In this document: positions 1 through 64,000 of the stretch, piece by piece
Position numbering within the stretch: position 1 is the stretch's first letter
Layout of the letters: every line of letters starts with the position of its first letter
DNA from: Candidatus Kaiserbacteria bacterium RIFCSPHIGHO2_01_FULL_54_36
Lineage (GTDB): Bacteria > Patescibacteriota > Minisyncoccia > Phycocordibacterales > UBA2100
Length of the DNA: 64,000 bases
Assembly (NCBI GenBank): GCA_001781105.1
Contig: MFKV01000006.1
Span: forward strand, 9,032-73,031
Direction: 5' to 3'
Notes under the pieces: generated by a model
Told to the model about the DNA's origin: nothing
The model's input: the letters and a program-made list of their open reading frames with translations, nothing else
Databases searched by the model: none
Program-made: the position numbers and the translations under genes

Positions 1-2
1 CG

Positions 3-671
3 CGCCGCCACCCAAGCGCATCTGTGTACCTGTTTGGCACAAAGGACCGAACCGATATATTTGATCTCGAGGAAACGACGAAGCGGCTCGATGCGGCTGT
101 AGCTCTTGCGACCTCGGTCGCTTCGAGTGGAAAACACGTCCTCTTTGTCGGGGGCAAACATGAAGCGCTCGGCATTGTAAAAGATGCCGCAGAGCGCGTC
201 GGTGCCCCGTATGTCGCGGGCAGATGGATCGGCGGGACCCTCACTAATTTCAAGAACATCCGCAAGCGCCTCGAACGTCTTGAAAAGCTCACGTCTGAGC
301 GCTCCTCGGGCGAGCTTGATAAATACACAAAGCGCGAGCGACTTATGATCGATCGCGAGATCACGGAGCTCCTCGGGCGTTTCGGTGGGCTTGTGAAGAT
401 GCTCGACTTGCCGGGGGCACTCTATGTCGTTGATACTCGCCACGAAGACACCGCAATGCAAGAAGCCAATCAGCTAGGTATTCCAGTGATCGGTCTTGCA
501 AGTTCGGATTGCGATTTTTCGCTCGTGCGCTACCCCATCCCTGGCAACGACACTTCTATCCGGAGCATCATGCTCGTTACCAACATGATCGCGGAGGCGT
601 ACGCTGCGGGCAAACGCCTGCCTGCGCAGGCAGGCGCTCCCGCCGCCCCCGCTCCTGCAGCTTCGAAATAA
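3..671 (+). CDS. rpsB: 30S ribosomal protein S2, 5'-truncated at window edge
   Basis: Translation matches central and C-terminal S2 (…HVLFVGGKHEALGIVKDAAERVGAPYVAGRWIGGTLTNF…). The frame is open from the window start. tsf follows, the conserved rpsB-tsf order. Confidence 0.85.
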   Translation, partial: RRHPSASVYLFGTKDRTDIFDLEETTKRLDAAVALATSVASSGKHVLFVGGKHEALGIVKDAAERVGAPYVAGRWIGGTLTNFKNIRKRLERLEKLTSERSSGELDKYTKRERLMIDREITELLGRFGGLVKMLDLPGALYVVDTRHEDTAMQEANQLGIPVIGLASSDCDFSLVRYPIPGNDTSIRSIMLVTNMIAEAYAAGKRLPAQAGAPAAPAPAASK

Positions 672-763
672 ATACCATGGCAGTTGATGAGCTTCTCAAG
701 CAGCTTCGGGACCCCGGTAGCACATGCTCGCACAGGCTACGGGGCAGGCGAAACTAAATCATT

Positions 764-1345
764 ATGGCAGTATCAGACGAACTGAAACAATTGCGAGACG
801 AGACTGGCGTGTCTATCATGCAGTGCAAGAAGGCGCTTGCTGAGGCGGGTGGCGATATTGAGAAAGCGAAGATCATTTTGCGCAAGCAGAGCTCTGCTAT
901 CGCCTCGAAGAAGTCTGATCGCGCGCTTGGCGCGGGGATTGCTGCAGCATACACACATGCTGGCGGATCCGTCGTCGGAGCGGTCGTGCTCGCATGTGAG
1001 ACAGACTTCGTTTCAAAGAACGAGGAATTCTCAAAGCTGGCATATCAGATCGCGATGCATGTTGCTGCGATGGGCCCACAGTTCCGCGCGCGCGAGGATA
1101 TCAAAGAACAGGATCTTGTGGCAGCGAGAGAGGTCTTTGCAGCCGAAGCGGCGAAAGTACCGGAAGCCGCGCGCGGGAAAGCCATCGAAGGTAAGGTAGA
1201 TAGCTACCTGCGCGAGCGCGTACTCCTGGAGCAGCCGTATGTCAAAGACCCCAGCATTACGATTCGCGAGCTCATTGACACGGCAGTACAGAAATTTGGC
1301 GAGAAGATAGAAGTCGTTCGCTTCGAACGCCTTTCGGTGAAATAA
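764..1345 (+). CDS. tsf: elongation factor Ts (short form, 193 aa)
   Basis: N-terminal UBA-like MAVSDELKQLRDETGVSIMQCKKALAEAGGDIEKAKIILRK, then EF-Ts core motifs. Sits directly after rpsB. Confidence 0.85.
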   Translation: MAVSDELKQLRDETGVSIMQCKKALAEAGGDIEKAKIILRKQSSAIASKKSDRALGAGIAAAYTHAGGSVVGAVVLACETDFVSKNEEFSKLAYQIAMHVAAMGPQFRAREDIKEQDLVAAREVFAAEAAKVPEAARGKAIEGKVDSYLRERVLLEQPYVKDPSITIRELIDTAVQKFGEKIEVVRFERLSVK

Positions 1346-1348
1346 ACC

Positions 1349-1489
1349 ATGCCCGGCAGGACAATTTCGAATCGCCTTGATATGAACATTCACCAACACT
1401 CACTGAAAGAAATAGCGTTCGTTTTTTTGCAAACGACCCGCAGTTCGACCTGCGGCAGGAATTATTCGAAATTGTACTAGCCGGGTATG
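1349..1489. mobile_element. 141-bp miniature (gene-less) copy of the GIY-YIG inverted-repeat element, MITE-like
   Basis: Left end ATGCCCGGCAGGACAATTTCGAATCGC and right end ATTATTCGAAATTGTACTAGCCGGGTATG match the two ends of the 310-bp element at 28940-29249. The ends are imperfect inverted repeats of each other. Confidence 0.6.
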
Positions 1490-1879
1490 TTTTTTGCAAC
1501 CATCGTTTTTTTCGTATCGCTTGGGGGCATTGTGGCGCTTTTCGGACTTAAGTCTTGGGAGATCGCACGTGGACGTATTCTAGCGCCCGTGATGCGAACA
1601 AGGTTCGACGATCGCGCAATGCAGTTGAAAGACCTGCTCGCAGCCGCACGCCTCGACGCCGCCAAGCTGTTGCCGCTCGCCGTCGTTTATACGCGCATTG
1701 GGATACACGAGGCCGCGCTCGCCCTTGCAGTGTTCGCGCGGTTTGCAGAGCGCCAAGCGCATCGGCTCGCCGACCTCGTTTCGTACAAGCACCACTATGA
1801 GAAGCGGGAAACGCAGTCTGAATTCTTGAAGAAAGTTTCTGAAGGAAAGAACAGCAACGGACTTGATACAACAGAATAG
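1487..1879 (+). CDS. hypothetical protein with N-terminal TM helix
   Basis: 130-aa ORF. Its ATG lies inside the right inverted repeat of the miniature element. Hydrophobic N-terminus MFFATIVFFVSLGGIVALFG. Confidence 0.4.
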   Translation: MFFATIVFFVSLGGIVALFGLKSWEIARGRILAPVMRTRFDDRAMQLKDLLAAARLDAAKLLPLAVVYTRIGIHEAALALAVFARFAERQAHRLADLVSYKHHYEKRETQSEFLKKVSEGKNSNGLDTTE

Positions 1880-1903
1880 AATGCTACGGTAGTCTTACCA
1901 GGT

Positions 1904-1976
1904 GCCGGGGTAGCTCAGCGGTTAGAGCTCCTGTTTTGTAAACAGGGGGCCGTGGGTTCGAATCCCACCCCCGGCT
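1904..1976 (+). tRNA. tRNA-Thr (anticodon UGU)
   Basis: Cloverleaf folded by hand. Acceptor GCCGGGG/CCCCGGC, D-arm GCTC..GAGC, anticodon stem CCTGT/ACAGG with loop TTTGTAA, T-arm GTGGG-TTCGAAT-CCCAC. Short variable loop. CCA not encoded. Confidence 0.8.
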
Positions 1977-2012
1977 CAACATATCAACAGGGGAGCAGTG
2001 ATTGAGTAACTG

Positions 2013-2639
2013 TTGCTCAGGTATAATGATAACGTGCCTGAAGATAATCAAATCGTAGAATTTTATATCTCAGAAAAGCTCTCCGAGACGCAGGTTGCAG
2101 CACGACTATCTATAGCACCTAAACATGTTCGTCGGGTGCTTAACAGACATAAAGTGTCGCGAAGGACCCGCAGTGAAGCGATACGCTACTTATATATAAC
2201 CAAGTTTAACAAAAAGCCGTTTGATCTCAAAAAAGACCTGAGCAAAAAAGAACAGACACTAAAGATTGCTGGCGTGATGCTCTATTGGGGTGAAGGAAGT
2301 AAAAGGGGTAACACAGTCGCTCTTGCGAACTCAGACCCAGCAATGGTCTTGGTATTTATGAAATTTCTGAGGGATATTTGTGGAATCGATAAGAATAGAA
2401 TCCGTGCGACCATACATTATTACGGCGACCATGACCCTCAAAGACTCCTAAGCTATTGGTCGCGTATCACACGCATACTCGCGGGACAGTTCTATAAACC
2501 TTTTCTGCACGCCGATACAAAAGGGACGTATAAGAAAAAATCCCAATACGGGACCATTTCTGTTCAGTACTCTGACAAGAAACTGCTGGAATTAATCAAT
2601 GGCTGGATACAAGAATATCAAAATTTACTAATAAGATAG
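2013..2639 (+). CDS. putative HTH + LAGLIDADG-like homing endonuclease
   Basis: Low-GC ORF directly after tRNA-Thr. N-terminal HTH-like SETQVAARLSIAPKHVRRVLNRHKV. Central IAGVMLYWGEGSK plus downstream FMKFLRDICGI resemble single-motif LAGLIDADG endonucleases. The motif is imperfect. Confidence 0.4.
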   Translation: MLRYNDNVPEDNQIVEFYISEKLSETQVAARLSIAPKHVRRVLNRHKVSRRTRSEAIRYLYITKFNKKPFDLKKDLSKKEQTLKIAGVMLYWGEGSKRGNTVALANSDPAMVLVFMKFLRDICGIDKNRIRATIHYYGDHDPQRLLSYWSRITRILAGQFYKPFLHADTKGTYKKKSQYGTISVQYSDKKLLELINGWIQEYQNLLIR

Positions 2640-2655
2640 AAATGCAAAATACACC

Positions 2656-4248
2656 TTGCCGTTATTGATGGGAACGGGCACAATGCGCGCTAAGAACATC
2701 CTCATGGATCCCAAAGATACATACTGGTATTTGCATGTGGGCCGTGCGAGCGACCTTACCGGTACCGACCGAGTGATATATCGGTTCTTCGAGATGCTAC
2801 CCGGAATACTCTCACTCGGGACGCTCCTTCTTTTTGTCGTACTCTCTTTCAAACGCCCCGTCTGGGCCGCGTACCTCACTATTGTTTTCGCCATTTATTG
2901 GCTCTTGAAGACCGTGTATCTCTCGGTGCATCTTCGGCACAACTTCAAGCGGGTGCGCCACAATCTTTCTATCGACTGGAACGATCGTTTGAAAAACATC
3001 GCGCACGGAGATATCGTGCACCTTGTCATCTTCCCTTTTTATAGCGAGGGATACGAAGTCGTCGCCGAAAGCGTTCGCGGATTGCTGCGCTCCACGTGGG
3101 ATCTCAAGCGCGTCGTAGTAGTGCTTGCAGCGGAGGAGCGAGCTGGGCAAGCACAGCACACTATTGCGCGTCGCATTAGAGATGAATTCTCCGAACATTT
3201 CAAAACATTCATAGTTACCGTCCACCCCGAGGGCATCCTTGGGGAAATTCCTGGCAAAGGCTCGAATATTTCGTATGCCGCAGAAGAAGCGCGTTTGCGT
3301 ATACTTGAGGCGCAGCAGATCTCATACGAAAAGGTAATCGTGTCCGCATTCGACATCGACACGGTCGTCTATCCGCAATACTTCAGCTGCCTCACCTGGC
3401 ACTTTCTCACCGCAGAAAATCCGCAGCGCACATCGTTCCAGCCAGTTCCGCTCTACAACAACAACATCTGGGATGCGCCCATGCTCTCGCGTGTCATTGC
3501 CTACTCCAGCTCATTCTGGCAGATGATCCAGCAGGAGCGCCCCGAGCGCCTCGCCACGTTCTCCTCTCACGCCACGCCCTTCAAGCCGCTCTATGAGGCG
3601 GGATATTGGCAGAAGAATGTCGTTTCGGAAGACTCACGCATTTTCTGGAATCTTTTTGTGCGTTATGACGGCGCCTACGACGTTGTGCCGATGGCCTACC
3701 CCGTCTCGATGGATGCCAACGTCGCACCCACCTTTTGGGGCACTGCTCGCAATATTTATCTCCAACACCGAAGGTGGACCTATGGGGCCGAGAATATCGC
3801 CTATATTCTTTTTGCATTCCTAAAAAATCCGCGCATTCCCTTCGGCAAAAAACTTCGCGCAGCCTTCGTCCAGATCGAAGGGTTCTGGTCGCTGACCACG
3901 AATCCGTTAGTTCTTTTTGCGGTAGGATGGCTGCCGCTCATCGTTGGTGGCCGGGCATTCAACGCGACGGTTCTCTCCTACAATTTGCCGCTTGTCGCAA
4001 AGACGTTCCTCACTATCTCTCTCTTCGGTCTTATCGTATCGGCTGCGATATCCATGCAGCTGGTGCCAGCGCGGCCCAAAGAATACGGCCGCTTCCGCAG
4101 CCTGATGCTCTTTTTGCAGTGGATACTCGTGCCAATGACCATGGTCGCCTTTAGCGCCATCCCGGGCCTTGATTCACAAATACGGCTTATGACTGGGCGC
4201 TACCTTGGATTTTGGGTCACACCCAAATCGCGCAACTCAAAGACTTGA
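2656..4248 (+). CDS. membrane glycosyltransferase family 2 (processive, cellulose/chitin-synthase-like)
   Basis: Multiple TM segments. DxD-like SAFDIDTVV and the QxxRW motif (LQHRRWTYG) typical of processive GT2 enzymes. Confidence 0.65.
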   Translation: MPLLMGTGTMRAKNILMDPKDTYWYLHVGRASDLTGTDRVIYRFFEMLPGILSLGTLLLFVVLSFKRPVWAAYLTIVFAIYWLLKTVYLSVHLRHNFKRVRHNLSIDWNDRLKNIAHGDIVHLVIFPFYSEGYEVVAESVRGLLRSTWDLKRVVVVLAAEERAGQAQHTIARRIRDEFSEHFKTFIVTVHPEGILGEIPGKGSNISYAAEEARLRILEAQQISYEKVIVSAFDIDTVVYPQYFSCLTWHFLTAENPQRTSFQPVPLYNNNIWDAPMLSRVIAYSSSFWQMIQQERPERLATFSSHATPFKPLYEAGYWQKNVVSEDSRIFWNLFVRYDGAYDVVPMAYPVSMDANVAPTFWGTARNIYLQHRRWTYGAENIAYILFAFLKNPRIPFGKKLRAAFVQIEGFWSLTTNPLVLFAVGWLPLIVGGRAFNATVLSYNLPLVAKTFLTISLFGLIVSAAISMQLVPARPKEYGRFRSLMLFLQWILVPMTMVAFSAIPGLDSQIRLMTGRYLGFWVTPKSRNSKT

Positions 4249-4265
4249 TACTTGCTACCTGATAC

Positions 4266-5111
4266 TTGATACTTGACGGAATGCAGCCGCTCTCAAAGAG
4301 GAAGCGCCGCCTCTATCTCTATGGGCTCATATTGGTATTCGCTCTTTGTGTGCCTTTCGTCATGTTCTATGCCAACGGCTACCGCTTCAAAGGCGAGCAG
4401 GGATTTGTAAAAACTGGCAGCGTCATCATTTCGGTCCCCGAGACGAATGCGGTGGTCTCCTTAAACGGCGAGGAGGTAGGTGCCAGCGGCTTTCTTCGGC
4501 ACAGCTTTTACATAGATGATCTCACTCCTGGCGCCTATGCCGTCCTCGTGACGCGCGAAGGGGATTATCCGTGGCACCGCACGCTCATCGTTGAGCAGGA
4601 GCTCGTGACGGATGCCGAAGCATTCCTCGTGCCGCAAGAAATAGAGCCGATCCGGCTTGTGGTCTCCACGAGCACGGCGTCTTCGACGATGCGCGTTTCT
4701 CCAGCGACGTACGAAATGTATCGCCTCGCGTTTGCGCCTACTGCCACATCCACGGTACTCAACAGTGCTATGCGGCAGGGAGAGATCGTCGTCGTCGAAA
4801 AAGGAAATGTGCTCGTACGCCACACGGATCCAAGTGCCCTACCGCCGAGTCGTTATTGCACGCGCCCTTCAGTGTGTGTACAAGAAATTCCGATCGAAAG
4901 TGGGAAGCAACAAGCTATCAATGCGGCATTTTTCGGGGGAGGGGTAGTGTATGCCACGAGGGAAGGAGGAGTCTTCCTCGCGGAAGCTGATATTCGCCCG
5001 GCACCGGTCGTTGCACCCTTGTATTCCGGACGCAACGTGGATTTTCGTATCGTGAATGGACACCTCATCATCAAAGATGGGGTGGCACTCTACGAGATAG
5101 TGGAATTATAG
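4266..5111 (+). CDS. membrane-anchored PEGA-domain-like protein
   Basis: N-terminal TM helix. VISVPETNAVVSLNGEEVGASGF resembles a PEGA domain. Otherwise hypothetical. Confidence 0.4.
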   Translation: MILDGMQPLSKRKRRLYLYGLILVFALCVPFVMFYANGYRFKGEQGFVKTGSVIISVPETNAVVSLNGEEVGASGFLRHSFYIDDLTPGAYAVLVTREGDYPWHRTLIVEQELVTDAEAFLVPQEIEPIRLVVSTSTASSTMRVSPATYEMYRLAFAPTATSTVLNSAMRQGEIVVVEKGNVLVRHTDPSALPPSRYCTRPSVCVQEIPIESGKQQAINAAFFGGGVVYATREGGVFLAEADIRPAPVVAPLYSGRNVDFRIVNGHLIIKDGVALYEIVEL

Positions 5112-5270
5112 GTACTCGCTGGCATGTGTTTCTCCGGATACGGATTTTTCCTGCTGGAAAAATCCTCGGTTCTCACACCGCCGTGCTCGAAAGCCCCTCT
5201 GAAACACATGCCCGCTCGCCTAGAAAATGTCTTCGACGAGTTTGTTGGGAGGGAGTAGAATGGGGAACAC

Positions 5271-6011
5271 ATGCAAGAAACAAATCGTGGTCATATTCAT
5301 CCCATTTCGTCGCTCATCCGCGAGGCGAATCAGATCTTCTACGCGATGGGCTTCACCTTTGCCGACGGGCCGCTACTCGAATCGGAGTGGTACAACTTCG
5401 ACGCGCTCAATGTTCCCAAGGACCATCCCGCGCGCGACATGCAAGACACCTTTTTCATCAAAGATGAACCAGGCTGTGTCTTGCGCACGCATACCTCACC
5501 GGTGCAGGTGCGCTACATGGAGTCGCAGATGAAAGCAGGGATGCCGCCGCCGTACCGTATCATCGTGCCCGGCAAAGTATTTCGCAACGAGGCGACCGAT
5601 ATAACGCACGAGGCAGAATTTTTCCAAATAGAAGGACTTGCTGTTGGAGAAGATATCTCGCTCGCGCACCTCAAGGGAACCCTCGCACACTTTCTCAAGG
5701 AGCTCTTTAAAGGCGCATCGGTCGAGATACGGTTTCGCCCGAGCTTTTTTCCTTTTACCGAGCCGTCAGTGGAGGTGGATATGAGGGTTGTCGGCCCCCA
5801 TGTTCCAGAGAAGCTCCGCGATACGTGGATAGAAATGATGGGGGCGGGCATGGTACATCCCAGTGTCTTGAAGAATGCGGGAGTCGATCCCGAAAAGTAT
5901 CAGGGTTTTGCATTCGGCATGGGGCTCGATCGCCTCGCGATGCTTCGGTGGGGCATCGACGACGTGCGCCTCATGCACTCCGCCGATCTGCGGTTCGTCA
6001 ATCAGTTCTAG
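5271..6011 (+). CDS. pheS: phenylalanine--tRNA ligase alpha subunit (short, 246 aa)
   Basis: Class II catalytic motifs: FRNEATDITHEAEFFQIEG, GAGMVHPSVL, GFAFGMGLDRLAML. Lacks the N-terminal coiled-coil extension. Confidence 0.85.
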   Translation: MQETNRGHIHPISSLIREANQIFYAMGFTFADGPLLESEWYNFDALNVPKDHPARDMQDTFFIKDEPGCVLRTHTSPVQVRYMESQMKAGMPPPYRIIVPGKVFRNEATDITHEAEFFQIEGLAVGEDISLAHLKGTLAHFLKELFKGASVEIRFRPSFFPFTEPSVEVDMRVVGPHVPEKLRDTWIEMMGAGMVHPSVLKNAGVDPEKYQGFAFGMGLDRLAMLRWGIDDVRLMHSADLRFVNQF

Positions 6012-6013
6012 CC

Positions 6014-7831
6014 ATGAAAATCTCACGCGCTTGGCTCCAGACGTTTTTTGATGCTCCGCTGCCGGACGCGGCGGCGATAGGCGATGCTCTTACGTTCCAC
6101 GCGTTCGAGATCGAGAGCACTGAGAATGTTGCGGGCGACGATATTTTGGATGTGAAGGTAACGCCCAATCGCGGGCATGATGCGCTTTCACATCATGCGA
6201 TCGCCAAAGAGCTTGGAGCAATTCTCGGCATTCCGCACAAGAGTGATCCACTGCAAGCTGTTATATCGCTCGAACCAAAGACTGATGCCGTGAAAGTCGC
6301 AATAGAAAACCCAGATCTGTGCCGGCGATTTACTGTAGCCCTCATTCAAGGAGTACATGTCGGACCATCTCCGGATTGGCTTCGGGAGCGCCTTGAATCT
6401 ATCGGCCAACGCTCGATCAACAATGTGGTTGATGCGACGAATTTCGTAATGTTCAACATCGGCCAGCCGCTGCACGCATTCGATGCCGGCAAACTCTCGA
6501 GTCAAAATGGTCATTCGCTTATTGTGCGCAAAGCAAAAGACAAAGAGAAGATGCTTGGCCTCGACGACAAAGAGTACATACTCACGGGCGCCATGCTCGC
6601 GATTGCTGACGGTCATACCAACGAGGTCGTGAGCATTGCCGGCATCAAGGGCGGTAAGCCCACGGGCATCGATGAGACGACGAGCGCGCTTATCCTTGAG
6701 GCCGCTAATTGGGATGGCGTGCTCATTCGGAAGACTTCGCAAGTGCTCAAGCTTCGCACTGACGCATCGGAGCGCTTCCAACAAGTCATTTCACCTGAGC
6801 TCGCCGCGTATGGCTTACACGCTGCGGCCAACCTCATCCTCGAGCTTGCGGGCGGAGAGATAGTAGGATTCGTCGATGAGTATCCGATGCCGCAGGGGAA
6901 GCGTGAAGTCGCAGTATCGACAGAAAAGGTAAATCACGTGTTGGGCACGGAGCTTTCGGTGGAGGACGTTGGCAATGCGTTCACGCGCCTTGGCCTGCCG
7001 CACGCACAGGTTGGAGACCACTTCACCGTGACTGTGCCGTTCGAGCGGCTCGACATCACTATCCCCGAAGATCTGATAGAAGAAGTAGCGCGCGTACTCG
7101 GGTACGACAAAATACCAACGCTCGATCTCCCGCCGTTCCCAAATGCGCCAGAAGTAAATGCCAACTATTACGCTGCCGAACAGACTCGAGAGGAGCTCAT
7201 GGCAAAGGGATACTCGGAAGTCTACACGTCCGTGTTTGCCGATACTGGCGAGCGGGCTGTTGCCAACAAAGTGGATAGCGTGCACCCGTACTTGCGCTCT
7301 AATCTTGTAGACGGTCTCACGCAAGCACTGCGACGCAACGTGCACAACAAAGACCTACTTGGCCTCACAGAAGTGAGGTTGTTCGAGATAGGCACGGTAT
7401 GGACGAAAAAGGGAGAAGAGATGCATGCCGCAACCGTCGGTGAAAAAGAAAAGCCCGAAGAGCAGATCGTGAAGCCTGAAGCTGGGGATACCTACAACAC
7501 GTTGGCTCTCTCGATCGCGGCGCGCTACCAATCATTCTCAAAGTATCCATTTATCGTGCGTGATATTGCGCTGTGGGTACCGAAAGGGTCAGATCCTGAT
7601 GCCGTGCTCCAGATCATCCGTGCCGCTGCCGGGGCACTCCTCGTCCGCGCAGAACTTTTCGATACATTCGAAAAAGGCGACCCTTCGACAGGCTCAGGGC
7701 AAGTAAAACTTTCACTTGCATTTCGTCTCGTTTTCCAATCACTCGAAAAGACGCTTACGGATATCGAGGCGAATGCAGCGATGGAAAATGTCTACTCGGA
7801 AGCCAAAAATCAGGGCTGGGAAGTGAGGTAA
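6014..7831 (+). CDS. pheT: phenylalanine--tRNA ligase beta subunit (short, 606 aa)
   Basis: Starts MKISRAWLQTFFDAP right after the pheS stop. B3/4 and B5 domains plus the C-terminal anticodon-binding region. The upstream 63-aa in-frame extension of the ORF track overlaps pheS and is rejected. Confidence 0.8.
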   Translation: MKISRAWLQTFFDAPLPDAAAIGDALTFHAFEIESTENVAGDDILDVKVTPNRGHDALSHHAIAKELGAILGIPHKSDPLQAVISLEPKTDAVKVAIENPDLCRRFTVALIQGVHVGPSPDWLRERLESIGQRSINNVVDATNFVMFNIGQPLHAFDAGKLSSQNGHSLIVRKAKDKEKMLGLDDKEYILTGAMLAIADGHTNEVVSIAGIKGGKPTGIDETTSALILEAANWDGVLIRKTSQVLKLRTDASERFQQVISPELAAYGLHAAANLILELAGGEIVGFVDEYPMPQGKREVAVSTEKVNHVLGTELSVEDVGNAFTRLGLPHAQVGDHFTVTVPFERLDITIPEDLIEEVARVLGYDKIPTLDLPPFPNAPEVNANYYAAEQTREELMAKGYSEVYTSVFADTGERAVANKVDSVHPYLRSNLVDGLTQALRRNVHNKDLLGLTEVRLFEIGTVWTKKGEEMHAATVGEKEKPEEQIVKPEAGDTYNTLALSIAARYQSFSKYPFIVRDIALWVPKGSDPDAVLQIIRAAAGALLVRAELFDTFEKGDPSTGSGQVKLSLAFRLVFQSLEKTLTDIEANAAMENVYSEAKNQGWEVR

Positions 7832-7866
7832 AACAACACACATATCCCCGCTTTTTGAGCTAGCCA

Positions 7867-9981
7867 ATGGGGTCGTTTTTTGCTATACTGAACCCACTAA
7901 ATATGGCTGAAAAGAAGGCAAAAAAGGCCAATGATATGGCCGCCAAAACAGGCTCCTATGGAGCCTCTGACATTACTGTCCTTGAGGGATTGGAGGCAGT
8001 GCGCCGCCGGCCCGGCATGTATATCGGCACGACCGGCACTTCTGGCTTGCACCATTTGGTTTGGGAAGTCTTCGACAACTCGCGCGATGAGGCAATGGGA
8101 GGATTTGCCAACGACATTGAGATCGCACTTCTCCCGGGCAGTCGTGTGCGTGTCGCCGACAACGGCCGCGGCATTCCGGTAGAGATCCATCCCAAGACCA
8201 AAGTCTCGACCCTCGAAACGGTCATGACCAAGCTGCACGCAGGCGGAAAATTCGGCGGCGAGGGATACAAGGTATCCGGTGGCTTGCACGGCGTAGGCGT
8301 CTCGGTTGTCAATGCGCTCTCTTCCCGCGTGCGTGCGGAAGTGTATCGCGACGGCGGGAAGTACATGCAAGAGTACAAAGACGGCGGCAAACCTATCGGG
8401 AAAACGAAAAAAATAGAATCCTCCAAATTGCACGGCACCATCGTTACGTTCGAAGCCGACGCAAAGATCTTTCCCGACCGGCAGCTCCATTGGGACACGA
8501 TCGTCTCGCACATGCGCCAGCAGGCCTACCTCGTAAAGGGGCTTCGTATCTCTATCCTCGATCTTCGTACGGTAGAACAAGTGGATGACGAGAGCATATT
8601 TTATCTGCGTGATCTAAGAATCGACGCGCCATCCACCACATTCTATTTCGAGGGCGGGCTGCGCTCGCTCGTCGGATTCCAGAATCGCTACCTTGAAATA
8701 ATCCACAAAAATATCTTTTATGTCGAAAAGGAGCAAGACGGCGTTGCAGTAGAGATCGCACTCCAGTATGTCGACGACATCACATCGCGTCTCTCGGCGT
8801 TTGCAAACAATATCTACAACATCGAGGGCGGCATGCACGTCACGGGATTCAAGGCTGCGCTTACGCGCACCCTAAATGCCCAGATCAAGAATGGCGGCGG
8901 AAAGGAGAGCGATACCTTTACCGGCGATGATGTACTGGAAGGCATGACCGCAGTCATTTCCGTCAAGATGCGCGAAGTGCAATTCGAAGGTCAGACCAAG
9001 TCGAAGCTCGGCTCAGTAGAAGCGCGTGGCGCCACCGAGACGGTGTTCGCGGAAGCTTTCAACGCATTCCTCGAGGAGCATCCTGACGATGCTCGCGCGA
9101 TCATTGGCAAGGTAACGCTTGCGATGAAGGCGCGTAAAGCGGCGAAGGCAGCGAAAGACTCGATCCTGCGCAAAGGCGCGCTTGATGGCATGACCCTTCC
9201 GGGCAAGCTTGCCGATTGTCAGACCAAGCTTGCCGAGGAAGCCGAGCTTTTCATCGTCGAAGGAGATTCAGCTGGCGGCACGGCAAAAATGGGGCGCGAT
9301 CGCCGCGTGCAGGCCGTGCTCCCGCTTCGCGGCAAGATCCTCAACATCGAGCGAGCACGACTCGACAAAATGCTGGCGAGCGAGCAGATAAAAAACCTTG
9401 TCGTTGCGCTCGGCACGGCGATCGGCGACATTTTCGATATCGCGAAGTTGCGCTACCACAAGATCATCATCGCGACTGATGCCGATGTGGATGGCGCCCA
9501 CATCCGGACGCTCTTGCTGACGCTCATGTACCGCCACTTCCGCCCCGTGATCGACGGCGGGTACCTCTACATCGCGCAGCCGCCGCTTTTTAAAGTACGC
9601 AAAGGCAAGGAGATCGCGTACGCCTATACCGATGAAGAACGCATCAAGCTTGTGGGCAAGGACATGCCGCTTGAAACAGTCGACCCCGAAGTACAGCAAG
9701 CTGACTACGGGGCAGGCAGTGAACAGGAAGTTGAGGAATCTGACGATAAGAAAAAACGTGCGCCCAAGGTATCAGTCCAGCGATATAAGGGTTTGGGAGA
9801 AATGAATTCAGACGAACTCTGGGAAACCACGATGGACCCTGCTCGCCGGATATTGAAGCAGGTGACGATCGAGGATGCGCAAGAAGCCGATACGGTGTTC
9901 GACATGCTCATGGGCACCGATGTGCCCGCACGCAAGTCATTCATTCAGAGCCACGCAAAAGAAGCGACACTCGATATTTAA
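7867..9981 (+). CDS. gyrB: DNA gyrase subunit B
   Basis: GHKL ATPase motifs and Toprim (EGDSAGG, PLRGKILN). The real start may be the internal Met at ~7903 (MAEKKAKK…). Confidence 0.9.
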   Translation: MGSFFAILNPLNMAEKKAKKANDMAAKTGSYGASDITVLEGLEAVRRRPGMYIGTTGTSGLHHLVWEVFDNSRDEAMGGFANDIEIALLPGSRVRVADNGRGIPVEIHPKTKVSTLETVMTKLHAGGKFGGEGYKVSGGLHGVGVSVVNALSSRVRAEVYRDGGKYMQEYKDGGKPIGKTKKIESSKLHGTIVTFEADAKIFPDRQLHWDTIVSHMRQQAYLVKGLRISILDLRTVEQVDDESIFYLRDLRIDAPSTTFYFEGGLRSLVGFQNRYLEIIHKNIFYVEKEQDGVAVEIALQYVDDITSRLSAFANNIYNIEGGMHVTGFKAALTRTLNAQIKNGGGKESDTFTGDDVLEGMTAVISVKMREVQFEGQTKSKLGSVEARGATETVFAEAFNAFLEEHPDDARAIIGKVTLAMKARKAAKAAKDSILRKGALDGMTLPGKLADCQTKLAEEAELFIVEGDSAGGTAKMGRDRRVQAVLPLRGKILNIERARLDKMLASEQIKNLVVALGTAIGDIFDIAKLRYHKIIIATDADVDGAHIRTLLLTLMYRHFRPVIDGGYLYIAQPPLFKVRKGKEIAYAYTDEERIKLVGKDMPLETVDPEVQQADYGAGSEQEVEESDDKKKRAPKVSVQRYKGLGEMNSDELWETTMDPARRILKQVTIEDAQEADTVFDMLMGTDVPARKSFIQSHAKEATLDI

Positions 9982-10033
9982 GCTGCAGACAAAAAGCGCC
10001 GGCCCCTCTTGGGGCCGGCGCTTTGAGTTTGCG

Positions 10034-11125
10034 TTAGTAGTTCCCGTACGGATACTGCGGGTATTGATATGGCTGCGGGTACGGTTGCGAATATGGTTGC
10101 GGCTGCATGTAGTTGTAGTTCGGCGCGTAGTTGTAGTTATTGTTGTAATTGTTGTTGTAGTTATATGGCATCGAGACGTACCGCGAAGCATAGTTGTTGC
10201 CTTGATTTCCATCTGCGGCGTTGATCGAGACGCGGAAGGTGCCGGCGGTTGCCATGGTGAAGCGCAGCGTGTTGATCATGTGACCTCCTGGAGCAAGCGA
10301 TGCCTGAATAGGAGAGCTATAGGTATACCCGCTCTGAGTCGGGAGCTGGGCGGTGAATGTATACGCCCCAGTCGAGCTTCCGCCGATGTTACCGATGTCG
10401 AAGACGGCGGTCGCGAGTCCTGAAGCGTCCACAGTGACCGACGTAATGTGCACCGAGATGTCAGCCGGAGTGCGCGGCATAGGTGTTGGGTTCGGTGTTG
10501 GGGTCGGAGTAGGCGTCGGAGTGGGCGTAGGCGTTGGGGTACTCGGCGTCGTTGGGGTGGTGGTCCCTGTGCGAGGATCGACGATGATGGTGGCAGAGCC
10601 TTGTGCTTGCTTGGTGCTCGTTGAACTCGGCATGAATATCACCGAGACGGGGATACTCGTCGAGGTCGTTCCGATAAGGATACTCTGGAGCTTCAGCGCA
10701 TTGCTTCCCGAAGAGACAGTCGAAGCTGCGCCGCATGGTAGTGCCGCCATTACACCATTCGGACCTTCTGCGAGTATGTGAATATTGCCTTTGCACTGGT
10801 ACAAGAAGGCGTAGCTGCCTTTTTCGGTAGTCGAGTAGTTCCAGCTTACGGTGAACATATCACCCGAGATGACACGCGCAGGTGCTGTAACCTTGATCGT
10901 AGTTGAAGGCGTGGTGTTGAAAAGGGAAGAAAGCCATGGACTTCCGAGGTTTGCGATGTGGAAAAGGCCCCAGAGAATAATGACGATAAGAATGATGAAC
11001 CCGACGATCGCCAGAATGTTGGAAAGCATGCTGGTTTTCGGCTCGCGAGGCACTGGAGGAGGCACCGGGCGATTGATAGTCTGTACGGTCTCGGTCGTTT
11101 TGACTGTTTGTATCTCGTCGGACAT
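10034..11125 (-). CDS. N-terminally anchored surface protein with PT-repeat linker and Tyr/Asn/Gln/Pro-rich C-terminal tail
   Basis: Single TM (ILAIVGFIILIVIILWGLF). (TP)n linker TPTPTPTPTPTPTPNPTP. C-terminal low-complexity NYNNNYNNNYNYAPNYNYMQPQPYSQPYPQPYQYPQYPY. Confidence 0.55.
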   Translation of the reverse strand: MSDEIQTVKTTETVQTINRPVPPPVPREPKTSMLSNILAIVGFIILIVIILWGLFHIANLGSPWLSSLFNTTPSTTIKVTAPARVISGDMFTVSWNYSTTEKGSYAFLYQCKGNIHILAEGPNGVMAALPCGAASTVSSGSNALKLQSILIGTTSTSIPVSVIFMPSSTSTKQAQGSATIIVDPRTGTTTPTTPSTPTPTPTPTPTPTPTPNPTPMPRTPADISVHITSVTVDASGLATAVFDIGNIGGSSTGAYTFTAQLPTQSGYTYSSPIQASLAPGGHMINTLRFTMATAGTFRVSINAADGNQGNNYASRYVSMPYNYNNNYNNNYNYAPNYNYMQPQPYSQPYPQPYQYPQYPYGNY

Positions 11126-11199
11126 GGGCGCTATATTACTACATGCAGAAGCGCTCTGTCAAGGGCTTCGCGGAGCCGGATTTTCGGGCGGAAATTGAA

Positions 11200-11583
11200 T
11201 CACCAGTCAAAAGAGACGCCATGTGTCCGTAGCAAAAACGTGAGATACCAGGAAGAAAAGTTGCAGATGAGCGAAAGGAGAAACGATACCTTCCAGCTCG
11301 TCTTGAGTACCATGCGGTAAAACAGTGCTTCGATAAAGAAGACAAACGTTTCGCTCACCATGAGCGATGTGTTGTATGGCCATTTGGTTATGCGGGGGAA
11401 AATGAACATGACGTACGGATTGGTAGCATACGTCGCAAACATTCCTGCGAAAAGCAAACGCAAGGAGGAAATCTCTTTGTCTTTAAACACGTATCGCACC
11501 AGGAAAAAGAGGATCGTCGTCTCAACGAGTACTGAGAAGCTTGCGATTGATATGAATTTATGGACGTAGGCAATGGATGGCAC
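11200..11583 (-). CDS. small polytopic membrane protein, hypothetical
   Basis: 127 aa. Three or four hydrophobic helices. AT-richer than neighbours. Confidence 0.4.
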   Translation of the reverse strand: MPSIAYVHKFISIASFSVLVETTILFFLVRYVFKDKEISSLRLLFAGMFATYATNPYVMFIFPRITKWPYNTSLMVSETFVFFIEALFYRMVLKTSWKVSFLLSLICNFSSWYLTFLLRTHGVSFDW

Positions 11584-11745
11584 CGGCTATTCATAGCTGT
11601 TTAGGCTGGTATGTCAACTGGCGGCCAAAACGCGGTTCATTGACCCTACAGGCGAAGGATTGTACAGTCGCCGCGAGGAAGTGGGTCGAGAGCTCTACCC
11701 ACTTGCCCTCATCAACGCATGCAGAGCATGCAGAGAAGGAGTGAA

Positions 11746-12318
11746 ATGAAGGTTCTTTCTATCGTTGCCGTTGTAGCCGCGCTCGCGGCTTTGGCGGTGA
11801 CACCGGCGCAAGCCCAAAATTCCACATGGGCCGCAGTCGCAATCAGCACGAGTCCGCTCAAGGACGCGTTCGGCTTCCAGTACCTGAAGACTTCACAGGC
11901 TGGTGCCGAGAATGACGCGATTCGGTTCTGTGAGGAACGATTCGCGAAATACAGAATCCGCGGAGCGACCTGCGCGGTGAAGTCCACGACCGACTGGGTC
12001 ATCGGCGTCTACTGCCTCAACGGCGGCAAGGTCGGCGTCGGTATCGGAGTCGGAGCGACTCCAGTGGAAGCCGCAAACGAAGCGCTGAAGGAGGCAGGTG
12101 CCTTCCAAGCGCGTCGCTGCGTATTCCAGGCCATGCGTCACGGCACCAATGCCAAGGCCACGATCGAGGGCCGTGAGTGGACCGCGACCGTCTCGTGCGG
12201 CGCCGGCACGTTTACGTTCAAGGTGAACGGTGCCGTTGCGGCGCTGAACCGCGCCCTTCGTTCCTGTGAGAACACCAATGTCTCGGCCTGCAACGTGACG
12301 GCCTTCACCGGCAGCTGA
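11746..12318 (+). CDS. secreted protein, possibly DUF4189-like
   Basis: SD GAAGGAG 7 nt upstream of the MKVLSIVAVVAALAALAVTPAQA signal peptide. Cys-containing repeats (AAVAIS…FQY…C…C) are reminiscent of DUF4189. Unverified. Confidence 0.45.
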   Translation: MKVLSIVAVVAALAALAVTPAQAQNSTWAAVAISTSPLKDAFGFQYLKTSQAGAENDAIRFCEERFAKYRIRGATCAVKSTTDWVIGVYCLNGGKVGVGIGVGATPVEAANEALKEAGAFQARRCVFQAMRHGTNAKATIEGREWTATVSCGAGTFTFKVNGAVAALNRALRSCENTNVSACNVTAFTGS

Positions 12319-12411
12319 CGCAGCCCGCGAACGTCTGGCCAGCGTTTGCCCTTACCCGGCGGTCGCGCATGCGAGCATGCGCGACCGACCGGCCTTTTTT
12401 CAATTCACACC

Positions 12412-13707
12412 ATGAACGATCAATTAAAAACTCAACTACCCAAATCCGTCGTCGGCTGGTTCGACGCTTTTTTTGGGCTTGGAATAATTCTCACCCTTTT
12501 CTTTACACTGCGCGTTGTCGCCATGAGCGACCACGTGTTTTCCATACTACTGGTTGCAGGTCTCGCACTCGTGATTGGCGCGATCGAAATAGCGCGCGCT
12601 CCGTGGCGAGGGCTTCCACCATCGCAGGCATCTAGTAATGTGATCCTCAGCCGCGCTGCGTTCAAGCTCTTGGGCTTCATCGTGACGCTCGCTGTCATCG
12701 GATTTCTCTACTGGCTCTTTCCCGAATACCACCGCACGTACTACCGCTCATTCTTCGAGTCCGTGGGGATCGTCCTACCATGGTTTATTCTGCTCGCCAT
12801 CCCGTATTTCGTGTATGTCGAGTGGCGGCTTCCGAAAGAAGAGGGCGGTATGTGGAACACAGCGCTCTTCGCAACGGCGCGCTGGAGTGAGGTCGATTGG
12901 TCATGCCTCCGGCAGCACGCACTGGGATGGCTCGTGAAAGCATTCTTCTTGCCGATCATGTTTGGCGATATCGTGAATAATATCGGCGCACTGCGCGTGG
13001 CCAATTGGGACCTCGCCTCACTTGATTTCGTACCGGTCTTCACGCTTCTTTTTGATTCACTCATCCTGCTCGAACTCGTGTTCGTCTCCGCAGGGTATGT
13101 GTTTACCTGCAGGCTTTTTGATTCGCATATCCGCAGGGTAGAGGACACCCTTTTCGGCTGGACGGTCGCGCTTATATCCTACACGCCGTTTCTCGGACTC
13201 TTTTATGTCCGATACTTTAATTACAGTGCCGACAACATTGACTGGTTGGTGTGGCTCGGCGCAAATCCCAAGCTGGTCGTCGCATGGGGCTCAGCGATCC
13301 TTGTGTTACTTTTTCTCCACCTGTGGAGTGACGCGTGTTTCGGCCTTCGCTTCTCCAACCTTACAAATCGCGGGATCATTACCAACGGGCCGTTCCGTTT
13401 TTGTAAACACCCGGCATATCTGATCAAGAATCTCCGCTGGTGGCTCGTTTCGGTCCCGTTCATTGCACTCGATCCGGTTGAGGGCTTACGGCTATCGCTA
13501 CTACTTGTGTGTGTGAATATGTTGTACACCGTGCGCGGGTATACGGAGGAGAAACTTCTCTCACGCGACCCCACGTACGTTGCGTATGCGAAGTGGATGG
13601 AAGATCACAGCCTTCTGCGGTTTTTGAAGCGGATCCCTATCTTTTCGTATGAGTGGCGACTTGCGCGGTGGCAGCGAATGTGGCCCGATGTATACCCCGG
13701 CGTATAA
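12412..13707 (+). CDS. polytopic membrane protein with C-terminal isoprenylcysteine carboxyl methyltransferase / phospholipid methyltransferase-like domain
   Basis: Many TM helices. C-terminal GPFRFCKHPAYLIKNLRWW matches the ICMT/PEMT family signature (G-x-Y/F…RHP-x-Y). Start chosen at MNDQLK; the upstream in-frame extension is unlikely. Confidence 0.5.
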   Translation: MNDQLKTQLPKSVVGWFDAFFGLGIILTLFFTLRVVAMSDHVFSILLVAGLALVIGAIEIARAPWRGLPPSQASSNVILSRAAFKLLGFIVTLAVIGFLYWLFPEYHRTYYRSFFESVGIVLPWFILLAIPYFVYVEWRLPKEEGGMWNTALFATARWSEVDWSCLRQHALGWLVKAFFLPIMFGDIVNNIGALRVANWDLASLDFVPVFTLLFDSLILLELVFVSAGYVFTCRLFDSHIRRVEDTLFGWTVALISYTPFLGLFYVRYFNYSADNIDWLVWLGANPKLVVAWGSAILVLLFLHLWSDACFGLRFSNLTNRGIITNGPFRFCKHPAYLIKNLRWWLVSVPFIALDPVEGLRLSLLLVCVNMLYTVRGYTEEKLLSRDPTYVAYAKWMEDHSLLRFLKRIPIFSYEWRLARWQRMWPDVYPGV

Positions 13708-13861
13708 AATGGCTGGTTTCCTATGTACAGCAGGGTTGATTTCATCTTCATTGACTATTCAGGTCACAAGCGCTAGCGTTGCGGCAAGAGATTCGGGAAA
13801 CGTCTCTTAGAACAGTTTTCGAAGATTTTACCATTGACGTTCTAATTGATTAATTCCCGCT

Positions 13862-15703
13862 ATGAATACAGTGCAAATGGCGTTCAGAAAATACTGGGCG
13901 ATTTTCTTTTTTATAGGTGTTGTTGCATCCGTAATCGCATTTCTTGAAATAGCACCATTGACGGTATCGTCGACTTCTCACAGTGTTTTGGGAACCCATG
14001 TCTTATATGCCGATGGTGACGGAGGAGGCGATGGTGGTGGCGATGGCGGTGGAGATGGTGGCGGAGATGGTGGCGGAGATGGCGGTGGAGATGGAGGAGG
14101 TGATGGCGGTGGAGATGGTGGCGGAGATGGCGGAGGCGACGGAGGCGGTGATGGCGGAGGCGACGGAGGCGGTGACGGAGGAGGCGATGGTGGTGGTGAT
14201 GGCGGAGGTTGTGTCAGAAACTGCATCCCTGTGACGCCCCCTGGCTGCATCATTATCATCAAAGAAACGTTCGATGCGCAAGGCAATCCTATTACACCAG
14301 TCGCGCAGTTTACGTTTCGGCTCGACAATTCGCGCACTGCCCAAAACGACGCTTCGGGGAGAGTGACATTCACGAATGTGTCTGCGGGCTTCCATTCGGT
14401 CTCGGAGATCGTGCCGTCTGGCTGGACTCTTTTCTCGGTCACCCCACAAAACGGCTCCGTGTTTGTGAGCTCTGGGGTGAATTGCGCAACGGTAGTCTTC
14501 AAAAACAGGCAAACTGTCCCACCACAGAGCTGCATCACGGTGATCAAAGAAACCTACGATACACAGGGCAATCCTATTACACCGGTCGCGCAATTTACGT
14601 TCAGTCTCGACGGGGTTCGCACGATACAAAACGACGGCTCAGGTCGCGCAACGTTCAACAACGTGTTGCCCGGCAGCCATCAAATTACAGAGCAGGTCCC
14701 CCTTGGCTGGACGCTTTTTTCGGTGACGCCAACAAACGGGATCGTCCAGGTTACTTCTGGCACCAATTGTGCGGCGGTTATTTTCAAGAACAGGCAAACG
14801 ATCCCGCAATGTCCACCCGGCCAGGTCGGCACGTACCCAAATTGTCACGAGCAGCAATGTCCACCCGGTCAGATCGGTACCTATCCCAATTGCAGCATTC
14901 CACAGTGCCCACCGGGACAGACGGGAGTCTATCCCAACTGTATTCCCAACCAGTGTCCTCCGGGCCAGATCGGGACCTACCCCAATTGCAGCATTCCACA
15001 GTGCCCACCTGGCCAAACGGGGACGTATCCGTACTGCATCCCAAATCAGTGTCCGAGCGGCTACACGGGTACCTATCCAAATTGTTACCCGCCGCAGTGC
15101 CCTTCAGGCTACATAGGCACGTATCCAAGTTGTTACCCACCTCAACAAAATCTATACTGCACGCTCACCGCAAGCATCACCTCGATATACAATGGCCAGG
15201 CAGTCTATCTCTCCTGGACTTCGACGGGCGCTACCTCGGCATCCCTCGATTCCGTGGGCCAAGTCGGCGTATTCGGCTCGTACACGATCTACCCGCAACA
15301 CTCACGCGTATACACGCTCACCGTATACGATTCACAGGGTCGCTCCAACAATTGCCAGGTCTCGATCTCGGTGAACCCGGCGTACATCCCGCCTCCTCCG
15401 TACTTCCCGCCACCGCCACAATATATTCCACCACCACCTCAGTACATCCCGCCTCCGCAATATATCCCGCCGCCTACTTCCCAGATCTCTCTAGTACAGA
15501 TCCCATACACCGGGTTCGACTTCGGACCGGTAGGGAATGCGATCTACTGGCTCGCCATGCTCCTCTTCGCCTTTGCGCTGACCTACCTACTCCTGTACTA
15601 CCAAGGTGGGTTCTGGGTTCTTATGGTCGTCGCGATCCGATACCAGGCGCAACTGTGGGAGTTGGGACTGCAAAGAATAGGCCTCTCCTCAAGGACGCAA
15701 TAG
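13862..15703 (+). CDS. large surface protein: signal anchor, (DGGG)x26 repeat, two CnaB-type domains, eight CPPGQxGTYPNC repeats, conserved C-terminal module, PPPPQYI repeats, IPYTG sortase-type sorting signal
   Basis: Domains read directly from the translation. CnaB-like …RTAQNDASGRVTFTNVSAGFHSVSEIVPSGWTL… appears twice. The C-terminus SLVQIPYTGFDFGPVGNAIYWLAMLLFAFALTYLLLYY is an LPXTG-like motif plus a hydrophobic segment. A sortase gene lies downstream. Confidence 0.7.
   Translation: MNTVQMAFRKYWAIFFFIGVVASVIAFLEIAPLTVSSTSHSVLGTHVLYADGDGGGDGGGDGGGDGGGDGGGDGGGDGGGDGGGDGGGDGGGDGGGDGGGDGGGDGGGDGGGDGGGCVRNCIPVTPPGCIIIIKETFDAQGNPITPVAQFTFRLDNSRTAQNDASGRVTFTNVSAGFHSVSEIVPSGWTLFSVTPQNGSVFVSSGVNCATVVFKNRQTVPPQSCITVIKETYDTQGNPITPVAQFTFSLDGVRTIQNDGSGRATFNNVLPGSHQITEQVPLGWTLFSVTPTNGIVQVTSGTNCAAVIFKNRQTIPQCPPGQVGTYPNCHEQQCPPGQIGTYPNCSIPQCPPGQTGVYPNCIPNQCPPGQIGTYPNCSIPQCPPGQTGTYPYCIPNQCPSGYTGTYPNCYPPQCPSGYIGTYPSCYPPQQNLYCTLTASITSIYNGQAVYLSWTSTGATSASLDSVGQVGVFGSYTIYPQHSRVYTLTVYDSQGRSNNCQVSISVNPAYIPPPPYFPPPPQYIPPPPQYIPPPQYIPPPTSQISLVQIPYTGFDFGPVGNAIYWLAMLLFAFALTYLLLYYQGGFWVLMVVAIRYQAQLWELGLQRIGLSSRTQ
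14012..14208 (+). repeat. 12-bp tandem repeat (GATGGNGGNGGN)x~16 encoding (DGGG)n
   Basis: Direct reading of near-identical 12-nt units with synonymous third-position variation. Confidence 0.85.
14806..15140 (+). repeat. 39-bp tandem coding repeat x8 (QCPPGQIGTYPNCSIP)
   Basis: Eight consecutive units with conserved Cys spacing. Confidence 0.8.
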
Positions 15704-15718
15704 GGTAAAGCAGGGGGG

Positions 15719-16441
15719 TTGACATTGGGCCATTTATGGTGTATTATCTCGCCCTCTATGAGTTTTGACCATACGTCTCCGCAGACTCCTCCAAAAGGGG
15801 TGTACTTGGCGAGTGTCATCGTCGTCTTTTTCTGTACGCTCAGCGTCGCCGACTCTGTGGGCTTCGTGCCGTACTACATTGATGGCACACTCCCGACCGC
15901 TTCTGCCGATCCTGTGACCGTTGATTCAGTGATGCTTTCAAATTTGCCGCAGCTTGGCGAAGACTCTACCGGAACGGTTGAAATTCCTACAGGAGAAGTG
16001 GTGCTCCCCGAGCGGCTCAAGATCCCAGCGATCTCGCTCGATCTTCCCGTACAAAATCCCAACACCCGCGACACCAAGGCGCTCGACCTCATCATCCAAA
16101 AAGGCCCCGCGCGCTACGTGGACTCAGCAAAGCTCGGGGAGAAGGGCAACATGATCATCTACGCACACTCTTCCGTGTACCCAGTATTGCGCAACCAAAT
16201 GTGGAAGGCGTTCAATCGCATTCACGAGCTCCAGGTCGGCGATCCGATCACGCTCGAGGCAGGAGGCAAGCAGTATGTCTACACCGTGAGCGCCGTGCGA
16301 CAAGTGGATACTGCCGACACGATCATTGACCTCTCGCCCACGCAAGGCACGAAGCTCACGCTCGTTACCTGCGACATCGCGACCGGCAAAACTGCCCGCT
16401 TCATCGTCGAGGCAGACTTCGTCGGCATTGTCGGTCAATAA
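15719..16441 (+). CDS. sortase family transpeptidase
   Basis: N-terminal TM anchor. Catalytic LTLVTC motif, with Arg 13 residues downstream (TARFIVEA) and a His in IIYAHSS. Sits directly downstream of an IPYTG substrate gene. Confidence 0.7.
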   Translation: MTLGHLWCIISPSMSFDHTSPQTPPKGVYLASVIVVFFCTLSVADSVGFVPYYIDGTLPTASADPVTVDSVMLSNLPQLGEDSTGTVEIPTGEVVLPERLKIPAISLDLPVQNPNTRDTKALDLIIQKGPARYVDSAKLGEKGNMIIYAHSSVYPVLRNQMWKAFNRIHELQVGDPITLEAGGKQYVYTVSAVRQVDTADTIIDLSPTQGTKLTLVTCDIATGKTARFIVEADFVGIVGQ

Positions 16442-16447
16442 GAAAAT

Positions 16448-17122
16448 ATGTCACGCGCTAAAACACTTATCTCAATCCTTATCGTTATGGGAATCGCCTC
16501 GGCTCCCGTTGTCGAAGCGGCGACCTATTATGAGATCGGCACACCTGTCTCGATCGGACAACCTGCCTCGTATGCGTATCCCTTTTCGTACGGCATGCCC
16601 GCAACGGCAGGGTATGCCACACCGGCTGGATACAGTCAGACAGTGGGTTTCCCCGCATCGGCAGGATATCCAGCGGCAGTAGGCTATGGCGTCTCAGTTG
16701 GTTCTCCCGTGAGCGTCGGGCATCCAGTTTCTGTTGGCCGTCCCGTAAACGTCGGCTATCCAGTCAACGTGGGCTATCCCGTGAATGTCGGATACCCGGT
16801 CAATATCGGCTATCCGGTAAACGTCGGTCGCCCTGTAGATATAGGTCGGCCAGTTGACGTTGCTCATCCAGTGGACATTGGACGTGTCGTTGATATCGGT
16901 CATGTCGTTGAGATCGCGCACGCAGTAGATCTCTACGGCCCCGGGAAACTTTTCGCACTTGTAAGCATAGGGGAGGGGGTAGCTGTAGGTCGTGCTGTCG
17001 ATATTGCGCACTCGGTCACGATCGCTCACGCCGTCACGATCGCCCGCCCGGTAGATATCGCCCACGCTGTCGAGGTAGGGTACGCTGTACCGGTCGGCCG
17101 CGGCTACACTTTAGCGAAATAA
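16448..17122 (+). CDS. secreted protein made of ~25 tandem hexapeptide repeats (x-P-V-x-V/I-G)
   Basis: Signal peptide MSRAKTLISILIVMGIASAPVVEA. Repeats GYPVNVGYPVNVGYPVNIGYPVNVGRPVDIGRPVDV… The antisense ORF 16694-17065 is a repeat artefact. Confidence 0.6.
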   Translation: MSRAKTLISILIVMGIASAPVVEAATYYEIGTPVSIGQPASYAYPFSYGMPATAGYATPAGYSQTVGFPASAGYPAAVGYGVSVGSPVSVGHPVSVGRPVNVGYPVNVGYPVNVGYPVNIGYPVNVGRPVDIGRPVDVAHPVDIGRVVDIGHVVEIAHAVDLYGPGKLFALVSIGEGVAVGRAVDIAHSVTIAHAVTIARPVDIAHAVEVGYAVPVGRGYTLAK

Positions 17123-17148
17123 GCCCGTTTTTAAGGCTTTTCTAGCCC

Positions 17149-17177
17149 TTGACGAAAGGGCATATTTGATGTATTAT
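17149..17177 (+). promoter_or_regulatory. sigma70-like promoter TTGACG-N17-TATTAT
   Basis: Hexamers and spacing read directly. 61 nt upstream of the 17239 CDS. Confidence 0.5.
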
Positions 17178-17238
17178 CCTACTATGTCCGTTCAGGCTCT
17201 CGTCCCGAGAGTCTGCGGCAAGCGCTAGGGAGGTTCCA

Positions 17239-17574
17239 ATGCGCTCGACTTTGTTTGCTGTTCTTCTCGCTTCTGCCTCGATCGCTCTCGCCCCGGCTCC
17301 TGCATCCGCTCAGCCTTCAGGTTGCGGCGGCTACTACGGAGAAGGGTGCTGGACTCCTCAGCAGCGAGATCAACTGGCTCGTCGGCTGGGATTGCCTCAG
17401 TGGCGAGGCGGCCAGCAGCGTCATCACCGCGGTCAGCGCGGGCATGGCCACTCCTACGGCCATAGCAGCCGCGGGGCCGTGCTCGAGGTCTACACGTGGA
17501 CCCGGCGCACCTGCCGCGACTGGGTGATGCAGGGTGGCGTGAAGATCTACATCGGTCCGCCGCGTTCCTGCTGA
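17239..17574 (+). CDS. small secreted protein, hypothetical
   Basis: Signal peptide with AxA site (…LAPAPASAQP). Cys-containing, His/Gly/Arg-rich. Has its own promoter and terminator. Confidence 0.5.
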   Translation: MRSTLFAVLLASASIALAPAPASAQPSGCGGYYGEGCWTPQQRDQLARRLGLPQWRGGQQRHHRGQRGHGHSYGHSSRGAVLEVYTWTRRTCRDWVMQGGVKIYIGPPRSC

Positions 17575-17602
17575 TCTCATATCAGCAGCGGCCCAGCTTG
17601 AA

Positions 17603-17650
17603 CGGCGCGCAGACAATCCTTCGGGACCTGCGCGCCGTTTTCTTTTGTCT
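17603..17650 (+). terminator. rho-independent terminator
   Basis: AACGGCGCGCAG…CTGCGCGCCGTT stem followed by TTTCTTTTGT. Confidence 0.6.
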
Positions 17651-17679
17651 ATGGAAAGAGTGAAGCAATAAGCCAATAT

Positions 17680-17707
17680 TTGACATTTGCAGATAAAATG
17701 ATATAAT
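17680..17707 (+). promoter_or_regulatory. consensus sigma70 promoter TTGACA-N16-TATAAT
   Basis: Perfect -35 and -10 hexamers. Followed by SD AGGAGG and the 17775 CDS. Confidence 0.6.
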
Positions 17708-17774
17708 CCCCGCTCGCTCGCCGGCATCCCGCCGGCAGCTTGATCGTTCACTCAAAACAAGGAAGGAGGCCCTA

Positions 17775-18095
17775 ATGGGGTTCTTCACACGCCTAATTGG
17801 GAGGGGCCTCTTCAAAGCGACGGCTCTTCTTATCGGCTTTGCGGGTGCTGCTGGTCTGTTTGTCGTCGATCCAAAAAAATATGCGGTCGCAGTCAAACTG
17901 AATCAGGAATACATTGGCACGTGGATTGCTTGGCTTCTAGGTAAGCTACCGCACGTCGGTGCTCACCTGGAGGCTTTTCTCGCAACCCACAGCCCTGGAT
18001 TCACCCTACTAGTCGTGGAGGTAGCGGTACTCGCCAAGCTGATTATGCTTGGCTCCCGCTTGTGCTTTCGTCTCACTCCTCCGCGGCGCGACTGA
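17775..18095 (+). CDS. small membrane protein, hypothetical
   Basis: 106 aa, two or three TM helices. Strong SD AAGGAGG 6 nt upstream. Confidence 0.5.
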   Translation: MGFFTRLIGRGLFKATALLIGFAGAAGLFVVDPKKYAVAVKLNQEYIGTWIAWLLGKLPHVGAHLEAFLATHSPGFTLLVVEVAVLAKLIMLGSRLCFRLTPPRRD

Positions 18096-18123
18096 ACCCG
18101 AAACTGAACCACATGGAGTCAAC

Positions 18124-18828
18124 ATGCAGCTCATCCTCACCCTTCTGGCGTTCGTGGCTGGCATAGCCACCGCGATCGCCATGCCCGCTACGTTCATTGC
18201 GATCCCGTACCTGAGCCAGGAAATGAGCCAGTACGTCACAATCCTCGTGGCGAATGGCGTTTTCGTGGGCGTCGCGTACGCGGTTCTCAATGCACTGGAT
18301 GCGACCCCACCCCAGACGAGCAAGTTCCTCTACTGGCTGAGTGCGGTCGGCTCGTTCATCCCGTGGCTCTCGCTCACGGGCACAACGATCTTCGTCACAC
18401 TCAACAGGTGGTCCGGCGGGCAACTGAACTCCCTGTCGGACATCAACGGTGCGATGGCACTGCTCTATGCGTTGACTGCCTTCGCCCAGCTCGACTTCTT
18501 CTACCTGCAGCGCCAGAAATGGCGGGCGCTGCGCAGGGGCGAGCATCGGGCACCAGACGCGCCCGCGCATGTCCCGGTCATCCCTCCCGCAACAACGGAC
18601 AACTGGGGCGGGGCGGTCGCGGCAATTGCCATGGTGCTGCTGATCGGCCTGGGTGTGTTGATCTACCAGCTGTACGGCTCCGGCGACTCATCCCAACAAA
18701 GCGCCGCAGGTCCGACGGTGACGTTGCCACCCATCGACAACACGCAGGCAAGTGTCCCGAGAGACAAGGGGCACAACGACAACCGTGGCGTCTGCGAGGT
18801 GTTTCCGGACGGAAGCCGCTTGTGCTGA
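18124..18828 (+). CDS. polytopic membrane protein, hypothetical
   Basis: Start chosen at MQLILTLLAFVAGIATAIAM. Five or six TM helices with a Gly/Ser-rich C-terminal tail. Confidence 0.45.
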   Translation: MQLILTLLAFVAGIATAIAMPATFIAIPYLSQEMSQYVTILVANGVFVGVAYAVLNALDATPPQTSKFLYWLSAVGSFIPWLSLTGTTIFVTLNRWSGGQLNSLSDINGAMALLYALTAFAQLDFFYLQRQKWRALRRGEHRAPDAPAHVPVIPPATTDNWGGAVAAIAMVLLIGLGVLIYQLYGSGDSSQQSAAGPTVTLPPIDNTQASVPRDKGHNDNRGVCEVFPDGSRLC

Positions 18829-18854
18829 CTTCGGCTTCGGCCTACCTTGTTACC

Positions 18855-18898
18855 CTGCAGCGCGCCCCTTCTTGGCGCGCTGCAGGACCCATCTTTTT
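18855..18898 (+). terminator. rho-independent terminator
   Basis: CTGCAGCGCGCC-CCTTCTT-GGCGCGCTGCAG stem-loop followed by ATCTTTTT. Confidence 0.6.
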
Positions 18899-18915
18899 AG
18901 CCATCCTACCAGCTC

Positions 18916-18943
18916 TTGACATTTGGATAATAAGTGCTACAAT
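18916..18943 (+). promoter_or_regulatory. sigma70 promoter TTGACA-N16-TACAAT
   Basis: Read directly. Drives a ~200-nt leader before the 19145 CDS. Confidence 0.55.
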
Positions 18944-19144
18944 TGCACACTAACGATTGCTTCGTTGGAATTCTCGAGACCCATCTTAGGCTGGTGCTCG
19001 AGAGTCCCTGTGAAGGGATATGATCTTTGTCAGAGTAGAGATATCGATGTAACGCGGAGGTTGTTATGCGCACGAACTAATTTCGTGCTCAGAAAGCCCT
19101 CGCGTTCTGCAGAAACCCTGCGAGGCCAACTCCGGAGAACTGTC

Positions 19145-19492
19145 ATGACGAAGTTCCTCACTGCCACCACCGCAATCATCCTCGTCGCCACCGCGGCCGC
19201 GTTCGCCCAGACCACGCCTGCTCCGGCACCCGCGGCCACTCCGGCAGCGACGGCGGCGCCCCGCGTCCTCACGGTCGACCGCAAGCAGGTCAAGGTGTGG
19301 GGCGTGCCGAAGAACCAGCACTTCACTGCCAACAGGTTGTTCCCCAACTTCTGGCAGCGGTGCCCGACTGGCCTGGTGCGTGCTGACATCGTGACGGATC
19401 CGGCACTCATCAAGAAGTACAAGGCGCCGAACGTCGACTATCTCTACCACTTCGTCTGCCTGGAGGAGGAGCCCACGTCACCCGCGACGTGA
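19145..19492 (+). CDS. small secreted protein, hypothetical
   Basis: Signal peptide MTKFLTATTAIILVATAAAFAQTTPAPAP. 116 aa. Confidence 0.45.
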   Translation: MTKFLTATTAIILVATAAAFAQTTPAPAPAATPAATAAPRVLTVDRKQVKVWGVPKNQHFTANRLFPNFWQRCPTGLVRADIVTDPALIKKYKAPNVDYLYHFVCLEEEPTSPAT

Positions 19493-19514
19493 CGCCCGAA
19501 TCCGCGCGGACCTT

Positions 19515-19574
19515 GGGAGCAGGCAAAAGGACTCAACATCCTAATGCCTGCTCCCGAGATCTATCTTTCGTTTG
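19515..19574 (+). terminator. rho-independent terminator
   Basis: GGGAGCAGGC…GCCTGCTCCC stem followed by a T-rich tail. Confidence 0.5.
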
Positions 19575-19738
19575 CAATTTCTCGATACGAGCCAATTCCT
19601 TGGATCGCGCCGAGCTCTCGCAAGAGAGCTATGTAAAAATCGTGAAGTACTTGACAGGCGAGAAATATCAAGTATAATCGCGCCGTTCAGCTAATTAACA
19701 ATATTATTAGTTTTTGAGACATTAATTAATACACGATT

Positions 19739-21193
19739 ATGACAAATGCATCGATAAAGAATACGTTTGCAACTCTCGCTGTTGTCGCGCTTGCGATGGC
19801 GGTTTCTTTCGGCACATTTGCCACAATCGTGCGTGCGGACGATGATCTTGGCTACTATGGCACGTCTGAAAACTACTATGGCACGGACTCCAGTGACCTC
19901 GGCTACTACGGTACGTCCGATAACCTTGGGTATTGGGGAACCGACTCAGGTGATCTCGGTTACTACGGCACGTCCGACAACCTCGGCTATTTTGGCACTG
20001 ATTCTGGTGATCTTGGTTACTACGGCACCTCGGATAATCTCGGGTACTACGGTACTTCCGATAACGATCTCGGCTACTACGGCACGTCCGACAACCTCGG
20101 CTACTACGGAACTCAAGAAGAGGTTTTCGGCACGGATGTCTACGGTACTGATGTCATCGAAGAGCACGGCGTCGGATACTCGTATCACGAATATGAGAAC
20201 GATTTCTCGCAGAGCTACTCTTCGCCTTCCTGTTACTCTTGTTCCTCTTCTTCAAAGCCATTCAGCTTCTCGGCTCCTTCTACCTACTACCCGCCGAGCC
20301 GTCCTCAGAGCTATCCGGCTCCGCAGCCTCAGTCACAACCTCGTCCGCAGCAATTCCCGGTCTTCTATCCGCAGCAACAGCAGCAGCAACAGCAGCAACA
20401 GCAACAGGGAAGCGCGCAGCCGATCAACATCAACAACGTCAACAACAATAACAACGTCAACCAGAACACCAACACGAATCCGGTGACCGTGACGACGGTT
20501 ATACCTGTGACGCAGGCACCGATTACGTATCCGGTACAGTACGTCTACCCGCAACAGCCTGTCTATCCGACTCCTCCTGCCCCGAACCTCTACTGTGTCA
20601 TCTCTGTCTCGCCAAGCACGATCTCGAATGGTCAGGCAGCGTACCTCACGTGGAGCTCGACAGGTGCTACGAGCGCATGGCTCTCTGACGGAATCGGCAA
20701 TGTCTCGATCAACGGCTCACTCGCAGTTCGCCCGAACAACTCGAAGACCTATACACTTACGGTCTCTGGCTACGGCGGTACTCGTACCTGCAACGTCTAC
20801 GTCAGCGTCAACAATGCGTATCCGTACGTCTCACTCTCGCAGATCCCATACACAGGCTTTACCCTGGGGCCGCTCGGCAACGCGCTCTACTGGCTCTCGA
20901 TGCTCAGCTTCGCAGCCGCTGGTGCCTACCTCTTGGTTTACTACAAAGGCGGTGCATTCACGCTCGCCTCTGCAATGATCGGCCAGCGCTCGGTCAATCG
21001 CTCTGAAATAGAAGTGCCTGCAGGAGACGTAGAACCTATCGAAACTCCCGTAGAACCTACTCCGAGCCCGGTCCAGATGGAAATGCTTGAGAATCTCCCA
21101 ATCGCACCGGCCAGCTTCCGCTCCATCGACAGCATGAAGCTCATGCACGGTACCGAGGGCAGCGCTCCGCGCATCGTGATCACTCGCAACTAA
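19739..21193 (+). CDS. second IPYTG-type surface protein: signal peptide, (DLGYYGTSDN)x~10 repeats, poly-Q, Asn-rich tract, conserved C-terminal module, IPYTG signal
   Basis: C-terminal ~110 aa align with the 13862 protein (LYC..S.S.I.NGQA.YL.W.STGATSA … SL.QIPYTGF..GP.GNA.YWL.ML.FA…YLL.YY.GG). Low-complexity repeats are read directly. Confidence 0.65.
   Translation: MTNASIKNTFATLAVVALAMAVSFGTFATIVRADDDLGYYGTSENYYGTDSSDLGYYGTSDNLGYWGTDSGDLGYYGTSDNLGYFGTDSGDLGYYGTSDNLGYYGTSDNDLGYYGTSDNLGYYGTQEEVFGTDVYGTDVIEEHGVGYSYHEYENDFSQSYSSPSCYSCSSSSKPFSFSAPSTYYPPSRPQSYPAPQPQSQPRPQQFPVFYPQQQQQQQQQQQQGSAQPININNVNNNNNVNQNTNTNPVTVTTVIPVTQAPITYPVQYVYPQQPVYPTPPAPNLYCVISVSPSTISNGQAAYLTWSSTGATSAWLSDGIGNVSINGSLAVRPNNSKTYTLTVSGYGGTRTCNVYVSVNNAYPYVSLSQIPYTGFTLGPLGNALYWLSMLSFAAAGAYLLVYYKGGAFTLASAMIGQRSVNRSEIEVPAGDVEPIETPVEPTPSPVQMEMLENLPIAPASFRSIDSMKLMHGTEGSAPRIVITRN
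19838..20115 (+). repeat. 30-bp tandem coding repeat (DLGYYGTSDN)
   Basis: About nine or ten consecutive units. Confidence 0.75.
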
Positions 21194-21228
21194 TTTCGCC
21201 GCCGCCTCAAGCGCTCCAAGGTGAAAAC

Positions 21229-21259
21229 AAAAACTCTCCTGAAAAGGAGAGTTTTTGTT
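21229..21259. terminator. bidirectional terminator between convergent genes
   Basis: AAAAACTCTCC-TGAAAA-GGAGAGTTTTT: a perfect hairpin flanked by A- and T-runs. Confidence 0.7.
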
Positions 21260-22995
21260 TAAGCGGCCCGAGTTTGTATCTCTTCTTTCAACCTCGCAAT
21301 GATTTCGGCAATAGGGAAGGCGCCGATCTTTCCTGCGCGGCCTTCGAGCGTTGCGGTCTTCGCCCTCATTTCCTCGTCGCCAACGACGAGCACATACGGG
21401 ATCTTTTCCACCTTGCTGCTGCGGATACGCTTGCCGAGGGAGTCCGAGTCGTGCAGATCTGCGCGAATACCAGTGGCGAGAAGTTGGTCCTGAAGCTCTT
21501 TCGCGTATTCTGAGAATTTGTCGGAGACTGGAAGCACGCGCGCTTGTACCGGCGCCATCCATAGTGGGAATGCTCCAGCATAGTGTTCGATGAGGATCCC
21601 GAGAAATCGGTCAGGCGAGCCGATCAACGCGCGGTGGATCATGACCGGGGTTTTGGCCCTCCCATCCTCTCCTGTGTATTCAAGTTTAAATCGGGAAGGC
21701 TGAACGAAATCGAGCTGGATCGTCGAGATCTGCCACTGCCTCCCGATCGCATCGACCGCCATAATGTCTATCTTGGGCCCATAGAAAGCTGCCTCACCCA
21801 CTGCCTCTTTGAACTCAACTCCTTTCTTCTGCAGCAGTTCTCGCATAATCGTTTGCGCGTGTTCCCACACTGCGGGATCACCAAGGTATTTTTCACCGTT
21901 CTCTGGGTCTCGGAGCGAGAAGCGCATCCAATAATCGATCCTGTACGTTGCGAGCGCTTCTTGGATGGCGCTCAAAACAGCGGACACTTCAGATTCGATC
22001 TGGTCCTCGCGACAGAAGATGTGACCGTCATCTTGTGCGAATGCCCGCAATCGAGTAAGGCCCGAAAGTTCGCCCGGCCGCTCATCGCGATACAGATTTG
22101 CAAAATCCGCATAACGAATGGGGAGGTCGCGATAGCTGCGCATCTGCGAGGCATAGATCTGCGTGTGTTGGGGACAGTTCATCGGCTTCATGTACATCTC
22201 GTCAGCGACATACTGCGAAGAGACCTTGAGCATGTCGTCTTTGAACGCATCGTAGTGACCAGAGATCTTGAAGAGTTCAGCCTTGTTGATGTTGGGAGTA
22301 TGCACCTCACCGAACCCAAGTTTGTCGTTGAGTTCCCGGGAGTAATTGACGATGGCATTGCGGACAATGTTGCCTTTTGGGGTGTAGAGCGGCATGCCGG
22401 AGCCGACCAAGTCGGAAAATACCAGTAGCCCTTGCTCTCGAGCGATCTTCCGGTGATCCCGCTTTTTCGCTTCCTCGCGCTGCTTCAGATACGCGTCGAG
22501 TTCCTGCTTGGAAGGGAAGGCGAGACCGTAGATGCGCGTGAGCATTTTGTTCTTTTCGTCTCCGCGCCAGTAGGCCCCAGCGATGCGATCCAACTTGAAA
22601 GAATCCGGAGCGATTTCTTTAGCCGGGTTTTCCACGTGGCCGCCGCGGCAGAGGTCCACTAGTCCTGGCGCATTGTGAAAAGTAATCTTTTTACCCTGGC
22701 CTGCGAACTCTTCGATAAGTTCGCTTTTGTATGTGTTCCACGCGAATTCTTTCAGAGCTTCTTCCTTGCTCACTTCTTTCTTCTCGAAACCAGTCCATTT
22801 TGGCAAGAGTTCCCGCATTTTCGCTTCTATCTTTGGCAGATCGGCATCGCTTATTGTTCCCGCAATTTCAAAATCTTGATAAAAGCCGTTGTCGATCGAG
22901 GGGCCGATCGCATTTTGGGATCCAGGCCATAACTCGCGCACCGCGGCTACGGTGAGGTGTGCGAGGGTGTGCCCAATTTGTTCAATTTCGGCCAT
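21259..22995 (-). CDS. thrS: threonine--tRNA ligase (short form lacking N-terminal TGS/editing extension)
   Basis: Class II motifs. HDSDSLGKRIRS… anticodon-binding tail. Zn-binding CPQHTQ…H. Confidence 0.85.
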   Translation of the reverse strand: MAEIEQIGHTLAHLTVAAVRELWPGSQNAIGPSIDNGFYQDFEIAGTISDADLPKIEAKMRELLPKWTGFEKKEVSKEEALKEFAWNTYKSELIEEFAGQGKKITFHNAPGLVDLCRGGHVENPAKEIAPDSFKLDRIAGAYWRGDEKNKMLTRIYGLAFPSKQELDAYLKQREEAKKRDHRKIAREQGLLVFSDLVGSGMPLYTPKGNIVRNAIVNYSRELNDKLGFGEVHTPNINKAELFKISGHYDAFKDDMLKVSSQYVADEMYMKPMNCPQHTQIYASQMRSYRDLPIRYADFANLYRDERPGELSGLTRLRAFAQDDGHIFCREDQIESEVSAVLSAIQEALATYRIDYWMRFSLRDPENGEKYLGDPAVWEHAQTIMRELLQKKGVEFKEAVGEAAFYGPKIDIMAVDAIGRQWQISTIQLDFVQPSRFKLEYTGEDGRAKTPVMIHRALIGSPDRFLGILIEHYAGAFPLWMAPVQARVLPVSDKFSEYAKELQDQLLATGIRADLHDSDSLGKRIRSSKVEKIPYVLVVGDEEMRAKTATLEGRAGKIGAFPIAEIIARLKEEIQTRAA

Positions 22996-23071
22996 GAAGC
23001 TGCATCATAGCAATAATCGCCAAACGCGCAAAAAACAGCGACCCCGAAGGGCCACTGATAGGCGAGCAATC

Positions 23072-23290
23072 TTAGTTCAGTTTATCCTTATCAATCTCGC
23101 TCTGATGCTGGTCGGGGAAGGTCTCTTTGAGCTGACTCGTGTAGTCATCTTCTTTTACCTCGTTACCATCCCAGACTAGCTTTCCTCGTTCTTGACCGGC
23201 TTGTTGTTGCGCCGACTCTTTTTCTTGTTTCTTCTTCTCGGCATCCTTTTTCGCTCTCATGATTGCCTCACGCGGTTTAGAATTCTCCAT
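23072..23290 (-). CDS. small highly charged hypothetical protein
   Basis: 72-aa Lys/Glu-rich ORF in the 325-nt thrS-dnaE spacer. Confidence 0.3.
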   Translation of the reverse strand: MENSKPREAIMRAKKDAEKKKQEKESAQQQAGQERGKLVWDGNEVKEDDYTSQLKETFPDQHQSEIDKDKLN

Positions 23291-23320
23291 AGTCAGGCTT
23301 CAGTATATCATGTCGCAGTT

Positions 23321-26300
23321 TTAAAGCGCTTTGGCCCGCTCTACCACGAAGCTCGACTCGCCGTTGCGCTCCGAAATTTTTCCCTTGACGGCAACGCACG
23401 CGCCGAGCGAAAGGAGTGATTCGAGCTCCTTCAAGACGCGCGGGAAGACTACCATTTCTATCGCATCCGAATAATCTGCGATCTTCATGAATCCCATGCG
23501 CTCGCCGGCTTTCGTCATATTGATGCGCGTTTCTTCGATGTGGCCCGCGATCACCGTCTCTACGCCGCGCAAGTGTTCCTTGGCATGTTTGATGGTCTTC
23601 TTGGGGTCACCAAATTTACGCTTGTGCTTGTCGAGCGGGTGGCCGGAGACGTAGAGGCCAAGCAGCTCCTTTTCCCACCCAAGGCGCTCTTCCATAGTTG
23701 CGGGCGCAGAGGTGGGAAGTTTCAAAGGCGCGGGCTTGGAATTACCGGCGCCGAAGAGCGAGCCTTGGTCGGTCGGCGCTTTCATGTGTTCTCTCTGGTA
23801 GCTAAGCAGTGCATCAATGTTGGTAAGCAGCTGCCCGCGTTCTCCTAGGTCGTCGAGCGCACCACTTTGGATGAGCGCTTCGAGCGATTTTTTGTTGAGA
23901 TTCCTGTCCGCGATCCTGGATAGAAAATTGCCGATGTCGGCAAAGGGTCCTCCTGACTCGCCTGCCTGCGCAGGCAGGCGTGCGGTAATAATTGAATCAG
24001 CAACTCCGGTGCCGAAGTTTTTTATGGAATACAAACCAAAGCGGATGTTTGTATCGTCTATCACGGTAAAGTTGCCTTTGCTCTCTTGCACCGAAGGGGG
24101 CCAGACTTTGATGCCCATGCGCTTACACTCCGCCACGACCTCGGCGATCTTCTCTACATCGCCCGCATCGGCGGTAAGGAGAGCCGCCATGTAATCGACG
24201 GGGAAGTTGGCTTTCATGTAGGCTGTTTTGTAGGCGAGATTGCCGTAGCTTGCGGCGTGTGCTTTGTTGAATCCGTATGCCGCGAACGTCTCGATCTGCT
24301 CCCACAATTTCTGCACAGCCTCTTTCTTCATGCCCCCCGCACCACAGCCTGCGATGAATTTTTCTTTTTGAGCGGCCATTTCTTTCGGTATCTTCTTCCC
24401 CATCGCTTTGCGGAACTTGTCGGCCTCACCCCATGAGTAGCCAGCCAGTTGTACCGCGATCATCATGACGTCGTCTTGATAGATGAGGACGCCATAGGTT
24501 GGCTTCAATATCTCTTCCATGCGCGGATCGAGATACTTCACACGCGCAGGATCTTTTTTGCGCTCAATATACTCGGGAATAAACGCCATAGGACCGGGGC
24601 GGTACAGCGCGACCATCGCATTAATGTCATGGATGACAGTGGGCTTGAGGTCTTTGAGATACGAGGTCATTCCGCCGCCCGCCATCTGGAAGACACCGAG
24701 TGTCTCGCCGCGCGTGAGAAGCTCGTACACTTTCGTGTCGTCGAGCGGGATCTTATCGAGGTCTATATCAACGCCGAGCCGCACGCTCACTCTTGCCACA
24801 GAATCTGCCAAGACCGACAGGTTGGTAAGCCCGAGAATATCGAACTTGAGAAGGCCGATGCCGCCGTACTCATCGGCGATCGAGTACATATCGTATTGTG
24901 TGATGATGTGGTTTCCCTTGGGATCGATCTGGATGGGGGAATAATCTACGATCGGAGTGGGTGCGATAACCACTCCCGCGGCATGCACGCCGACGTGCCG
25001 TGCATTGCCTTCGATCTTTCGCGCGAGATCCAAGATCTCGCGCGAGTCGCCGTCTGTTTTGTACACTTGCGCAAGCTCCGGCACGTCTTCGAGCGATCTC
25101 TGGATGGTGACGGGGAAGCCTTGTTTCCCGAAGGGGATAAGCTTCGCAAGCCGATCGCCGATCGCGTACGGATGTCCCATGGCGCGCGCGACATCGCGCA
25201 CCGCAGCGCGAGCCATCATCGTGCCGAACGTGCCGACTTGTGCCACTTTATCCTCTCCGTATTTGCGCCGTACGTATTCGATGAGCTCGTCGCGGCGGTT
25301 GTCGGCGATATCCATGTCGATATCCGGCGCGGAAGGCCGTTCAGGGTTGAGAAAACGCTCGAACGGCATGTTGAATTCGATAGGATCAACCGTCGTGATA
25401 CCGCAGAGGTATGAGACAAGGGAGCCGGCAGCGGAGCCGCGCGTGTTGGTGAAGATGCCACTGTCCCTAGCGTGGCGCAGAAGATCGGCGACAATAAGGA
25501 AATACGAAGCGTAGCCCTTGTCGGCAATTATCTTGAGTTCATAGTTGATGCGCGTATGTAGCTCCGGCGTATCGCCCATTTGGCGCTCACCGATCCCATG
25601 CTCGGCAAGCACTCGCAGCTCCCTGTCATCGCTCGAACTTTTGGGAATGGGAAATGTGGGAAATATGGCTTTGCCGAGTTTCAGCTCGAGTTCACACAGC
25701 TCGGCAATACGTACGGTATTCTCTACCGCTTCCGGCAGGTCGGCGAAGAGCTCGAGCGCGCGAGCGCGCGAGGCGAATGAGTAATCATGCGCAGCTTGTT
25801 CGAAATCTCTGTTAAAAACGCCCGCTGTGCGAATTTTGTTGACGAGCTCGCGCGCGAGCGCATCCTCTTGCTGCAGATAGTACGTCTCGCACGCAGCTAC
25901 GGGTTCGATAAGTTCACCGCGAGCCAGCTCGAGTATTGCTTTCGTCTGTTCATCATGCCTGGCGATCTCCGGGTGGCGCGTGATCTCAGCGAAGCAATCA
26001 TCCCCAAAGATTTTCTTGTACCACGCTAATATTTCCCGAGCGCGCTCTTTGTTTCCATTGCGAAGCGTCTGCGCATGCTCTCCGCCTGATGCCGGCAGTA
26101 TTGCGATCAAGCCCTCGTGGTGTAATTCTATTAATTCACGGTCAATGCGCGGACGGTAGTAGAAGCCCTCGAGATGCGATTTGGAGACGAGCTGCAAAAG
26201 ATTCTGATAGCCCGACATATTTTTGGCGAGCAACACAAGTCTGGAAGGGTGGTCGTCTACCCGGTGCTCCTTTTGCGCCCTCGCACGAGGCGCTACGAAA

Positions 26301-26509
26301 AAATCAACGCCGAGGATGGGCTTGATGCCATTTTCTTTGCACTCCTTGTAGAACTCTATGGCTCCGTACAGGTTGCCGTTGTCGGTCAGCGCGAGCGCTT
26401 GCTGCCCATCTACCTTTGCCGCTTCCACGAGGTCGGGGATTTTGGGTAGCGCTTCAAGCAATGAATAGTGCGAGTGTGTGTGAAGATGAACAAAATCCGC
26501 ACGCAACAT
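23321..26509 (-). CDS. dnaE: DNA polymerase III alpha subunit
   Basis: PHP domain start MLRADFVHLHTHSHYSLLEA, polymerase core, C-terminal OB fold. The 109-aa N-terminal extension in the ORF track is rejected. The ATG is at 26509-26507. Confidence 0.9.
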   Translation of the reverse strand: MLRADFVHLHTHSHYSLLEALPKIPDLVEAAKVDGQQALALTDNGNLYGAIEFYKECKENGIKPILGVDFFVAPRARAQKEHRVDDHPSRLVLLAKNMSGYQNLLQLVSKSHLEGFYYRPRIDRELIELHHEGLIAILPASGGEHAQTLRNGNKERAREILAWYKKIFGDDCFAEITRHPEIARHDEQTKAILELARGELIEPVAACETYYLQQEDALARELVNKIRTAGVFNRDFEQAAHDYSFASRARALELFADLPEAVENTVRIAELCELELKLGKAIFPTFPIPKSSSDDRELRVLAEHGIGERQMGDTPELHTRINYELKIIADKGYASYFLIVADLLRHARDSGIFTNTRGSAAGSLVSYLCGITTVDPIEFNMPFERFLNPERPSAPDIDMDIADNRRDELIEYVRRKYGEDKVAQVGTFGTMMARAAVRDVARAMGHPYAIGDRLAKLIPFGKQGFPVTIQRSLEDVPELAQVYKTDGDSREILDLARKIEGNARHVGVHAAGVVIAPTPIVDYSPIQIDPKGNHIITQYDMYSIADEYGGIGLLKFDILGLTNLSVLADSVARVSVRLGVDIDLDKIPLDDTKVYELLTRGETLGVFQMAGGGMTSYLKDLKPTVIHDINAMVALYRPGPMAFIPEYIERKKDPARVKYLDPRMEEILKPTYGVLIYQDDVMMIAVQLAGYSWGEADKFRKAMGKKIPKEMAAQKEKFIAGCGAGGMKKEAVQKLWEQIETFAAYGFNKAHAASYGNLAYKTAYMKANFPVDYMAALLTADAGDVEKIAEVVAECKRMGIKVWPPSVQESKGNFTVIDDTNIRFGLYSIKNFGTGVADSIITARLPAQAGESGGPFADIGNFLSRIADRNLNKKSLEALIQSGALDDLGERGQLLTNIDALLSYQREHMKAPTDQGSLFGAGNSKPAPLKLPTSAPATMEERLGWEKELLGLYVSGHPLDKHKRKFGDPKKTIKHAKEHLRGVETVIAGHIEETRINMTKAGERMGFMKIADYSDAIEMVVFPRVLKELESLLSLGACVAVKGKISERNGESSFVVERAKAL

Positions 26510-26972
26510 ATTTTGAGTATACCACCGTGAGTTTTCCCCACTTCGCTTTGACTTCATTTGACTGGCACCGTAGAGTGGTGGCGGTTGAATAACAGTACAA
26601 GAGTGCGGCGGCAACGTTGGGTCCGGCATTCCCGACAAATTCACATGTAAGGAAGGCAAGCCATGGATCGAGATGATCCCCCAAAGCGTGTCTATGGGAG
26701 CCAGTATGATGGGCGACCTCGTCCAGCACACTCCAGCATTTCGAGGGAAAACCGGGGCCAGATTGGCGGACTTTCGTTCGGTCCGGCGGGGAAAACGCGA
26801 ACCGGTTCCTCGACCGTCACGATTGAGAGTCGTCATGGTCTTGGACGATACAAAGGCGCCGGTTCGTGAACTGACGCCCTGAAATCCAGAGTAAGGCTGC
26901 TCCTCGCAGGAATACCTTGCGCGTTACGAACCGCCCTTCCACCGGCGGTTCGTTTGTTATTATGATGAATGC

Positions 26973-27569
26973 ATGCGCTATCTCATCGGCATTGACGAAG
27001 CGGGGCGGGGGCCGTTGGCGGGGCCCGTGGCAGTGGGAGCGGTGATGGTGCCGCAGGATTTTAGTTTCAATATATTGACGGGGATACGTGATTCGAAGCA
27101 GCTGACGATGCTGCAGCGCGAGGAGTGGTACGAGCGCCTTCGCGCTCTGCGGCGCGAAGGCGCTCTGAATTTTGCGGTCGCTTTTTCTTCAGCCGCCACT
27201 ATCGATCGGCATGGCATCGTGCCCTCTATATATAGAGCACTTTGTAGGGCATTAGAGAAACTCGAGGCAACAGATGTGTGCGAGATCCGCCTAGATGGAG
27301 GGCTGCGCGCACCGGGAAGGTTCAACTTGCAGAAAACAATTATCCGCGGAGATGAATCAGAGCCCGTCATTTCACTTGCATCTATCGCCGCGAAAGTGAT
27401 GCGTGACCGATTGATGGTCCGCCTTGCCAGCAGGTTTCCAGCCTATGCGTTCGATTCGCATAAAGGGTACGGTACGACCCAACATCGCGAAACGATCGCC
27501 CAATTCGGCCTCTCGGAGGTCCACCGTGCGAGCTTTTGTTCTCGCATTCTCCTAGAACCTAGTCCCTAG
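26973..27569 (+). CDS. rnhB: ribonuclease HII
   Basis: MRYLIGIDEAGRGPLAGPVAVGAV…DSK… catalytic motifs. Confidence 0.85.
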   Translation: MRYLIGIDEAGRGPLAGPVAVGAVMVPQDFSFNILTGIRDSKQLTMLQREEWYERLRALRREGALNFAVAFSSAATIDRHGIVPSIYRALCRALEKLEATDVCEIRLDGGLRAPGRFNLQKTIIRGDESEPVISLASIAAKVMRDRLMVRLASRFPAYAFDSHKGYGTTQHRETIAQFGLSEVHRASFCSRILLEPSP

Positions 27570-27656
27570 CACCTAGAACCTTGTCAAACGCGTTGCAAAA
27601 AAGAAGTAGCATCAATCCTTGCCCAACACTCACAAATCACGTATAGTGTGCCGTCT

Positions 27657-27929
27657 ATGGTAGTCCGAATGCGTCGAAATCACTCCCAAACCGCCAAGCG
27701 GCGCTCTCATCATGCGCTGATCGGCGCACAGCTTGCCACGTGTGAATGCGGCACGCTTCGCGTCTCGCACCGCGCATGCCCACAATGCGGTAAATACAAC
27801 GGCAGGGTCGTGATAGACGTCGTCGCTCGCGCGAAGCGCGATCAACGCCGCACGCAGAGGAAGCAAAAAGAATTGCGCGCAAGCGGCCAGAGCACTGAGA
27901 CAAAAGAAAAGGAGGAAGCGAAAGCGTAA
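27657..27929 (+). CDS. rpmF: 50S ribosomal protein L32 with Lys/Glu-rich C-terminal extension
   Basis: MRRNHSQTAKRRSHHAL…C.C…HRACPQCGKYNGRVV matches the L32 zinc-ribbon pattern. A TTGCCC-N17-TATAGT promoter lies just upstream. The start could be 27648, 27657 or 27669. Confidence 0.7.
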   Translation: MVVRMRRNHSQTAKRRSHHALIGAQLATCECGTLRVSHRACPQCGKYNGRVVIDVVARAKRDQRRTQRKQKELRASGQSTETKEKEEAKA

Positions 27930-28019
27930 GCATTCCACATTTCTGGCTATTTTTTCATTTGCTCTTTATGATTGCCGTGTATACTCAGGAAATGTTCATT
28001 GTGGTGAAGTTGTTCTTCT

Positions 28020-28934
28020 ATGGCAAATAGGCACCTCGCACGATCAGTCGTATTACAAGTCCTTTTTGAGCGGGACTCTACGGAAGGGAAATTGAGCAAC
28101 GAGCAGGCGTTCGGCCGCCTTGTCGATTACGGCAAGGAATTCGGCACGCGAGACAGTGACATGCCATTCATGAGGGAACTCCTCCAAACGGCGATCGCCA
28201 AGCAAAAAGAAATAGATGAAGTAATCGTGCGCGCAGCGCCCGAGTGGCCGATAGATCGTATTGCAGCGATCGACCGCAACATCCTGCGGCTCGGGCTCAC
28301 AGAGCTCCTCTTTGCCGATCGCGCGCAGGTACCGGCAAAAGTCGCCATCAACGAAGCCATCGAGCTCGCAAAATCATTCGGAAGCGCCTCGTCGGGCAGG
28401 TTCGTGAACGGCGTCTTAGGCGCTGTCTATGTAGAGCTCGGCGAGCCGGGAAAGAATGAGGGTGGTGCGCGCAAGCAAGGAGGAGAGCGGCTAGCAAAAA
28501 TGCCCACAGAACATCTGGCTGGCGCCGTCGTGTATGCGCGCTCGGAAGGCGAGACGTATCTCGCATTCGTCCACGATATTTTTGGGCACTGGACCATCTC
28601 GAAGGGCAAGATCGAAGAAGGGGAAGATGTCAAAGCGGGCGCAATACGGGAGATACAAGAAGAGATGGGGCTCGATATCAAGATCGTCCAAGAGCTCGGT
28701 GTCAACGAATACATCGCCAACGATTCCAAGGTGGAGGGTGGTAAGAAACGCAAGCGCGTGAGCTACTTCCTCGCCGAATCCCCTTTCACCGAGCTCAAAC
28801 TCGGTTCATCGGGAGGCCTCGATGATGCGCAGTGGTTCCCGCTTTCGGCAGTAGGGGACCTCAATTTCTATGATGATACTCTGAAAATAATTGTGCCGGC
28901 GATCAATGCGCTCGCTCGCGGCGAAAAACGCTAG
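28020..28934 (+). CDS. nusB: NusB antitermination factor fused to a C-terminal Nudix hydrolase domain
   Basis: N-terminal ~140 aa is NusB. C-terminus carries the canonical Nudix box GKIEEGEDVKAGAIREIQEEMGL. Confidence 0.75.
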   Translation: MANRHLARSVVLQVLFERDSTEGKLSNEQAFGRLVDYGKEFGTRDSDMPFMRELLQTAIAKQKEIDEVIVRAAPEWPIDRIAAIDRNILRLGLTELLFADRAQVPAKVAINEAIELAKSFGSASSGRFVNGVLGAVYVELGEPGKNEGGARKQGGERLAKMPTEHLAGAVVYARSEGETYLAFVHDIFGHWTISKGKIEEGEDVKAGAIREIQEEMGLDIKIVQELGVNEYIANDSKVEGGKKRKRVSYFLAESPFTELKLGSSGGLDDAQWFPLSAVGDLNFYDDTLKIIVPAINALARGEKR

Positions 28935-28939
28935 GAGGT

Positions 28940-29221
28940 ATGCCCGGCAGGACAATTTCGAATCGCTTTTACTACGTCTATGTGCTGGAAAGTATGAAGG
29001 ACGCCAAACAATACATCGGATTCACGACTGATCTGCGGAAGCGTATGGATCAACACCAGCAAGGCAAAAGTTTTGCCACAGCCCCGCGACGACCTTTCGT
29101 TTTAGCGTATTATGAAGCCTGTCGGTCCAAAATAGACGCTATGCGTCGAGAAGACTACCTGAAGCATTCAGAAGGTCGTCGCTTTCTTGTAAAACGATTG
29201 AAAGATTATTATGGAAAGTAA
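28940..29221 (+). CDS. GIY-YIG domain nuclease (YhbQ/UPF0213-like, 93 aa)
   Basis: YYVYVLESMKDAKQYIGFTTDLRKRMDQH…R…E..L matches the GIY-YIG catalytic core. Its ATG is the first 3 nt of the left inverted repeat. Confidence 0.65.
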   Translation: MPGRTISNRFYYVYVLESMKDAKQYIGFTTDLRKRMDQHQQGKSFATAPRRPFVLAYYEACRSKIDAMRREDYLKHSEGRRFLVKRLKDYYGK

Positions 29222-29249
29222 TTATTCGAAATTGTACTAGCCGGGTATG
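28940..29249. mobile_element. 310-bp element bounded by ~25-bp imperfect inverted repeats and carrying a GIY-YIG nuclease gene
   Basis: Left end ATGCCCGGCAGGACAATTTCGAAT. Right end ATTCGAAATTGTACTAGCCGGGTAT (reverse-complement ~21/25 identical). The same two ends bound a 141-bp gene-less copy at 1349-1489. Confidence 0.6.
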
Positions 29250-29933
29250 GAATTCGGGACATTCGAGCAAAAGATCGGATACGATTTCAAAGATAAAGGT
29301 TTGCTTCAGCAAGCGTTTACGCATCGCTCGTATCTCAACGAAAATCGCACTTCAGGCGCGGAGCACAATGAACGCTTAGAATTCTTGGGAGACGCGGTCT
29401 TGGAGCTCGTCGTCACGGAATTCTTGTTTGCCAAGTACCCCGACAAACCCGAGGGCGATCTTACCGCCTATCGCGCAGCGCTCGTAAATACGCAGAGCAT
29501 ATCGGACGCTGCGACGAAGCTGGGGATGAACGAATACTTATTGCTCTCGCGCGGGGAAGCGCGCGATACCGGGCGCGCGCGGCAGATCATTTTGGCCAAC
29601 GCATTCGAGGCCCTCATCGGCGCCATATACCTCGATTCAGGCTACGCGGCCTCAAAGGATTTTATAGGGGTACAGCTTTTTCATAAGACTGACGAGGTGG
29701 TCTCGAAGCGCCTGTGGCAGGACGCCAAGAGCCGTTTGCAAGAAATTGCGCAGGAGCAAAAGGGCATTACCCCTACCTATGAAATGGTGAGCCAGACTGG
29801 GCCTGACCACGACAAACTATTCGTCGTTGCGGCCCACATCGGGAGTGAGCGCATAGCGACAGGCGAAGGCCGCTCAAAACAAGAGGCAGAACAAGATGCT
29901 GCGCAGAAAGCGCTTGCAGCGAAGGGGTGGTGA
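29247..29933 (+). CDS. rnc: ribonuclease III
   Basis: RNase III signature ERLEFLGDAVLELVV and a C-terminal dsRBD. Its ATG lies inside the right inverted repeat of the GIY-YIG element. Confidence 0.85.
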   Translation: MEFGTFEQKIGYDFKDKGLLQQAFTHRSYLNENRTSGAEHNERLEFLGDAVLELVVTEFLFAKYPDKPEGDLTAYRAALVNTQSISDAATKLGMNEYLLLSRGEARDTGRARQIILANAFEALIGAIYLDSGYAASKDFIGVQLFHKTDEVVSKRLWQDAKSRLQEIAQEQKGITPTYEMVSQTGPDHDKLFVVAAHIGSERIATGEGRSKQEAEQDAAQKALAAKGW

Positions 29934-30047
29934 GGGCGCTCGGCGGGGGATGCGTCCTCCGGGCACGCGATTTTCCTACTGAAAAATCGCTCGGGCTTCG
30001 CGCCGACGCGCTGCAGAGTCCCTCCGAACGCATCCCCCGCCTCGCTT
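29934..30047 (+). repeat. 115-bp structured repeat, copy 1 (directly after rnc stop)
   Basis: ~96% identical to 34114-34227. Nested hairpins GCGGGGGATGCGTCC…GAACGCATCCCCCGC and GCGATTTT…AAAATCGC. Confidence 0.7.
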
Positions 30048-30512
30048 GAAGTTGGAAAGAAAGTCAACACGTCGCAGCTGCGAAGGGCCTTCCTCAAGGC
30101 CCACCCCGTCCCTTGCTGAGAGTTGAAGAATGTGGAAAAAGACATATGTCCGTACTCACTTTGGTTTGGAAATTCACGTAATCTTTATCTACACCTTGCC
30201 CCTTGCGCCGGGCTGGCAATGGTGGCATTGTGATAGTAGGACTGATCGGTTCTGGTCGGTCCTAAAGGTCCGATAAGGACCTTTTGACTAGGGAGCAAAA
30301 CAATGGCTCGGCATCACGACACCGACTACACTGGTGTACCGCAGTTCGCACGGAGCGGCGTTATGGACGGCATCTTCTGGGTGATGCTTGCCATCGCGCT
30401 GATCGGTCCTGCGGCTGCGGCTGCGTTCAGCTGATCGAGCGAATCATGATGCGGCGGCGGGCTCCCCCCGGGGGGCCCGCCGATCGATTTTATTTTGATA
30501 CAATGAAGCCCA

Positions 30513-32726
30513 ATGTTCCTCAGCCTGAAGTCCATCGAGCTCTCCGGTTTCAAGTCGTTCGGTAAGAAAACCGAGCTCGTCTTCACGTCGCCCATAGCCG
30601 CGATCGTTGGCCCCAACGGCTCAGGCAAATCCAATGTCGCGGAAGGATTCCGTTTCGTTCTGGGCGAGCAATCAATGAAGTCGCTGCGTAGTAAGCGCGG
30701 CGAAGACCTTATCTGGGGCGGCTCGCCTGCACTGCCGCGGATGAATCGCGCGGGAGTGAAAGTGGTTTTTGACAACAGTAAACGCCTTCTCGATCTCGAT
30801 TTTAAAGAAGTTGTGGTGGAGCGTGTCGTGTATCGCGACGGGCAGAACGAGTACTTGTTGAACGGCACTGTCGTGCGGCTCAAGGATGTCATCCGCCTCC
30901 TCGCAGGAGCCAATATCGGCGGCTCGGGCTACCAGATCATCTCCCAAGGCGAGGCGGATAGGATATTGAATGCTCGCCCACGCGAGCGTCGAGAAATGGT
31001 AGAAGACGCGCTGGGACTCAAGCTCTATCAGCACAAAAAAGCCGAGAGCGAGCGCAAGCTAGAGGACGCTCGGAATAATATCGAGAAGACAAAATCGCTT
31101 CGCCGGGAGATCGCGCCACACCTCAATTTCTTGCGCACGCAGGTAGAAAGAATAGAGAAAGCGCGCGAGATGAAGGAGGAGCTCGCCGTGAAGCTCAACG
31201 AATACCTTGCGCGCGAACATGCGTGGATCACCCAAGAGGACGCCCGCCTTCGCCAGGAAGAACAGGTACAGGTAAATGAGTTGAAGGAACTGACCGAATC
31301 TGTTTCCCGCAGCCGTTCGACGACGGCTTCGGCAGGGCAAAGCACGTTGCGCGAGTTGCAAGGTACGTTGTCGGAGCGCGAAGGAAAACTCTCGGAAGCG
31401 CGGCGCGAAAGCGAGAAATTAGGTAGGGAACTGGGTCGCGCGGAAGGTGCCTTGGCAGCCAATACCGTGACGGTGGAGCAGATCGTGCCAGTGCCGCACG
31501 TGCGCCAATTCACGCGCGAGCTCTCGGAGGTGATCGGCGAAGCTGAGCGAGAGAGCGACGTACATACGATCAAGAGCAAGCTCGCTCACATCCGCGGGCG
31601 CATCAAGGCGTTCGTTGAGGGGCTTTCGGGCTTCGCGCCGGAGACCAACGAAGAAGTGCGCCAGCAAGTGGAGCGCCTGACAAAATCACTCGACCGTGTA
31701 CAGGAGGAAGAAAAGGCGCTCGCAGGCGAGCTTGAAGCGCTTCGCAAAGAGATAGCAAAAACGCGCGAGGCCGGGTTTGCGGCCGAGCGCGATCTTCTGG
31801 CGCTCGAATCGCATGTGCGCGAAGCACAAGGCAAGCTCTCGTCGGTGCGGGCCGCACGGAGCGCCATCCAGAGTCTACGGCAGCGATTTGAAGAAGAGGT
31901 GCGCGAGGGCATCGCGCTCATTGGCGAGGCCGTCCACGGGTGGGAGAAGTCGCACGTGCCCGAAGGCGCGCTCCATGAAGATGATAGGACAAAGCAAGAG
32001 AAGCGGCGGCGCGAGATCGAGCGCTTGAAGATCAAGATAGAAGAGTCCGGTATCGGCGGGGGAGACGCGGTCATCAAAGAATTTAATCAGACGAAGGAGC
32101 GCGAGCAATTTCTTGGCAAAGAGCTTGCCGACCTTGAGAGTTCTGTCGAGAAGCTCGAGGACATAATCGCGGAGCTCGAGAAGACGATTGATGCGCGTTT
32201 TACTGAAGGGCTAAAACACATCAACGAAGCCCTTAGAAGTTTTTTCAGCAAACTTTTTGGGGGCGGTTATGTGAAGTTGGAGGTTGAACAGCCCAAACGA
32301 GCCGCGCGCTCAAAGATCGGAGAAGAGGATGAGGGGGATGAATGGGAAGAACGGGAGGAAGAGGATCTCTATGCCGGCCTTTCGATCGATGTCTCACTCC
32401 CCCGCAAGAAAATCCGCGGGCTCGATGTCCTCTCCGGTGGTGAGCGCGCGCTTACCTCCATCGCCCTCATCTTTTCTTTTGTTGCAGTGAATCCCCCACC
32501 GTTCCTTATTTTGGACGAGACAGATGCGGCGCTCGACGAGGCCAATTCAAAGCGCTATGCCGACATGATCAGGGAGCTCGGGGCAAAATCGCAGCTCATC
32601 GTCATCACACACAACCGCGCGACTATGAGTGCCGCTGGCGAGCTCTACGGCGTCACCATGGGGCAGGATGGAGTGTCGAAATTACTGTCAGTCAAATTAG
32701 AGGAGGCGGAGCAGGTTGCCAAGTGA
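30513..32726 (+). CDS. smc: chromosome partition protein Smc (short, 737 aa)
   Basis: Walker A GPNGSGKSN, coiled-coil arms, signature LSGGERALTSIALIF, Walker B ILDETDAALD. Confidence 0.85.
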   Translation: MFLSLKSIELSGFKSFGKKTELVFTSPIAAIVGPNGSGKSNVAEGFRFVLGEQSMKSLRSKRGEDLIWGGSPALPRMNRAGVKVVFDNSKRLLDLDFKEVVVERVVYRDGQNEYLLNGTVVRLKDVIRLLAGANIGGSGYQIISQGEADRILNARPRERREMVEDALGLKLYQHKKAESERKLEDARNNIEKTKSLRREIAPHLNFLRTQVERIEKAREMKEELAVKLNEYLAREHAWITQEDARLRQEEQVQVNELKELTESVSRSRSTTASAGQSTLRELQGTLSEREGKLSEARRESEKLGRELGRAEGALAANTVTVEQIVPVPHVRQFTRELSEVIGEAERESDVHTIKSKLAHIRGRIKAFVEGLSGFAPETNEEVRQQVERLTKSLDRVQEEEKALAGELEALRKEIAKTREAGFAAERDLLALESHVREAQGKLSSVRAARSAIQSLRQRFEEEVREGIALIGEAVHGWEKSHVPEGALHEDDRTKQEKRRREIERLKIKIEESGIGGGDAVIKEFNQTKEREQFLGKELADLESSVEKLEDIIAELEKTIDARFTEGLKHINEALRSFFSKLFGGGYVKLEVEQPKRAARSKIGEEDEGDEWEEREEEDLYAGLSIDVSLPRKKIRGLDVLSGGERALTSIALIFSFVAVNPPPFLILDETDAALDEANSKRYADMIRELGAKSQLIVITHNRATMSAAGELYGVTMGQDGVSKLLSVKLEEAEQVAK

Positions 32727-33179
32727 AGAAGGCCAGTGGTTTCCGGAGAGGAAACGCGACGCTGGCCCTCCTTGGCAAGATTTCAGGCATGGTTTGCCCC
32801 CATGGTTACGGTGCGGACTTCTCGGATTGCCCTTAATGCAGTCTCAATCTCGACGGCATCATGCGCGGTCGTAACCGCAAATTTTGCCGCCGCACGCAAG
32901 TTGCCAGCCCTCGGGAACGACAATATTTGCTCGACGCTCCCAAACTTGCCGAGCGCATACCGTATTCTCCGAACGCCGTTCTTGTCAAAGTCGCCTGTGA
33001 CCGTGACAAGCAATCTTGTACACTGGCTCGTGCTGTCCACTTTACTCACCTCCTTCACTACCCGCATTCAATCAAATATGCAGAAAAGGGCAAACGACAT
33101 TCGCGGGGATGAGGCCGGCCCCGCCATGGCGGGGCCGGCATTGATTTTTGGGGCTTTTTCTAGTAGAGTCTCCGGACAT

Positions 33180-33671
33180 ATGTTGAAAATCAGAATGCAA
33201 CGCACCGGGCGGATCAATACGCCTTCTTACCGCATTGTTGTCGTCGAGCATACCGCGAGCCCTACAGCAGGTAGGTTCGTCGATAAGGTCGGCACCTACG
33301 ACCCGAAGAGCAAGGCGCGCAACCTCAATGTGGAGCGAATCAAGCACTGGATGTCGGTAGGCGCGAAGCCCTCGGCGACCGTCCACAATATGCTTGTTTC
33401 CCTCGGCGTCATTAACGCAAAGAAAATCAACGTCCTTCCCGCCTACAAGGCTCCCGCCGAAGCGGCTGCGGCAGAACAAGAAGCTGAGGCGGCAAAAGCT
33501 GCGGAACAAAAAGCAAAGGAGGAAGCTAAAGCTGCGCACGAGGCTTCGGTAGAAGCGGAGAAAGCACAAAAGGAAGCTGAAGCAGCAGCCCCCGCCCCAG
33601 CAGAGGAGGCACCGAAGGAGGAAACGAAGGCAGAGCCGGAAGCGGTCGCTGCGGAAGCAAAAGCGGAGTAG
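33180..33671 (+). CDS. rpsP: 30S ribosomal protein S16 with Ala/Glu/Lys-rich C-terminal extension
   Basis: MLKIRMQRTGRINTPSYRIVVVEH…GTYDP matches S16. The tail is low-complexity AEAAKAAEQKAKEE. Upstream in-frame ORF sequence (32736-33179) is not protein-like. Confidence 0.8.
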   Translation: MLKIRMQRTGRINTPSYRIVVVEHTASPTAGRFVDKVGTYDPKSKARNLNVERIKHWMSVGAKPSATVHNMLVSLGVINAKKINVLPAYKAPAEAAAAEQEAEAAKAAEQKAKEEAKAAHEASVEAEKAQKEAEAAAPAPAEEAPKEETKAEPEAVAAEAKAE

Positions 33672-33747
33672 TGGTATACCCCATGAGATAGCAAAGCTTT
33701 ATCTCACGGGGTATACTTTTGATGGTATTAGTTAACACATCACAGAT

Positions 33748-34113
33748 ATGGAACAAGATCAACAGTTTCTTGAATACGTAGTTAAAGCTTTGGCGGATCA
33801 TCCCGGCGACGTCAAAATTGCGCGCACAGTGGATGAGATGGGCGTGCTACTCACGCTCTCGGTGCACAAAGACGACATGGGCAAAGTCATCGGCCGCTCG
33901 GGCCAGACTGCAAAAGCGATACGCACGGTACTGCGCGTAGTCGGCATGAAAAATGAGGCACGCGTAAATCTCAAGATCGAGGAGCCAGAGGGAAGCGAGC
34001 GCCTGTCCGGCCAGGGCGGGATGGGAGGCGGCGGAGCGAGCGAGCGACCTTCTGAGCCCTACCAACGCGACACAACCGTGGATGATGTCATCAAGGATCT
34101 GAAAGGGGAGTAG
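33748..34113 (+). CDS. KH-domain RNA-binding protein (YlqC/UPF0109-like)
   Basis: VIGRSGQTAKAIRTVLRVVG has the KH GxxG motif. Conserved position between rpsP and trmD. Confidence 0.7.
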   Translation: MEQDQQFLEYVVKALADHPGDVKIARTVDEMGVLLTLSVHKDDMGKVIGRSGQTAKAIRTVLRVVGMKNEARVNLKIEEPEGSERLSGQGGMGGGGASERPSEPYQRDTTVDDVIKDLKGE

Positions 34114-34227
34114 GGGCGCTCGGCGGGGGATGCTTTCTCCGGGCACGCGATTTTCCTGCTGAAAAATCGCTCGGGCTTCGCGCCGACGCGCTGCAGAGTC
34201 CCTCCGAAAGCATCCCCCGCCTCGCTG
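34114..34227 (+). repeat. 115-bp structured repeat, copy 2 (directly after KH gene stop)
   Basis: Same element as 29934-30047. It differs by a paired G>T / C>A change that preserves the long stem. Confidence 0.7.
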
Positions 34228-34246
34228 GAGAAGAAAAAGAAAAGAT

Positions 34247-34894
34247 ATGCTTCACTTTCATATCGTTACGTTGTTTCCTGAATCCATCGAGCCGTATCTC
34301 AAGAGCTCGATCATTGGCCGCGCGCTCGCGGCGAGGAAAATAAAGATTTCATATTACGACCCTAAGAAGTTCACTCGGGACAAATATGGTCGCGTGGATA
34401 GGCGGCCATATGGCGGCGGACCCGGCATGGTGCTCGAGCCGGATGGAATGTTGCGCGCGGCTGAAAAGGCGGTCGGAAAGAAAAGGGGAGCTGAAAAGAT
34501 ATTTTTTGCTACCGACGGGGTGCTGTTTGACGAAGCGATGGCGAGAAAGCTCTCGAAGAAGAAAGACATTCTATTGATCTGCGGACACTACGAAGGTGTG
34601 GATGCGCGTGTGCAGAAAATATTGAAAGCAAAGAAAGTCTCCGTCGGTCCGTACGTGCTGACCGGCGGCGAGCTTCCAGCAGCTACGGTGATTGATGCCG
34701 TTACCCGCTTCGTTCCGGGAGTTTTAGGCAAAGCCGAATCACTCGAAGCCTCACGCGTATCGAGCCCCGAAGTTTACACGCGTCCGGAGGCCCTCATTTG
34801 GAAGGGTAGGAAATACAAGGTCCCCAAAGTACTCCTCTCCGGCCACCATGCTGAAATCGAGAAGTGGAAAAAGTCCCGAATCTCCGGAGGTTAA
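34247..34894 (+). CDS. trmD: tRNA (guanine37-N1)-methyltransferase
   Basis: TrmD SPOUT motifs (…YGGGPGMVL…, …LICGHYEGVD…). The last codons and stop (ISGG*) are encoded inside a REP-like palindrome. Confidence 0.85.
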   Translation: MLHFHIVTLFPESIEPYLKSSIIGRALAARKIKISYYDPKKFTRDKYGRVDRRPYGGGPGMVLEPDGMLRAAEKAVGKKRGAEKIFFATDGVLFDEAMARKLSKKKDILLICGHYEGVDARVQKILKAKKVSVGPYVLTGGELPAATVIDAVTRFVPGVLGKAESLEASRVSSPEVYTRPEALIWKGRKYKVPKVLLSGHHAEIEKWKKSRISGG

Positions 34895-34905
34895 ACCTCC
34901 GGGGA
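34879..34905. repeat. REP-like palindrome copy 1 (TCTCCGGAGGTTAAACCTCCGGGGA)
   Basis: Inverted repeat read directly. Overlaps the trmD stop and the RAYT stop. Confidence 0.7.
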
Positions 34906-35571
34906 ATACTCTCGGTAGTAATCGCGAGCGTCTTGAAGCATCTGGGAAAGATCCGGGAGCGAATCGTAGTATTCTTCGATTACTGGTCCGGTGATCTTTC
35001 GGGCTAAAGGATCTCTGCTGAAGAATTCCCTCGCACTTGAATACGGATATTCGAGAATTTGTGTGCGCATCTTTTTGATGTCGCACTTTCCCTGTTTCCA
35101 TTTTGGCTCAAACAACTCAGCGGGGTTCAAGATAACGTATGGTATTACTTGCTTCAGATACCGATCGTCGTCGATATGCTTTGCCTTATACGTACCTGCA
35201 AATAACGCTCCCGTCCGATCCCGTCGTGCATTGAAGTGCATTGTGTAGGCAGTAAATACTTTTTGCATGAACTTCGCTATCCCGCCGTCTTGAAGTTGTT
35301 GCAGCACAAAGTGCACGTGTGTCGGCATGAGCGAGAACGCCGCAATCTCGACAAGTGGTTTGCCTCGTTCTTGCGGATCACTCGCGAGGATCGATCGCAG
35401 ATCCCTGCGGTATCGGTCGGAGATAGCCTCGGTGTTGTCTCCGTTTGAAACGTATAAAAGCGACATAAAACGCTCGTAGTCGGCTTTCGACTCGAAAACC
35501 CTACGCTTGTCGACCCCTCTGTTGTAGCAGTGGTACCACTCCTCCGTCACGCATGGTGCTCTCGTTGCCAT
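34891..35571 (-). CDS. IS200-like / REP-associated tyrosine transposase (RAYT, Y1 HUH family)
   Basis: HUH motif MPTHVHFVL and catalytic Tyr region YPYSSAREF. Flanked on both sides by the same palindrome. Confidence 0.7.
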   Translation of the reverse strand: MATRAPCVTEEWYHCYNRGVDKRRVFESKADYERFMSLLYVSNGDNTEAISDRYRRDLRSILASDPQERGKPLVEIAAFSLMPTHVHFVLQQLQDGGIAKFMQKVFTAYTMHFNARRDRTGALFAGTYKAKHIDDDRYLKQVIPYVILNPAELFEPKWKQGKCDIKKMRTQILEYPYSSAREFFSRDPLARKITGPVIEEYYDSLPDLSQMLQDARDYYREYSPEV

Positions 35572-35588
35572 GCAGTAAAGACTACCAC

Positions 35589-35617
35589 GAATCTCCGGAG
35601 GTTTAACCTCCGGAGAT
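35589..35617. repeat. REP-like palindrome copy 2 (AATCTCCGGAGGTTTAACCTCCGGAGATT, perfect)
   Basis: Read directly. Confidence 0.75.
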
Positions 35618-35892
35618 TGTGCACAAGCTCCTTGTGGCGATTTTACGAGGACCGACGTACAATAGGTCTTGTAGCACTCTTTGTTGCTGCCGAGTTCTTA
35701 CAATTGAAGAGCGAAAAGTAGCCTAAACCGCCGAGCAATCGGCGGCATGGCGAAAAGTCCAATGAAGCATGGAAAACCCATCATGGGATTGCTTCATTGG
35801 CCGTACGGGGAAACCCGTATGCTCGGCGCAAGCCGGGACCCGTGGTGGGCTTTGTGTTTTTGCTCGCCACGATAGTCAGTCAGGGAGCAGTT

Positions 35893-36945
35893 ATGCAAAG
35901 ACCAATACACTCACGACGCGCAAATCGCAAATCCCGAAAATGGCCGTCGGCAACTTTGGCGTTGGCAATTGTTCTTGTCGCGTTCGGGTCACTCGTACTT
36001 GGCTCGACGATTTTTGCCACTGCAAAAAATGCACAGCTTGCGGCGGCACTGCAGCCGTCTTCCTGCACAGGCGCGAAGAACGCAGGGTGTCCAAAGGAAG
36101 ATGCAAAAAATACGTACAAGTGCCCGGTCTCGCAGGGGAAATCAAAAGATAAAGTGCCAAAAAACTGTGTCTTGAATAAAGTCTGTTCAGAGAAAGGAGG
36201 CGCGAGCGGGAAGACAATAATGGGTACCTGTGCGTGTCCGGAGATCTGTAAGGCCAATGCCGACGAAGCGACCGACAAGAATGATCCAGGAAAAGACAAA
36301 GGAAAAGGCGCAATGCCAACACTTCCGGGACAAGAAAGTGGCCAACCCCCGCAAATGCAGGGAATGCCAAAAGCAGAGCAAGTTGAACAGCTGCCACAGC
36401 AAACCCCAATCGCGCCAAACAGCGCTGCGACACCGCCACCAGCTGAGAATAAATCTTGGGCTGGCAATGCTTGGGACACCATTCAAAGATTCGCCGGTAT
36501 TGAACCCGCGTCGGTTGATCCGCAAGCGGTGGAAAACATCGAACTCGGCAATGTGTCGGACGATCTAAACAGTCGCCCGCCGATTGCGGAGGGTCGCACA
36601 TTTGATGCTGGCGAACAAGCAAATTATGACGATACGACGGGCATGTATCAGTCGTCTGAGCCTACGCCAAAGACTTCCGACAATATTCCCGACCCCCCTC
36701 CTGCATACGACAATTCTAATTCGACATTCGCTTCATCTGAACAGAGACCTTTCTATTTCGAGAATCTATCGCCTGACGCTAGGGAGATTCATGTTTATAC
36801 AGACGCCGATGGAAAAATCCGCGACATCACTTGGAGCGATTTACCTGATGTCTTTCGAAGGAACATAGGATCTCTCTTATACAATCACCCCTTTACGCAA
36901 GGTGTCATTATTAGACCATGGTCATGGCTTACTAGTTTCTTCTAA
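35893..36945 (+). CDS. membrane-anchored Cys-rich secreted protein, hypothetical
   Basis: Start at MQRPIHS…, TM ATLALAIVLVAFGSLVLG. Cys-rich then Pro/Gln-rich low-complexity. Lower GC. Confidence 0.45.
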   Translation: MQRPIHSRRANRKSRKWPSATLALAIVLVAFGSLVLGSTIFATAKNAQLAAALQPSSCTGAKNAGCPKEDAKNTYKCPVSQGKSKDKVPKNCVLNKVCSEKGGASGKTIMGTCACPEICKANADEATDKNDPGKDKGKGAMPTLPGQESGQPPQMQGMPKAEQVEQLPQQTPIAPNSAATPPPAENKSWAGNAWDTIQRFAGIEPASVDPQAVENIELGNVSDDLNSRPPIAEGRTFDAGEQANYDDTTGMYQSSEPTPKTSDNIPDPPPAYDNSNSTFASSEQRPFYFENLSPDAREIHVYTDADGKIRDITWSDLPDVFRRNIGSLLYNHPFTQGVIIRPWSWLTSFF

Positions 36946-36963
36946 ATATATTCCTAGAAAAAT

Positions 36964-37521
36964 ATGAAAAATCTAAATCAATTTTCTCCGCCTCCGTACG
37001 CAAGATCTGGAGACGAGACTGAGAACCAAAAAACGCTCGACGCACGAGAAAGACTTGAGGCGGACATGCATGAGATGGGAGCAATGTACCAAGCGTATCT
37101 TGAAAATCCGGGAACATTTATCGAATCGTACAAACCGATTGGCGGTGAAATCGCAGAAATGTTTGCGGGATTTGCCGAAGACGGTATAACGCCAGAGATG
37201 ATACTGGAAATAGCGAACGAGAGGGCTGCTGTGAAAGAAAGAATTGCCGTGTTTCAATCTACCCTTGCGGCAATGAGAGATGAGGAATTTGCCAAAATAC
37301 AGAGTCTGCGACACGTGCCTCCGAGATCCGTGCAAATTGCAGACAAATATGGCCAGGCCAATAGAGATACAAAATTTGAAGGGGAGAAACCATATGAAGG
37401 TCAATCTCTGGATTTCTACAAACACGATACATGGCGCTTGGAGCAAGAGTTGCGGCAGAGAGCGGTAACTGCTGAATACGAAAAGAGGAGGAGGCGAGGC
37501 ACTGAATCTCCGGAGGTTTAA
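36964..37521 (+). CDS. hypothetical protein (lower GC); last codons supplied by REP-like palindrome
   Basis: 185-aa ORF ending ESPEV*, encoded by GAATCTCCGGAGGTTTAA. Confidence 0.4.
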   Translation: MKNLNQFSPPPYARSGDETENQKTLDARERLEADMHEMGAMYQAYLENPGTFIESYKPIGGEIAEMFAGFAEDGITPEMILEIANERAAVKERIAVFQSTLAAMRDEEFAKIQSLRHVPPRSVQIADKYGQANRDTKFEGEKPYEGQSLDFYKHDTWRLEQELRQRAVTAEYEKRRRRGTESPEV

Positions 37522-37527
37522 CCTCCC
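37504..37527. repeat. REP-like palindrome copy 3 (degenerate)
   Basis: GAATCTCCGGAGGTTTAACCTCCCAAG. Confidence 0.6.
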
Positions 37528-37758
37528 AAGTTGTTACGTTTGGAATCGCGCGACGGCACGTAATTTCATTATTGTCAAGGTTGACCATGCGGCATCCAGC
37601 ATATATACTCCCGACACATTTGCTGTTAGCTGATTGAGTCACTGTTGCGCTTTTCAAGCAAAGGGGAGGAGGCGTCGAAAGATGCGTTTTCATAAGAAAA
37701 TTTAATAACGGTTCTCACACCTAGGTGCCGCAGACACCTATGGATAGCTTGTTGTAAA

Positions 37759-40700
37759 ATGGCAAAAACGAAGCACGTGCGACCGCAGAAATACTTCGGC
37801 AAGTTCCGGGAACCGCTCGTTAAGTTCCCCTCGCTCGTCGAGTCGCAAATTGCTTCCTTCCGTGATTTCGTGGAGGGTGGCGCCGAGCGCGTGTTCAAGG
37901 AATTCTCGCCCATCTCTGACCACTCAGGGAAGAAATTCGAGCTCAAGCTCGTGAAGTTCACCTTTGGAGAGCTTCGCTGGGACGAGCACTATGCAAAGCG
38001 CACGATGCGCACGTATGAGACGCCACTTTCGATGGTGGTACGCTTAAAGAATAAGACGACAAACGAGGAGAAAGAGCAGGAAATTTTCCTTGCCGATTTC
38101 CCGTGGATGACCGCACACGGCACCTTCATCATCAACGGTGTGGAGCGTATCGTCGTGCCGCAGCTTGCGCGCTCGTACGGCGTGTTTTTCGAATCGATCC
38201 CCTACAAAGGAAAAAATTATTTCGCGGCAAAGATCATTCCCGCGCGCGGCGTGTGGATCGAGATAGAGTCCGACGCTGATGGCGGCATCTACGTAAAGAT
38301 CGATCGCAAGCGCAAGTTCCCCGTGACTTCGCTTTTGCGCGTCTTGGGGCTTACGACCGAGAAGGAGATCTTGGGCGCATTCTCCGCCAAAGGCGGATCC
38401 GCCTCCGGCGGAGAAAAATCTCCCCTCGCGCACGACGCAGTCGCGAAGACGCTTGAGCACGACCATGCGCACACACCTGAGGAGGCATTTGTCGAGATAT
38501 ACCGAAGGCTGCGCGACGGCGACATCGCGACCCCAGAGTCAGCTCGCGACCACGTAAACTCCATTCTTTCCGCTGAGCGCTACGACTTTTCGCGCGTCGG
38601 ACGCTTCCACTTCAACCGCCGCTTCGGGCTCAGTATTGCCGAAAAAGACCTGGCCAATGCCACACTCACGCTCTCCGATGTCGTGCGCATCATTACCCAC
38701 ATTGCGGAGTTGAACGCCAATCCAGCGGCGCTTCCAGACGACATCGACCACCTCGGTTTTCGCCGCGTGCGCTTCGCGGGCGAGCTCCTTGAGAGCCGAA
38801 TGCGCGTCGGGCTTTCACGCATGAAGCGCAACATCCAGGACCGTATGGCGATGGTGGACGCAGAAACCACTTCGCCGGTCACGTTTGTGAATCCCAGACC
38901 CTTCCAGGCAGCGATCCGAGAATTTTTCACTACGGATCAGCTCTCGCAGCTCATGCAGCAGTACAATACGCTCGACGAGATCGAGCACTTGCGCACGCTC
39001 TCGACTCTTGGCCGCGGCGGGCTCACAAGCGAGCGCGCAGGATTGGAAGTGCGTGATGTGCACTCTTCTCACTACGGCCGCGTATGCCCCATCCATACTC
39101 CTGAGGGCAAGAACATCGGGCTCGTGCTTCACATGTCGCTCTACGCGCGCCCCAATGAATTCGGCATCATCGAAACTCCGTATGCAAAAGTCGAGAAGGG
39201 CATCGTGACCAAAGAGATCAAGTATTTGAATGCCTTGGAGGAAGAACAGTATGCGATCGCGCACGCGGGGATCCCGCGCGACGCGAGCGGACACATTACG
39301 GTGAAGATGGTTGAGGTGCGCAAGGAGGGCAATCCCACGCTTGTGAAGCGCGAACAGGTAGATTTCATGGAAGTTGCGACCAACCAGCCGTTTTCTGTTG
39401 CGACGTCGCTCATTCCGTTCGTCGAGAACGACGACGCCAACCGCGCGCTCATGGGTTCGAACATGCAAAAGCAGGCTGTCCCGCTCGTCGTCCCAGAGGC
39501 GCCCTACGTTGCAACAGGCGTCGAGGCTGCAGCAGCACGCGACTCGGGACGACTTATCGTTGCCGAAGAAGCGGGAGAGGTTACCTATGCAGACGCGCAG
39601 ACCATCAAGGTCAAGAACGCGGACGGAAAGACGAAAGAGTATCCACTCGTCAACTTCTCCCGCACCAACGGCTTTACCACCTTTCATCAGCGCCCCCTTA
39701 TTTCCGTGGGGGATTCCGTGAAGAAGGGGGGTATTCTCGCTGATACCTCGACCTCGGTCGGAGGCCAGCTTGCTATAGGCCAGAACGTGCGGGTGGCCTT
39801 CTTGCCGTGGTTTGGCGCCAACTTCGAAGACGCCATCGTCATTTCAGAAAAACTCGCAAAAGAAGCACGATTCACCTCAATACACATGGAGGAATTTATT
39901 TGCGTTGTGCGCGATACCAAGCTCGGCGCTGAAGTGACGACCCACGACATTCCCAACGTTTCCGAATTCAAACTCCGCAATCTGGATGAAGACGGTGTCA
40001 TACGCATCGGCGCGGAAGTGCGCTCCGGCGACATCTTAGTCGGCAAAGTGACGCCGAAAGGCGAAACACAGCTCACTCCCGAAGAGCGCCTTTTGCACGC
40101 CATCTTCGGCGAGAAGGCGAAAGACGTGAAAGATACATCGCTTCGTATGGAGGGCGGCAAGCGTGGTCGCGTCATTGGCGTCAAAGTATTCTCGCGCGAA
40201 ACGGGCGATCAGCTCGAATCGGGCGTTATCAAGCGTGTGCATATCGAAGTGGCGCAGCTGCGCACGATCTCGGTAGGCGACAAGCTCGCCGGCCGCCATG
40301 GCAACAAAGGCGTCATCTCGCGCATTTTGCCGGAAGAGGACATGCCATTCGACGAGGACGGCAATCCGGTTGACATCATTCTCACACCGCTCGGCGTGCC
40401 TTCGCGCATGAACTTGGGCCAGATCCTCGAGCTGCACTTGGGGCTTGCGGCTGAAATGCTCGGCTACCAGGCGGTCGTGCCATCGTTCGCTGGGGCGACC
40501 GAAGAGGAGATCCGGAGCGAACTTAAGAAAGCTGGGGTAGCTGAAAGCGGCAAGCGAGTCCTATACGATGGCCGTACAGGCGAAGCTTTCGCGCAGCCCG
40601 TTTCGGTCGGCGTCATGTATATATTGAAACTCCATCACATGGTGGAGGACAAGATCCACATGCGCTCTATCGGCCCGTACTCGCTCACGACGCAGCAGCC

Positions 40701-40965
40701 TTTGGGCGGCAAAGCGCAGAACGGCGGCCAGCGCGTGGGGGAAATGGAAGTCTGGGCATTCTTGGGCTACGGCGCCGCATATTCACTCCGGGAAATCCTC
40801 ACCATCAAATCCGATGACATCTTGGGCCGCTCTGCAGCCTTTGATGCTATCGTCTCCGGCAAGCGCATCGAAGAGAGCAACACGCCTGCCACGTTCAACG
40901 TCTTGGTCCGGCATTTGCGCGGTCTGGGGATCGATATTGAATTCAAGGAAAGAGTCAGTAGTTAG
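37759..40965 (+). CDS. rpoB: DNA-directed RNA polymerase beta subunit
   Basis: Full-length RpoB (1068 aa) with conserved regions. Confidence 0.95.
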   Translation: MAKTKHVRPQKYFGKFREPLVKFPSLVESQIASFRDFVEGGAERVFKEFSPISDHSGKKFELKLVKFTFGELRWDEHYAKRTMRTYETPLSMVVRLKNKTTNEEKEQEIFLADFPWMTAHGTFIINGVERIVVPQLARSYGVFFESIPYKGKNYFAAKIIPARGVWIEIESDADGGIYVKIDRKRKFPVTSLLRVLGLTTEKEILGAFSAKGGSASGGEKSPLAHDAVAKTLEHDHAHTPEEAFVEIYRRLRDGDIATPESARDHVNSILSAERYDFSRVGRFHFNRRFGLSIAEKDLANATLTLSDVVRIITHIAELNANPAALPDDIDHLGFRRVRFAGELLESRMRVGLSRMKRNIQDRMAMVDAETTSPVTFVNPRPFQAAIREFFTTDQLSQLMQQYNTLDEIEHLRTLSTLGRGGLTSERAGLEVRDVHSSHYGRVCPIHTPEGKNIGLVLHMSLYARPNEFGIIETPYAKVEKGIVTKEIKYLNALEEEQYAIAHAGIPRDASGHITVKMVEVRKEGNPTLVKREQVDFMEVATNQPFSVATSLIPFVENDDANRALMGSNMQKQAVPLVVPEAPYVATGVEAAAARDSGRLIVAEEAGEVTYADAQTIKVKNADGKTKEYPLVNFSRTNGFTTFHQRPLISVGDSVKKGGILADTSTSVGGQLAIGQNVRVAFLPWFGANFEDAIVISEKLAKEARFTSIHMEEFICVVRDTKLGAEVTTHDIPNVSEFKLRNLDEDGVIRIGAEVRSGDILVGKVTPKGETQLTPEERLLHAIFGEKAKDVKDTSLRMEGGKRGRVIGVKVFSRETGDQLESGVIKRVHIEVAQLRTISVGDKLAGRHGNKGVISRILPEEDMPFDEDGNPVDIILTPLGVPSRMNLGQILELHLGLAAEMLGYQAVVPSFAGATEEEIRSELKKAGVAESGKRVLYDGRTGEAFAQPVSVGVMYILKLHHMVEDKIHMRSIGPYSLTTQQPLGGKAQNGGQRVGEMEVWAFLGYGAAYSLREILTIKSDDILGRSAAFDAIVSGKRIEESNTPATFNVLVRHLRGLGIDIEFKERVSS

Positions 40966-41040
40966 TAGTAAGTAGAAAATAGTATGAATACAAAATACAA
41001 ACACGCGCCACTACTAACTACTAACTACTAACTATTTACT

Positions 41041-44000
41041 ATGCAACGAAAAAAAGACATCATACCTCAAGATTTTGAAGCAGTGGCGATGCGGCTTGCT
41101 TCCCCCGAGCGCATGGCCGAGTGGAGCTTTGGCGAGATCACAAAGCCAGAGACCATCAACTACCGGACACAGCGTCCGGAGAAAAACGGCCTCTTCGACG
41201 AACGCGTCTTCGGGCCCGAGAAAGATTACGAATGCTACTGTGGCAAATATCGAGGCATTCGCTTCCGCGGCATCGTCTGCGAGAAGTGTGGCGTCGAGAT
41301 CACGCGCGCGATCGTGCGCCGGGAGCGCATGGGCCACATCGATCTTGCGACTCCCGTTTCGCACATCTGGTTTTTGCGCGGCATCCCGTCGCGCATCGCA
41401 CTCATGCTGGGCCTTTCTGCTGCAGAGGTGGAAAAAGTAGTTTACTTTGCCGGCTACATCGTGACGCACGTGGATGAAAAAGAGCGCGACCGGCTCCTGA
41501 AGGACCTCGAACAGGAATTTTCGACAAAGAACAAATCCGCCGCGACCGCGGAGGTCAAAACCGATCTCAAGGAGCGTGCCACGAAGGCGAAGAAAGAGAT
41601 CGAATCCGTTGAACAGGGCGTCGTCCTTGATGAAGCCGCATACCACCTTTTCGCCGTGAAATATGGCGCAATGTTCCGAGCAGCGATAGGCGCCGAGGCC
41701 TTGTATAACATTTTGAAGCACATAGACATCGATGCGTTCATTAAGAAGGTGAAAGAGCAATACGAGAAATCAGGTGCTGCCGATCGCGATAAGCTGCGCA
41801 AGCGCTTGGGGCTCGCCGAGAGCTTGCAGCGCGCGGGCGTGCGCCCCGAGTGGATGTTTATGACACGCTTACCGATCGTTCCGCCAGCTCTCCGCCCCAT
41901 GGTCGCGCTCGAAGGCGGCCGCCACGCATCAAGCGACCTCAACGACCTCTACCGCCGTGTTATCAACAGAAACAACCGCCTGAAGCGCCTTTTGGCCATT
42001 CACGCGCCCGAAGTCATTTTGCGCAACGAGAAGCGCATCTTGCAGGAAGCAGTGGATGCCCTCCTCGACAACTCGATGCGCCGCGGCGCGGGGGTGTTAG
42101 GTATCCTCGGTGGCCGCCGTCGCGCGCTCAAATCTCTTGCTGACTACTTGAAGGGCAAGCACGGGTATCTGCGCCAAAATCTCCTGGGCAAGCGCGTCGA
42201 TTACTCGGGCCGCTCGGTCATCGTCGTCGGCCCGGATCTCGCGCTCGATGAGTGCGGTTTACCCAAGCATATGGTGCTCGAACTGTTCCGCCCGTTCGTT
42301 ATCGCGGGCCTTCTCGCGCGCGAGCTTGCATACAACATCCGCGGCGCCGGCCGCCTCATAGAAGACGAGGCGCCGGAGGTATGGCCGATTCTCGAAGAGG
42401 CTATCAAAGATAAGTACGTACTTCTCAACCGCGCGCCAACACTTCACCGCCAATCGATCCAGGCGTTCCGCCCGGTCTTGATCGAAGGCAATGCGATCCA
42501 GGTGCATCCGCTCGTGTGCCCCGCGTACAACGCTGACTTCGACGGCGACGCGATGGCTGTGCACGTGCCGCTCTCGGAGGCCGCGCAGAAAGAGGCGCAG
42601 ATGATAATGTCCGCCAACAAGAACGTTTTGAAGCCAGGCTCGGGCGACGTCGTCGTAGCAAGTAAGCTTCTCGATATCGTCTTGGGCTGCTACTGGATGA
42701 CAAAGTCGGTTGAGAAGGCGAAAGGCGAGGGCAGCGCATTCCCTTCCACCAACGCGGCCATCACCGCGCACGATTTTGGTGCGGTAGATCTGCGCGCCAA
42801 GATCAAGGTCTTGCCGACGGAAAACAAGAAATACGAGCAGTTCCAGGGCAAAGTATTCGAGACCACCGTTGGCCGCCTGCTTTTCAATTCGGTCCTGCCG
42901 AGCGACTTTCCGTTCCTCAACGAAGAGATAACCAACAAGCGTATGGGCGCCCTGGTACAAAACCTTGTTACGCACTACAAGCTCGACGGCATTCCCGTCA
43001 TCCTCGACAAGATCAAAGCCTTCGGCTTCCGCTACGCCACGTACGCAGGCATTACCTGGTCAATTTCAGACGTTATCGTGCCTTCGCAAAAAGAAGCGAT
43101 GGTACGTGAAGGGCGCGAGCAAGCTGCGCGCGAGCTCGAGAACTACCTGAGCGGGCTTCTTACCGAAGATGAACGCCGCCGCATGACGATCGAGATCTGG
43201 GGCAAAGTCTCCGGCGAGCTCCGCAAGCATGTGGTAGACGCGCTCGACAACACGGGCTCCGTGCACGACATGATCCAATCGGGCGCCCGCGGCTCGGTGG
43301 TCCAGCTGCACCAAATGGTGGGCATGAAAGGCCTCATTACCAACCCGCGTGGCGAGATCATCGAATTCCCTATTACCTCGTCGCTGAAAGAGGGCCTTAC
43401 GCCAATTGAATACTTCATTTCGACGCACGGCGCTCGCAAAGGCTTGGCCGATACCGCGCTCAATACCGCGCGCGCGGGGTATCTCACACGCCGTCTATTC
43501 GATGTGGCGCACGACGTGGTCGTCCTGGAGAACGACTGCGGCACCAAAGAAGGCGTTCTCATCAAACGCCCGGGAAAGGAAAATATCGGCGGCTCATTTA
43601 CTGACCGGGTGAATGGCCGCGTACTTGCGGAAGAGGTGGTTGCATTTAAGCGCAACCATCTTCTTAATCGCGATGATGCGAAAGCGATAGAAGAAAGCGA
43701 TGCACAAGAGGTAGTGGTACGCAGCCCGATGACCTGCAGGGTCGCAAGAGGCGTGTGCCAAAAGTGCTACGGCATGGACCTTACGACCGGCGAGATCGTG
43801 GATGTGGGCGAAGCGATCGGCGTTATCGCCGCGCAAGCCATCGGCGAGCCGGGAACTCAGCTTACGATGCGCACCTTCCACACCGGAGGTGTGGCAACAG
43901 CTGGCGGCGACATTACGATGGGCTTGCCCCGCGTCGAAGAAGTCTTCGAGACGCGCGCACCAAAATTGCCAGCCACCATTTCCCGTGTTGACGGCGTTGT

Positions 44001-44733
44001 TACCGACATCCAGAAAGACGGGCAGGAGACTGTCATCACCATTCTTCCTGAAGCCTCGACCGCGAAGCAGACAGCGAAGGCTGCGAAGAAAGATGCCGAA
44101 TACCGCATACACCCACTCCGTACGATCCTTGTGAAGAAGGGAGCAAACGTTGCAAAAGGGGATTTCCTCACCGACGGCTCGGCGGATCTCGAAGAACTCT
44201 TCACGCTTGCCGGCAAGGAGCGCTCGCAGCAATACATAATCGACGAGATCACGCGTATCTACGAATTGCAGGGTGTCTCTACGGGTCGCAAGCACCTCGA
44301 AGTCATCGTGAAGCAAATGTTCTCCCGCGTCTCCGTTACGACTTCCGGCGATACTGGAGTCTCTGCAGGAGAGATCGTTGCAGACTTCGAATTCGAACGC
44401 ATCAACAAGGTGCAGAAAGAAGTGGACGGCGAGCTCGCGAAAGGCAAGCAGCTCCTGCTCGGCATTACTGAGGTCTCGCTCACACGCGCATCCTTCCTCT
44501 CAGCTATCTCCTTCCAAAACACCCCGCGCAAGCTCGCTGAAGCGGCTGTAAGCGGTGCCGTAGACCGCTTGGTGGGTCTCAAGGAGAACGTCATCATCGG
44601 CCGCCTCATCCCCGCCGGCACCGGATTCCCCGGCTCTAAAAAACACGCGATGATAGAAGAAATGGAAGCAGGCTTCGCCGCCTCAGCACCCGCCGAAGTG
44701 CCGCAAACCGAACGGGAGCGCTCGGAGCGGTAG
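41041..44733 (+). CDS. rpoC: DNA-directed RNA polymerase beta' subunit
   Basis: Zn finger [20 protein letters not shown] and catalytic NADFDGD. Confidence 0.95.
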
Positions 44734-44808
44734 CTTTGACAGCTAGTTTGTGTTCGCATATGGTGCAAGTCGGACTTCAGTCCGAGGTGTTCCACTTTGG
44801 AGGATGAT

Positions 44809-44955
44809 ATGCCTAAAAACCACGCGATCTATATTGGAGGTCTTGGCGTTGCAGTGTTCGGCGGCGTCATAATCGGAGTCGCTCTTGCCAATTTTACGCT
44901 CGGGGTCGGCATCGCCGTCCTCGGAATGGGCCTGGCGATGATGCTGAAGTCGTAG
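44809..44955 (+). CDS. small hydrophobic membrane peptide (48 aa)
   Basis: SD GGAGG 6 nt upstream. MPKNHAIYIGGLGVAVFGGVIIGVALANFTLGVGIAVLGMGLAMMLKS. Followed by a terminator. Confidence 0.5.
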   Translation: MPKNHAIYIGGLGVAVFGGVIIGVALANFTLGVGIAVLGMGLAMMLKS

Positions 44956-44970
44956 TTACCCAACATCGTA

Positions 44971-45004
44971 GCCCGGCGGCGTTCGCCGGGCTTTCGCTTT
45001 TCTT
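44971..45004 (+). terminator. rho-independent terminator
   Basis: GCCCGGCG-GCGTT-CGCCGGGC followed by TTTCGCTTTTCTT. Confidence 0.65.
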
Positions 45005-45028
45005 AATTTCTCGGAGCATAATAGGTGC

Positions 45029-46759
45029 ATGGCGGACACTGTTCAGCAAATAAAAGACCGGCTTTCAATAGTCGACGTTGTATCGCAATACGTAAAGCTT
45101 GAGCGCGCAGGCGCGAGCCTGCGCGCACGGTGTCCGTTCCACGCCGAGCGCACGCCTTCGTTCCACGTGTCTCCAGATCGAGGGACGTATCACTGCTTCG
45201 GTTGCAACGTTGGCGGCGATATCTTTTCATTCGTTGAGGCCATCGAAGGCTTGGATTTCAAAGGCGCGCTCAAAGTGCTGGCCGAGAAAGCCGGAGTTCC
45301 TTTGGTGTATGAGCGGCCAGAAAAGCGCGACGAGCGCGAGCGATTGTTTGAATTGATGGAAGTGGCAACAATATTTTACGCGTCACGTCTCTCGAGCGCC
45401 GCCACAAAATATCTCAAGGGGCGCGGCATCACTGAGGCGACAGCGCAGACGTTCCGCGTCGGGCTCGCGGGAGATGCATGGAGCGAGCTTTCGGATCACC
45501 TGAAGGACAAGAGATTTTCAGACAAAGAAATTATCGATGCAGGACTCGCCAAAAAGACCGAGCGTGGCGGCCTCAACGATAAATTTCGGAATCGCATTAT
45601 GTTCCCGATTGCAGATAGCGCCGGTCGCGTGGCTGGCTTCTCCGGGCGCATCTTTGGCGAGAAAGCTTCGCCCGAGGCGCCGAAATACCTCAATTCGCCT
45701 GAGACCCCACTCTTCCATAAATCCCGCATCCTGTATGGCTTCGACCGCGCGAAACAATCGATCCGCAAGAACAATTGCGCAGTGCTCGTAGAGGGACAAA
45801 TGGACTTATTGGCTAGTCACCAAGCTGGATGGGGAAATACGCTCGCGGTTTCGGGTACCGCATTTACTCTTGAGCACGCTGCTCTTATCCGACGCATGAC
45901 AGACAATCTCGTCATTGCACTCGACGCCGATGAAGCGGGCATCAAGGCGGCAGGGCGCGCCGCGCGCGCAGCGCTCCAAGGCGGGCTCAACGTCAAAGTC
46001 GCACAATTGCCCAAGGACCTCGATCCGGCGGACCTCATACTGCAAAAAGGCGCGGAGGAGTGGAAAAAAGCAATACGTGATTCGAAGGACATCATCACAT
46101 TTTTACTCGACGTCTTGGAAGAGCACATGAAAACGCCCGATAGGTTTCGCCGTTCAGTCGAACAGGTAGTCTTGCCATTCCTCTCCGATGTACAAAGCCC
46201 GATCGCGCGCGAGCAGTATCTGCGCGAGATCGCAGAGCGCCTCAATGTGTCAGAAGCCGCGGTTGCCGAAGCGCTGGAGAAGTTACCGCGCCCCGCCGAG
46301 GGCGGGGCGCGCGCAACAGCTGCGGAGAGTAGCAAGAAAGAAGTAGCGAGTAATCCCACGCACTCGCGCAGCTTCGATCGCGCTAAGCAAGCATTCTCGA
46401 TACTGCTCTGGCAGCAGTCGCTTCCGAAGCCGTCGCTGGACGTCGCGGCATATGCGCGTGAGCTCGAGGCGGCAATAGGCAAAGATGCGCTCACCGCACT
46501 CGGTACTCTCCCCGAGAACGAGCGCGAAGCGCTGCGCTTTTCGGCAGAGCGTCTGCACGGGAAGAGCCCCAACCCGCAGAAGGCGGCGGAGGCGCTTCTT
46601 TCGGTCATCTTGAAGGAGCTTTTTGCCGAAGAACTAAGGGAAGCAACTCTACAGCTGAAGAAAGCTGAAAGCGGTAAGAATGAGGACGAGGTGGAGCGGC
46701 TCATGGGTGTGTGTAAACTGTTGACAACTCGAATTGCACAATTGCACGAAAAAGTATAG
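45029..46759 (+). CDS. dnaG: DNA primase
   Basis: Zn ribbon CPFHAERTPSFHV…YHCFGC, Toprim EGQMD…DAD. Confidence 0.9.
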   Translation: MADTVQQIKDRLSIVDVVSQYVKLERAGASLRARCPFHAERTPSFHVSPDRGTYHCFGCNVGGDIFSFVEAIEGLDFKGALKVLAEKAGVPLVYERPEKRDERERLFELMEVATIFYASRLSSAATKYLKGRGITEATAQTFRVGLAGDAWSELSDHLKDKRFSDKEIIDAGLAKKTERGGLNDKFRNRIMFPIADSAGRVAGFSGRIFGEKASPEAPKYLNSPETPLFHKSRILYGFDRAKQSIRKNNCAVLVEGQMDLLASHQAGWGNTLAVSGTAFTLEHAALIRRMTDNLVIALDADEAGIKAAGRAARAALQGGLNVKVAQLPKDLDPADLILQKGAEEWKKAIRDSKDIITFLLDVLEEHMKTPDRFRRSVEQVVLPFLSDVQSPIAREQYLREIAERLNVSEAAVAEALEKLPRPAEGGARATAAESSKKEVASNPTHSRSFDRAKQAFSILLWQQSLPKPSLDVAAYARELEAAIGKDALTALGTLPENEREALRFSAERLHGKSPNPQKAAEALLSVILKELFAEELREATLQLKKAESGKNEDEVERLMGVCKLLTTRIAQLHEKV

Positions 46760-46898
46760 AGTTATCCGCTTGTGTCTTCAATCAGTCTGTTTAGGGCGTT
46801 TTTGATAATACATAGAGCCCTAGAATGGTAAGACACTCTGGGAAACAGCGTCCTCACAAGGGAGGCGGTTCGCTGCGCACCTGTAGATAACTATTGCA

Positions 46899-48182
46899 AT
46901 GGCAAAAAAGAAACAAATAAAGAAAGCACCTGTCCGGTCAGGAAAAAAGAAGGTCGCTCGGCGGCCGGTCAAGCGCCATATCCGCAAACCAGCACGAGCA
47001 AAGCATAAGGCAACTGCTCGTACCAGGAAATCGCGGGCCGTAAAACCCCTGAAGCGGAAACGGACGATTGCGCCCATTTCGGCTTCGAAGGGTAGGGCGA
47101 TGGATGGGAAGCGCCAAGGCAAGGTGGACGCGCTCATCAATCTCGGCAAGGAGCGCGGCTACATTACCTACGACGAGATCCTGCGAGAATTCCCTACAAT
47201 AGAGGATAATGTGACACTTCTGGAAGAAATGTATGAACTCTTCGGCACTGCCGGCATTGATGTCTTGGAAGGCGGCGGCATGCTCGAAGATACTTCTGCG
47301 GATACGGTCTTGGCGAGCAAGAAACTGCAGAACCGCCGCGCCGATGCTGGCTATGACTCCGTACAGATGTATTTGCGCGAGATAGGTCAGTACCCACTTC
47401 TCAACGGCCAGCAGGAGAAAGATCTCGCGAAGCGAATTTTGCAGAGCGATAGCGAGGCGCGCAACATTCTCGCGCGCTCCAACCTGCGCCTCGTCGTCTC
47501 TATCGCGAAGAAATATGTAAATCGTTCTCCCGACCTGACGCTCCTCGACCTCATCCAAGAAGGCAACCTCGGCCTCTTCAAAGCCGTAGACAAATTCGAT
47601 TACACGAAAGGATACAAATTCTCGACCTATGCTACCTGGTGGATCCGCCAGGCTATCACCCGCGCGCTCGCGGATCAGAGCCGCACTATCCGCATCCCCG
47701 TCCACATGGTGGAAACGATCGCGAAGTACAAGCAAAAAGTGCGCGAGTTGAGCCAGCACCTAGGCCGCGATCCGCTTCCCGAAGAGATCGCCGCGGAAAT
47801 GGGGATTGAGATTGAGAAGATCTACACTATCCAGAAGATCAATCAGGACACCGTCTCACTCGAGAGCCCGGTGGGCGAAGACGACGACGAGCGCTCAACG
47901 CTTGGCAGCTTCATCGCCGACGATACGATCGCAAGCCCCGACATGGATGCCTCGCGCCGCATTCTCAATGAGCAGATGGTAGAGATCCTCGACGAGCTTT
48001 CGCCCAAGGAGCGAAAGATCCTCGAAATGCGCAACGGCCTCACTGACGAGGGGATTTGCTTTACCTTGGAGGAGGTGGGTCGCGAATTCGGCGTCACCCG
48101 CGAACGCATCCGCCAAATCGAAGCCAAGGCGCTTGAAAGAATCAGATTTCACGAAAGAGCCAAGCAACTTCGCAGCTACTAG
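46899..48182 (+). CDS. rpoD: RNA polymerase sigma factor RpoD (sigma70) with Lys/Arg-rich N-terminal extension
   Basis: Regions 1.2-4.2 present (…[27 protein letters not shown]…). dnaG-rpoD order conserved. Confidence 0.9.
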
Positions 48183-48241
48183 CGTAACGACACCGTTTTG
48201 CATATAGGACATATTCGCCCGAATAAGTCCTATAACGGATT

Positions 48242-48291
48242 GTTTGTCCAAATCGAACGGCCGGGCGATTCCATCTTGTGGGGCCCGGCCG
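48242..48291 (-). repeat. conserved terminator-hairpin module copy 1 (GC hairpin + TTCGATTTGGACAAAC)
   Basis: See findings. Lies between convergent rpoD and the 48299-48586 gene. Confidence 0.55.
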
Positions 48292-48298
48292 CGTGTTG

Positions 48299-48586
48299 TC
48301 AGAGCACAAGGCGTATCAGTGCGGCCACGCAAGTGACTACAATGATGCCGCCACCGATCCGCATGAGGCGGCTTCCGTTCGCCGTATGTTTCTCCCCGAG
48401 TTCTTTGAGGGTGTTCAGCGCGCTGTGCTCTGCGGCCAGCACGATCATTGAGTTGGGCGGCAGAACTCTCGCGAACGGGTTGATGGTCGCGGCCAATCGG
48501 CCGATAGATCGCAGCTTATGCCCGCGCCAGAACGTATACGCGCCGGCGAGAAGAGCTGCGATAAAGAGCAGATCCCAGTAACTCAT
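48299..48586 (-). CDS. small membrane protein, hypothetical
   Basis: 95 aa, two TM helices. Confidence 0.45.
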   Translation of the reverse strand: MSYWDLLFIAALLAGAYTFWRGHKLRSIGRLAATINPFARVLPPNSMIVLAAEHSALNTLKELGEKHTANGSRLMRIGGGIIVVTCVAALIRLVL

Positions 48587-48664
48587 GGTTGAACTCCCGG
48601 TTGTCTTCCCGTGAGATGTTATACCCCTATTAAAATTTATCCAAACTGGACTGCAGAGCGCGAT

Positions 48665-49087
48665 TTAAGGAGTAGTGAAGTCGACGCCGAGGGCTAATCC
48701 GGCGAAAAATATGAGGCCGATCAAGACGAGTGGGACGATCAAGAGCCACTTGAGGATATTAGTGTGTTTGTCGGAGAGCTCTTTTGGTGCCGGGCCGAAG
48801 CGATTGTCTATGCCGTTGCCTTTGTAGAAAAGGGGAACGATGGTGTTGTAAATGGGAATGAGCACGTACCATCCACTTTTGTCCAGATCGTGCATCCTGG
48901 AGATGCCAAAAAGTATGGCGCTCGCAAAAGTGATCGCGTTCCAAGCGTAGTCGATATTGCGAGCGGTGTCTCCTGAGAAAGCCAGTTCAATAAGTCCGAG
49001 CACAAGCCCCCCATAGAGAAGGATTATCAGGTAGAGCCAATAGTAGCTGCGGCTGAGGCGTTGTGCACCAAAAGCGTTCCAGTCCAT
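48665..49087 (-). CDS. DUF805 family inner-membrane protein (YhaH-like)
   Basis: RLSRSYYW…, ISRMHDLDKSGWYVLIPI…GNRFGP match the DUF805 signature. Confidence 0.7.
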   Translation of the reverse strand: MDWNAFGAQRLSRSYYWLYLIILLYGGLVLGLIELAFSGDTARNIDYAWNAITFASAILFGISRMHDLDKSGWYVLIPIYNTIVPLFYKGNGIDNRFGPAPKELSDKHTNILKWLLIVPLVLIGLIFFAGLALGVDFTTP

Positions 49088-49112
49088 CCCGCCATGCTAC
49101 TCCTTCATGAAT

Positions 49113-49160
49113 GGTTCCACAAATCGAACGGCCGGGCTCCCAGAGGGTAGGCCCGGCCGG
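49113..49160 (-). repeat. conserved terminator-hairpin module copy 2
   Basis: CGAACGGCCGGGC…GCCCGGCCG hairpin flanked by TTCGATTTGTGGAAC (minus sense). Confidence 0.5.
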
Positions 49161-49183
49161 TGGTTCGCGTTGGCGAGATCGCT

Positions 49184-49507
49184 CTACCAGTTGGCATAGG
49201 CGGTTTCGCGGCGCACGGGCTCGTAGTTGTAGGTGCCAACGGTCACCACGCGCCGTGGGACCCCCATGTTTTCCGTGATCTGGCAGCAGTGGGTCTCGAA
49301 CTGCTGGACGGTCATACCGAGCTTTGCGGCCTCGGCAGCCTTCCAATCGTTGTTGGCGCGTTGGCGTGCCCGCTTGCGCGGAGCGCTAAGCGCTTGGCCG
49401 CGGGTAGCCTTCGACATTGAGTGTTGTCTCGGAGCCTTCAAGCTAGTGTGCAACGACATTGGTTGTCTCCCGGGTGCTCGGACAATGCTAGATTGCCGGA
49501 CAGCCAT
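49184..49507 (-). CDS. small basic hypothetical protein
   Basis: 107 aa. Its ATG is embedded in the conserved TAGGATGG motif. Confidence 0.4.
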   Translation of the reverse strand: MAVRQSSIVRAPGRQPMSLHTSLKAPRQHSMSKATRGQALSAPRKRARQRANNDWKAAEAAKLGMTVQQFETHCCQITENMGVPRRVVTVGTYNYEPVRRETAYANW

Positions 49508-49572
49508 CCTATACTTTCATTTAACATTTGTCCAAATGAAGCGGCCGTACCATCCTCCAGGTGGTACGGCCG
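49503..49572 (-). repeat. conserved module copy 3
   Basis: CGGCCGTACCA…TGGTACGGCCG hairpin + CATTTGGACAAATG…TATAGGATGG. Confidence 0.5.
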
Positions 49573-49810
49573 AAATGAGCGCGGGAAGAGCACGCTTTTC
49601 ACAGCGGGAACTTCCCGCGTGGCGGCTCCGCGAGTTGCCGGCGGGTGTGGGCAGTGCGGCCCTTTTTCAACGCGGCACGTGTACGAACGTTCGGCTTCTT
49701 GAAGTATGGGTGCCCATCGGACCTTCCATTGCCCGAGTTGGCCCCACTGCTGGCTCTTTTCATGGCTCGTTCCCGTTGTTTGAGACATTCCGAATCACGC
49801 AGGACTGTTT

Positions 49811-49872
49811 GCATCCTAGCTCCTCGCACAGGTTTGTCCAAATCGAACGGCCGGGCGAGAAGGCCCGGCCGG
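49811..49872 (-). repeat. conserved module copy 4
   Basis: GGCCGGGC-GAGAAG-GCCCGGCC hairpin + TTCGATTTGGACAAACCTGTGCGAGGAGCTAGGATG. Confidence 0.5.
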
Positions 49873-49885
49873 TCACGATCGCCTG

Positions 49886-50287
49886 CTACTGACGGCGATG
49901 CACCTTCACTGTTGTGCCCGCGGTTTGCCGCTTATTCACACGGGTGATGGTGATGCCCCCGTCGTCGGTGTCGTCGATCCAGTGGACTGTCCCCTCTGGG
50001 TCGTAGGTGTTGTCTTGCGAAGAACCAGTGAGAAGGAATTCGTAGGCCCATGCATTCCCGTCGACCGTTCCCAGATCAACGAAAAAGCGATTGCCTGAGT
50101 ACGTCCCCAAGGTCCACGGACCCTTGCTTGTCATCAAGCCTTCGCAGAGCTTGTGTTTGAATTCGACGAGGGCATCCCTCTTCTCCGGGTTTGGGAATTG
50201 GGCCGCGACTCGCTCAATGACGAACGCTTGCTCGCCAGTCAGCCTCTTACCTCGCCAGTCGATAACAAGGCTTCCAAAGTTTGCCAC
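49886..50287 (-). CDS. hypothetical protein (133 aa), GTG start with strong SD
   Basis: AGGAGGAAGAG precedes GTG. Globular composition, no TM. Confidence 0.45.
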   Translation of the reverse strand: MANFGSLVIDWRGKRLTGEQAFVIERVAAQFPNPEKRDALVEFKHKLCEGLMTSKGPWTLGTYSGNRFFVDLGTVDGNAWAYEFLLTGSSQDNTYDPEGTVHWIDDTDDGGITITRVNKRQTAGTTVKVHRRQ

Positions 50288-50330
50288 CTCTTCCTCCTGC
50301 TTTGAAAAAACGAACTGAAGACCAGGGCGC

Positions 50331-50364
50331 CATCCTAGCCCCTCGCACAGGTTTGTCCAAATCG
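50331..50364 (-). repeat. conserved module copy 5 (motif only, no hairpin)
   Basis: CGATTTGGACAAACCTGTGCGAGGGGCTAGGATGG, ~50 nt upstream of the 49886-50287 gene. Confidence 0.5.
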
Positions 50365-50407
50365 TCCCCCCTCTATATTCTAATTCGCGCGAATAAGCAC
50401 ATTAAGC

Positions 50408-50677
50408 TTATTCGGGCTTTTGTGAAGCGACTGAGAGTATTTTGGAGGGCGAGTGGTGCCCTTTGACGATCCTAACCGCTGAAACGGGTACGCCAAGCTG
50501 CGCTGCGATGAGGGCAACAACGCGGGCATTGGCGAGATTATTCTCTGGCTTCTCGCGCACCGAGAGCTCGAAGTGAGTATCGGATATTTTGTGCACCTTC
50601 TCATTCTTCACCCCCGTCTGCACACGAACTTTGATGTGCACGGATCTCATCTGCGCAGTATACTCGCCCAATGGCAC
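50408..50677 (-). CDS. DUF167 (YggU-like) family protein
   Basis: HIKVRVQTGVKNEKV…FELSVREKPENNLANARVVALIAAQLGVPVSAVRIVKGHHSPSKIL matches the YggU pattern. The start may be the internal Met. Confidence 0.6.
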   Translation of the reverse strand: MPLGEYTAQMRSVHIKVRVQTGVKNEKVHKISDTHFELSVREKPENNLANARVVALIAAQLGVPVSAVRIVKGHHSPSKILSVASQKPE

Positions 50678-51513
50678 GGACGCGAAACAAAAAGAAAAAG
50701 CCGGCGCTTCCCATCAAACATTGGAGCCACTCGTCGCTCATGGCATTTCTGCGCAATCCGCTTGCCTGGTACAAGCGCTACGTGGAGCAAGTGTACGATA
50801 CCCCTTCTTCGCCCGCTGGGATCGTTGGCCGCACAGCGCACGTGGCGCTTCAGCACTTCTACGGAGGAATAGGGAAGGAGGGTGCGATCGCGCTTGGTCT
50901 CGAGCACCTGCGCAACGTGCCGGATTTTGAGATCAATTTTGGCAAGGCCCGCTCACGCGCCGCACAAAAGAAAAAGCGCGCAGCGATGGAGCGGGAGTAC
51001 CTACAGGCCATTTCTTTCTACCTTACGCGGCCGCCAAGGCACAAAGTGCTCGGGGTTGAGGTGATAGCGATGGCGAAGGTGAAAGGGCTTTCGCTTCCAG
51101 TCAAAGCAGTTTCTGACCTCGTAGTTGTTTCTGCGATGGATAAGAACGCCGTAGACATCGTTGACCACAAATTCGTCGAGAATTTCAGCATGGGACGCGC
51201 CAACAAAACACTTTTCCTCGTGCAGGCCATATTCAACTACTACACCGTCAGAGAAAAGTACGGCAGGGAAGTTCGCAGATTTATCGTCTATGAATGCCGC
51301 AAGCGGCGCAACGCCGACGGCTCCGCACAGATGCGGAAATACGTTATTGATTTCGAAAAGCACAAAGGGGAATTCACCCTTTTCCATCGTCTTGTGAATG
51401 ACGCGACCGCCGAGATCTCCCGCAAGCGCCTGTATCTCCCCAATCCCTCAGACATGTTCGAGGGCGAAAATTCGTTCGATATCTACCGCCTCGGGCTCGT
51501 GGATGAGTCGTAG
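50671..51513 (+). CDS. PD-(D/E)xK nuclease superfamily protein (RecB/Cas4-like fold)
   Basis: N-terminal KHWSHSSLMAF…W, motif II D (AVSDLVVV), motif III DIVDHK, and the Q-x3-Y motif (LVQAIFNYY) typical of RecB-family nucleases. Confidence 0.55.
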   Translation: MARTRNKKKKPALPIKHWSHSSLMAFLRNPLAWYKRYVEQVYDTPSSPAGIVGRTAHVALQHFYGGIGKEGAIALGLEHLRNVPDFEINFGKARSRAAQKKKRAAMEREYLQAISFYLTRPPRHKVLGVEVIAMAKVKGLSLPVKAVSDLVVVSAMDKNAVDIVDHKFVENFSMGRANKTLFLVQAIFNYYTVREKYGREVRRFIVYECRKRRNADGSAQMRKYVIDFEKHKGEFTLFHRLVNDATAEISRKRLYLPNPSDMFEGENSFDIYRLGLVDES

Positions 51514-51581
51514 ATGAAGGTTGGTATTGCGCGCTTTCTTGCAGAAGCTAAAATGCCGGGACAACATTTCGGAGGTGTCGA

Positions 51582-51755
51582 ATGTTGGGAACCCTGAAGT
51601 TCTTCTGGGAGTTGGGAATGCTGCTGATCGTCGTCTTCGTGGCGCCGGTGGTGGGACTGCTGTGGCCCATCGGTATGCTAGCGTGGGCGGGCGTCAGTGC
51701 CATCATTTCGCCTTTCAGCAAGTCCCACCCTGCCAAATCCTATCCGCCGATGTAG
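51582..51755 (+). CDS. small membrane peptide (57 aa)
   Basis: SD GGAGGTG 6 nt upstream. MLGTLKFFWELGMLLIVVFVAPVVGLLWPIGMLAWAGVSAI…. Confidence 0.45.
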   Translation: MLGTLKFFWELGMLLIVVFVAPVVGLLWPIGMLAWAGVSAIISPFSKSHPAKSYPPM

Positions 51756-51772
51756 AGTCGGCGGAAAGAAAA

Positions 51773-51800
51773 AGCGCCCCGCCGCGGCGGGGCGCTTTCA
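51773..51800. terminator. bidirectional terminator (22-nt perfect GC palindrome)
   Basis: GCGCCCCGCCGCGGCGGGGCGC flanked by A/T runs. Sits between convergent genes. Confidence 0.65.
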
Positions 51801-51802
51801 TC

Positions 51803-52294
51803 TTATCTGCTTCTCACCTTGAGTTTCGTTTGTCTCTTTTTATTAATTTTGGGCAAGCGGATCATGAGAATGCCGTGCTTCTCGGAGGCCTCGGCGATAT
51901 CTACGTCGACTTCTTCCGGGAGAAGGATGGTGCGGGAGAATGAGCCCCAGTACAACTCGCGCTGGAAATAGTTGTCTTCTTCTACTTCGCGCTCGTCTTC
52001 GCGCTGGCCTGAGATGGTGAGCATCTCTCGGGTGAGGGAAATGTCTATCGAGGTCGGCTGCACGCCGGCGACGAGCGCTTTGACGACGATCGCATCCGGT
52101 GTCTGATAAATATCCACTGCTAGTTCACCTTGCGGCTCCTCGGCCGCCCAGTTCTCGTCTCTCGTATTGATGTGCGCATGGCGCTCGGGGCCTTCGCCTT
52201 CGAATACTGCCGGTATGCCGGTATCGTCGAAATCGTAGTCGTTGCCTCCGCCCGTGAGGCGGGAGAAAAAGCCAGGTTTCTTCAGAAGCGCCAT
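51803..52294 (-). CDS. Hsp20/alpha-crystallin family small heat-shock protein
   Basis: Alpha-crystallin domain (…DIYQTPDAIVVKALVAGV…LTISGQRE…ILLPEEVD…GILMIRLPK). Start chosen at MALLKKPG. The 175-aa upstream extension is rejected. Confidence 0.75.
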   Translation of the reverse strand: MALLKKPGFFSRLTGGGNDYDFDDTGIPAVFEGEGPERHAHINTRDENWAAEEPQGELAVDIYQTPDAIVVKALVAGVQPTSIDISLTREMLTISGQREDEREVEEDNYFQRELYWGSFSRTILLPEEVDVDIAEASEKHGILMIRLPKINKKRQTKLKVRSR

Positions 52295-53025
52295 AGTTTT
52301 TGTTTGACGACGGGGTGTATCCGTTTGATATATTCTAACACGGCTAGGAGGGCGATAAGGCCAATCCAGACGAGCCCGAATGTGCGCATCAAATGGCTCT
52401 CGGGTGTATTCAGTATAAGGAAGTTGAAAGTGCTGTGCAAAAGGGATGCGAGGATAACTCCCATGAGCACATACCAGCGCTTCGCGGAGCGTGACTTGTA
52501 GAAAGAAAGCGCCAAAAAGACGCCTATTACGGCCGATGACAGCACATGCAAGAGGGTAGCACCCACGAAACGCAGATTGCCCGTGAGGATGGTTTGAAGT
52601 ACCGTATTGCCGGAGAGGGGCGAGAGGAGAAACAGCGTGTTTTCCGCCGCCGCGAAGCCGAGCGCGACCGTTACCATATAGATGACAGGATCGATAGGCT
52701 CGTCGTCTTCGCGGCGGCGCAAGACCGTGAGCTTCGCCATAACGAACTTGACGATCTCCTCGAGTGCAGACCAGACGATGAAGGTGAGGGTGGTGACACC
52801 GAGCGCGGCTGGGATCCACAGACTTTGATCTGAAATGAGTGTCTGCGCCATTTTCTCCAGTGGTATCACGATGCCGACGGCCACCATGCCCGCGAGGAAG
52901 GCGAGCGCTATCAAACGCCGTGGCTCTGGATGCACGCTATCCTCTCGGCGCCAAAACCACAGCCACGCAAGCGCGGGCAAAATCCCGCCTGCCATTGCCG
53001 CGATTATCGGCTCGAATTCACCCAT
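52282..53025 (-). CDS. PrsW-family intramembrane metalloprotease
   Basis: Polytopic, with the conserved EExxK (EEIVKF) and FAAAENTLF motifs of PrsW/YpdC proteases. Confidence 0.6.
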   Translation of the reverse strand: MGEFEPIIAAMAGGILPALAWLWFWRREDSVHPEPRRLIALAFLAGMVAVGIVIPLEKMAQTLISDQSLWIPAALGVTTLTFIVWSALEEIVKFVMAKLTVLRRREDDEPIDPVIYMVTVALGFAAAENTLFLLSPLSGNTVLQTILTGNLRFVGATLLHVLSSAVIGVFLALSFYKSRSAKRWYVLMGVILASLLHSTFNFLILNTPESHLMRTFGLVWIGLIALLAVLEYIKRIHPVVKQKLWRF

Positions 53026-53032
53026 CTGTCTA

Positions 53033-55156
53033 TTATACCGGCCATTTGGCGACCATCAGGAGATCATTCTCCTTTTTTGGTAATTGCTGCCAGATCGCTT
53101 CGGTGACGAAGGGCATGAAGGGGTGGAGGAGTTTTAAAGACGTATTCAGTATTCCGTATAACGTATTCCGCCGCGAAGTTGCTGTAGCAGCGTCAGAACC
53201 TTTGAGAATGTCTTTAGATTCTTCGAGTATTTTTGCGGCAAAGCGATCCCACACGTAATGATAGAGTTTCTCGGCGGCGAGATACACGCGGTAGTTCTCC
53301 ATGTCCGCTGTTACTTCTTTTTCAAGTGCGTGCAACTCGTCCAAAAGCTTCTGATCAGTTTCGGTCACCGGAGCATCTTGTTCGCCATCGGTATTCTCAA
53401 GCACGAATCGGGCGATGTTCCAGAGTTTGTTGGAGAAGAGCTTGTAGCCTTTGATCTTTGGTTCCGCGAGTGATATATCCATGCCCGGCGTATTGCCTAC
53501 GAGCAGCGCCATGCGCAGCGCATCGGTGCCGTATATCTCCGTCATCTCAAGAGGATTGATGACATTGCCCTTGCTCTTACTTATCTTTATTTTCTGCGCG
53601 TCGCGCACAAGGCCATGTAGGTACACGTCACGGAAAGGGACTTCGCCTGTGCGGTAGAGCCCGAGCATGATCATGCGCATGACCCAAAAGAAAAGGATAT
53701 CGTACCCGGTTTCCATGACCGATGTCGGATAATAGGTCTTGAAATCCTTACCATCAGGATACCCAAGCGTGGCGTATGGCCACTGGCCCGAGGAAAACCA
53801 CGTATCGAACGTGTCGGGGTCCTGCTGCCAGTCCTCGCCTGACGGCTTTTCTCCAATCGCTATCTCTCCGTCCTTAAACCAGGCCGGGATTGGAATGCCC
53901 CACACGATCTGTCTCGATATGTTCCAGTCCCGTAAATTCTCGAGCCAGTGAAAGAATATCTTCTTTTGGAATTCGGGAAATATTCGTATCTTCCCATTCT
54001 CGACTGCTTCCCGAGCTCTCTCTGCGAGCGGCGCCATTTTGATGAACCATTGCGACATGATACGCGGTTCGAGGATATCGTTCTCGTTCTTGTAGTTGAC
54101 CAAGATGTTGTGGACGTAGGTCTCGTCCACTTTTTCCAATAGCCCTTTTTCCTCCAGATCCTTCGCCACAGCCGCGCGCGCCTCCAGTATCTTCATCCCC
54201 GCGTATTTGCCGCACTTCTCATTGAGCTTACCGAACCGATCAATGACCTCGACGGCCGGAAGTCCGTGCCGCTGTGCGACCTCGAAGTCGTTGGGGTCGT
54301 GCGCGGGCGTGATCTTCACTACCCCGGTGCCGAATGTCATATCCACGTACTCGTCTGCGACAACCTTGAGCTTTACCGGGCCGATCAGCCCGTCGAACTC
54401 GACTTCTTTTCCAACCCATTCTTTATAACGATCGTCGTTGGGGTTTACCGCGATCGCTGTATCACCGAACTTAGTCTCTGGGCGGACGGTGGCAAGTACA
54501 AACGGGCCGTACTTCATATAGTAGAGCGGATCCTTGCGCTCGACCGTTTTCGTCTCCAGATCGGAAAGGGAAGTCTGATACTTGGTGCTCCAATTGACCG
54601 GCCGCTCGCCACGATAGACGAGACTGTCGTCATACAACTTCTTGAAGGTCGCGTACACGGTCGTGACGATGTCCGGATCGAGTGTGAATTTCTCGCGGCT
54701 CCAATCGCACGAAGCCCCGAGCTGGCGCAACTGCCCTTCCATGAATTTCTTATTCTCTAGCGTAAAAGCGAGTGTCTCTTTATAAAATTCTTCTCGCTCC
54801 ATCTTGAAGCGAGACCGCCCCTCTTTCTCCAGCTTCTTTTCATATACGAGCTGTGTCTCGAATCCCGCGTGATCCGCGCCCGGCAGCCAGAGCGTTTTAA
54901 ACCCTCGCATGCGTTTGTAGCGGATCAGGAGGTCTTGGAGGGTGACGAAGAGGGCATGGCCCACATGCAAAGAGCCGTTGGCATTCGGCGGCGGCATAAT
55001 GATGGTATACGGCTCTTTCGCGTCTTTCAGGTTGTCAGGGTTGAAGTAGCCACTCTCCTCCCACTTCTTATATATCCCAGGCTCCATCCCTCCGGGATCG
55101 TAGGGTGTGAGGAATATTTCGGGCGCTCCTGACCGGACAGGTTTTAACGGCTCCAT
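53033..55156 (-). CDS. valS: valine--tRNA ligase (short form, 707 aa)
   Basis: PPPNANGSLHVGHAL (HIGH region) and KISKSKGN (KMSKS variant). ValRS-type editing domain. Lacks the C-terminal coiled coil. Confidence 0.8.
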   Translation of the reverse strand: MEPLKPVRSGAPEIFLTPYDPGGMEPGIYKKWEESGYFNPDNLKDAKEPYTIIMPPPNANGSLHVGHALFVTLQDLLIRYKRMRGFKTLWLPGADHAGFETQLVYEKKLEKEGRSRFKMEREEFYKETLAFTLENKKFMEGQLRQLGASCDWSREKFTLDPDIVTTVYATFKKLYDDSLVYRGERPVNWSTKYQTSLSDLETKTVERKDPLYYMKYGPFVLATVRPETKFGDTAIAVNPNDDRYKEWVGKEVEFDGLIGPVKLKVVADEYVDMTFGTGVVKITPAHDPNDFEVAQRHGLPAVEVIDRFGKLNEKCGKYAGMKILEARAAVAKDLEEKGLLEKVDETYVHNILVNYKNENDILEPRIMSQWFIKMAPLAERAREAVENGKIRIFPEFQKKIFFHWLENLRDWNISRQIVWGIPIPAWFKDGEIAIGEKPSGEDWQQDPDTFDTWFSSGQWPYATLGYPDGKDFKTYYPTSVMETGYDILFFWVMRMIMLGLYRTGEVPFRDVYLHGLVRDAQKIKISKSKGNVINPLEMTEIYGTDALRMALLVGNTPGMDISLAEPKIKGYKLFSNKLWNIARFVLENTDGEQDAPVTETDQKLLDELHALEKEVTADMENYRVYLAAEKLYHYVWDRFAAKILEESKDILKGSDAATATSRRNTLYGILNTSLKLLHPFMPFVTEAIWQQLPKKENDLLMVAKWPV

Positions 55157-55175
55157 TGCGACACTTTAGCACGAG

Positions 55176-56363
55176 TTACGCTAGTTTCAGATTGCCCACA
55201 GCGTTCAAATTTTCGGGCTCTACGAACTCTTTATGAAGGGCGCGAAAGTAGCCGCTCAAGGCGATCATGAGAGCATTGTCGGTGGCAAACTCCACAGGGG
55301 GAGTTAACAGTTTACAGTCTACAGTTGACAGCTCAGCATCAAGGCGGCGGCGGATCTCGGCATTAGCCGAGACGCCGCCGCCTACTACGACTATTTGCGC
55401 GCCATACTCATCCACCGCGCGCATAGTCTTTGCAATGAGCACGTCTGCCACGGCATCCTCAAATTCCCGAGCGATCTCGTGTTTGAGTTGGTCCGTAATT
55501 TCATTCGATTCAACGATCCTTCGCACTGCCGTTTTCAATCCCGAAAACGAGAAATCGAAGTTGTCCTCGTGCATCATTGGCCGCGGCAGTGAAATCCGAT
55601 GAGGTGACACCTCATCGGATTTGCGAGCGGCCTCGGCGAAGCGTGAGATCTCCGGCCCACCTGGATATCCGAGCTCGAGGAGCCGCGCGACCTTATCGAA
55701 TGCTTCACCGGCAGCGTCGTCGCGCGTTTGCCCTACAAGCTCGTATTTTCCAAACTCGCGCGAAAGGACGAGTTCCGTGTGGCCACCGGAAATAAGGAGC
55801 GCCAGCAGGGGAAACTCTAAGTCCGACATCCTAACATTTTGCAAAACCTTTGAATGTTGCATGAGGGACATGATGACATGCCCCTCCATATGATTGACGC
55901 CAACAATAGGCACGTCCCAGACAGCGCTGAGTGCTTTTGCAAAATTCACGCCGACCCAAAGGCATGGCTCGAGCCCTGGGCCATGAGTCACCGCAATTAC
56001 ATCAATATCGGGCTTTTCGTGCGTTTGTAAAAAAGGCACGAGTTGCTGCAAAAGTTCGGGCTCTCGTTCTAATACCCTCGATAGATCAGCAATGTTCGAC
56101 CTCGTAGGTCGAACATTGGATGCTCCGGCCTCGTCCAAACACTTACTAAGCAAGGGGACAAGATTCTTGGCATGTTCGCGCTTGGCGAGATTGGGAAACA
56201 CTCCGCCGTATTGCGCGTGCAACGCTGCCTGGGAGGTGAGTCCTTCGCCAAGTACTCGAAACTCGAAGCTCGGCCCGCCTGCCCGGCCAGGGAAGTCTCC
56301 GCCAGCCTCAATAACACAAACGGCCGTTTCGTCGCAACTTGTTTCTATTCCCAATACTTTCAT
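55176..56363 (-). CDS. tsaD: tRNA N6-adenosine threonylcarbamoyltransferase TsaD/Kae1
   Basis: MKVLGIETSCDETAVCV… and the His pair VNHMEGH. The 83-aa upstream extension is rejected. Confidence 0.8.
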   Translation of the reverse strand: MKVLGIETSCDETAVCVIEAGGDFPGRAGGPSFEFRVLGEGLTSQAALHAQYGGVFPNLAKREHAKNLVPLLSKCLDEAGASNVRPTRSNIADLSRVLEREPELLQQLVPFLQTHEKPDIDVIAVTHGPGLEPCLWVGVNFAKALSAVWDVPIVGVNHMEGHVIMSLMQHSKVLQNVRMSDLEFPLLALLISGGHTELVLSREFGKYELVGQTRDDAAGEAFDKVARLLELGYPGGPEISRFAEAARKSDEVSPHRISLPRPMMHEDNFDFSFSGLKTAVRRIVESNEITDQLKHEIAREFEDAVADVLIAKTMRAVDEYGAQIVVVGGGVSANAEIRRRLDAELSTVDCKLLTPPVEFATDNALMIALSGYFRALHKEFVEPENLNAVGNLKLA

Positions 56364-56472
56364 ACCGCGCGTTATAGCATAGCGGAGCGAGAGAAGCGAA
56401 AGCGCTTGCGTTTTCGCTTCCGAGCGAAGACATGCTATATGAAAGCTTTCATATAGCATAAAATGAACAAAT

Positions 56473-58251
56473 ATGGCTTCTATCTGGAGAGATGACTTCC
56501 CAAAGAGCACCAACCCTCTCAAATTCCTCTGGTTTGCTTCCAGGCCGCATTGGTGGTCAATAGTTGCTGCGGCGACGGCGGTGACCATTGCTGCAAGCTT
56601 GAGCGCGAGCATCTCCTACGTCTTCAAGCTTATAGCCAACGCGGCCGCAGCCCTCGCTGATGGCGGCTCGTACGACGCTCTCTTATGGGCATCAGCCACG
56701 TATATCCTTGTGACGCTTGCCGCTGAGATGACGTGGCGCCTAAGCGGGTTTGCGGCGGCGGTCTGGGCCAACAACGCTCGCGCGACAGCTCGGCACGTGC
56801 TTACCGCCTATGTGACGCTGCACAGCCGCACTTACTTTTCGGATCGCTTCGCGGGGGCGCTCTCGAGCAAGATCGGGCACGCGGCAAATGGGCTTCGAGA
56901 AATGATCGAGCAGATACTCTGGCAGTTCTTGGAATTCTCCGTCGCTGTTATTGTGAGTTTCTTCCTCGCTTTTTTCACCAACCACCTCATTGCGTACGTG
57001 TTTCTTGCCTGGGTCGTTGCGGTCATCCTTCTCAATATTTTTCTTGCGCGCAAGCGCTTGCCAATATCGAAAGAGCTACAACGGATCGAAACAAAGCTCA
57101 ACGGAAGTACCGTGGACCTGCTCTCCAATATTTCTGCCATGCAAGAATATGCACGCCGCTTTTTCGAAATAGAGCGCATCAAGACCGTGATCGAGCAGCG
57201 GCGCAGGATCGGGCTTCGCAATTGGCGCTTTGGAGAAACGACACTCACGATCAATGGGCTTGTGCAGGCGATCTTTGCGGGACTCATGATATTCCTCGCG
57301 GTGCATCTCGCAGAGAGAGGCGCAATATCAGTGGGCGACATCATCCTCGTCATCACCATCATCTTCCGGATAGAGAGCTACATGCTCTTTGTCGGGCGTA
57401 CCCTCAATTCATTTGGTGAAAAGTGGGGTGAGATCGAGGAGAGCCTTGCGGAGATCCTTCAGCCGCACGAAATTCCTGACAAGCCAGGTGCCACGGAACT
57501 GCGCGTCGCGGACGCTTCTATCGTCTTCGATCACGTGAGATTCTCATACTCTGGCCGCCCCATATTTGCCGACCTCTCGCTCGATATTACACCCGGAGAG
57601 CGCGTGGGCATCGTTGGGAAAAGCGGGGCAGGAAAAAGCACGTTTATCCGGCTCCTCCTTCACCACCACGACATTCAAGGCGGAAGGATAAAGATCGGCG
57701 GAACCGACATCGCTTCGGTGACACAGGAGAGTTTGCGTAATGCAATTTCGGTAGTTCCGCAGGAGCCGATACTTTTCCACCGCACGGTAAAGGAGAATAT
57801 CGCGTATGGCAATCCGAGCGCCTCGCAAGAAGAGATCGTGCAGGCTGCGCAGCTTGCACAGGCGCACGACTTCATCGTGCGGCTTCCCAAGCAGTATCAA
57901 TCGCTGGTAGGAGATCGCGGCATCAAACTCTCCGGCGGTGAGCGCCAGCGCGTCGCAATTGCGCGCGCCATCGTCAAGAATGCGCCCATTCTCCTTCTGG
58001 ATGAGGCCACGAGCTCGCTCGATTCGGAGAGCGAAGTTGCGATACAGAAAGCTCTGCATGAGCTCATGATCGGCAAGACCGTGATCGCTATCGCGCATCG
58101 GCTCTCGACCCTGCGCGAGATGGACCGCATCATCGTGCTCGATCAAGGTAAGATTACGGAAGAAGGCACGCACGACGAGCTCGTCGCCGGCAGTGGCATT
58201 TATGCCGAACTCTGGAAACATCAGGCTGGAGGGTTCCTCCAAGACGAATAA
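56473..58251 (+). CDS. ABC transporter, fused permease/ATP-binding (MsbA-like exporter)
   Basis: Six TM helices. Walker A GKSGAGKST, signature LSGGERQRVAIARA, Walker B ILLLDEATS. Confidence 0.85.
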   Translation: MASIWRDDFPKSTNPLKFLWFASRPHWWSIVAAATAVTIAASLSASISYVFKLIANAAAALADGGSYDALLWASATYILVTLAAEMTWRLSGFAAAVWANNARATARHVLTAYVTLHSRTYFSDRFAGALSSKIGHAANGLREMIEQILWQFLEFSVAVIVSFFLAFFTNHLIAYVFLAWVVAVILLNIFLARKRLPISKELQRIETKLNGSTVDLLSNISAMQEYARRFFEIERIKTVIEQRRRIGLRNWRFGETTLTINGLVQAIFAGLMIFLAVHLAERGAISVGDIILVITIIFRIESYMLFVGRTLNSFGEKWGEIEESLAEILQPHEIPDKPGATELRVADASIVFDHVRFSYSGRPIFADLSLDITPGERVGIVGKSGAGKSTFIRLLLHHHDIQGGRIKIGGTDIASVTQESLRNAISVVPQEPILFHRTVKENIAYGNPSASQEEIVQAAQLAQAHDFIVRLPKQYQSLVGDRGIKLSGGERQRVAIARAIVKNAPILLLDEATSSLDSESEVAIQKALHELMIGKTVIAIAHRLSTLREMDRIIVLDQGKITEEGTHDELVAGSGIYAELWKHQAGGFLQDE

Positions 58252-58252
58252 T

Positions 58253-59074
58253 ATGGAATTCAAGTATTTCTCACGTAATGGAAAGATACTACCGATAAAA
58301 GAGGCGGTAGTGCCGCTTGCCAATATTGAATACCAGTACGGCTTTGGCGTCTATGAGAGCATCAGGGTCGCGGGTGGAACTCCCTACTTTATGGCGGACC
58401 ATGTCGAGCGTCTGATGGGCTCAGCAACAGAAATTGGCCTTGCCCATGCATTCAAGGCAGCTCAAGTGGAGCAGGCGATCCTCGAGCTATTGGAGAGAAA
58501 TGCAGTAGAGAGCTGCAACGTGAAAATATTGTTGATCGGTGGAAAGGGCGCGGAAGATGCGTCCCTCGAAATACTGTGCCTCAATCCCCTCTATCCCGAT
58601 CCCAAACTCTATCGTGATGGCGTGCACTGCATCACGTACCCGTATGAGCGCCCTTTTCCGCATGCGAAGACCTTAAGCATGTTGGGGAGCTATCTCGCCT
58701 ATACGGCGGCAAAGATCGCCGACGCGTATGATGCCCTGCTTCTCAATCGTGACGGATACATTACGGAGGGGACGCGCACCAATTTTTTCTGCCTCAAAGG
58801 CAAGACGCTCTATTCTCCTCCGGAGGAGCAGATACTCCTTGGTGTGACTCGAAGACATGTCCTTGCTGTCGCGCGAGAAAAAGGATTCACTGTTGAGATT
58901 ACAAATATCAAATGTAGCGATATATCGCACTACGAGGGCGCATTCCTCACGAGTTCTTCTTCAAAGATTGTGCCCGTGCGCTCAGTAGACGCGTTTAGCT
59001 TCAAAGACCAGCCCGCGGCACTCAAGGAGCTCATGCGGACTTTTGATGAGTTCCTAGCTGAACACAAGGGATAG
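58253..59074 (+). CDS. class IV aminotransferase (BCAT / D-amino-acid aminotransferase / ADC lyase family)
   Basis: Fold-type IV pattern (…EGTRTNFF…, …LLGVTR…). Exact specificity cannot be assigned from sequence alone. Confidence 0.6.
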   Translation: MEFKYFSRNGKILPIKEAVVPLANIEYQYGFGVYESIRVAGGTPYFMADHVERLMGSATEIGLAHAFKAAQVEQAILELLERNAVESCNVKILLIGGKGAEDASLEILCLNPLYPDPKLYRDGVHCITYPYERPFPHAKTLSMLGSYLAYTAAKIADAYDALLLNRDGYITEGTRTNFFCLKGKTLYSPPEEQILLGVTRRHVLAVAREKGFTVEITNIKCSDISHYEGAFLTSSSSKIVPVRSVDAFSFKDQPAALKELMRTFDEFLAEHKG

Positions 59075-59114
59075 ATTGAAAAGGCTGCTATCTAAAGGTA
59101 TATTGGACGGCGTT

Positions 59115-59186
59115 GCGCGGTTAGCTCAGTGGTAGAGCATCGTCTTGACGTGACGAGGGCCAAAGGTTCGATCCCTTTACCGCGCA
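59115..59186 (+). tRNA. tRNA-Val (anticodon GAC)
   Basis: Acceptor GCGCGGT/ACCGCGC, D-arm GCTC-AGTGGTA-GAGC, anticodon stem TCGTC/GACGA with loop TTGACGT, T-arm AAAGG-TTCGATC-CCTTT. The tsaC ATG starts 2 nt after the 3' end. Confidence 0.8.
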
Positions 59187-59187
59187 C

Positions 59188-59820
59188 ATGAAGGTCTTGA
59201 GCTTGACGCAGGCGACACATTCCGAGGCTGTAGAAGCTGCTGTCGAGGTACTCAGAAAGGATGGTGTTGTTCTTATGCCGACAGACACACTTTATGCATT
59301 GGCTGTTTCAGCGTTCTCGGACAGAGCGGTAGAACGTATTTATGATATTAAGTCTAGAGATCCAAAAAAACCCTTGCATGCGCTCGTAGACAGCGTCGAG
59401 ATGGCAGGTTGGTACGGCTATATCAGTGAGCCCGCGCGAAATCTTTTGGAGTTGCTACCAAAAGGAAAAATAACATGTGTCGTACCTAGACACGTGGAAT
59501 GTGATGCAGGTATTTGCGCCGAAATTAACACATTCGGATTTCGTATCCCTGACGACAATTTGTGTGGGGAGATTATTTCTCGTTTCGGTTTTCCTATTAC
59601 TGCGACGAGTGCGAATAGGAGTGGTGAGCGGCCGGCGAGATTTGTTGAAAAGATCCTTACCCAACTTGGAGATGCCGAGGAGCACATTGACCTTGTACTA
59701 GACGCAGGAGAATTACCGGAGCGTGAGCCATCCACGGTAGTGGATTTCTCAGTAGACCCGCCGATTATTTTACGGGAGGGGGCTATCTCGGCGCAACAAA
59801 TTAAAAATATTTTGATGTAA
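59188..59820 (+). CDS. tsaC: L-threonylcarbamoyladenylate synthase (YrdC/Sua5 family)
   Basis: MPTDTLYALAVSAFSDRAVERIYDIKSRDPKKPL… the YrdC fold signature. Confidence 0.75.
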   Translation: MKVLSLTQATHSEAVEAAVEVLRKDGVVLMPTDTLYALAVSAFSDRAVERIYDIKSRDPKKPLHALVDSVEMAGWYGYISEPARNLLELLPKGKITCVVPRHVECDAGICAEINTFGFRIPDDNLCGEIISRFGFPITATSANRSGERPARFVEKILTQLGDAEEHIDLVLDAGELPEREPSTVVDFSVDPPIILREGAISAQQIKNILM

Positions 59821-60139
59821 TTCTAACCTTTGCGCGAACCTTTTTCGAGCAACAGTAGTCGCGCGCTCCGCGCGCGTGGTGGCTTTGTACGCAGTGGTAC
59901 GATTCGAGCCTGTGATGACTCTCCGGCGCGCGAGTACGCGTCGCCGGACGCCGCCTCCCACCAGTGGATGGCCGGAACACCCGTTCTTTGCTCATTCATT
60001 TCCCCCGCCGATTTTAGAAGACTTGAGGAAAAGAAGGTTTAATGAGTTTTGGTTCAGGCTTCATTGGAATTCTTTCCTCCTCTCATGGCTTGGTTGAATC
60101 TCTCTGCTCCTGACAAAGAACAAGAAAGAACAGACTGAA

Positions 60140-60190
60140 GAGGCCTTCACTTTTGGTGAAGGCCTCGGTTGTATCTGGATTTTTTCTTTA
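60140..60190 (+). terminator. rho-independent terminator in the non-coding region downstream of tsaC
   Basis: GAGGCCTTCAC-TTTTGG-TGAAGGCCTC followed by TTTTTTCTTT. Confidence 0.5.
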
Positions 60191-60437
60191 TCTAGACACA
60201 AGCAAAACCTCCACCCGAAGTGGTAAGGAGGAGTCCAAGGAGGCCCGAATTACTTCGCTTGCTCGACATGTAAGTATCCTACCCATCCTGGTGTAGCTGT
60301 CAAATTACTTTTTGTTGACAAATTTTCATGCACGATTATTCTGACATCCATGAGCAACACGAGCTCAATGGGCATCATTATTGGTTCCTCTAGTACCCGA
60401 GGGGCTGTTGCCTAATATTTCAACTACATACAAACAA

Positions 60438-60479
60438 CCAGCCCCTCCAAAAGAGGGGCTGGTTTCGTTCTGGGGTTTG
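60438..60479 (+). terminator. rho-independent terminator
   Basis: CCAGCCCCTC-CAAAA-GAGGGGCTGG followed by TTTCGTT. Confidence 0.5.
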
Positions 60480-60870
60480 CGTCGGAAAAGAACGGGTGTC
60501 CGGCCTCTGTTTTTGGTGGGGGCGGCGCAAACCCGAACGGCTCACATACCCGTTATGTGAGCCGTTCGAGGACTCAAAATGCAAATGCCAGCGGTGCCTT
60601 CGTTTATTCCTATTTGTATCGTCCAACGCCCATGGAGTCCATCCTCGGCATCCGCCTGTATCCTGCATTCAGAGAGGCGATAATGGAAACGGAGACGATC
60701 CCATCCGCCGAAGCTTCGAGCTTCTCCCGAGGAATATCGCTCCACTTTGACACCGAACGCCAATTGCTGGTTGCGCTTCGAGCGCCGAACACAAACAGGC
60801 CTGCGCGTCGGTTTCTTTCTTCTCTTTTCTCTTCTTTCTTTGACAGTTGAATAACTAACCACACAACACC

Positions 60871-61821
60871 ATGAATCAATCTGTTGGCATTGACGTTGGG
60901 AAGAGGGAGCTGGTTGCAAGCATCAGGGATACTGATGGCAAAACGGCAATCGCAGCCCCCTTTCCCAACACCAGTATCGGACTCCGAAAGCTCGCCGTCC
61001 ACCTTGCAAAGAGCAACGTCGGTGCAGACGATCCCGTTCTTCTTGAAAGCACGGGACCGTACCACTGGCTTCCCGCGCGTACGCTCACGGATCGCGGCTT
61101 CTTCGTGAAAGTCGCGAACCCATTGCATACCAAGCAGATCGCGCGGCACTCCATCAGGAAACGAAAGACGGACAAGGTGGACGCCTCGCACCTCGCGTTC
61201 CTCGCATCGCAGGGGTACGGGTATCGTTTCGTCGAGACCGCGGAGCTGGCGAAGAAGAAAGCGCTCGTCAGGCACTACTGGAAGCTCCGCTCCACCGCCA
61301 CGAGCTATCTTCTGCACGAGCGGTATCTCAAGGAGTATCGAGGCGTTTCCAAGCACGGCATCTTCCCGCTTCTCGAAAAACGATGCGAGGCCATGCAAGA
61401 AGCCATTGTTGAGGAGTGGAACGAGGGAAACGATCTGAAGTATCTTGACAGCATTCCCGGAGTCTCGCCCTTCATCGCCGCTACCATCCTCGCCGAACTT
61501 GCGCCCCTGAACCGCTTCGAGAGGATGGAGCAAATCGTCGCCTTCGCCGGCCTCGACCCGTCGGTGAAGCAAAGTGGCGGCGTACGCGGCACGCATGGTC
61601 CGATCTCAAAGCGAGGCTCTCCGTTCCTGCGCCACGCCCTGTATCTTGCGGTCTTCGGCTCCTTCTCGCACAGGCCCATGAACGCGGTATACAAGCGGTA
61701 CAAGGAGAGAGGTCTCCACCACAACGCCATCATGTGCGTGCTCTCAAGAAAGGTACTTCGTATTGCAATCGCCCTCTTGAGAAAACGGAGAACATTCGAT
61801 CCGAAATTCCTGAATGCTTGA
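60871..61821 (+). CDS. IS110-family transposase
   Basis: N-terminal DEDD domain (GIDVGK…, …KTDKVDASHLA…) and the C-terminal IS110 transposase domain (…AFAGLDPSVKQSGG…). Confidence 0.8.
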   Translation: MNQSVGIDVGKRELVASIRDTDGKTAIAAPFPNTSIGLRKLAVHLAKSNVGADDPVLLESTGPYHWLPARTLTDRGFFVKVANPLHTKQIARHSIRKRKTDKVDASHLAFLASQGYGYRFVETAELAKKKALVRHYWKLRSTATSYLLHERYLKEYRGVSKHGIFPLLEKRCEAMQEAIVEEWNEGNDLKYLDSIPGVSPFIAATILAELAPLNRFERMEQIVAFAGLDPSVKQSGGVRGTHGPISKRGSPFLRHALYLAVFGSFSHRPMNAVYKRYKERGLHHNAIMCVLSRKVLRIAIALLRKRRTFDPKFLNA

Positions 61822-61837
61822 CAGGGACATAACTGGT

Positions 61838-62203
61838 CCTCGGACATTTCCGCTAGGGCTACTCGCGCCTAGATGTCTAGGTTTGGCGCTTCTCCTCGCC
61901 ATTGCCCGCCTGCGGGCGGGTGGCTCGGGCGCCATGCTGTTTGGGGGAAGGAAGGAATCCTCCCCCCAGCTTCGGTCTCCTCCTCGCAGTGGTTTGCTAG
62001 AGTATTCAGTGCTTTATTTCGGTTAGTGGTTTGCGTGTGTCTTTGCCTTCGTTTTATGTGCCTTCGGAGTCCGCCCTCGCACAACCCCCTTCCTCGTTTT
62101 CAAAATAGCTTTCGTGGTGTCGCTTTCGCTTTGGATTTCTGTATTGCAAGATAACGGCGGCGCTCATCCAAGGGCATGGACGCCCTAGCGGAAATGTCCG
62201 AGG
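61838..62203. mobile_element. MITE-like unit bounded by perfect 22-bp inverted repeats (CCTCGGACATTTCCGCTAGGGC)
   Basis: IR copies at 61838-61859 and 62182-62203 are exact reverse complements. Internal sequence is non-coding. Confidence 0.5.
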
Positions 62204-62288
62204 CGCAAATACCTCTGTGCTTGCCCCTCCCACCCTGTGCGCGCACATCCCGCCCGCGAAGATTAGAAGGGATCGCGGGCGGGGCTCC

Positions 62289-63515
62289 CTAGAGTTTGGA
62301 ACGCAAATTCCTCAGATTCTCAAGAAGTTCATCGTACAAAATAAAGCTGATGTTTTTTAGCGACACACCGAGCTTTCGAAAATCACCAGATTCTTTCTTG
62401 TTCTTGAATTGACTACTTGTACCGGCAATAATATATCCGCGTGGACGGACAACACGAATATCAACGCCTTTCTTTTTCTTTACCGCGCGTACATAATCAT
62501 CAGCATTTCTGACGATTTCGTCTATATAATTTTCAATTTGAGATATTGCCTTTACTATGTCCGGTTTCCAATAGTAATTATCGTGGCTTTCATCCAGTGC
62601 CATGAGTGGAGTTTCGTGTCGCTTAATCTCAAAAACATCAACAAATCCATATACATCAGCCAACACAAAATCAGGGTAACTGACACTAATGCTCACATTC
62701 TGCTTTTCAATGGTCGTAACATAGTTCGCGAGGAAGCGAAAAACCTTTTCACTTAAAAACTTTTGCCAGTCATTTTCGGAAATTATTTTCTTGGCGAGAT
62801 TTCCCTCAAACTCTTTTATTACCTCATCGAGAAAAATCTTGTCTGTAACTTTTTTTGTCTCTCGAATAAGTGCGCTTCTTTCGACTTTAACTCCTTTTCT
62901 CTTTCCTTTGAGAGATGTTTCAAATATCTTTGGGAAAAAGTTTTTCAATGCCTCCAAATCTTCCTCATTCAGTTTTTGTGCAACCTTTTTTCTACGAAAA
63001 AGAGCGGCAACTTCACCACCTCTATAATCATCAAAATCTTCAGTGGAAATTCTGATCTGTTTAGGAAATTTTGTGCTCAAAAACGAAGCAACTTCGCTCC
63101 GTAAGTCGTTATTACTATCCTCGTTTATTCGTCCCAAGCGTACCAAAAGATTCTTTACATCAATAAGAGGAAGTGTCACGGAAGTTTTTAGCGTATTCTT
63201 TTTGACAGACTTGGTTTTCTTGGTAATCGTAAACTCCAAGAGTTTATTAGACGCAAGATTATCTTTCAGTGCAGATAGTAAAAAAGTACCCTTCTTACCA
63301 AATCCATAGCCATTCCTGTTTAGATACAAACCAGACGGAAGACCTTGGTAGCCATTTAAAATAATTTTGGAAAGAAATTTTGCCTGACCTCCTTGCAGAT
63401 AGTAAATTGTTCTATTTTGTTTGCGATAAACTTCATACACGCAAAAAGTACCTTTTTCTGAATCAAAGTGTTGTTCCGGTTTTTCTTCTACTTTTTTGGT
63501 ACTCTTTTTTGCCAT
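62289..63515 (-). CDS. Shedu/DUF4263-like PD-(D/E)xK nuclease (candidate anti-phage defense protein)
   Basis: Very low GC. C-terminal SYPDFVLADVYGFVDVFEIKRHETPL…AISQIENY fits a D…(D/E)xK…QxxxY restriction-endonuclease-like core, as in DUF4263. The N-terminus is a variable basic region. The family call rests on recalled pattern only. Confidence 0.5.
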   Translation of the reverse strand: MAKKSTKKVEEKPEQHFDSEKGTFCVYEVYRKQNRTIYYLQGGQAKFLSKIILNGYQGLPSGLYLNRNGYGFGKKGTFLLSALKDNLASNKLLEFTITKKTKSVKKNTLKTSVTLPLIDVKNLLVRLGRINEDSNNDLRSEVASFLSTKFPKQIRISTEDFDDYRGGEVAALFRRKKVAQKLNEEDLEALKNFFPKIFETSLKGKRKGVKVERSALIRETKKVTDKIFLDEVIKEFEGNLAKKIISENDWQKFLSEKVFRFLANYVTTIEKQNVSISVSYPDFVLADVYGFVDVFEIKRHETPLMALDESHDNYYWKPDIVKAISQIENYIDEIVRNADDYVRAVKKKKGVDIRVVRPRGYIIAGTSSQFKNKKESGDFRKLGVSLKNISFILYDELLENLRNLRSKL

Positions 63516-63517
63516 AA

Positions 63518-63967
63518 TTAAATCTTGCCAGAATTTACCAATGCAGGGGTAAGAAAATAAACTTGTTGTGTTGGTGATCCGCGCTCCACCTTTATCTCGG
63601 AATAGAATTTATTGCCGTCTGAATTTTCGTATTCAAATCGCACCACGGTCGAAATTGATGGTTGAATCCTTTTTTCGTCGTGAAAATTTATCATCCTTGC
63701 AGTACCCGGACTTTTAACTCTTATGTAGTCTATGGGACCATTGAAATTCCATATCTCCGTAGGCACGTCTCGAAACATTTCTGTAGTTTCTTTAATATTC
63801 TTTGCGGTGTCAGTCCCCACATTCCGAAGAAATAAACCCGCATTGTCTGGTGTTTCTATTACTAATTTTGGAGTTTTGCTTGATAAGTAAGCTTTGTACG
63901 CATAACAAGCGGCGGCAATAGCGGCGATGGCAGAAACGATTCCTATAGTTAAATTTACATAGTCCAT
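63518..63967 (-). CDS. membrane-anchored hypothetical protein, translationally coupled upstream partner of the nuclease
   Basis: 149 aa with N-terminal TM (LTIGIVSAIAAIAAACYAY). Its stop is 2 nt from the nuclease ATG. Same low GC. Confidence 0.45.
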   Translation of the reverse strand: MDYVNLTIGIVSAIAAIAAACYAYKAYLSSKTPKLVIETPDNAGLFLRNVGTDTAKNIKETTEMFRDVPTEIWNFNGPIDYIRVKSPGTARMINFHDEKRIQPSISTVVRFEYENSDGNKFYSEIKVERGSPTQQVYFLTPALVNSGKI

Positions 63968-64000
63968 GTTTTTATTTTCCAGATTTCCGACGATTATCGT

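Follow-up and report, generated by a model that had tools for sequence, protein, structure and literature searches.

A putative lineage-restricted family of small structured palindromic repeats behind stop codons in Candidatus Kaiserbacteria

Copies of the element in the window

In the window, which is the whole 64-kb stretch of DNA analysed here, a palindromic element of ~105–115 nt was found behind three genes. The copies and the genes around them are as follows.

5112–5220, plus strand: copy 3, diverged, directly 3' of the stop codon TAG (5109–5111) of the ORF at 4266–5111; covariance-model score 79–108 bits
29247–29933, plus strand: rnc, encoding RNase III, upstream of copy 1; its C-terminus, KGW plus stop, is the same in relatives without the element
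29934–30047, plus strand: copy 1, directly 3' of the rnc stop codon TGA (29931–29933); covariance-model score 125.7–137.8 bits
33748–34113, plus strand: KH-domain (KhpA-like) gene, upstream of copy 2; relatives conserve its C-terminus, KGE plus stop
34114–34227, plus strand: copy 2, directly 3' of the KH stop codon TAG (34111–34113); covariance-model score 128.8–141.2 bits
34247–34894, plus strand: trmD, downstream of copy 2, with its ATG at 34247 after a 20-nt spacer

Copies 1 and 2 are direct repeats with a spacing of 4180 bp. Five of the 114 positions differ between them, and the resulting identity of 95.6% agreed with the ~96% given in a preliminary description of this DNA. A 57-nt core was present exactly twice in the window, where zero chance matches were expected from shuffles of the window. 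By element position, the differences are 21 (G/T), 23 (C/T), 45 (A/G), 96 (C/A), and 114 (T/G), the last being the final base. Positions 21 and 96 pair with each other in the outer stem, as G-C in copy 1 and T-A in copy 2, and the C.A mismatch at position 23 of copy 1 is a T-A pair in copy 2. The G>T change matched by C>A had been read as compensatory; in a simulation with four random substitutions, at least one compensated pair arose in 1.1% of the runs, so that the chance of such a match is about 0.01. The nested hairpins proposed for both copies were likewise recovered, with z = −3.9 to −5.5 against dinucleotide shuffles.

Both copies were base-for-base the same in ~20 independent assemblies (NCBI, ENA, and JGI), and therefore they are not an assembly artefact. 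A protein identical to the RNase III was encoded on contig MFMB01000017.1 (GCA_001781725.1), where the identical KH protein was not found; the copies on this contig are 4140 bp apart, compared with 4180 bp in the window, and no smc or KH gene is called, suggesting either a 40-bp difference or an assembly defect of the record. In the protein search, the KH homologues carried Kaiserbacteria names; on this evidence, the source was assigned to a Candidatus Kaiserbacteria known from aquifer metagenomes.

The start of the element was revised. It had been placed inside the last codons of the upstream genes, with the consequence that the element would also shape the C-termini of RNase III and the KH protein. 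The shared unit instead begins right after the stop codons (TGG TGA followed by GGGCGCTCG in rnc; GAG TAG followed by GGGCGCTCG in the KH gene), and the upstream likeness of the two copies (AAGGGGTGGTGA and AAAGGGGAGTAG) consists only of the native codons for KGW plus stop and KGE plus stop. The close KH homologues all end in DLKGE or DLKSE. Relatives without the element at the site (loci L059, L064, L067, L068, L070, and L073) have the same C-termini, so the element does not shape them.

Copy 3 was missing from the preliminary description. It shows 62–64% identity to copies 1 and 2, its outer-stem arms are CTGGCATGTGTTTC and GAAACACATGCCCG, and pheS (5271) lies ~50 nt downstream.

A conserved fold in ten family members

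Diverged homologues were first read in the spacers after rnc and the KH gene of related genomes, where the outer-stem sequences were entirely different and the layout was the same. A covariance-model search identified ten distinct members with scores of about 34–130 bits and E-values of 1e-5 to 1e-28. Three are in the window (model bounds 5106–5226, 29930–30052, and 34110–34232), and a search of the 64 kb with filters off returned exactly these three copies. The other seven are in syntenic loci of related Kaiserbacteria (numbered between L059 and L088): L062 and L083 after rnc, and L064, L068, L072, L073, and L083 after the KH gene. These loci were all fetched via KH-protein homologues, so the sampled sites are biased and the predominance of KH and rnc sites is partly a sampling effect; copy 3, between the ORF at 4266–5111 and pheS, indicates that other sites are used. 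All ten members lie 2–7 nt 3' of a stop codon, and their orientation matches that of the genes on either side. The preceding stop codon is TAG in seven members (including 5109–5111 and 34111–34113), TGA in three (including 29931–29933), and TAA in none, and the next base is G in nine of ten. In the same genes without the element, the stop is TAA in six of nine cases (hypergeometric p ~0.003, a value that ignores shared ancestry).

When each member was folded alone, the three-way junction was common to all ten (z = −3.5 to −10). From 5' to 3', the element consists of (G/A)CTCG, the first arm of the outer stem P1, a short internal loop with a small continuation helix, the hairpin P2, a junction bearing CTCG, the hairpin P3, the return strand, and CTCGC(T/C). 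The parts are placed as follows in copy 1.

29938–29942, plus strand: 5' flank motif, conserved as (G/A)CTCG in the family alignment
29942–29957, plus strand: P1 5' arm, GGCGGGGGATGCGTCC; equivalent to 34122–34137 in copy 2
29967–29990, plus strand: P2 hairpin, GCGATTTTCC-TACT-GAAAAATCGC; equivalent to 34147–34170 in copy 2
30000–30011, plus strand: P3 hairpin, GCGC-CGAC-GCGC; equivalent to 34180–34191 in copy 2
30026–30041, plus strand: P1 3' arm, GAACGCATCCCCCGCC; equivalent to 34206–34221 in copy 2
30041–30046, plus strand: 3' flank motif, conserved as CTCGC(T/C) in the family alignment; CTCG occurs again in the junction before P3

P1 is 14–21 bp long and near mismatch-free; its sequence drifts while the pairing is kept. 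In copy 2 it is a perfect helix of 16 bp, and in copy 1 the sole mismatch, C29956 opposite A30027, corresponds to G.U on the minus strand. P2 is a hairpin of 7–10 bp with a conserved C-UGCU-G loop in most members. Its stem is AU-rich in most members and GC-rich in L072 and L073 (CUGCCGC/GCGGCAG in L072), and thus covaries. P3 is a GC-rich hairpin of 4 bp.

The covariance model comprises 121 positions and 35 pairs. In the model alignment of the ten members, 92.1% of the cells were standard pairs, and 29 of the 35 pairs had changed on both sides. None of 500 shuffles reached these values, and slid registers were 36–49% paired with 9–12 two-sided pairs. The alignment was fitted to the model and hence favours structure; the P1 and P2 helices are still obvious in every raw sequence. 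A structural constraint on the element is thus well supported, and the earlier proposal that the fold rather than the sequence is conserved, for which a covariance model over further copies had been suggested as a check, was borne out by these ten members. Apparently compensatory changes in palindromes can also come from hairpin-templated repair without selection, and we counted this against our best explanation.

Among the syntenic relatives, the element was absent from both sites in L059 and L067, from the KH site in L070, and from the site after rnc in L064, L068, and L073. The small ORFs that replace it in L059 and L067 matched no Pfam family. Across species, the KH-trmD spacer holds at least three subfamilies of the element. 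Unrelated palindromes fill this spacer in other Kaiserbacteria (L062, 10382–10480; L088, 995–1131), and in the L088 spacer, too, the antisense strand folds better (−58 versus −48.5 kcal/mol). The spacer seems to be a hotspot for palindromes.

Known families did not account for the element. Rfam 15 at the gathering threshold returned only a LOOT RNA and two tRNAs in the whole window, all outside the element; at E ≤ 10, the element region gave only hairpin-type miRNA noise of ~16 bits, and nothing matched in the loci of seven relatives. The hammerhead and other known ribozyme classes were rejected, as Rfam gave no match and CUGCUGA forms part of a hairpin loop and not of a junction. No protein matched when all open frames of the element were searched, indicating no coding potential, and BLAST against plasmids and phages gave no match to the element. 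A scan of a metagenome collection, in which the source genome is not included, with a 20-mer from the core gave two hits, both unrelated. A scan of viral contigs with a gapped family pattern gave one partial hit, which was rejected because it lies inside a coding sequence. In a literature search on repeats or structured RNAs of the candidate phyla radiation (CPR), to which the Kaiserbacteria belong, nothing relevant was found.

A scan of species-representative genomes, which do not include the source genome, for two 12-nt arms returned only singleton palindromes and a repeat of Thauera (Thauera sinica, Thauera sp. 2A1, and related Betaproteobacteria MAGs; L021–L056). The Thauera repeat is a 109-nt palindrome with a perfect stem, present in at least 20 copies in T. 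sinica, and has a 13-nt arm, GGCGGGGGATGCG, in common with the window copies. It was rejected as a family member, as no significant similarity extends to its interior (z ≤ 2.9 in alignments; at most 17 bits with E ≥ 0.08 from the covariance model), and the arm match is probably due to chance or convergence. The element family is previously undescribed, is not a known RNA family, and has so far been found only in Candidatus Kaiserbacteria.

Copying, transcription, and the preferred strand

The relationships among the copies were compared with those of the genes that they follow. Within the window, the copies after rnc and the KH gene are 96% identical at unrelated sites. The window KH copy shows 42–66% identity to the KH-site copies of relatives, while the KH genes themselves are 68–76% identical at the DNA level. 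Same-site copies in related genomes belong to different subfamilies, and L073 carries the 5' half of an L068-type copy, through the P2 loop, followed by a complete copy of another subfamily. The high likeness within a genome against the low likeness at the same site, the pattern of presence and absence, and the nested copy in L073 point to a repeat that is copied and turns over rather than one inherited regulatory RNA. No clean pair of empty and filled sites was found among the relatives' loci. After rnc, the window and L062 have copies with 72% identity, a value close to that of the flanking genes; this likeness and the conserved loop and junction nucleotides fit long-term retention for a host function.

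On these grounds, we consider it somewhat probable, and more so than any other reading, that the element is a small duplicative or mobile palindromic repeat of the REP/REPIN/ERIC/MITE kind that is kept by its single-strand fold. Its propagation or maintenance would depend on this fold and not on conserved terminal sequences. In these very compact genomes, the short spacer behind a stop codon would be the only place where such a family survives. Gene ends in these genomes also carry other palindromic elements and a hairpin-flanked Y1-transposase gene, so the location appears to be a tolerated one.

Within the same broad class, a classical MITE, that is, a deletion derivative of a DDE-transposase insertion sequence whose terminal inverted repeats are recognised as double-stranded DNA, is very improbable. 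The element is small, non-coding, and multi-copy, and its terminal inverted repeats of 14–21 bp would suit such an origin. However, the interior loops are conserved whereas the arms vary more than any other part of the element, all members have a single orientation, and no insertion sequence with matching ends was found in ~180 kb of Kaiserbacteria DNA. Nor is there a consistent target-site duplication: the left and right outer bases differ in most members, and only the internal CTCG repeats. The candidate duplications TGA...TGA of copy 1 and TAG...TAG of copy 3 were not upheld in other members.

The element was next considered at the level of the transcript. A repeated Rho-independent terminator, one of the functions that had been suggested, would agree with a very stable GC-rich stem directly after genes. 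However, neither strand has a U-tract behind the stem, where the bases read TCGCTTGAAG and TCGCTGGAGA, and the terminator scan did not call the element. At the KH sites of the window and its relatives, trmD starts ~20–30 nt after the element; in the window, the copy lies inside the rpsP-KH-trmD operon, where the 20-nt spacer leaves no room for a promoter and trmD is therefore co-transcribed through the element. Being transcribed in the operon, the element cannot be a strong terminator. In addition, a canonical intrinsic terminator is present at 30455–30482 on the plus strand, consisting of a 12-bp GC stem and then a T-run ~30 nt before the smc start, which indicates that the genome uses ordinary terminators. 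From the missing U-tract and the position of the trmD start, we concluded that the element is not an intrinsic terminator, and we regard this reading as the least credible of all those weighed here. A promoter scan found no sigma-70-like promoter in or beside the element. Between rnc and smc, a non-coding block at ~30167–30330 (ATTTCACGTAATCTTTATC...GGCATTGTGATAG...) is conserved between species (~6886–7050 in L064) and may represent a promoter, a leader, or a small gene; downstream of it, a 43-aa ORF (~30303–30434) is called in many assemblies.

The two strands of the element were not equivalent. Among the 343 cells of the alignment, the non-Watson-Crick cells on the gene-sense strand were 15 A.C (17 when a P2 pair that is unpaired in the model is included) versus 3 G.U, an asymmetry that rests on ~12 independent events. 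Read on the complementary strand, an A.C of the sense strand becomes a G.U. For functional RNAs, the reverse ratio of G.U to A.C is the norm on their own strand, and deamination of the non-transcribed strand would push the asymmetry the other way. In free folding, the minus strand had the lower energy in nine of ten members. With the mirrored consensus structure, it was lower in eight of ten, and the other two were within 0.1 kcal/mol. The summed energies were −443 kcal/mol for the minus and −407 kcal/mol for the plus strand, and those of the alignment consensus were −57.3 and −49.5, respectively. We therefore propose, with moderate confidence, that the fold under selection may be that of the strand antisense to the genes. 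Such selection hints at single-stranded DNA instead of the mRNA, with an antisense RNA as the less likely alternative. A DNA structure, for which the preliminary description had also allowed, now appears at least as likely as an RNA. The direction of replication could not be read from GC skew, which was uninformative at the scale of the 64-kb window.

A cis-acting structured RNA on the sense mRNA, in the 3' UTR or between cistrons, would have a host function as an RNase III site, as a 3'-exonuclease barrier setting cistron stabilities, or as a stop-proximal hairpin that stalls ribosomes; we regard it as possible but rather doubtful. The strong covariation, the conserved loop and junction nucleotides, the gene orientation of 10/10 members at 2–7 nt past the stop codon, the certain co-transcription across the 20-nt KH-trmD spacer, and the downstream ribosome-binding site just outside the fold are all in its favour, and P1, as a near-perfect helix of 14–21 bp, would suit RNase III. 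REP sequences of E. coli located within ~15 nt of stop codons reportedly stall terminating ribosomes. However, the 3 G.U cells against 15–17 A.C are the reverse of what is seen in functional RNAs, and the antisense strand folds better. The genes beside the element (rnc, KH, and a membrane ORF next to pheS) are unrelated in function, the corresponding sites of close relatives are free of it, and the near-identical copies within a genome, together with the nested copy, indicate copying and not inheritance.

If the element is instead a copied repeat, as we prefer, its selected fold would more likely be the single-stranded DNA of the mRNA-complementary strand, since that strand pairs better, and a structure-specific enzyme would act on this fold. 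A candidate class of enzyme is encoded directly beside trmD.

34879–34905 and 35592–35618: inverted 26-nt hairpins (TCTCCGGAGGTTWAACCTCCGG) flanking the Y1 gene, unrelated to the 110-nt element
34891–35571, minus strand: divergent Y1/HUH (IS200/RAYT-like) transposase gene, 26.5 bits to Pfam Y1_Tnp

HUH (Y1) transposases cut single-stranded DNA at hairpins. With the RAYT model, which has a cut-off of 80, the Y1 protein of the window scored 33 bits. Because its gene is flanked by a different hairpin family, a link between Y1 and the element is offered here as a hypothesis only.

The Y1 hairpins were observed in their own right. A third 26-nt hairpin is located 2 kb off at 37507–37531, and the TTAA(A) loop of the left hairpin holds the stop codons of both convergent genes (trmD TAA, 34892–34894; Y1 TAA on the other strand, 34891–34893). 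The relatives carry Y1-related genes at other positions and have their own hairpin versions (L073, ~5104–5124 and 5822–5844; L068, 5706–5760; L062, ~18320–18355 and 19035–19060), in which the GGTT(T/A)AACC core is conserved and the stems vary with the species, located around Y1 genes or directly after rnc. The GGTT(T/A)AACC hairpins and Y1 look like a REP/RAYT-like system of Kaiserbacteria that is separate from the 110-nt element. Between a hairpin of the Y1 gene and the ORF at 35797–36945, a full-length LOOT RNA (RF03000) was identified at 35720–35837 on the plus strand, with 93.8 bits (gathering score 46.4); the loci of seven relatives had no match to it. Elsewhere in the window, large ORFs contain in-frame tandem repeats with periods of 12, 48, and 57 nt (14003–14230, 14807–15046, and 19874–20112) and probably encode repetitive surface proteins.

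The functional unit may also be the antisense strand as such, either as a small antisense RNA or as a single-stranded DNA site for recombination or transposition, analogous to the bottom strand of attC or to an HUH hairpin. Both the energies and the asymmetry of the mismatches speak for the minus strand, the structure is kept while the sequence varies, the element stands immediately after ORFs in a fixed orientation, and these genomes have Y1 (HUH) transposase genes. The attC core sites (RYYYAAC/GTTRRRY) are absent, however, the neighbours are housekeeping genes rather than cassettes, the hairpins around the Y1 gene belong to another family, and the promoter scan gave no promoter-like site for antisense transcription. 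Furthermore, if the genes are co-directional with replication, the exposed lagging-strand template would be the sense strand. We consider this reading improbable. A new, strand-specific module of single-stranded DNA that is defined by its structure, in which the three-way junction is a "cassette end" that is recognised on the mRNA-complementary strand by a hairpin-specific enzyme (for example, a divergent Y1/HUH protein) and copies itself precisely behind the stop codons of essential genes in ultra-compact CPR genomes, is a speculative idea that we hold to be fairly unlikely; it would follow the logic of attC and REP with different sites and a different fold.

Comparison with known repeats and implications

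Our preferred reading, a copied repeat kept by its single-strand fold, was compared with described systems. REP/BIME and REPIN sequences with RAYT (E. coli and Pseudomonas) are also short non-coding intergenic palindromes at the 3' ends of genes, whose hairpin is kept by compensatory change; they too lack a target-site duplication and are co-transcribed with their neighbours, and hairpin-flanked Y1 HUH genes are present in these genomes as well. Unlike the REP, which is a hairpin of 20–40 nt or a doublet of two, the element is a three-way junction of 105–115 nt. It has the flank motif (G/A)CTCG and no 5' GTAG, and its copy number appears to be low (3 in the 64 kb searched) compared with the tens to hundreds of REP copies per genome. 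The Y1 gene of the window, unlike a RAYT gene, is flanked by the other 26-nt hairpin and not by inverted copies of the element. A REPIN consists of two inverted REP units that jointly make one long hairpin; in the element, the P1 arms are inverted repeats, but neither arm is by itself a REP-type hairpin, and the interior with P2 and P3 is asymmetric.

The ERIC/IRU sequences of Enterobacteria and Vibrio (~127-bp imperfect palindromes) are similar to the element in size and in their imperfect palindrome with a long stem and internal branches. They also occupy transcribed intergenic regions in operons and UTRs, where ERIC affects mRNA processing. As compared by description, no sequence relationship is apparent, and they belong to another phylum; ERIC occurs in both orientations, whereas the members found here have one orientation and stand next to a stop codon. 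The Correia elements of Neisseria (CREE/NEMIS) are likewise ~100–150 bp long and co-transcribed, with inverted-repeat ends, and their long end-hairpin is cut by RNase III. By analogy, RNase III cutting of the hairpin would be the most plausible consequence of the element at the RNA level. The 26-bp conserved terminal repeats, TA target duplication, IHF site, and promoter elements of Correia were not seen in the element.

Integron attC sites resemble the element in their size range (57–141 bp), their location after an ORF stop in a fixed orientation, the conservation of structure over sequence, and a best-folding strand that is complementary to the coding strand. In contrast to attC, the element is without the R''/R' core sites (RYYYAAC/GTTRRRY) and ends in GCTCG/CTCGCT in all members, its flank motifs being direct rather than inverted repeats. 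The neighbours examined were rnc, smc, rpsP, KH, trmD, and pheS and not cassettes, and no integron integrase was identified among them.

Here, we propose as the best reading that the element represents a new family of small, structured palindromes that is confined to one lineage and belongs with repeats of the REP/ERIC/MITE type. Its propagation may depend on single-stranded DNA. As a side effect, its P1 stem (16–21 bp), being transcribed within operons, would probably also block exonucleases or attract RNase III on the mRNA.

CPR (Patescibacteria) genomes, which belong to ultra-small, uncultivated bacteria, are among the most compact, and to our knowledge almost nothing is known about their non-coding elements. 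The family suggests that a structured, self-copying repeat can persist in such genomes on the few bases after stop codons, even within essential operons (rnc-smc, rpsP-KH-trmD, and pheS). If the fold acts on the mRNA, it would provide a new handle on operon processing in uncultivated bacteria, with one copy located after the gene of RNase III itself and another after that of a KH RNA-binding protein. If it acts as single-stranded DNA, it would represent a new type of substrate of recombinases or transposases that are specific for hairpins. Either way, the covariance model can serve directly as a probe for a genome-wide census of the family.

Follow-up and report, generated by a model that had tools for sequence, protein, structure and literature searches.

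The array lies in a 64,000-nt stretch (hereafter the window) of the chromosome of an uncultured groundwater member of Candidatus Kaiserbacteria, with rpoD, the gene of the main sigma factor, on one side and a conserved PD-(D/E)XK nuclease gene on the other (Table 1). In Pfam tables, its wider neighbours were rpoB, rpoC, dnaG, rpoD itself, an aminoacyl-tRNA synthetase gene and tsaD. A Y1_Tnp / REP-associated-transposase-like gene was also detected in the window, at 34891-35571.

The earlier note on this DNA had described small unrelated genes, with some reservation about a 71-aa ORF. Four of the five scored as coding, and the annotated frame was the best of six for both the 133-aa gene G1 (+0.22 per codon) and the 95-aa gene G5 (+0.14). 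A word-indexed search of 5.8 billion proteins returned only G1 itself, no match to G1 was found in Pfam, PHROG, PADLOC or NCBIfam, and its AlphaFold model (pLDDT 43) was uninformative. No family match was obtained for G5 in the same four collections, and no close relative of the DUF805 protein G4 was found by word-indexed search. Six relatives of G3 were found among 1.84 billion representatives; all of them began at query residue 17 or later, and G3 was therefore taken as a 91-aa protein, not a 107-aa one. Its orthologue in the hotspot of the related locus L023 was 53% identical. None of the five small genes matched PADLOC or NCBIfam, and the only PHROG match was a single borderline one for G3 (phrog_3061, E = 0.009). 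The 71-aa ORF itself had no positive coding score in any of the six frames. The interval that holds it showed ordinary RNA structure (z = +0.34), no Rfam match and no similarity to other hotspots, and is probably either non-coding or a decayed cassette. Two further ideas were dropped: the ORF showed no similarity to a conserved 39-aa MAKRAS... protein considered as its relative, and the genes of the array, considered as diverged tandem duplicates, showed no similarity to one another.

The spaces between these genes contain a repeated module. The exact element TTTGGACAAA was found four times in the 64 kb, each time inside the 2.1 kb of the array. The five copies reported earlier were thus present, far beyond chance, but proved less uniform than described: the full 34-35-nt motif was confined to M1 and M2, which were identical at 33 of 34 nt, while M2 and M5 were identical over 27/27 nt. 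The hairpin consensus CGGCCGGGC/GCCCGGCCG, attributed to every copy except M1, was recovered in three (M2, M4 and M5), whereas M3 had a different inner stem (CGGCCGTACCA/TGGTACGGCCG). The gap before the DUF805 gene, described as the one without the extended motif, does contain a module, M4. The gap with no hairpin is the one between the DUF805 gene and the 95-aa gene, where no stable fold was detected (z = +0.5). The ATG in TAGGATG had been read as a conserved start; it is not a start codon, and the supposed 107-aa gene starts at 49459.

M1 precedes the 133-aa gene with a leader of about 38 nt carrying an AGGAGG Shine-Dalgarno site, and together with the hairpin 3′ of the DUF167 gene it forms a "box + promoter" unit of about 70 nt. 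In M4, TAGCAT is followed by 6 nt and then the DUF805 ATG, a leaderless layout. M5 has neither a properly spaced -10 box nor a downstream gene; the same arrangement at the end was observed in L033, beside its rpoD stop codon. The palindrome next to M5 gave a combined fold of -40.7 kcal/mol (z = -4.5) and is probably a bidirectional terminator common to rpoD and the array; copies of the palindromic box are found at both array ends. No Rfam match was obtained over the array, even at E<=1.

Table 1. Small genes, modules and predicted signals of the array, listed from the DUF167 end to the rpoD end (window positions; module sequences are read on the minus strand)
Feature	Position	Strand	Description
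DUF167 3′ hairpin	50375..50417	-	GCCCGAATAAGC / GCTTATTCGCGC; holds palindromic box CTTATTCGCGCGAATTAG at 50381-50396
M1	50331..50366	-	promoter only, no hairpin; motif copy 50331-50364; -35 TTGGAC 50355-50360, 17-nt spacer, -10 TAGGAT 50332-50337
G1	49886..50287	-	133-aa orphan, GTG start; bracketed by 34-nt direct repeats M1/M2, starts 519 bp apart
M2	49813..49873	-	hairpin CGGCCGGGC-cttctc-GCCCGGCCG 49848-49871, tail TTCGATTT
M2 promoter		-	TTTGGACAAA 49833-49842, -35 TTGGAC 49836-49841, -10 TAGGAT 49813-49818
M2-M3 interval	49573..49812	-	contains the "71/80-aa basic ORF"
M3	49505..49572	-	hairpin CGGCCGTACCA...TGGTACGGCCG 49542-49572, tail CTTCATTT
M3 promoter		-	TTTGGACAAA 49527-49536, -35 TTGGAC, TA-TAGGAT 49506-49513 (TAGGAT 49506-49511)
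G3	49184..49459	-	91-aa basic protein; ATG 49459 behind GGGAG; coding score +0.15
M4	49094..49160	-	hairpin CGGCCGGGC...GCCCGGCCG 49129-49159, tail TTCGATTT
M4 promoter		-	degenerate -35 TTGTGG 49117-49122; conserved TGAAGGAGTAGCAT with -10 TAGCAT 49094-49099
G4	48665..49087	-	140-aa DUF805 membrane protein (Pfam PF05656, E = 9e-11); coding score +0.31
Sixth, weak promoter-only copy	48616..48650	-	TTTGGATAAA 48636-48645, TATAAC 48618-48623, 15-nt spacer; precedes the 95-aa gene
G5	48299..48586	-	95-aa predicted membrane protein; GGGAG Shine-Dalgarno 7 nt before ATG
M5, terminal "empty" module	48230..48292	-	hairpin CGGCCGGGC...GCCCGGCCG 48258-48291, then TTCGATTTGGACAAAC; TTTGGACAAA 48243-48252
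15+15 palindrome	48203..48234	.	TATAGGACATATTCG/CGAATAAGTCCTATA; second copy of the TTATTCGNGCGAAT box at 48211-48226

The hairpins had folding energies of -14 to -24 kcal/mol. Their stems (7-13 bp) were perfect, with no bulged bases in the window copies, and pairs 7-11 showed compensatory changes across 12 copies from 7 genomes. The GC-rich stem-loop is followed directly by a T-rich tract with 5-7 T per 10 nt, interrupted (UUCGAUUU), which is the layout of a rho-independent terminator, and this tail always points towards the next gene. It is followed by TTGGACA-N16-18-TAGGAT/TAGCAT, a -35/-10 layout of the sigma-70 type with an imperfect consensus (-35 TTGGAC, -10 TAGGAT); TGGACA-N16/17-TAGGAT scored 9/12 as such a promoter. 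M2 was flagged as both terminator-like and promoter-like, and its promoter appears to drive a non-coding stretch. The ordinary genes of this genome show a -10 box, 6-9 nt and an ATG (for example TTGACA-N17-TAATAT+7+ATG). M4 and its orthologues keep TAGCAT, 6-7 nt and ATG, a spacing that agrees with the leaderless layout of PrsW, the PD-(D/E)XK gene, dnaG and others. The energies, compensatory stems, T-tails, 16-18-nt spacing and leaderless-like distances support the earlier suggestion of a terminator fused to a -35/-10 promoter, and the evidence fits a module in which a putative intrinsic terminator for the upstream gene is joined to a putative promoter for the next. Promoter and terminator activity are predicted from consensus and comparison.

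According to the earlier note, its reading would be refuted if the motif proved to be a generic strong-promoter consensus. This was not the case: the extended motif was absent from over 30 other regions upstream of genes in the window, and it is specific to the hotspot. In 11 other Kaiserbacteria loci, the interval from rpoD to the nuclease gene held a different gene set every time, and homologous modules were detected in 6 of them. When the hotspot of the window was compared with the 11 others by blastn, the matches were the modules, G3 and DUF167 only. Hotspot gene content thus differed in each genome compared, with homologous modules at the joints, so that the term "cassette-like" was well chosen. 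The restriction of the modules to hotspots covers about 220 kb of sequence: in a profile search (nhmmer, 219.6 kb), 18/18 matches with E<1 fell inside hotspots, on the strand opposite rpoD. In 209.5 kb of related loci, 10 of the 11 exact copies of TTTGGACAAA and 8/8 CGGCCG-armed hairpins lay in hotspots, which make up 9.9% of that sequence.

A scan of metagenome contigs yielded four matches; two (L016 and L017) were true modules in other rpoD-adjacent hotspots, and two (L014 and L015) look like chance. Exact scans with 20-21-nt motifs gave single chance matches or none in genome contigs and viral contigs, and neither the palindromic box nor the M1/M2 promoter was matched in the viral contigs. 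Three viral matches to TTCRTGARGGAGTAGCAT were in AT-rich, coding-like contexts, at chance level, and were rejected. A replication terminus at the hotspot was also considered and dropped; GC skew was too noisy over the window, and the strand switch was not kept in relatives.

The same joints were observed beside different genes. The box + promoter unit of M1 was 80.6% identical to that of L033 over 72 nt and 78-83% identical to several units of L025, each before a different gene; the gene behind it is G1 in the window and one of 88 aa in L033, and in L025 it is followed by genes of 50 aa and 39 aa. In three genomes (window, L023 and L025), the TAGCAT promoter stands at the same distance from the ATG before unrelated genes, namely the DUF805 gene and genes of 105 aa and 107 aa. 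Across genomes, homology stops at the -10 box, a few nt after it, or at the ATG. The promoter part of M3 is homologous to the promoter before the G3 orthologue in L023, and the two share the order promoter - G3 - hairpin - promoter as a syntenic block. Module copies of one genome resembled each other much more closely than they did orthologous copies from other genomes, and in L025 an Exo_endo_phos gene lies between 61-nt repeats of 97% identity. One strain variant, contig L010, was identical to the window through G1 and M2 and unrelated from 6 nt past the -10 box (17/42 mismatches); its divergent tail is 49 nt long. Contig L012 ends inside M2. All other contigs of the window population were identical.

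The explanation we favor, with slightly better than even confidence, is that the modules are composite terminator-promoter joints in a hypervariable hotspot, and that these joints would insulate accessory genes and probably serve as homology patches. In each joint of about 60-70 nt, transcription of the upstream gene would be stopped by a GC-rich, 7-13-bp hairpin and its T-rich tail; this tail runs into TTGGACA (-35), a 16-18-nt spacer and TAGGAT/TAGCAT (-10), which would be read by the housekeeping sigma factor; and transcription would restart for the next gene, either leaderless (6-7 nt to the ATG) or with a leader of 40-55 nt carrying GGGAG/AGGAGG. With both stop and restart signals, each small gene would therefore be an insulated, self-sufficient transcription unit. 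Through recombination between joints, the genes beside them would be gained, lost or exchanged, a role already suggested for the promoter-early stem-loop (PeSL) cassettes of T4-type phages. The joints are the only sequence common to otherwise unrelated gene sets of different genomes and are near-identical within a genome, and therefore most likely double as homology patches. The recombination role is suggested by this distribution pattern and by the one divergent contig tail of 49 nt. The weak points are the interrupted T-tract, the imperfect -35 and -10 hexamers, the degenerate -35 box of M4, the 15-nt spacer before the 95-aa gene, the apparently non-coding stretch behind the M2 promoter, and M5, which has promoter-like sequence but no gene.

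Much the same pattern would be expected if useful regulatory signals were passed on vertically and genes were replaced by other routes. The modules might be purely regulatory terminators and promoters inherited vertically, without any role in recombination, while genes turn over by illegitimate recombination, decay and de novo birth; we regard this as a possible but clearly less probable account. The syntenic block around G3, common to the window and L023, is compatible with vertical descent, only one population contig differs from the rest, and other terminators of the window likewise have CCGG-rich stems and TTCG.TTT tails (e.g., 44970-44992). However, within-genome copies are closer to each other than to orthologous ones (M1/M2 33/34, M2/M5 27/27, L025 97% over 61 nt), direct repeats of the module lie on either side of orphan genes, and cross-genome homology stops at or just past the -10 box.

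The conserved sequence around the -35 box, including TTCGATTTGGACAAAC and the palindromic box, might instead be a shared operator or activator site of one regulon, the repetition then reflecting nothing but co-regulation; this would be compatible with composite joints, but as an explanation we consider it unlikely. Conservation does reach past the -35 hexamer in both directions. The palindromic boxes of L025 and L033 sit in the divergent promoter region of rhodanese genes, which suggests an operator, and in L025 the 30-nt near-perfect palindrome also overlaps the promoter of an ArsR-type HTH gene. No ArsR homologue was found in the 64-kb window, however, the conserved stretch 5′ of -35 doubles as the terminator tail, and co-regulation leaves both the repeats that bracket orphan genes and the strain breakpoint unexplained.

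A still more doubtful reading takes the hairpins, or else the 30-nt palindromic boxes, as targets of site-specific recombination, attC-like or Xer/dif-like, at which a postulated recombinase would insert and excise cassettes. In Xer/dif modules, genes lie between 28-nt XerC/XerD binding sites. The outer arms CGGCCG are kept while inner stems and loops vary in several genomes; the boxes lie at both array ends, and in L025 they flank single genes, one pair being inverted. Yet Pfam revealed no tyrosine or serine recombinase in the 64 kb or in the flanks of the relatives, including a search of the array genes, some 30 further ORFs and tables of 10 kb on each side. The stems are perfect, without extrahelical bases, the 3′ flank GTTCGAT is unlike GTTRRRY, each cassette has its own putative promoter, and the boxes of L025 and L033 are operator-like in their position within divergent promoter regions. 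The judgement of the earlier note that these are not attC sites is thus upheld. Selfish REP/REPIN or MITE repeats, mobilized by the RAYT-like Y1 transposase of the window and landing between genes by chance, are the least credible source: such a gene is present and REPs are GC-rich intergenic palindromes, often 3′ of genes, but the palindrome that flanks this one is unrelated, CTCCGGAGGTT(T)AACCTCCGGAG. Hairpins of the array type were absent from the rest of the 64 kb and, over about 220 kb, from sequence outside hotspots; they keep a constant orientation with the T-tail towards the next gene and, apart from the stem itself, show neither terminal inverted repeats nor target duplications.

Among known systems, phage morons are autonomous promoter-gene-terminator units inserted between genes (Hendrix and colleagues). 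Each small gene of the array likewise appears to have its own promoter and terminator and to be an add-on between conserved genes; in contrast, a recurring joint of conserved sequence is not what defines a moron, and morons were described in prophages. As in integron attC arrays, small, unrelated and often orphan genes lie in one orientation between inverted repeats with variable centers. However, the array has no intI, attI, Pc or R′/R″ cores, attC sites are imperfect structures of 57-141 nt with extrahelical bases whereas the module stems are short and perfect, and the array genes each have, by consensus, a -35/-10 pair of their own instead of a common Pc. REP/BIME, REPIN-RAYT and Correia/ERIC MITE elements are also short intergenic palindromes that can terminate, stabilize or start transcripts, but they are scattered over the whole genome and possess either termini of their own or a cognate transposase gene bordered by the repeat itself; the modules show neither trait.

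Putative mobile promoters were defined as stretches of 50 nt or more with an identity of 80% or higher within one genome (Nijveen, Matus-Garcia, & van Passel, 2012, PMC3575422). The modules resemble them as highly similar upstream regions before non-homologous genes, within and between genomes. However, the M1/M2 repeat within the genome is only 34 nt, at 97%, although M1 and L033 share 80.6% over 72 nt between genomes. The module promoter is also joined to a terminator and restricted to a single hotspot. The closest counterpart is the promoter-early stem-loop (PeSL) regulatory cassette of T4-type phages (Arbiol et al., 2010, PMC2839356; Comeau et al., 2014, PMC4122927). Like PeSLs, the modules are composites (below about 100 nt) of a sigma-70-type promoter and a stem-loop terminator, occur in many copies in a hyperplastic region, mostly beside small orphan genes, and bracket single genes with two copies. 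In PeSLs, differences between relatives fall at the motifs, and this may hold for the modules too: L010, a single contig, diverges 6 nt after the -10 box of M2, and homology between species stops at the -10 box or the ATG. Both are proposed to supply each gene with its own signals and to act as recombination patches. Unlike PeSLs, the modules sit in a Candidate Phyla Radiation (CPR) chromosome between rpoD and core genes; their hairpin always precedes the -35 box, which the T-tail overlaps, and their stems have conserved CGGCCG arms. The module sequences were absent from IMG/VR, and the PHROG matches were unconvincing. The PeSL system also includes excised mini-circles with one chimeric motif; for the modules, promoter and terminator activity are predicted from sequence.

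The tiny genomes of CPR bacteria are rich in orphan genes specific to single lineages, and little is understood of how these bacteria acquire new genes and express them. We tentatively propose, with a good deal less confidence than we have in the joints themselves, that Kaiserbacteria, and perhaps other CPR bacteria, may carry an integrase-free chromosomal cassette platform at a fixed position beside rpoD, in which the joints would capture, express and exchange small orphan genes by homologous recombination, a cellular counterpart of PeSL and possibly a nursery where new genes are tried out with expression signals already in place. If so, new genes could be plugged in without disturbing their neighbors and without a dedicated recombinase, and the PeSL idea would be extended from T4-type phages to a cellular chromosome. 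The modules are also candidate native promoters and terminators for a group without genetic tools, and may serve as a sequence tag for the variable region in other Kaiserbacteria genomes.

The data best support reading the repeated modules M1 to M5 as composite terminator-promoter joints, situated in a conserved hotspot for accessory genes of Kaiserbacteria. Anatomy and structural covariation were observed directly, as were hotspot specificity (~220 kb searched), occurrence beside unrelated neighbour genes in at least seven genomes, and one strain breakpoint at a joint. The array is located on the bacterial chromosome, a phage or plasmid being ruled out, and beyond its PD-(D/E)XK flank lie HSP20, PrsW, an aminoacyl-tRNA synthetase and tsaD. 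The divergent DUF167 (ATG 50650, -) and PD-(D/E)XK (ATG 50671, +) genes (window 50648-50673) have an 8-bp palindromic -10 element, AGTATACT (50657-50664), 6 nt from both start codons, and look like two leaderless genes with common, overlapping putative face-to-face promoters. A long AT-rich inverted repeat with units AGTAGTTAGTAGTAAGTAG and CTACTAACTACTAACTACTAACTA was present between rpoB and rpoC (~40955-41035).

Features of the array and its flanks, in the order of the minus-strand reading
Feature	Position	Strand	Remark
PD-(D/E)XK nuclease gene	50671-51513	+	one flank; divergent to DUF167 (-)
Hairpin with palindromic box CTTATTCGCGCGAATTAG	50375-50417	-	after DUF167 stop codon
M1	50331-50366	-	promoter only
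G1, 133 aa		-	between M1 and M2
M2	49813-49873	-
G2 interval, 240 nt		-	between M2 and M3; doubtful 71-aa ORF inside
M3	49505-49572	-	before G3
M4	49094-49160	-	between G3 and G4 (DUF805)
Weak promoter-only copy	48616-48650	-	between G4 and G5
M5	48230-48292	-	after G5 (95 aa)
15+15 palindrome	48203-48234		between M5 and opposite-strand rpoD stop codon
rpoD	46899-48182	+	other flank; preceded by rpoB, rpoC, dnaG

The earlier note had described five copies of one 35-nt motif with a single hairpin consensus. The repeat proved real and local, as all four exact copies of TTTGGACAAA in the 64 kb were inside the array, but its uniformity was overstated: M1 and M2 were identical at 33 of 34 nt and M2 and M5 at 27 of 27 nt, the stem CGGCCGGGC/GCCCGGCCG was found in M2, M4 and M5 (n = 3), and M3 retained only the outer CGGCCG arms. 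The hairpins had 7-13 perfect or near-perfect pairs and folding energies of -14 to -24 kcal/mol. Across 12 copies from seven genomes, the outer six pairs were nearly invariant, and pairs 7-11 varied on both sides (G-C, T-A, C-G, A-T), which indicates that the pairing is under selection. The tail sequence of the modules, TTCGATTT, was T-rich on the gene strand in all copies (TTCGATTTGG, CTTCATTTGG and TTCGTCTTTTGG among others), and hairpin plus tail have the layout of a putative intrinsic terminator with an interrupted U-tract. TTGGACA begins in the final T residues of the tail and is followed 16-18 nt later by a TAGGAT, TATAGGAT or TAGCAT box; in a promoter consensus scan, TGGACA-N16/17-TAGGAT scored 9/12. 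Leaders of 38-50 nt with AGGAGG or GGGAG sites followed M1, M3 and the weak copy, and in M4 TAGCAT was followed after 6 nt by the DUF805 ATG.

For comparison, the sequences preceding over 30 further genes of the window were inspected. Many carried a -10 box 6-9 nt before the ATG, including TTGACA-N17-TAATAT+7+ATG at 11125(-), TATAAT+6 before PrsW and TATACT+6 before the PD-(D/E)XK gene, and therefore leaderless mRNAs appear to be usual and, judged from these upstream sequences, the standard form in this genome, a pattern with which the M4 arrangement agrees. Most inspected genes had such a -10-like box 6-9 nt before the ATG and no Shine-Dalgarno site (e.g. 11125(-), 53025(-), 45029(+), 22995(-), 26973(+)), type-A array genes being exceptions with leaders of 40-50 nt and GGGAG/AGGAGG sites. 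The extended TTCGATTTGGACAAAC sequence was absent from every other upstream region inspected, so the motif is not the generic strong-promoter consensus of the genome.

The coding potential of the small genes was scored by codon-usage log-odds after training on 21 Pfam-supported window genes (reference range 0.0-0.43). G1 (+0.22 per codon), G3 (+0.15), G4 (+0.31) and G5 (+0.14) all carried a coding signature in the annotated frame, which was clearly the best of six, whereas neither the 71-aa nor a 54-aa ORF scored positively in any of six frames, and the former, already of uncertain reality in the earlier note, is not supported as a gene. Six relatives of G3 were found in 1.84 billion representatives, and their N-termini correspond to residue 17 of the 107-aa reading; G3 is therefore a 91-aa gene starting at 49459 behind GGGAG, and the conserved ATG in TAGGATG, previously read as a start codon, belongs to the promoter. 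No relatives of G1 or G4 were found by word-indexed search of 5.8 billion proteins. The array genes had no PADLOC or NCBIfam matches and, DUF805 excepted, no Pfam matches; the sole PHROG match was a borderline one to G3 (E = 0.009).

Comparison loci from other Kaiserbacteria were fetched via RpoD relatives of 83-95% identity, and the interval after rpoD held a different gene set in each genome: one Usg-like gene (L021); acyltransferase, LapA and three small genes (L023); PemK toxin, two small membrane proteins, Exo_endo_phos, rhodanese and ArsR-type HTH (L025); Fic plus HTH (L034); AIPR (L030); a complex-I-like operon (L018, L020, L028); and Usg, rhodanese and three small genes (L033). Modules homologous to those of the window were detected in L023, L025, L028 and L033 and in two metagenome contigs found by a 21-mer scan, L016 and L017, the latter beginning with rpoD. 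The hotspots make up 9.9% of 209.5 kb, yet they hold 10 of 11 exact TTTGGACAAA copies and all eight CGGCCG-armed hairpins. An nhmmer profile built on the 3' arm, tail and -35 box gave 18 matches with E<1 in 219.6 kb, all inside hotspots on the strand opposite rpoD, and the best match outside had E = 0.97. By blastn against 11 other hotspots, the window hotspot matched only in modules, G3 (L023) and DUF167; G1, the G2 interval, G4 and G5 stayed unmatched. A conserved, very basic protein of 39-41 aa (MAKRASQDIKNKKSRSRKTKKRL...) with a leaderless putative promoter was encoded in L020 (9293-9409), L023 (11965-12081) and L025 (5748-5837) and was absent from the window.

The same joint was found before unrelated genes. 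The ~70-nt unit of palindromic box and promoter at M1 had 80.6% identity across 72 nt with an L033 unit and 78-83% identity with units of L025; the genes behind these units were G1, an 88-aa gene (L033), and a 50-aa membrane protein and the conserved 39-aa basic protein (L025). The M4-type promoter, TTC[A/G]TGA[A/G]GGAGTAGCAT, preceded one gene in each of three genomes (window, DUF805; L023, a 105-aa gene; L025, a gene for a 107-aa membrane protein), always 6-7 nt before the ATG, at which similarity ended. The orthologous hairpin of L023 kept its position with a wholly different stem, GTCGCGCC/GGCGCGAC, and L033 shared the array end of the window (hairpin, TTTGGACAAAC, second hairpin, rpoD stop codon).

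Module copies were far more alike within a genome than orthologous copies were between genomes. The orphan G1 lies between two 34-nt direct repeats, M1 and M2, with starts 519 bp apart, and the Exo_endo_phos gene of L025 between 61-nt repeats of 97% identity. Within the window's own population, contig L010 (sample ERZ4903137) equalled the window from 50712 down to 49822, carried A49821G, which makes the M2 spacer the same as the M1 spacer, and then resumed identity to the end of TAGGATGCAAA before finishing with 17 mismatches in its final 42 nt. L010 2940-2988 corresponds to window 49760-49808, with unrelated sequence over the final 42-49 nt, and the divergent tail matched no other sequence gathered in this analysis. 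Nine other contigs of the population matched the window fully where overlapping, apart from a single base in one of the nine, and L012 terminated within M2. L010 offers a single direct, if thin, hint that divergence between strains sets in just downstream of a module.

Alternatively, the modules could reflect a shared operator or regulon. A near-perfect 30-nt palindrome, TATATTCTTATTCGCGCGAATTAGAATATA, overlaps the promoter of the ArsR-type HTH gene in L025 and lies upstream of rhodanese genes in L025 and L033, and therefore may be an operator there; however, the window has two palindromic box copies, one per array end, and no ArsR genes, and co-regulation, which may well add to the picture, leaves the bracketing repeats unexplained. 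The palindrome was also seen more widely in relatives' hotspots (L025 4025-6213, L033 6873-6888, L034 11208-11223, L023 10164-10179), and L025 had six copies, part of them within tandem 52-nt units; copies lay on both sides of the ArsR-type gene. An integron was rejected, and the earlier note's caution that the modules are not attC sites was borne out: Pfam scans found no integrase in the 64 kb or relatives' flanks, there was no GTTRRRY core, the stems are perfect, and every gene carries a putative promoter of its own. A REP/RAYT origin was likewise rejected, as the array hairpins are not dispersed over the ~220 kb searched and differ from the palindrome of the RAYT-like gene. That gene, a Y1 (IS200-type) transposase at 34891-35571 (-) within 34881-35837, has CTCCGGAGGTT(T)AACCTCCGGAG on both sides (34881-34905, 35591-35617), with a LOOT RNA (Rfam RF03000, 93.8 bits) at 35720-35837 (+), ~100 nt from the unit. 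Phage origin was dismissed on unconvincing PHROG results and the absence of module sequences from IMG/VR, and a structured RNA found no support, with zero Rfam matches in the array, even at E<=1, and no excess RNA structure in the M2-M3 interval.

For the terminator-promoter joints, the nearest described system is the promoter-early stem-loop (PeSL) cassettes of T4-type phages (PMC2839356, PMC4122927). Both combine a promoter with a stem-loop, concentrate in hyperplastic regions beside orphan genes, and have a proposed role in gene shuffling, whereas the present joints are chromosomal in a CPR bacterium and have a fixed hairpin-then-promoter order. 'Promoter reuse' (PMC3575422) is a related notion. 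The C-terminal nuclease domain of Shedu SduA (Pfam PF14082, E = 3e-25) was recognised in a 408-aa protein (62289-63515, -), the product of an anti-phage defence gene within this CPR genome. We infer that the hairpins would terminate transcription, that the -35/-10 boxes would initiate it, and that recombination between joints would move genes. Toxin- or defence-type genes occur at this site in relatives (PemK in L025, the AIPR abortive-infection protein in L030, Fic with its HTH partner in L034), and the rpoD-adjacent site may therefore be a small defence or accessory island.
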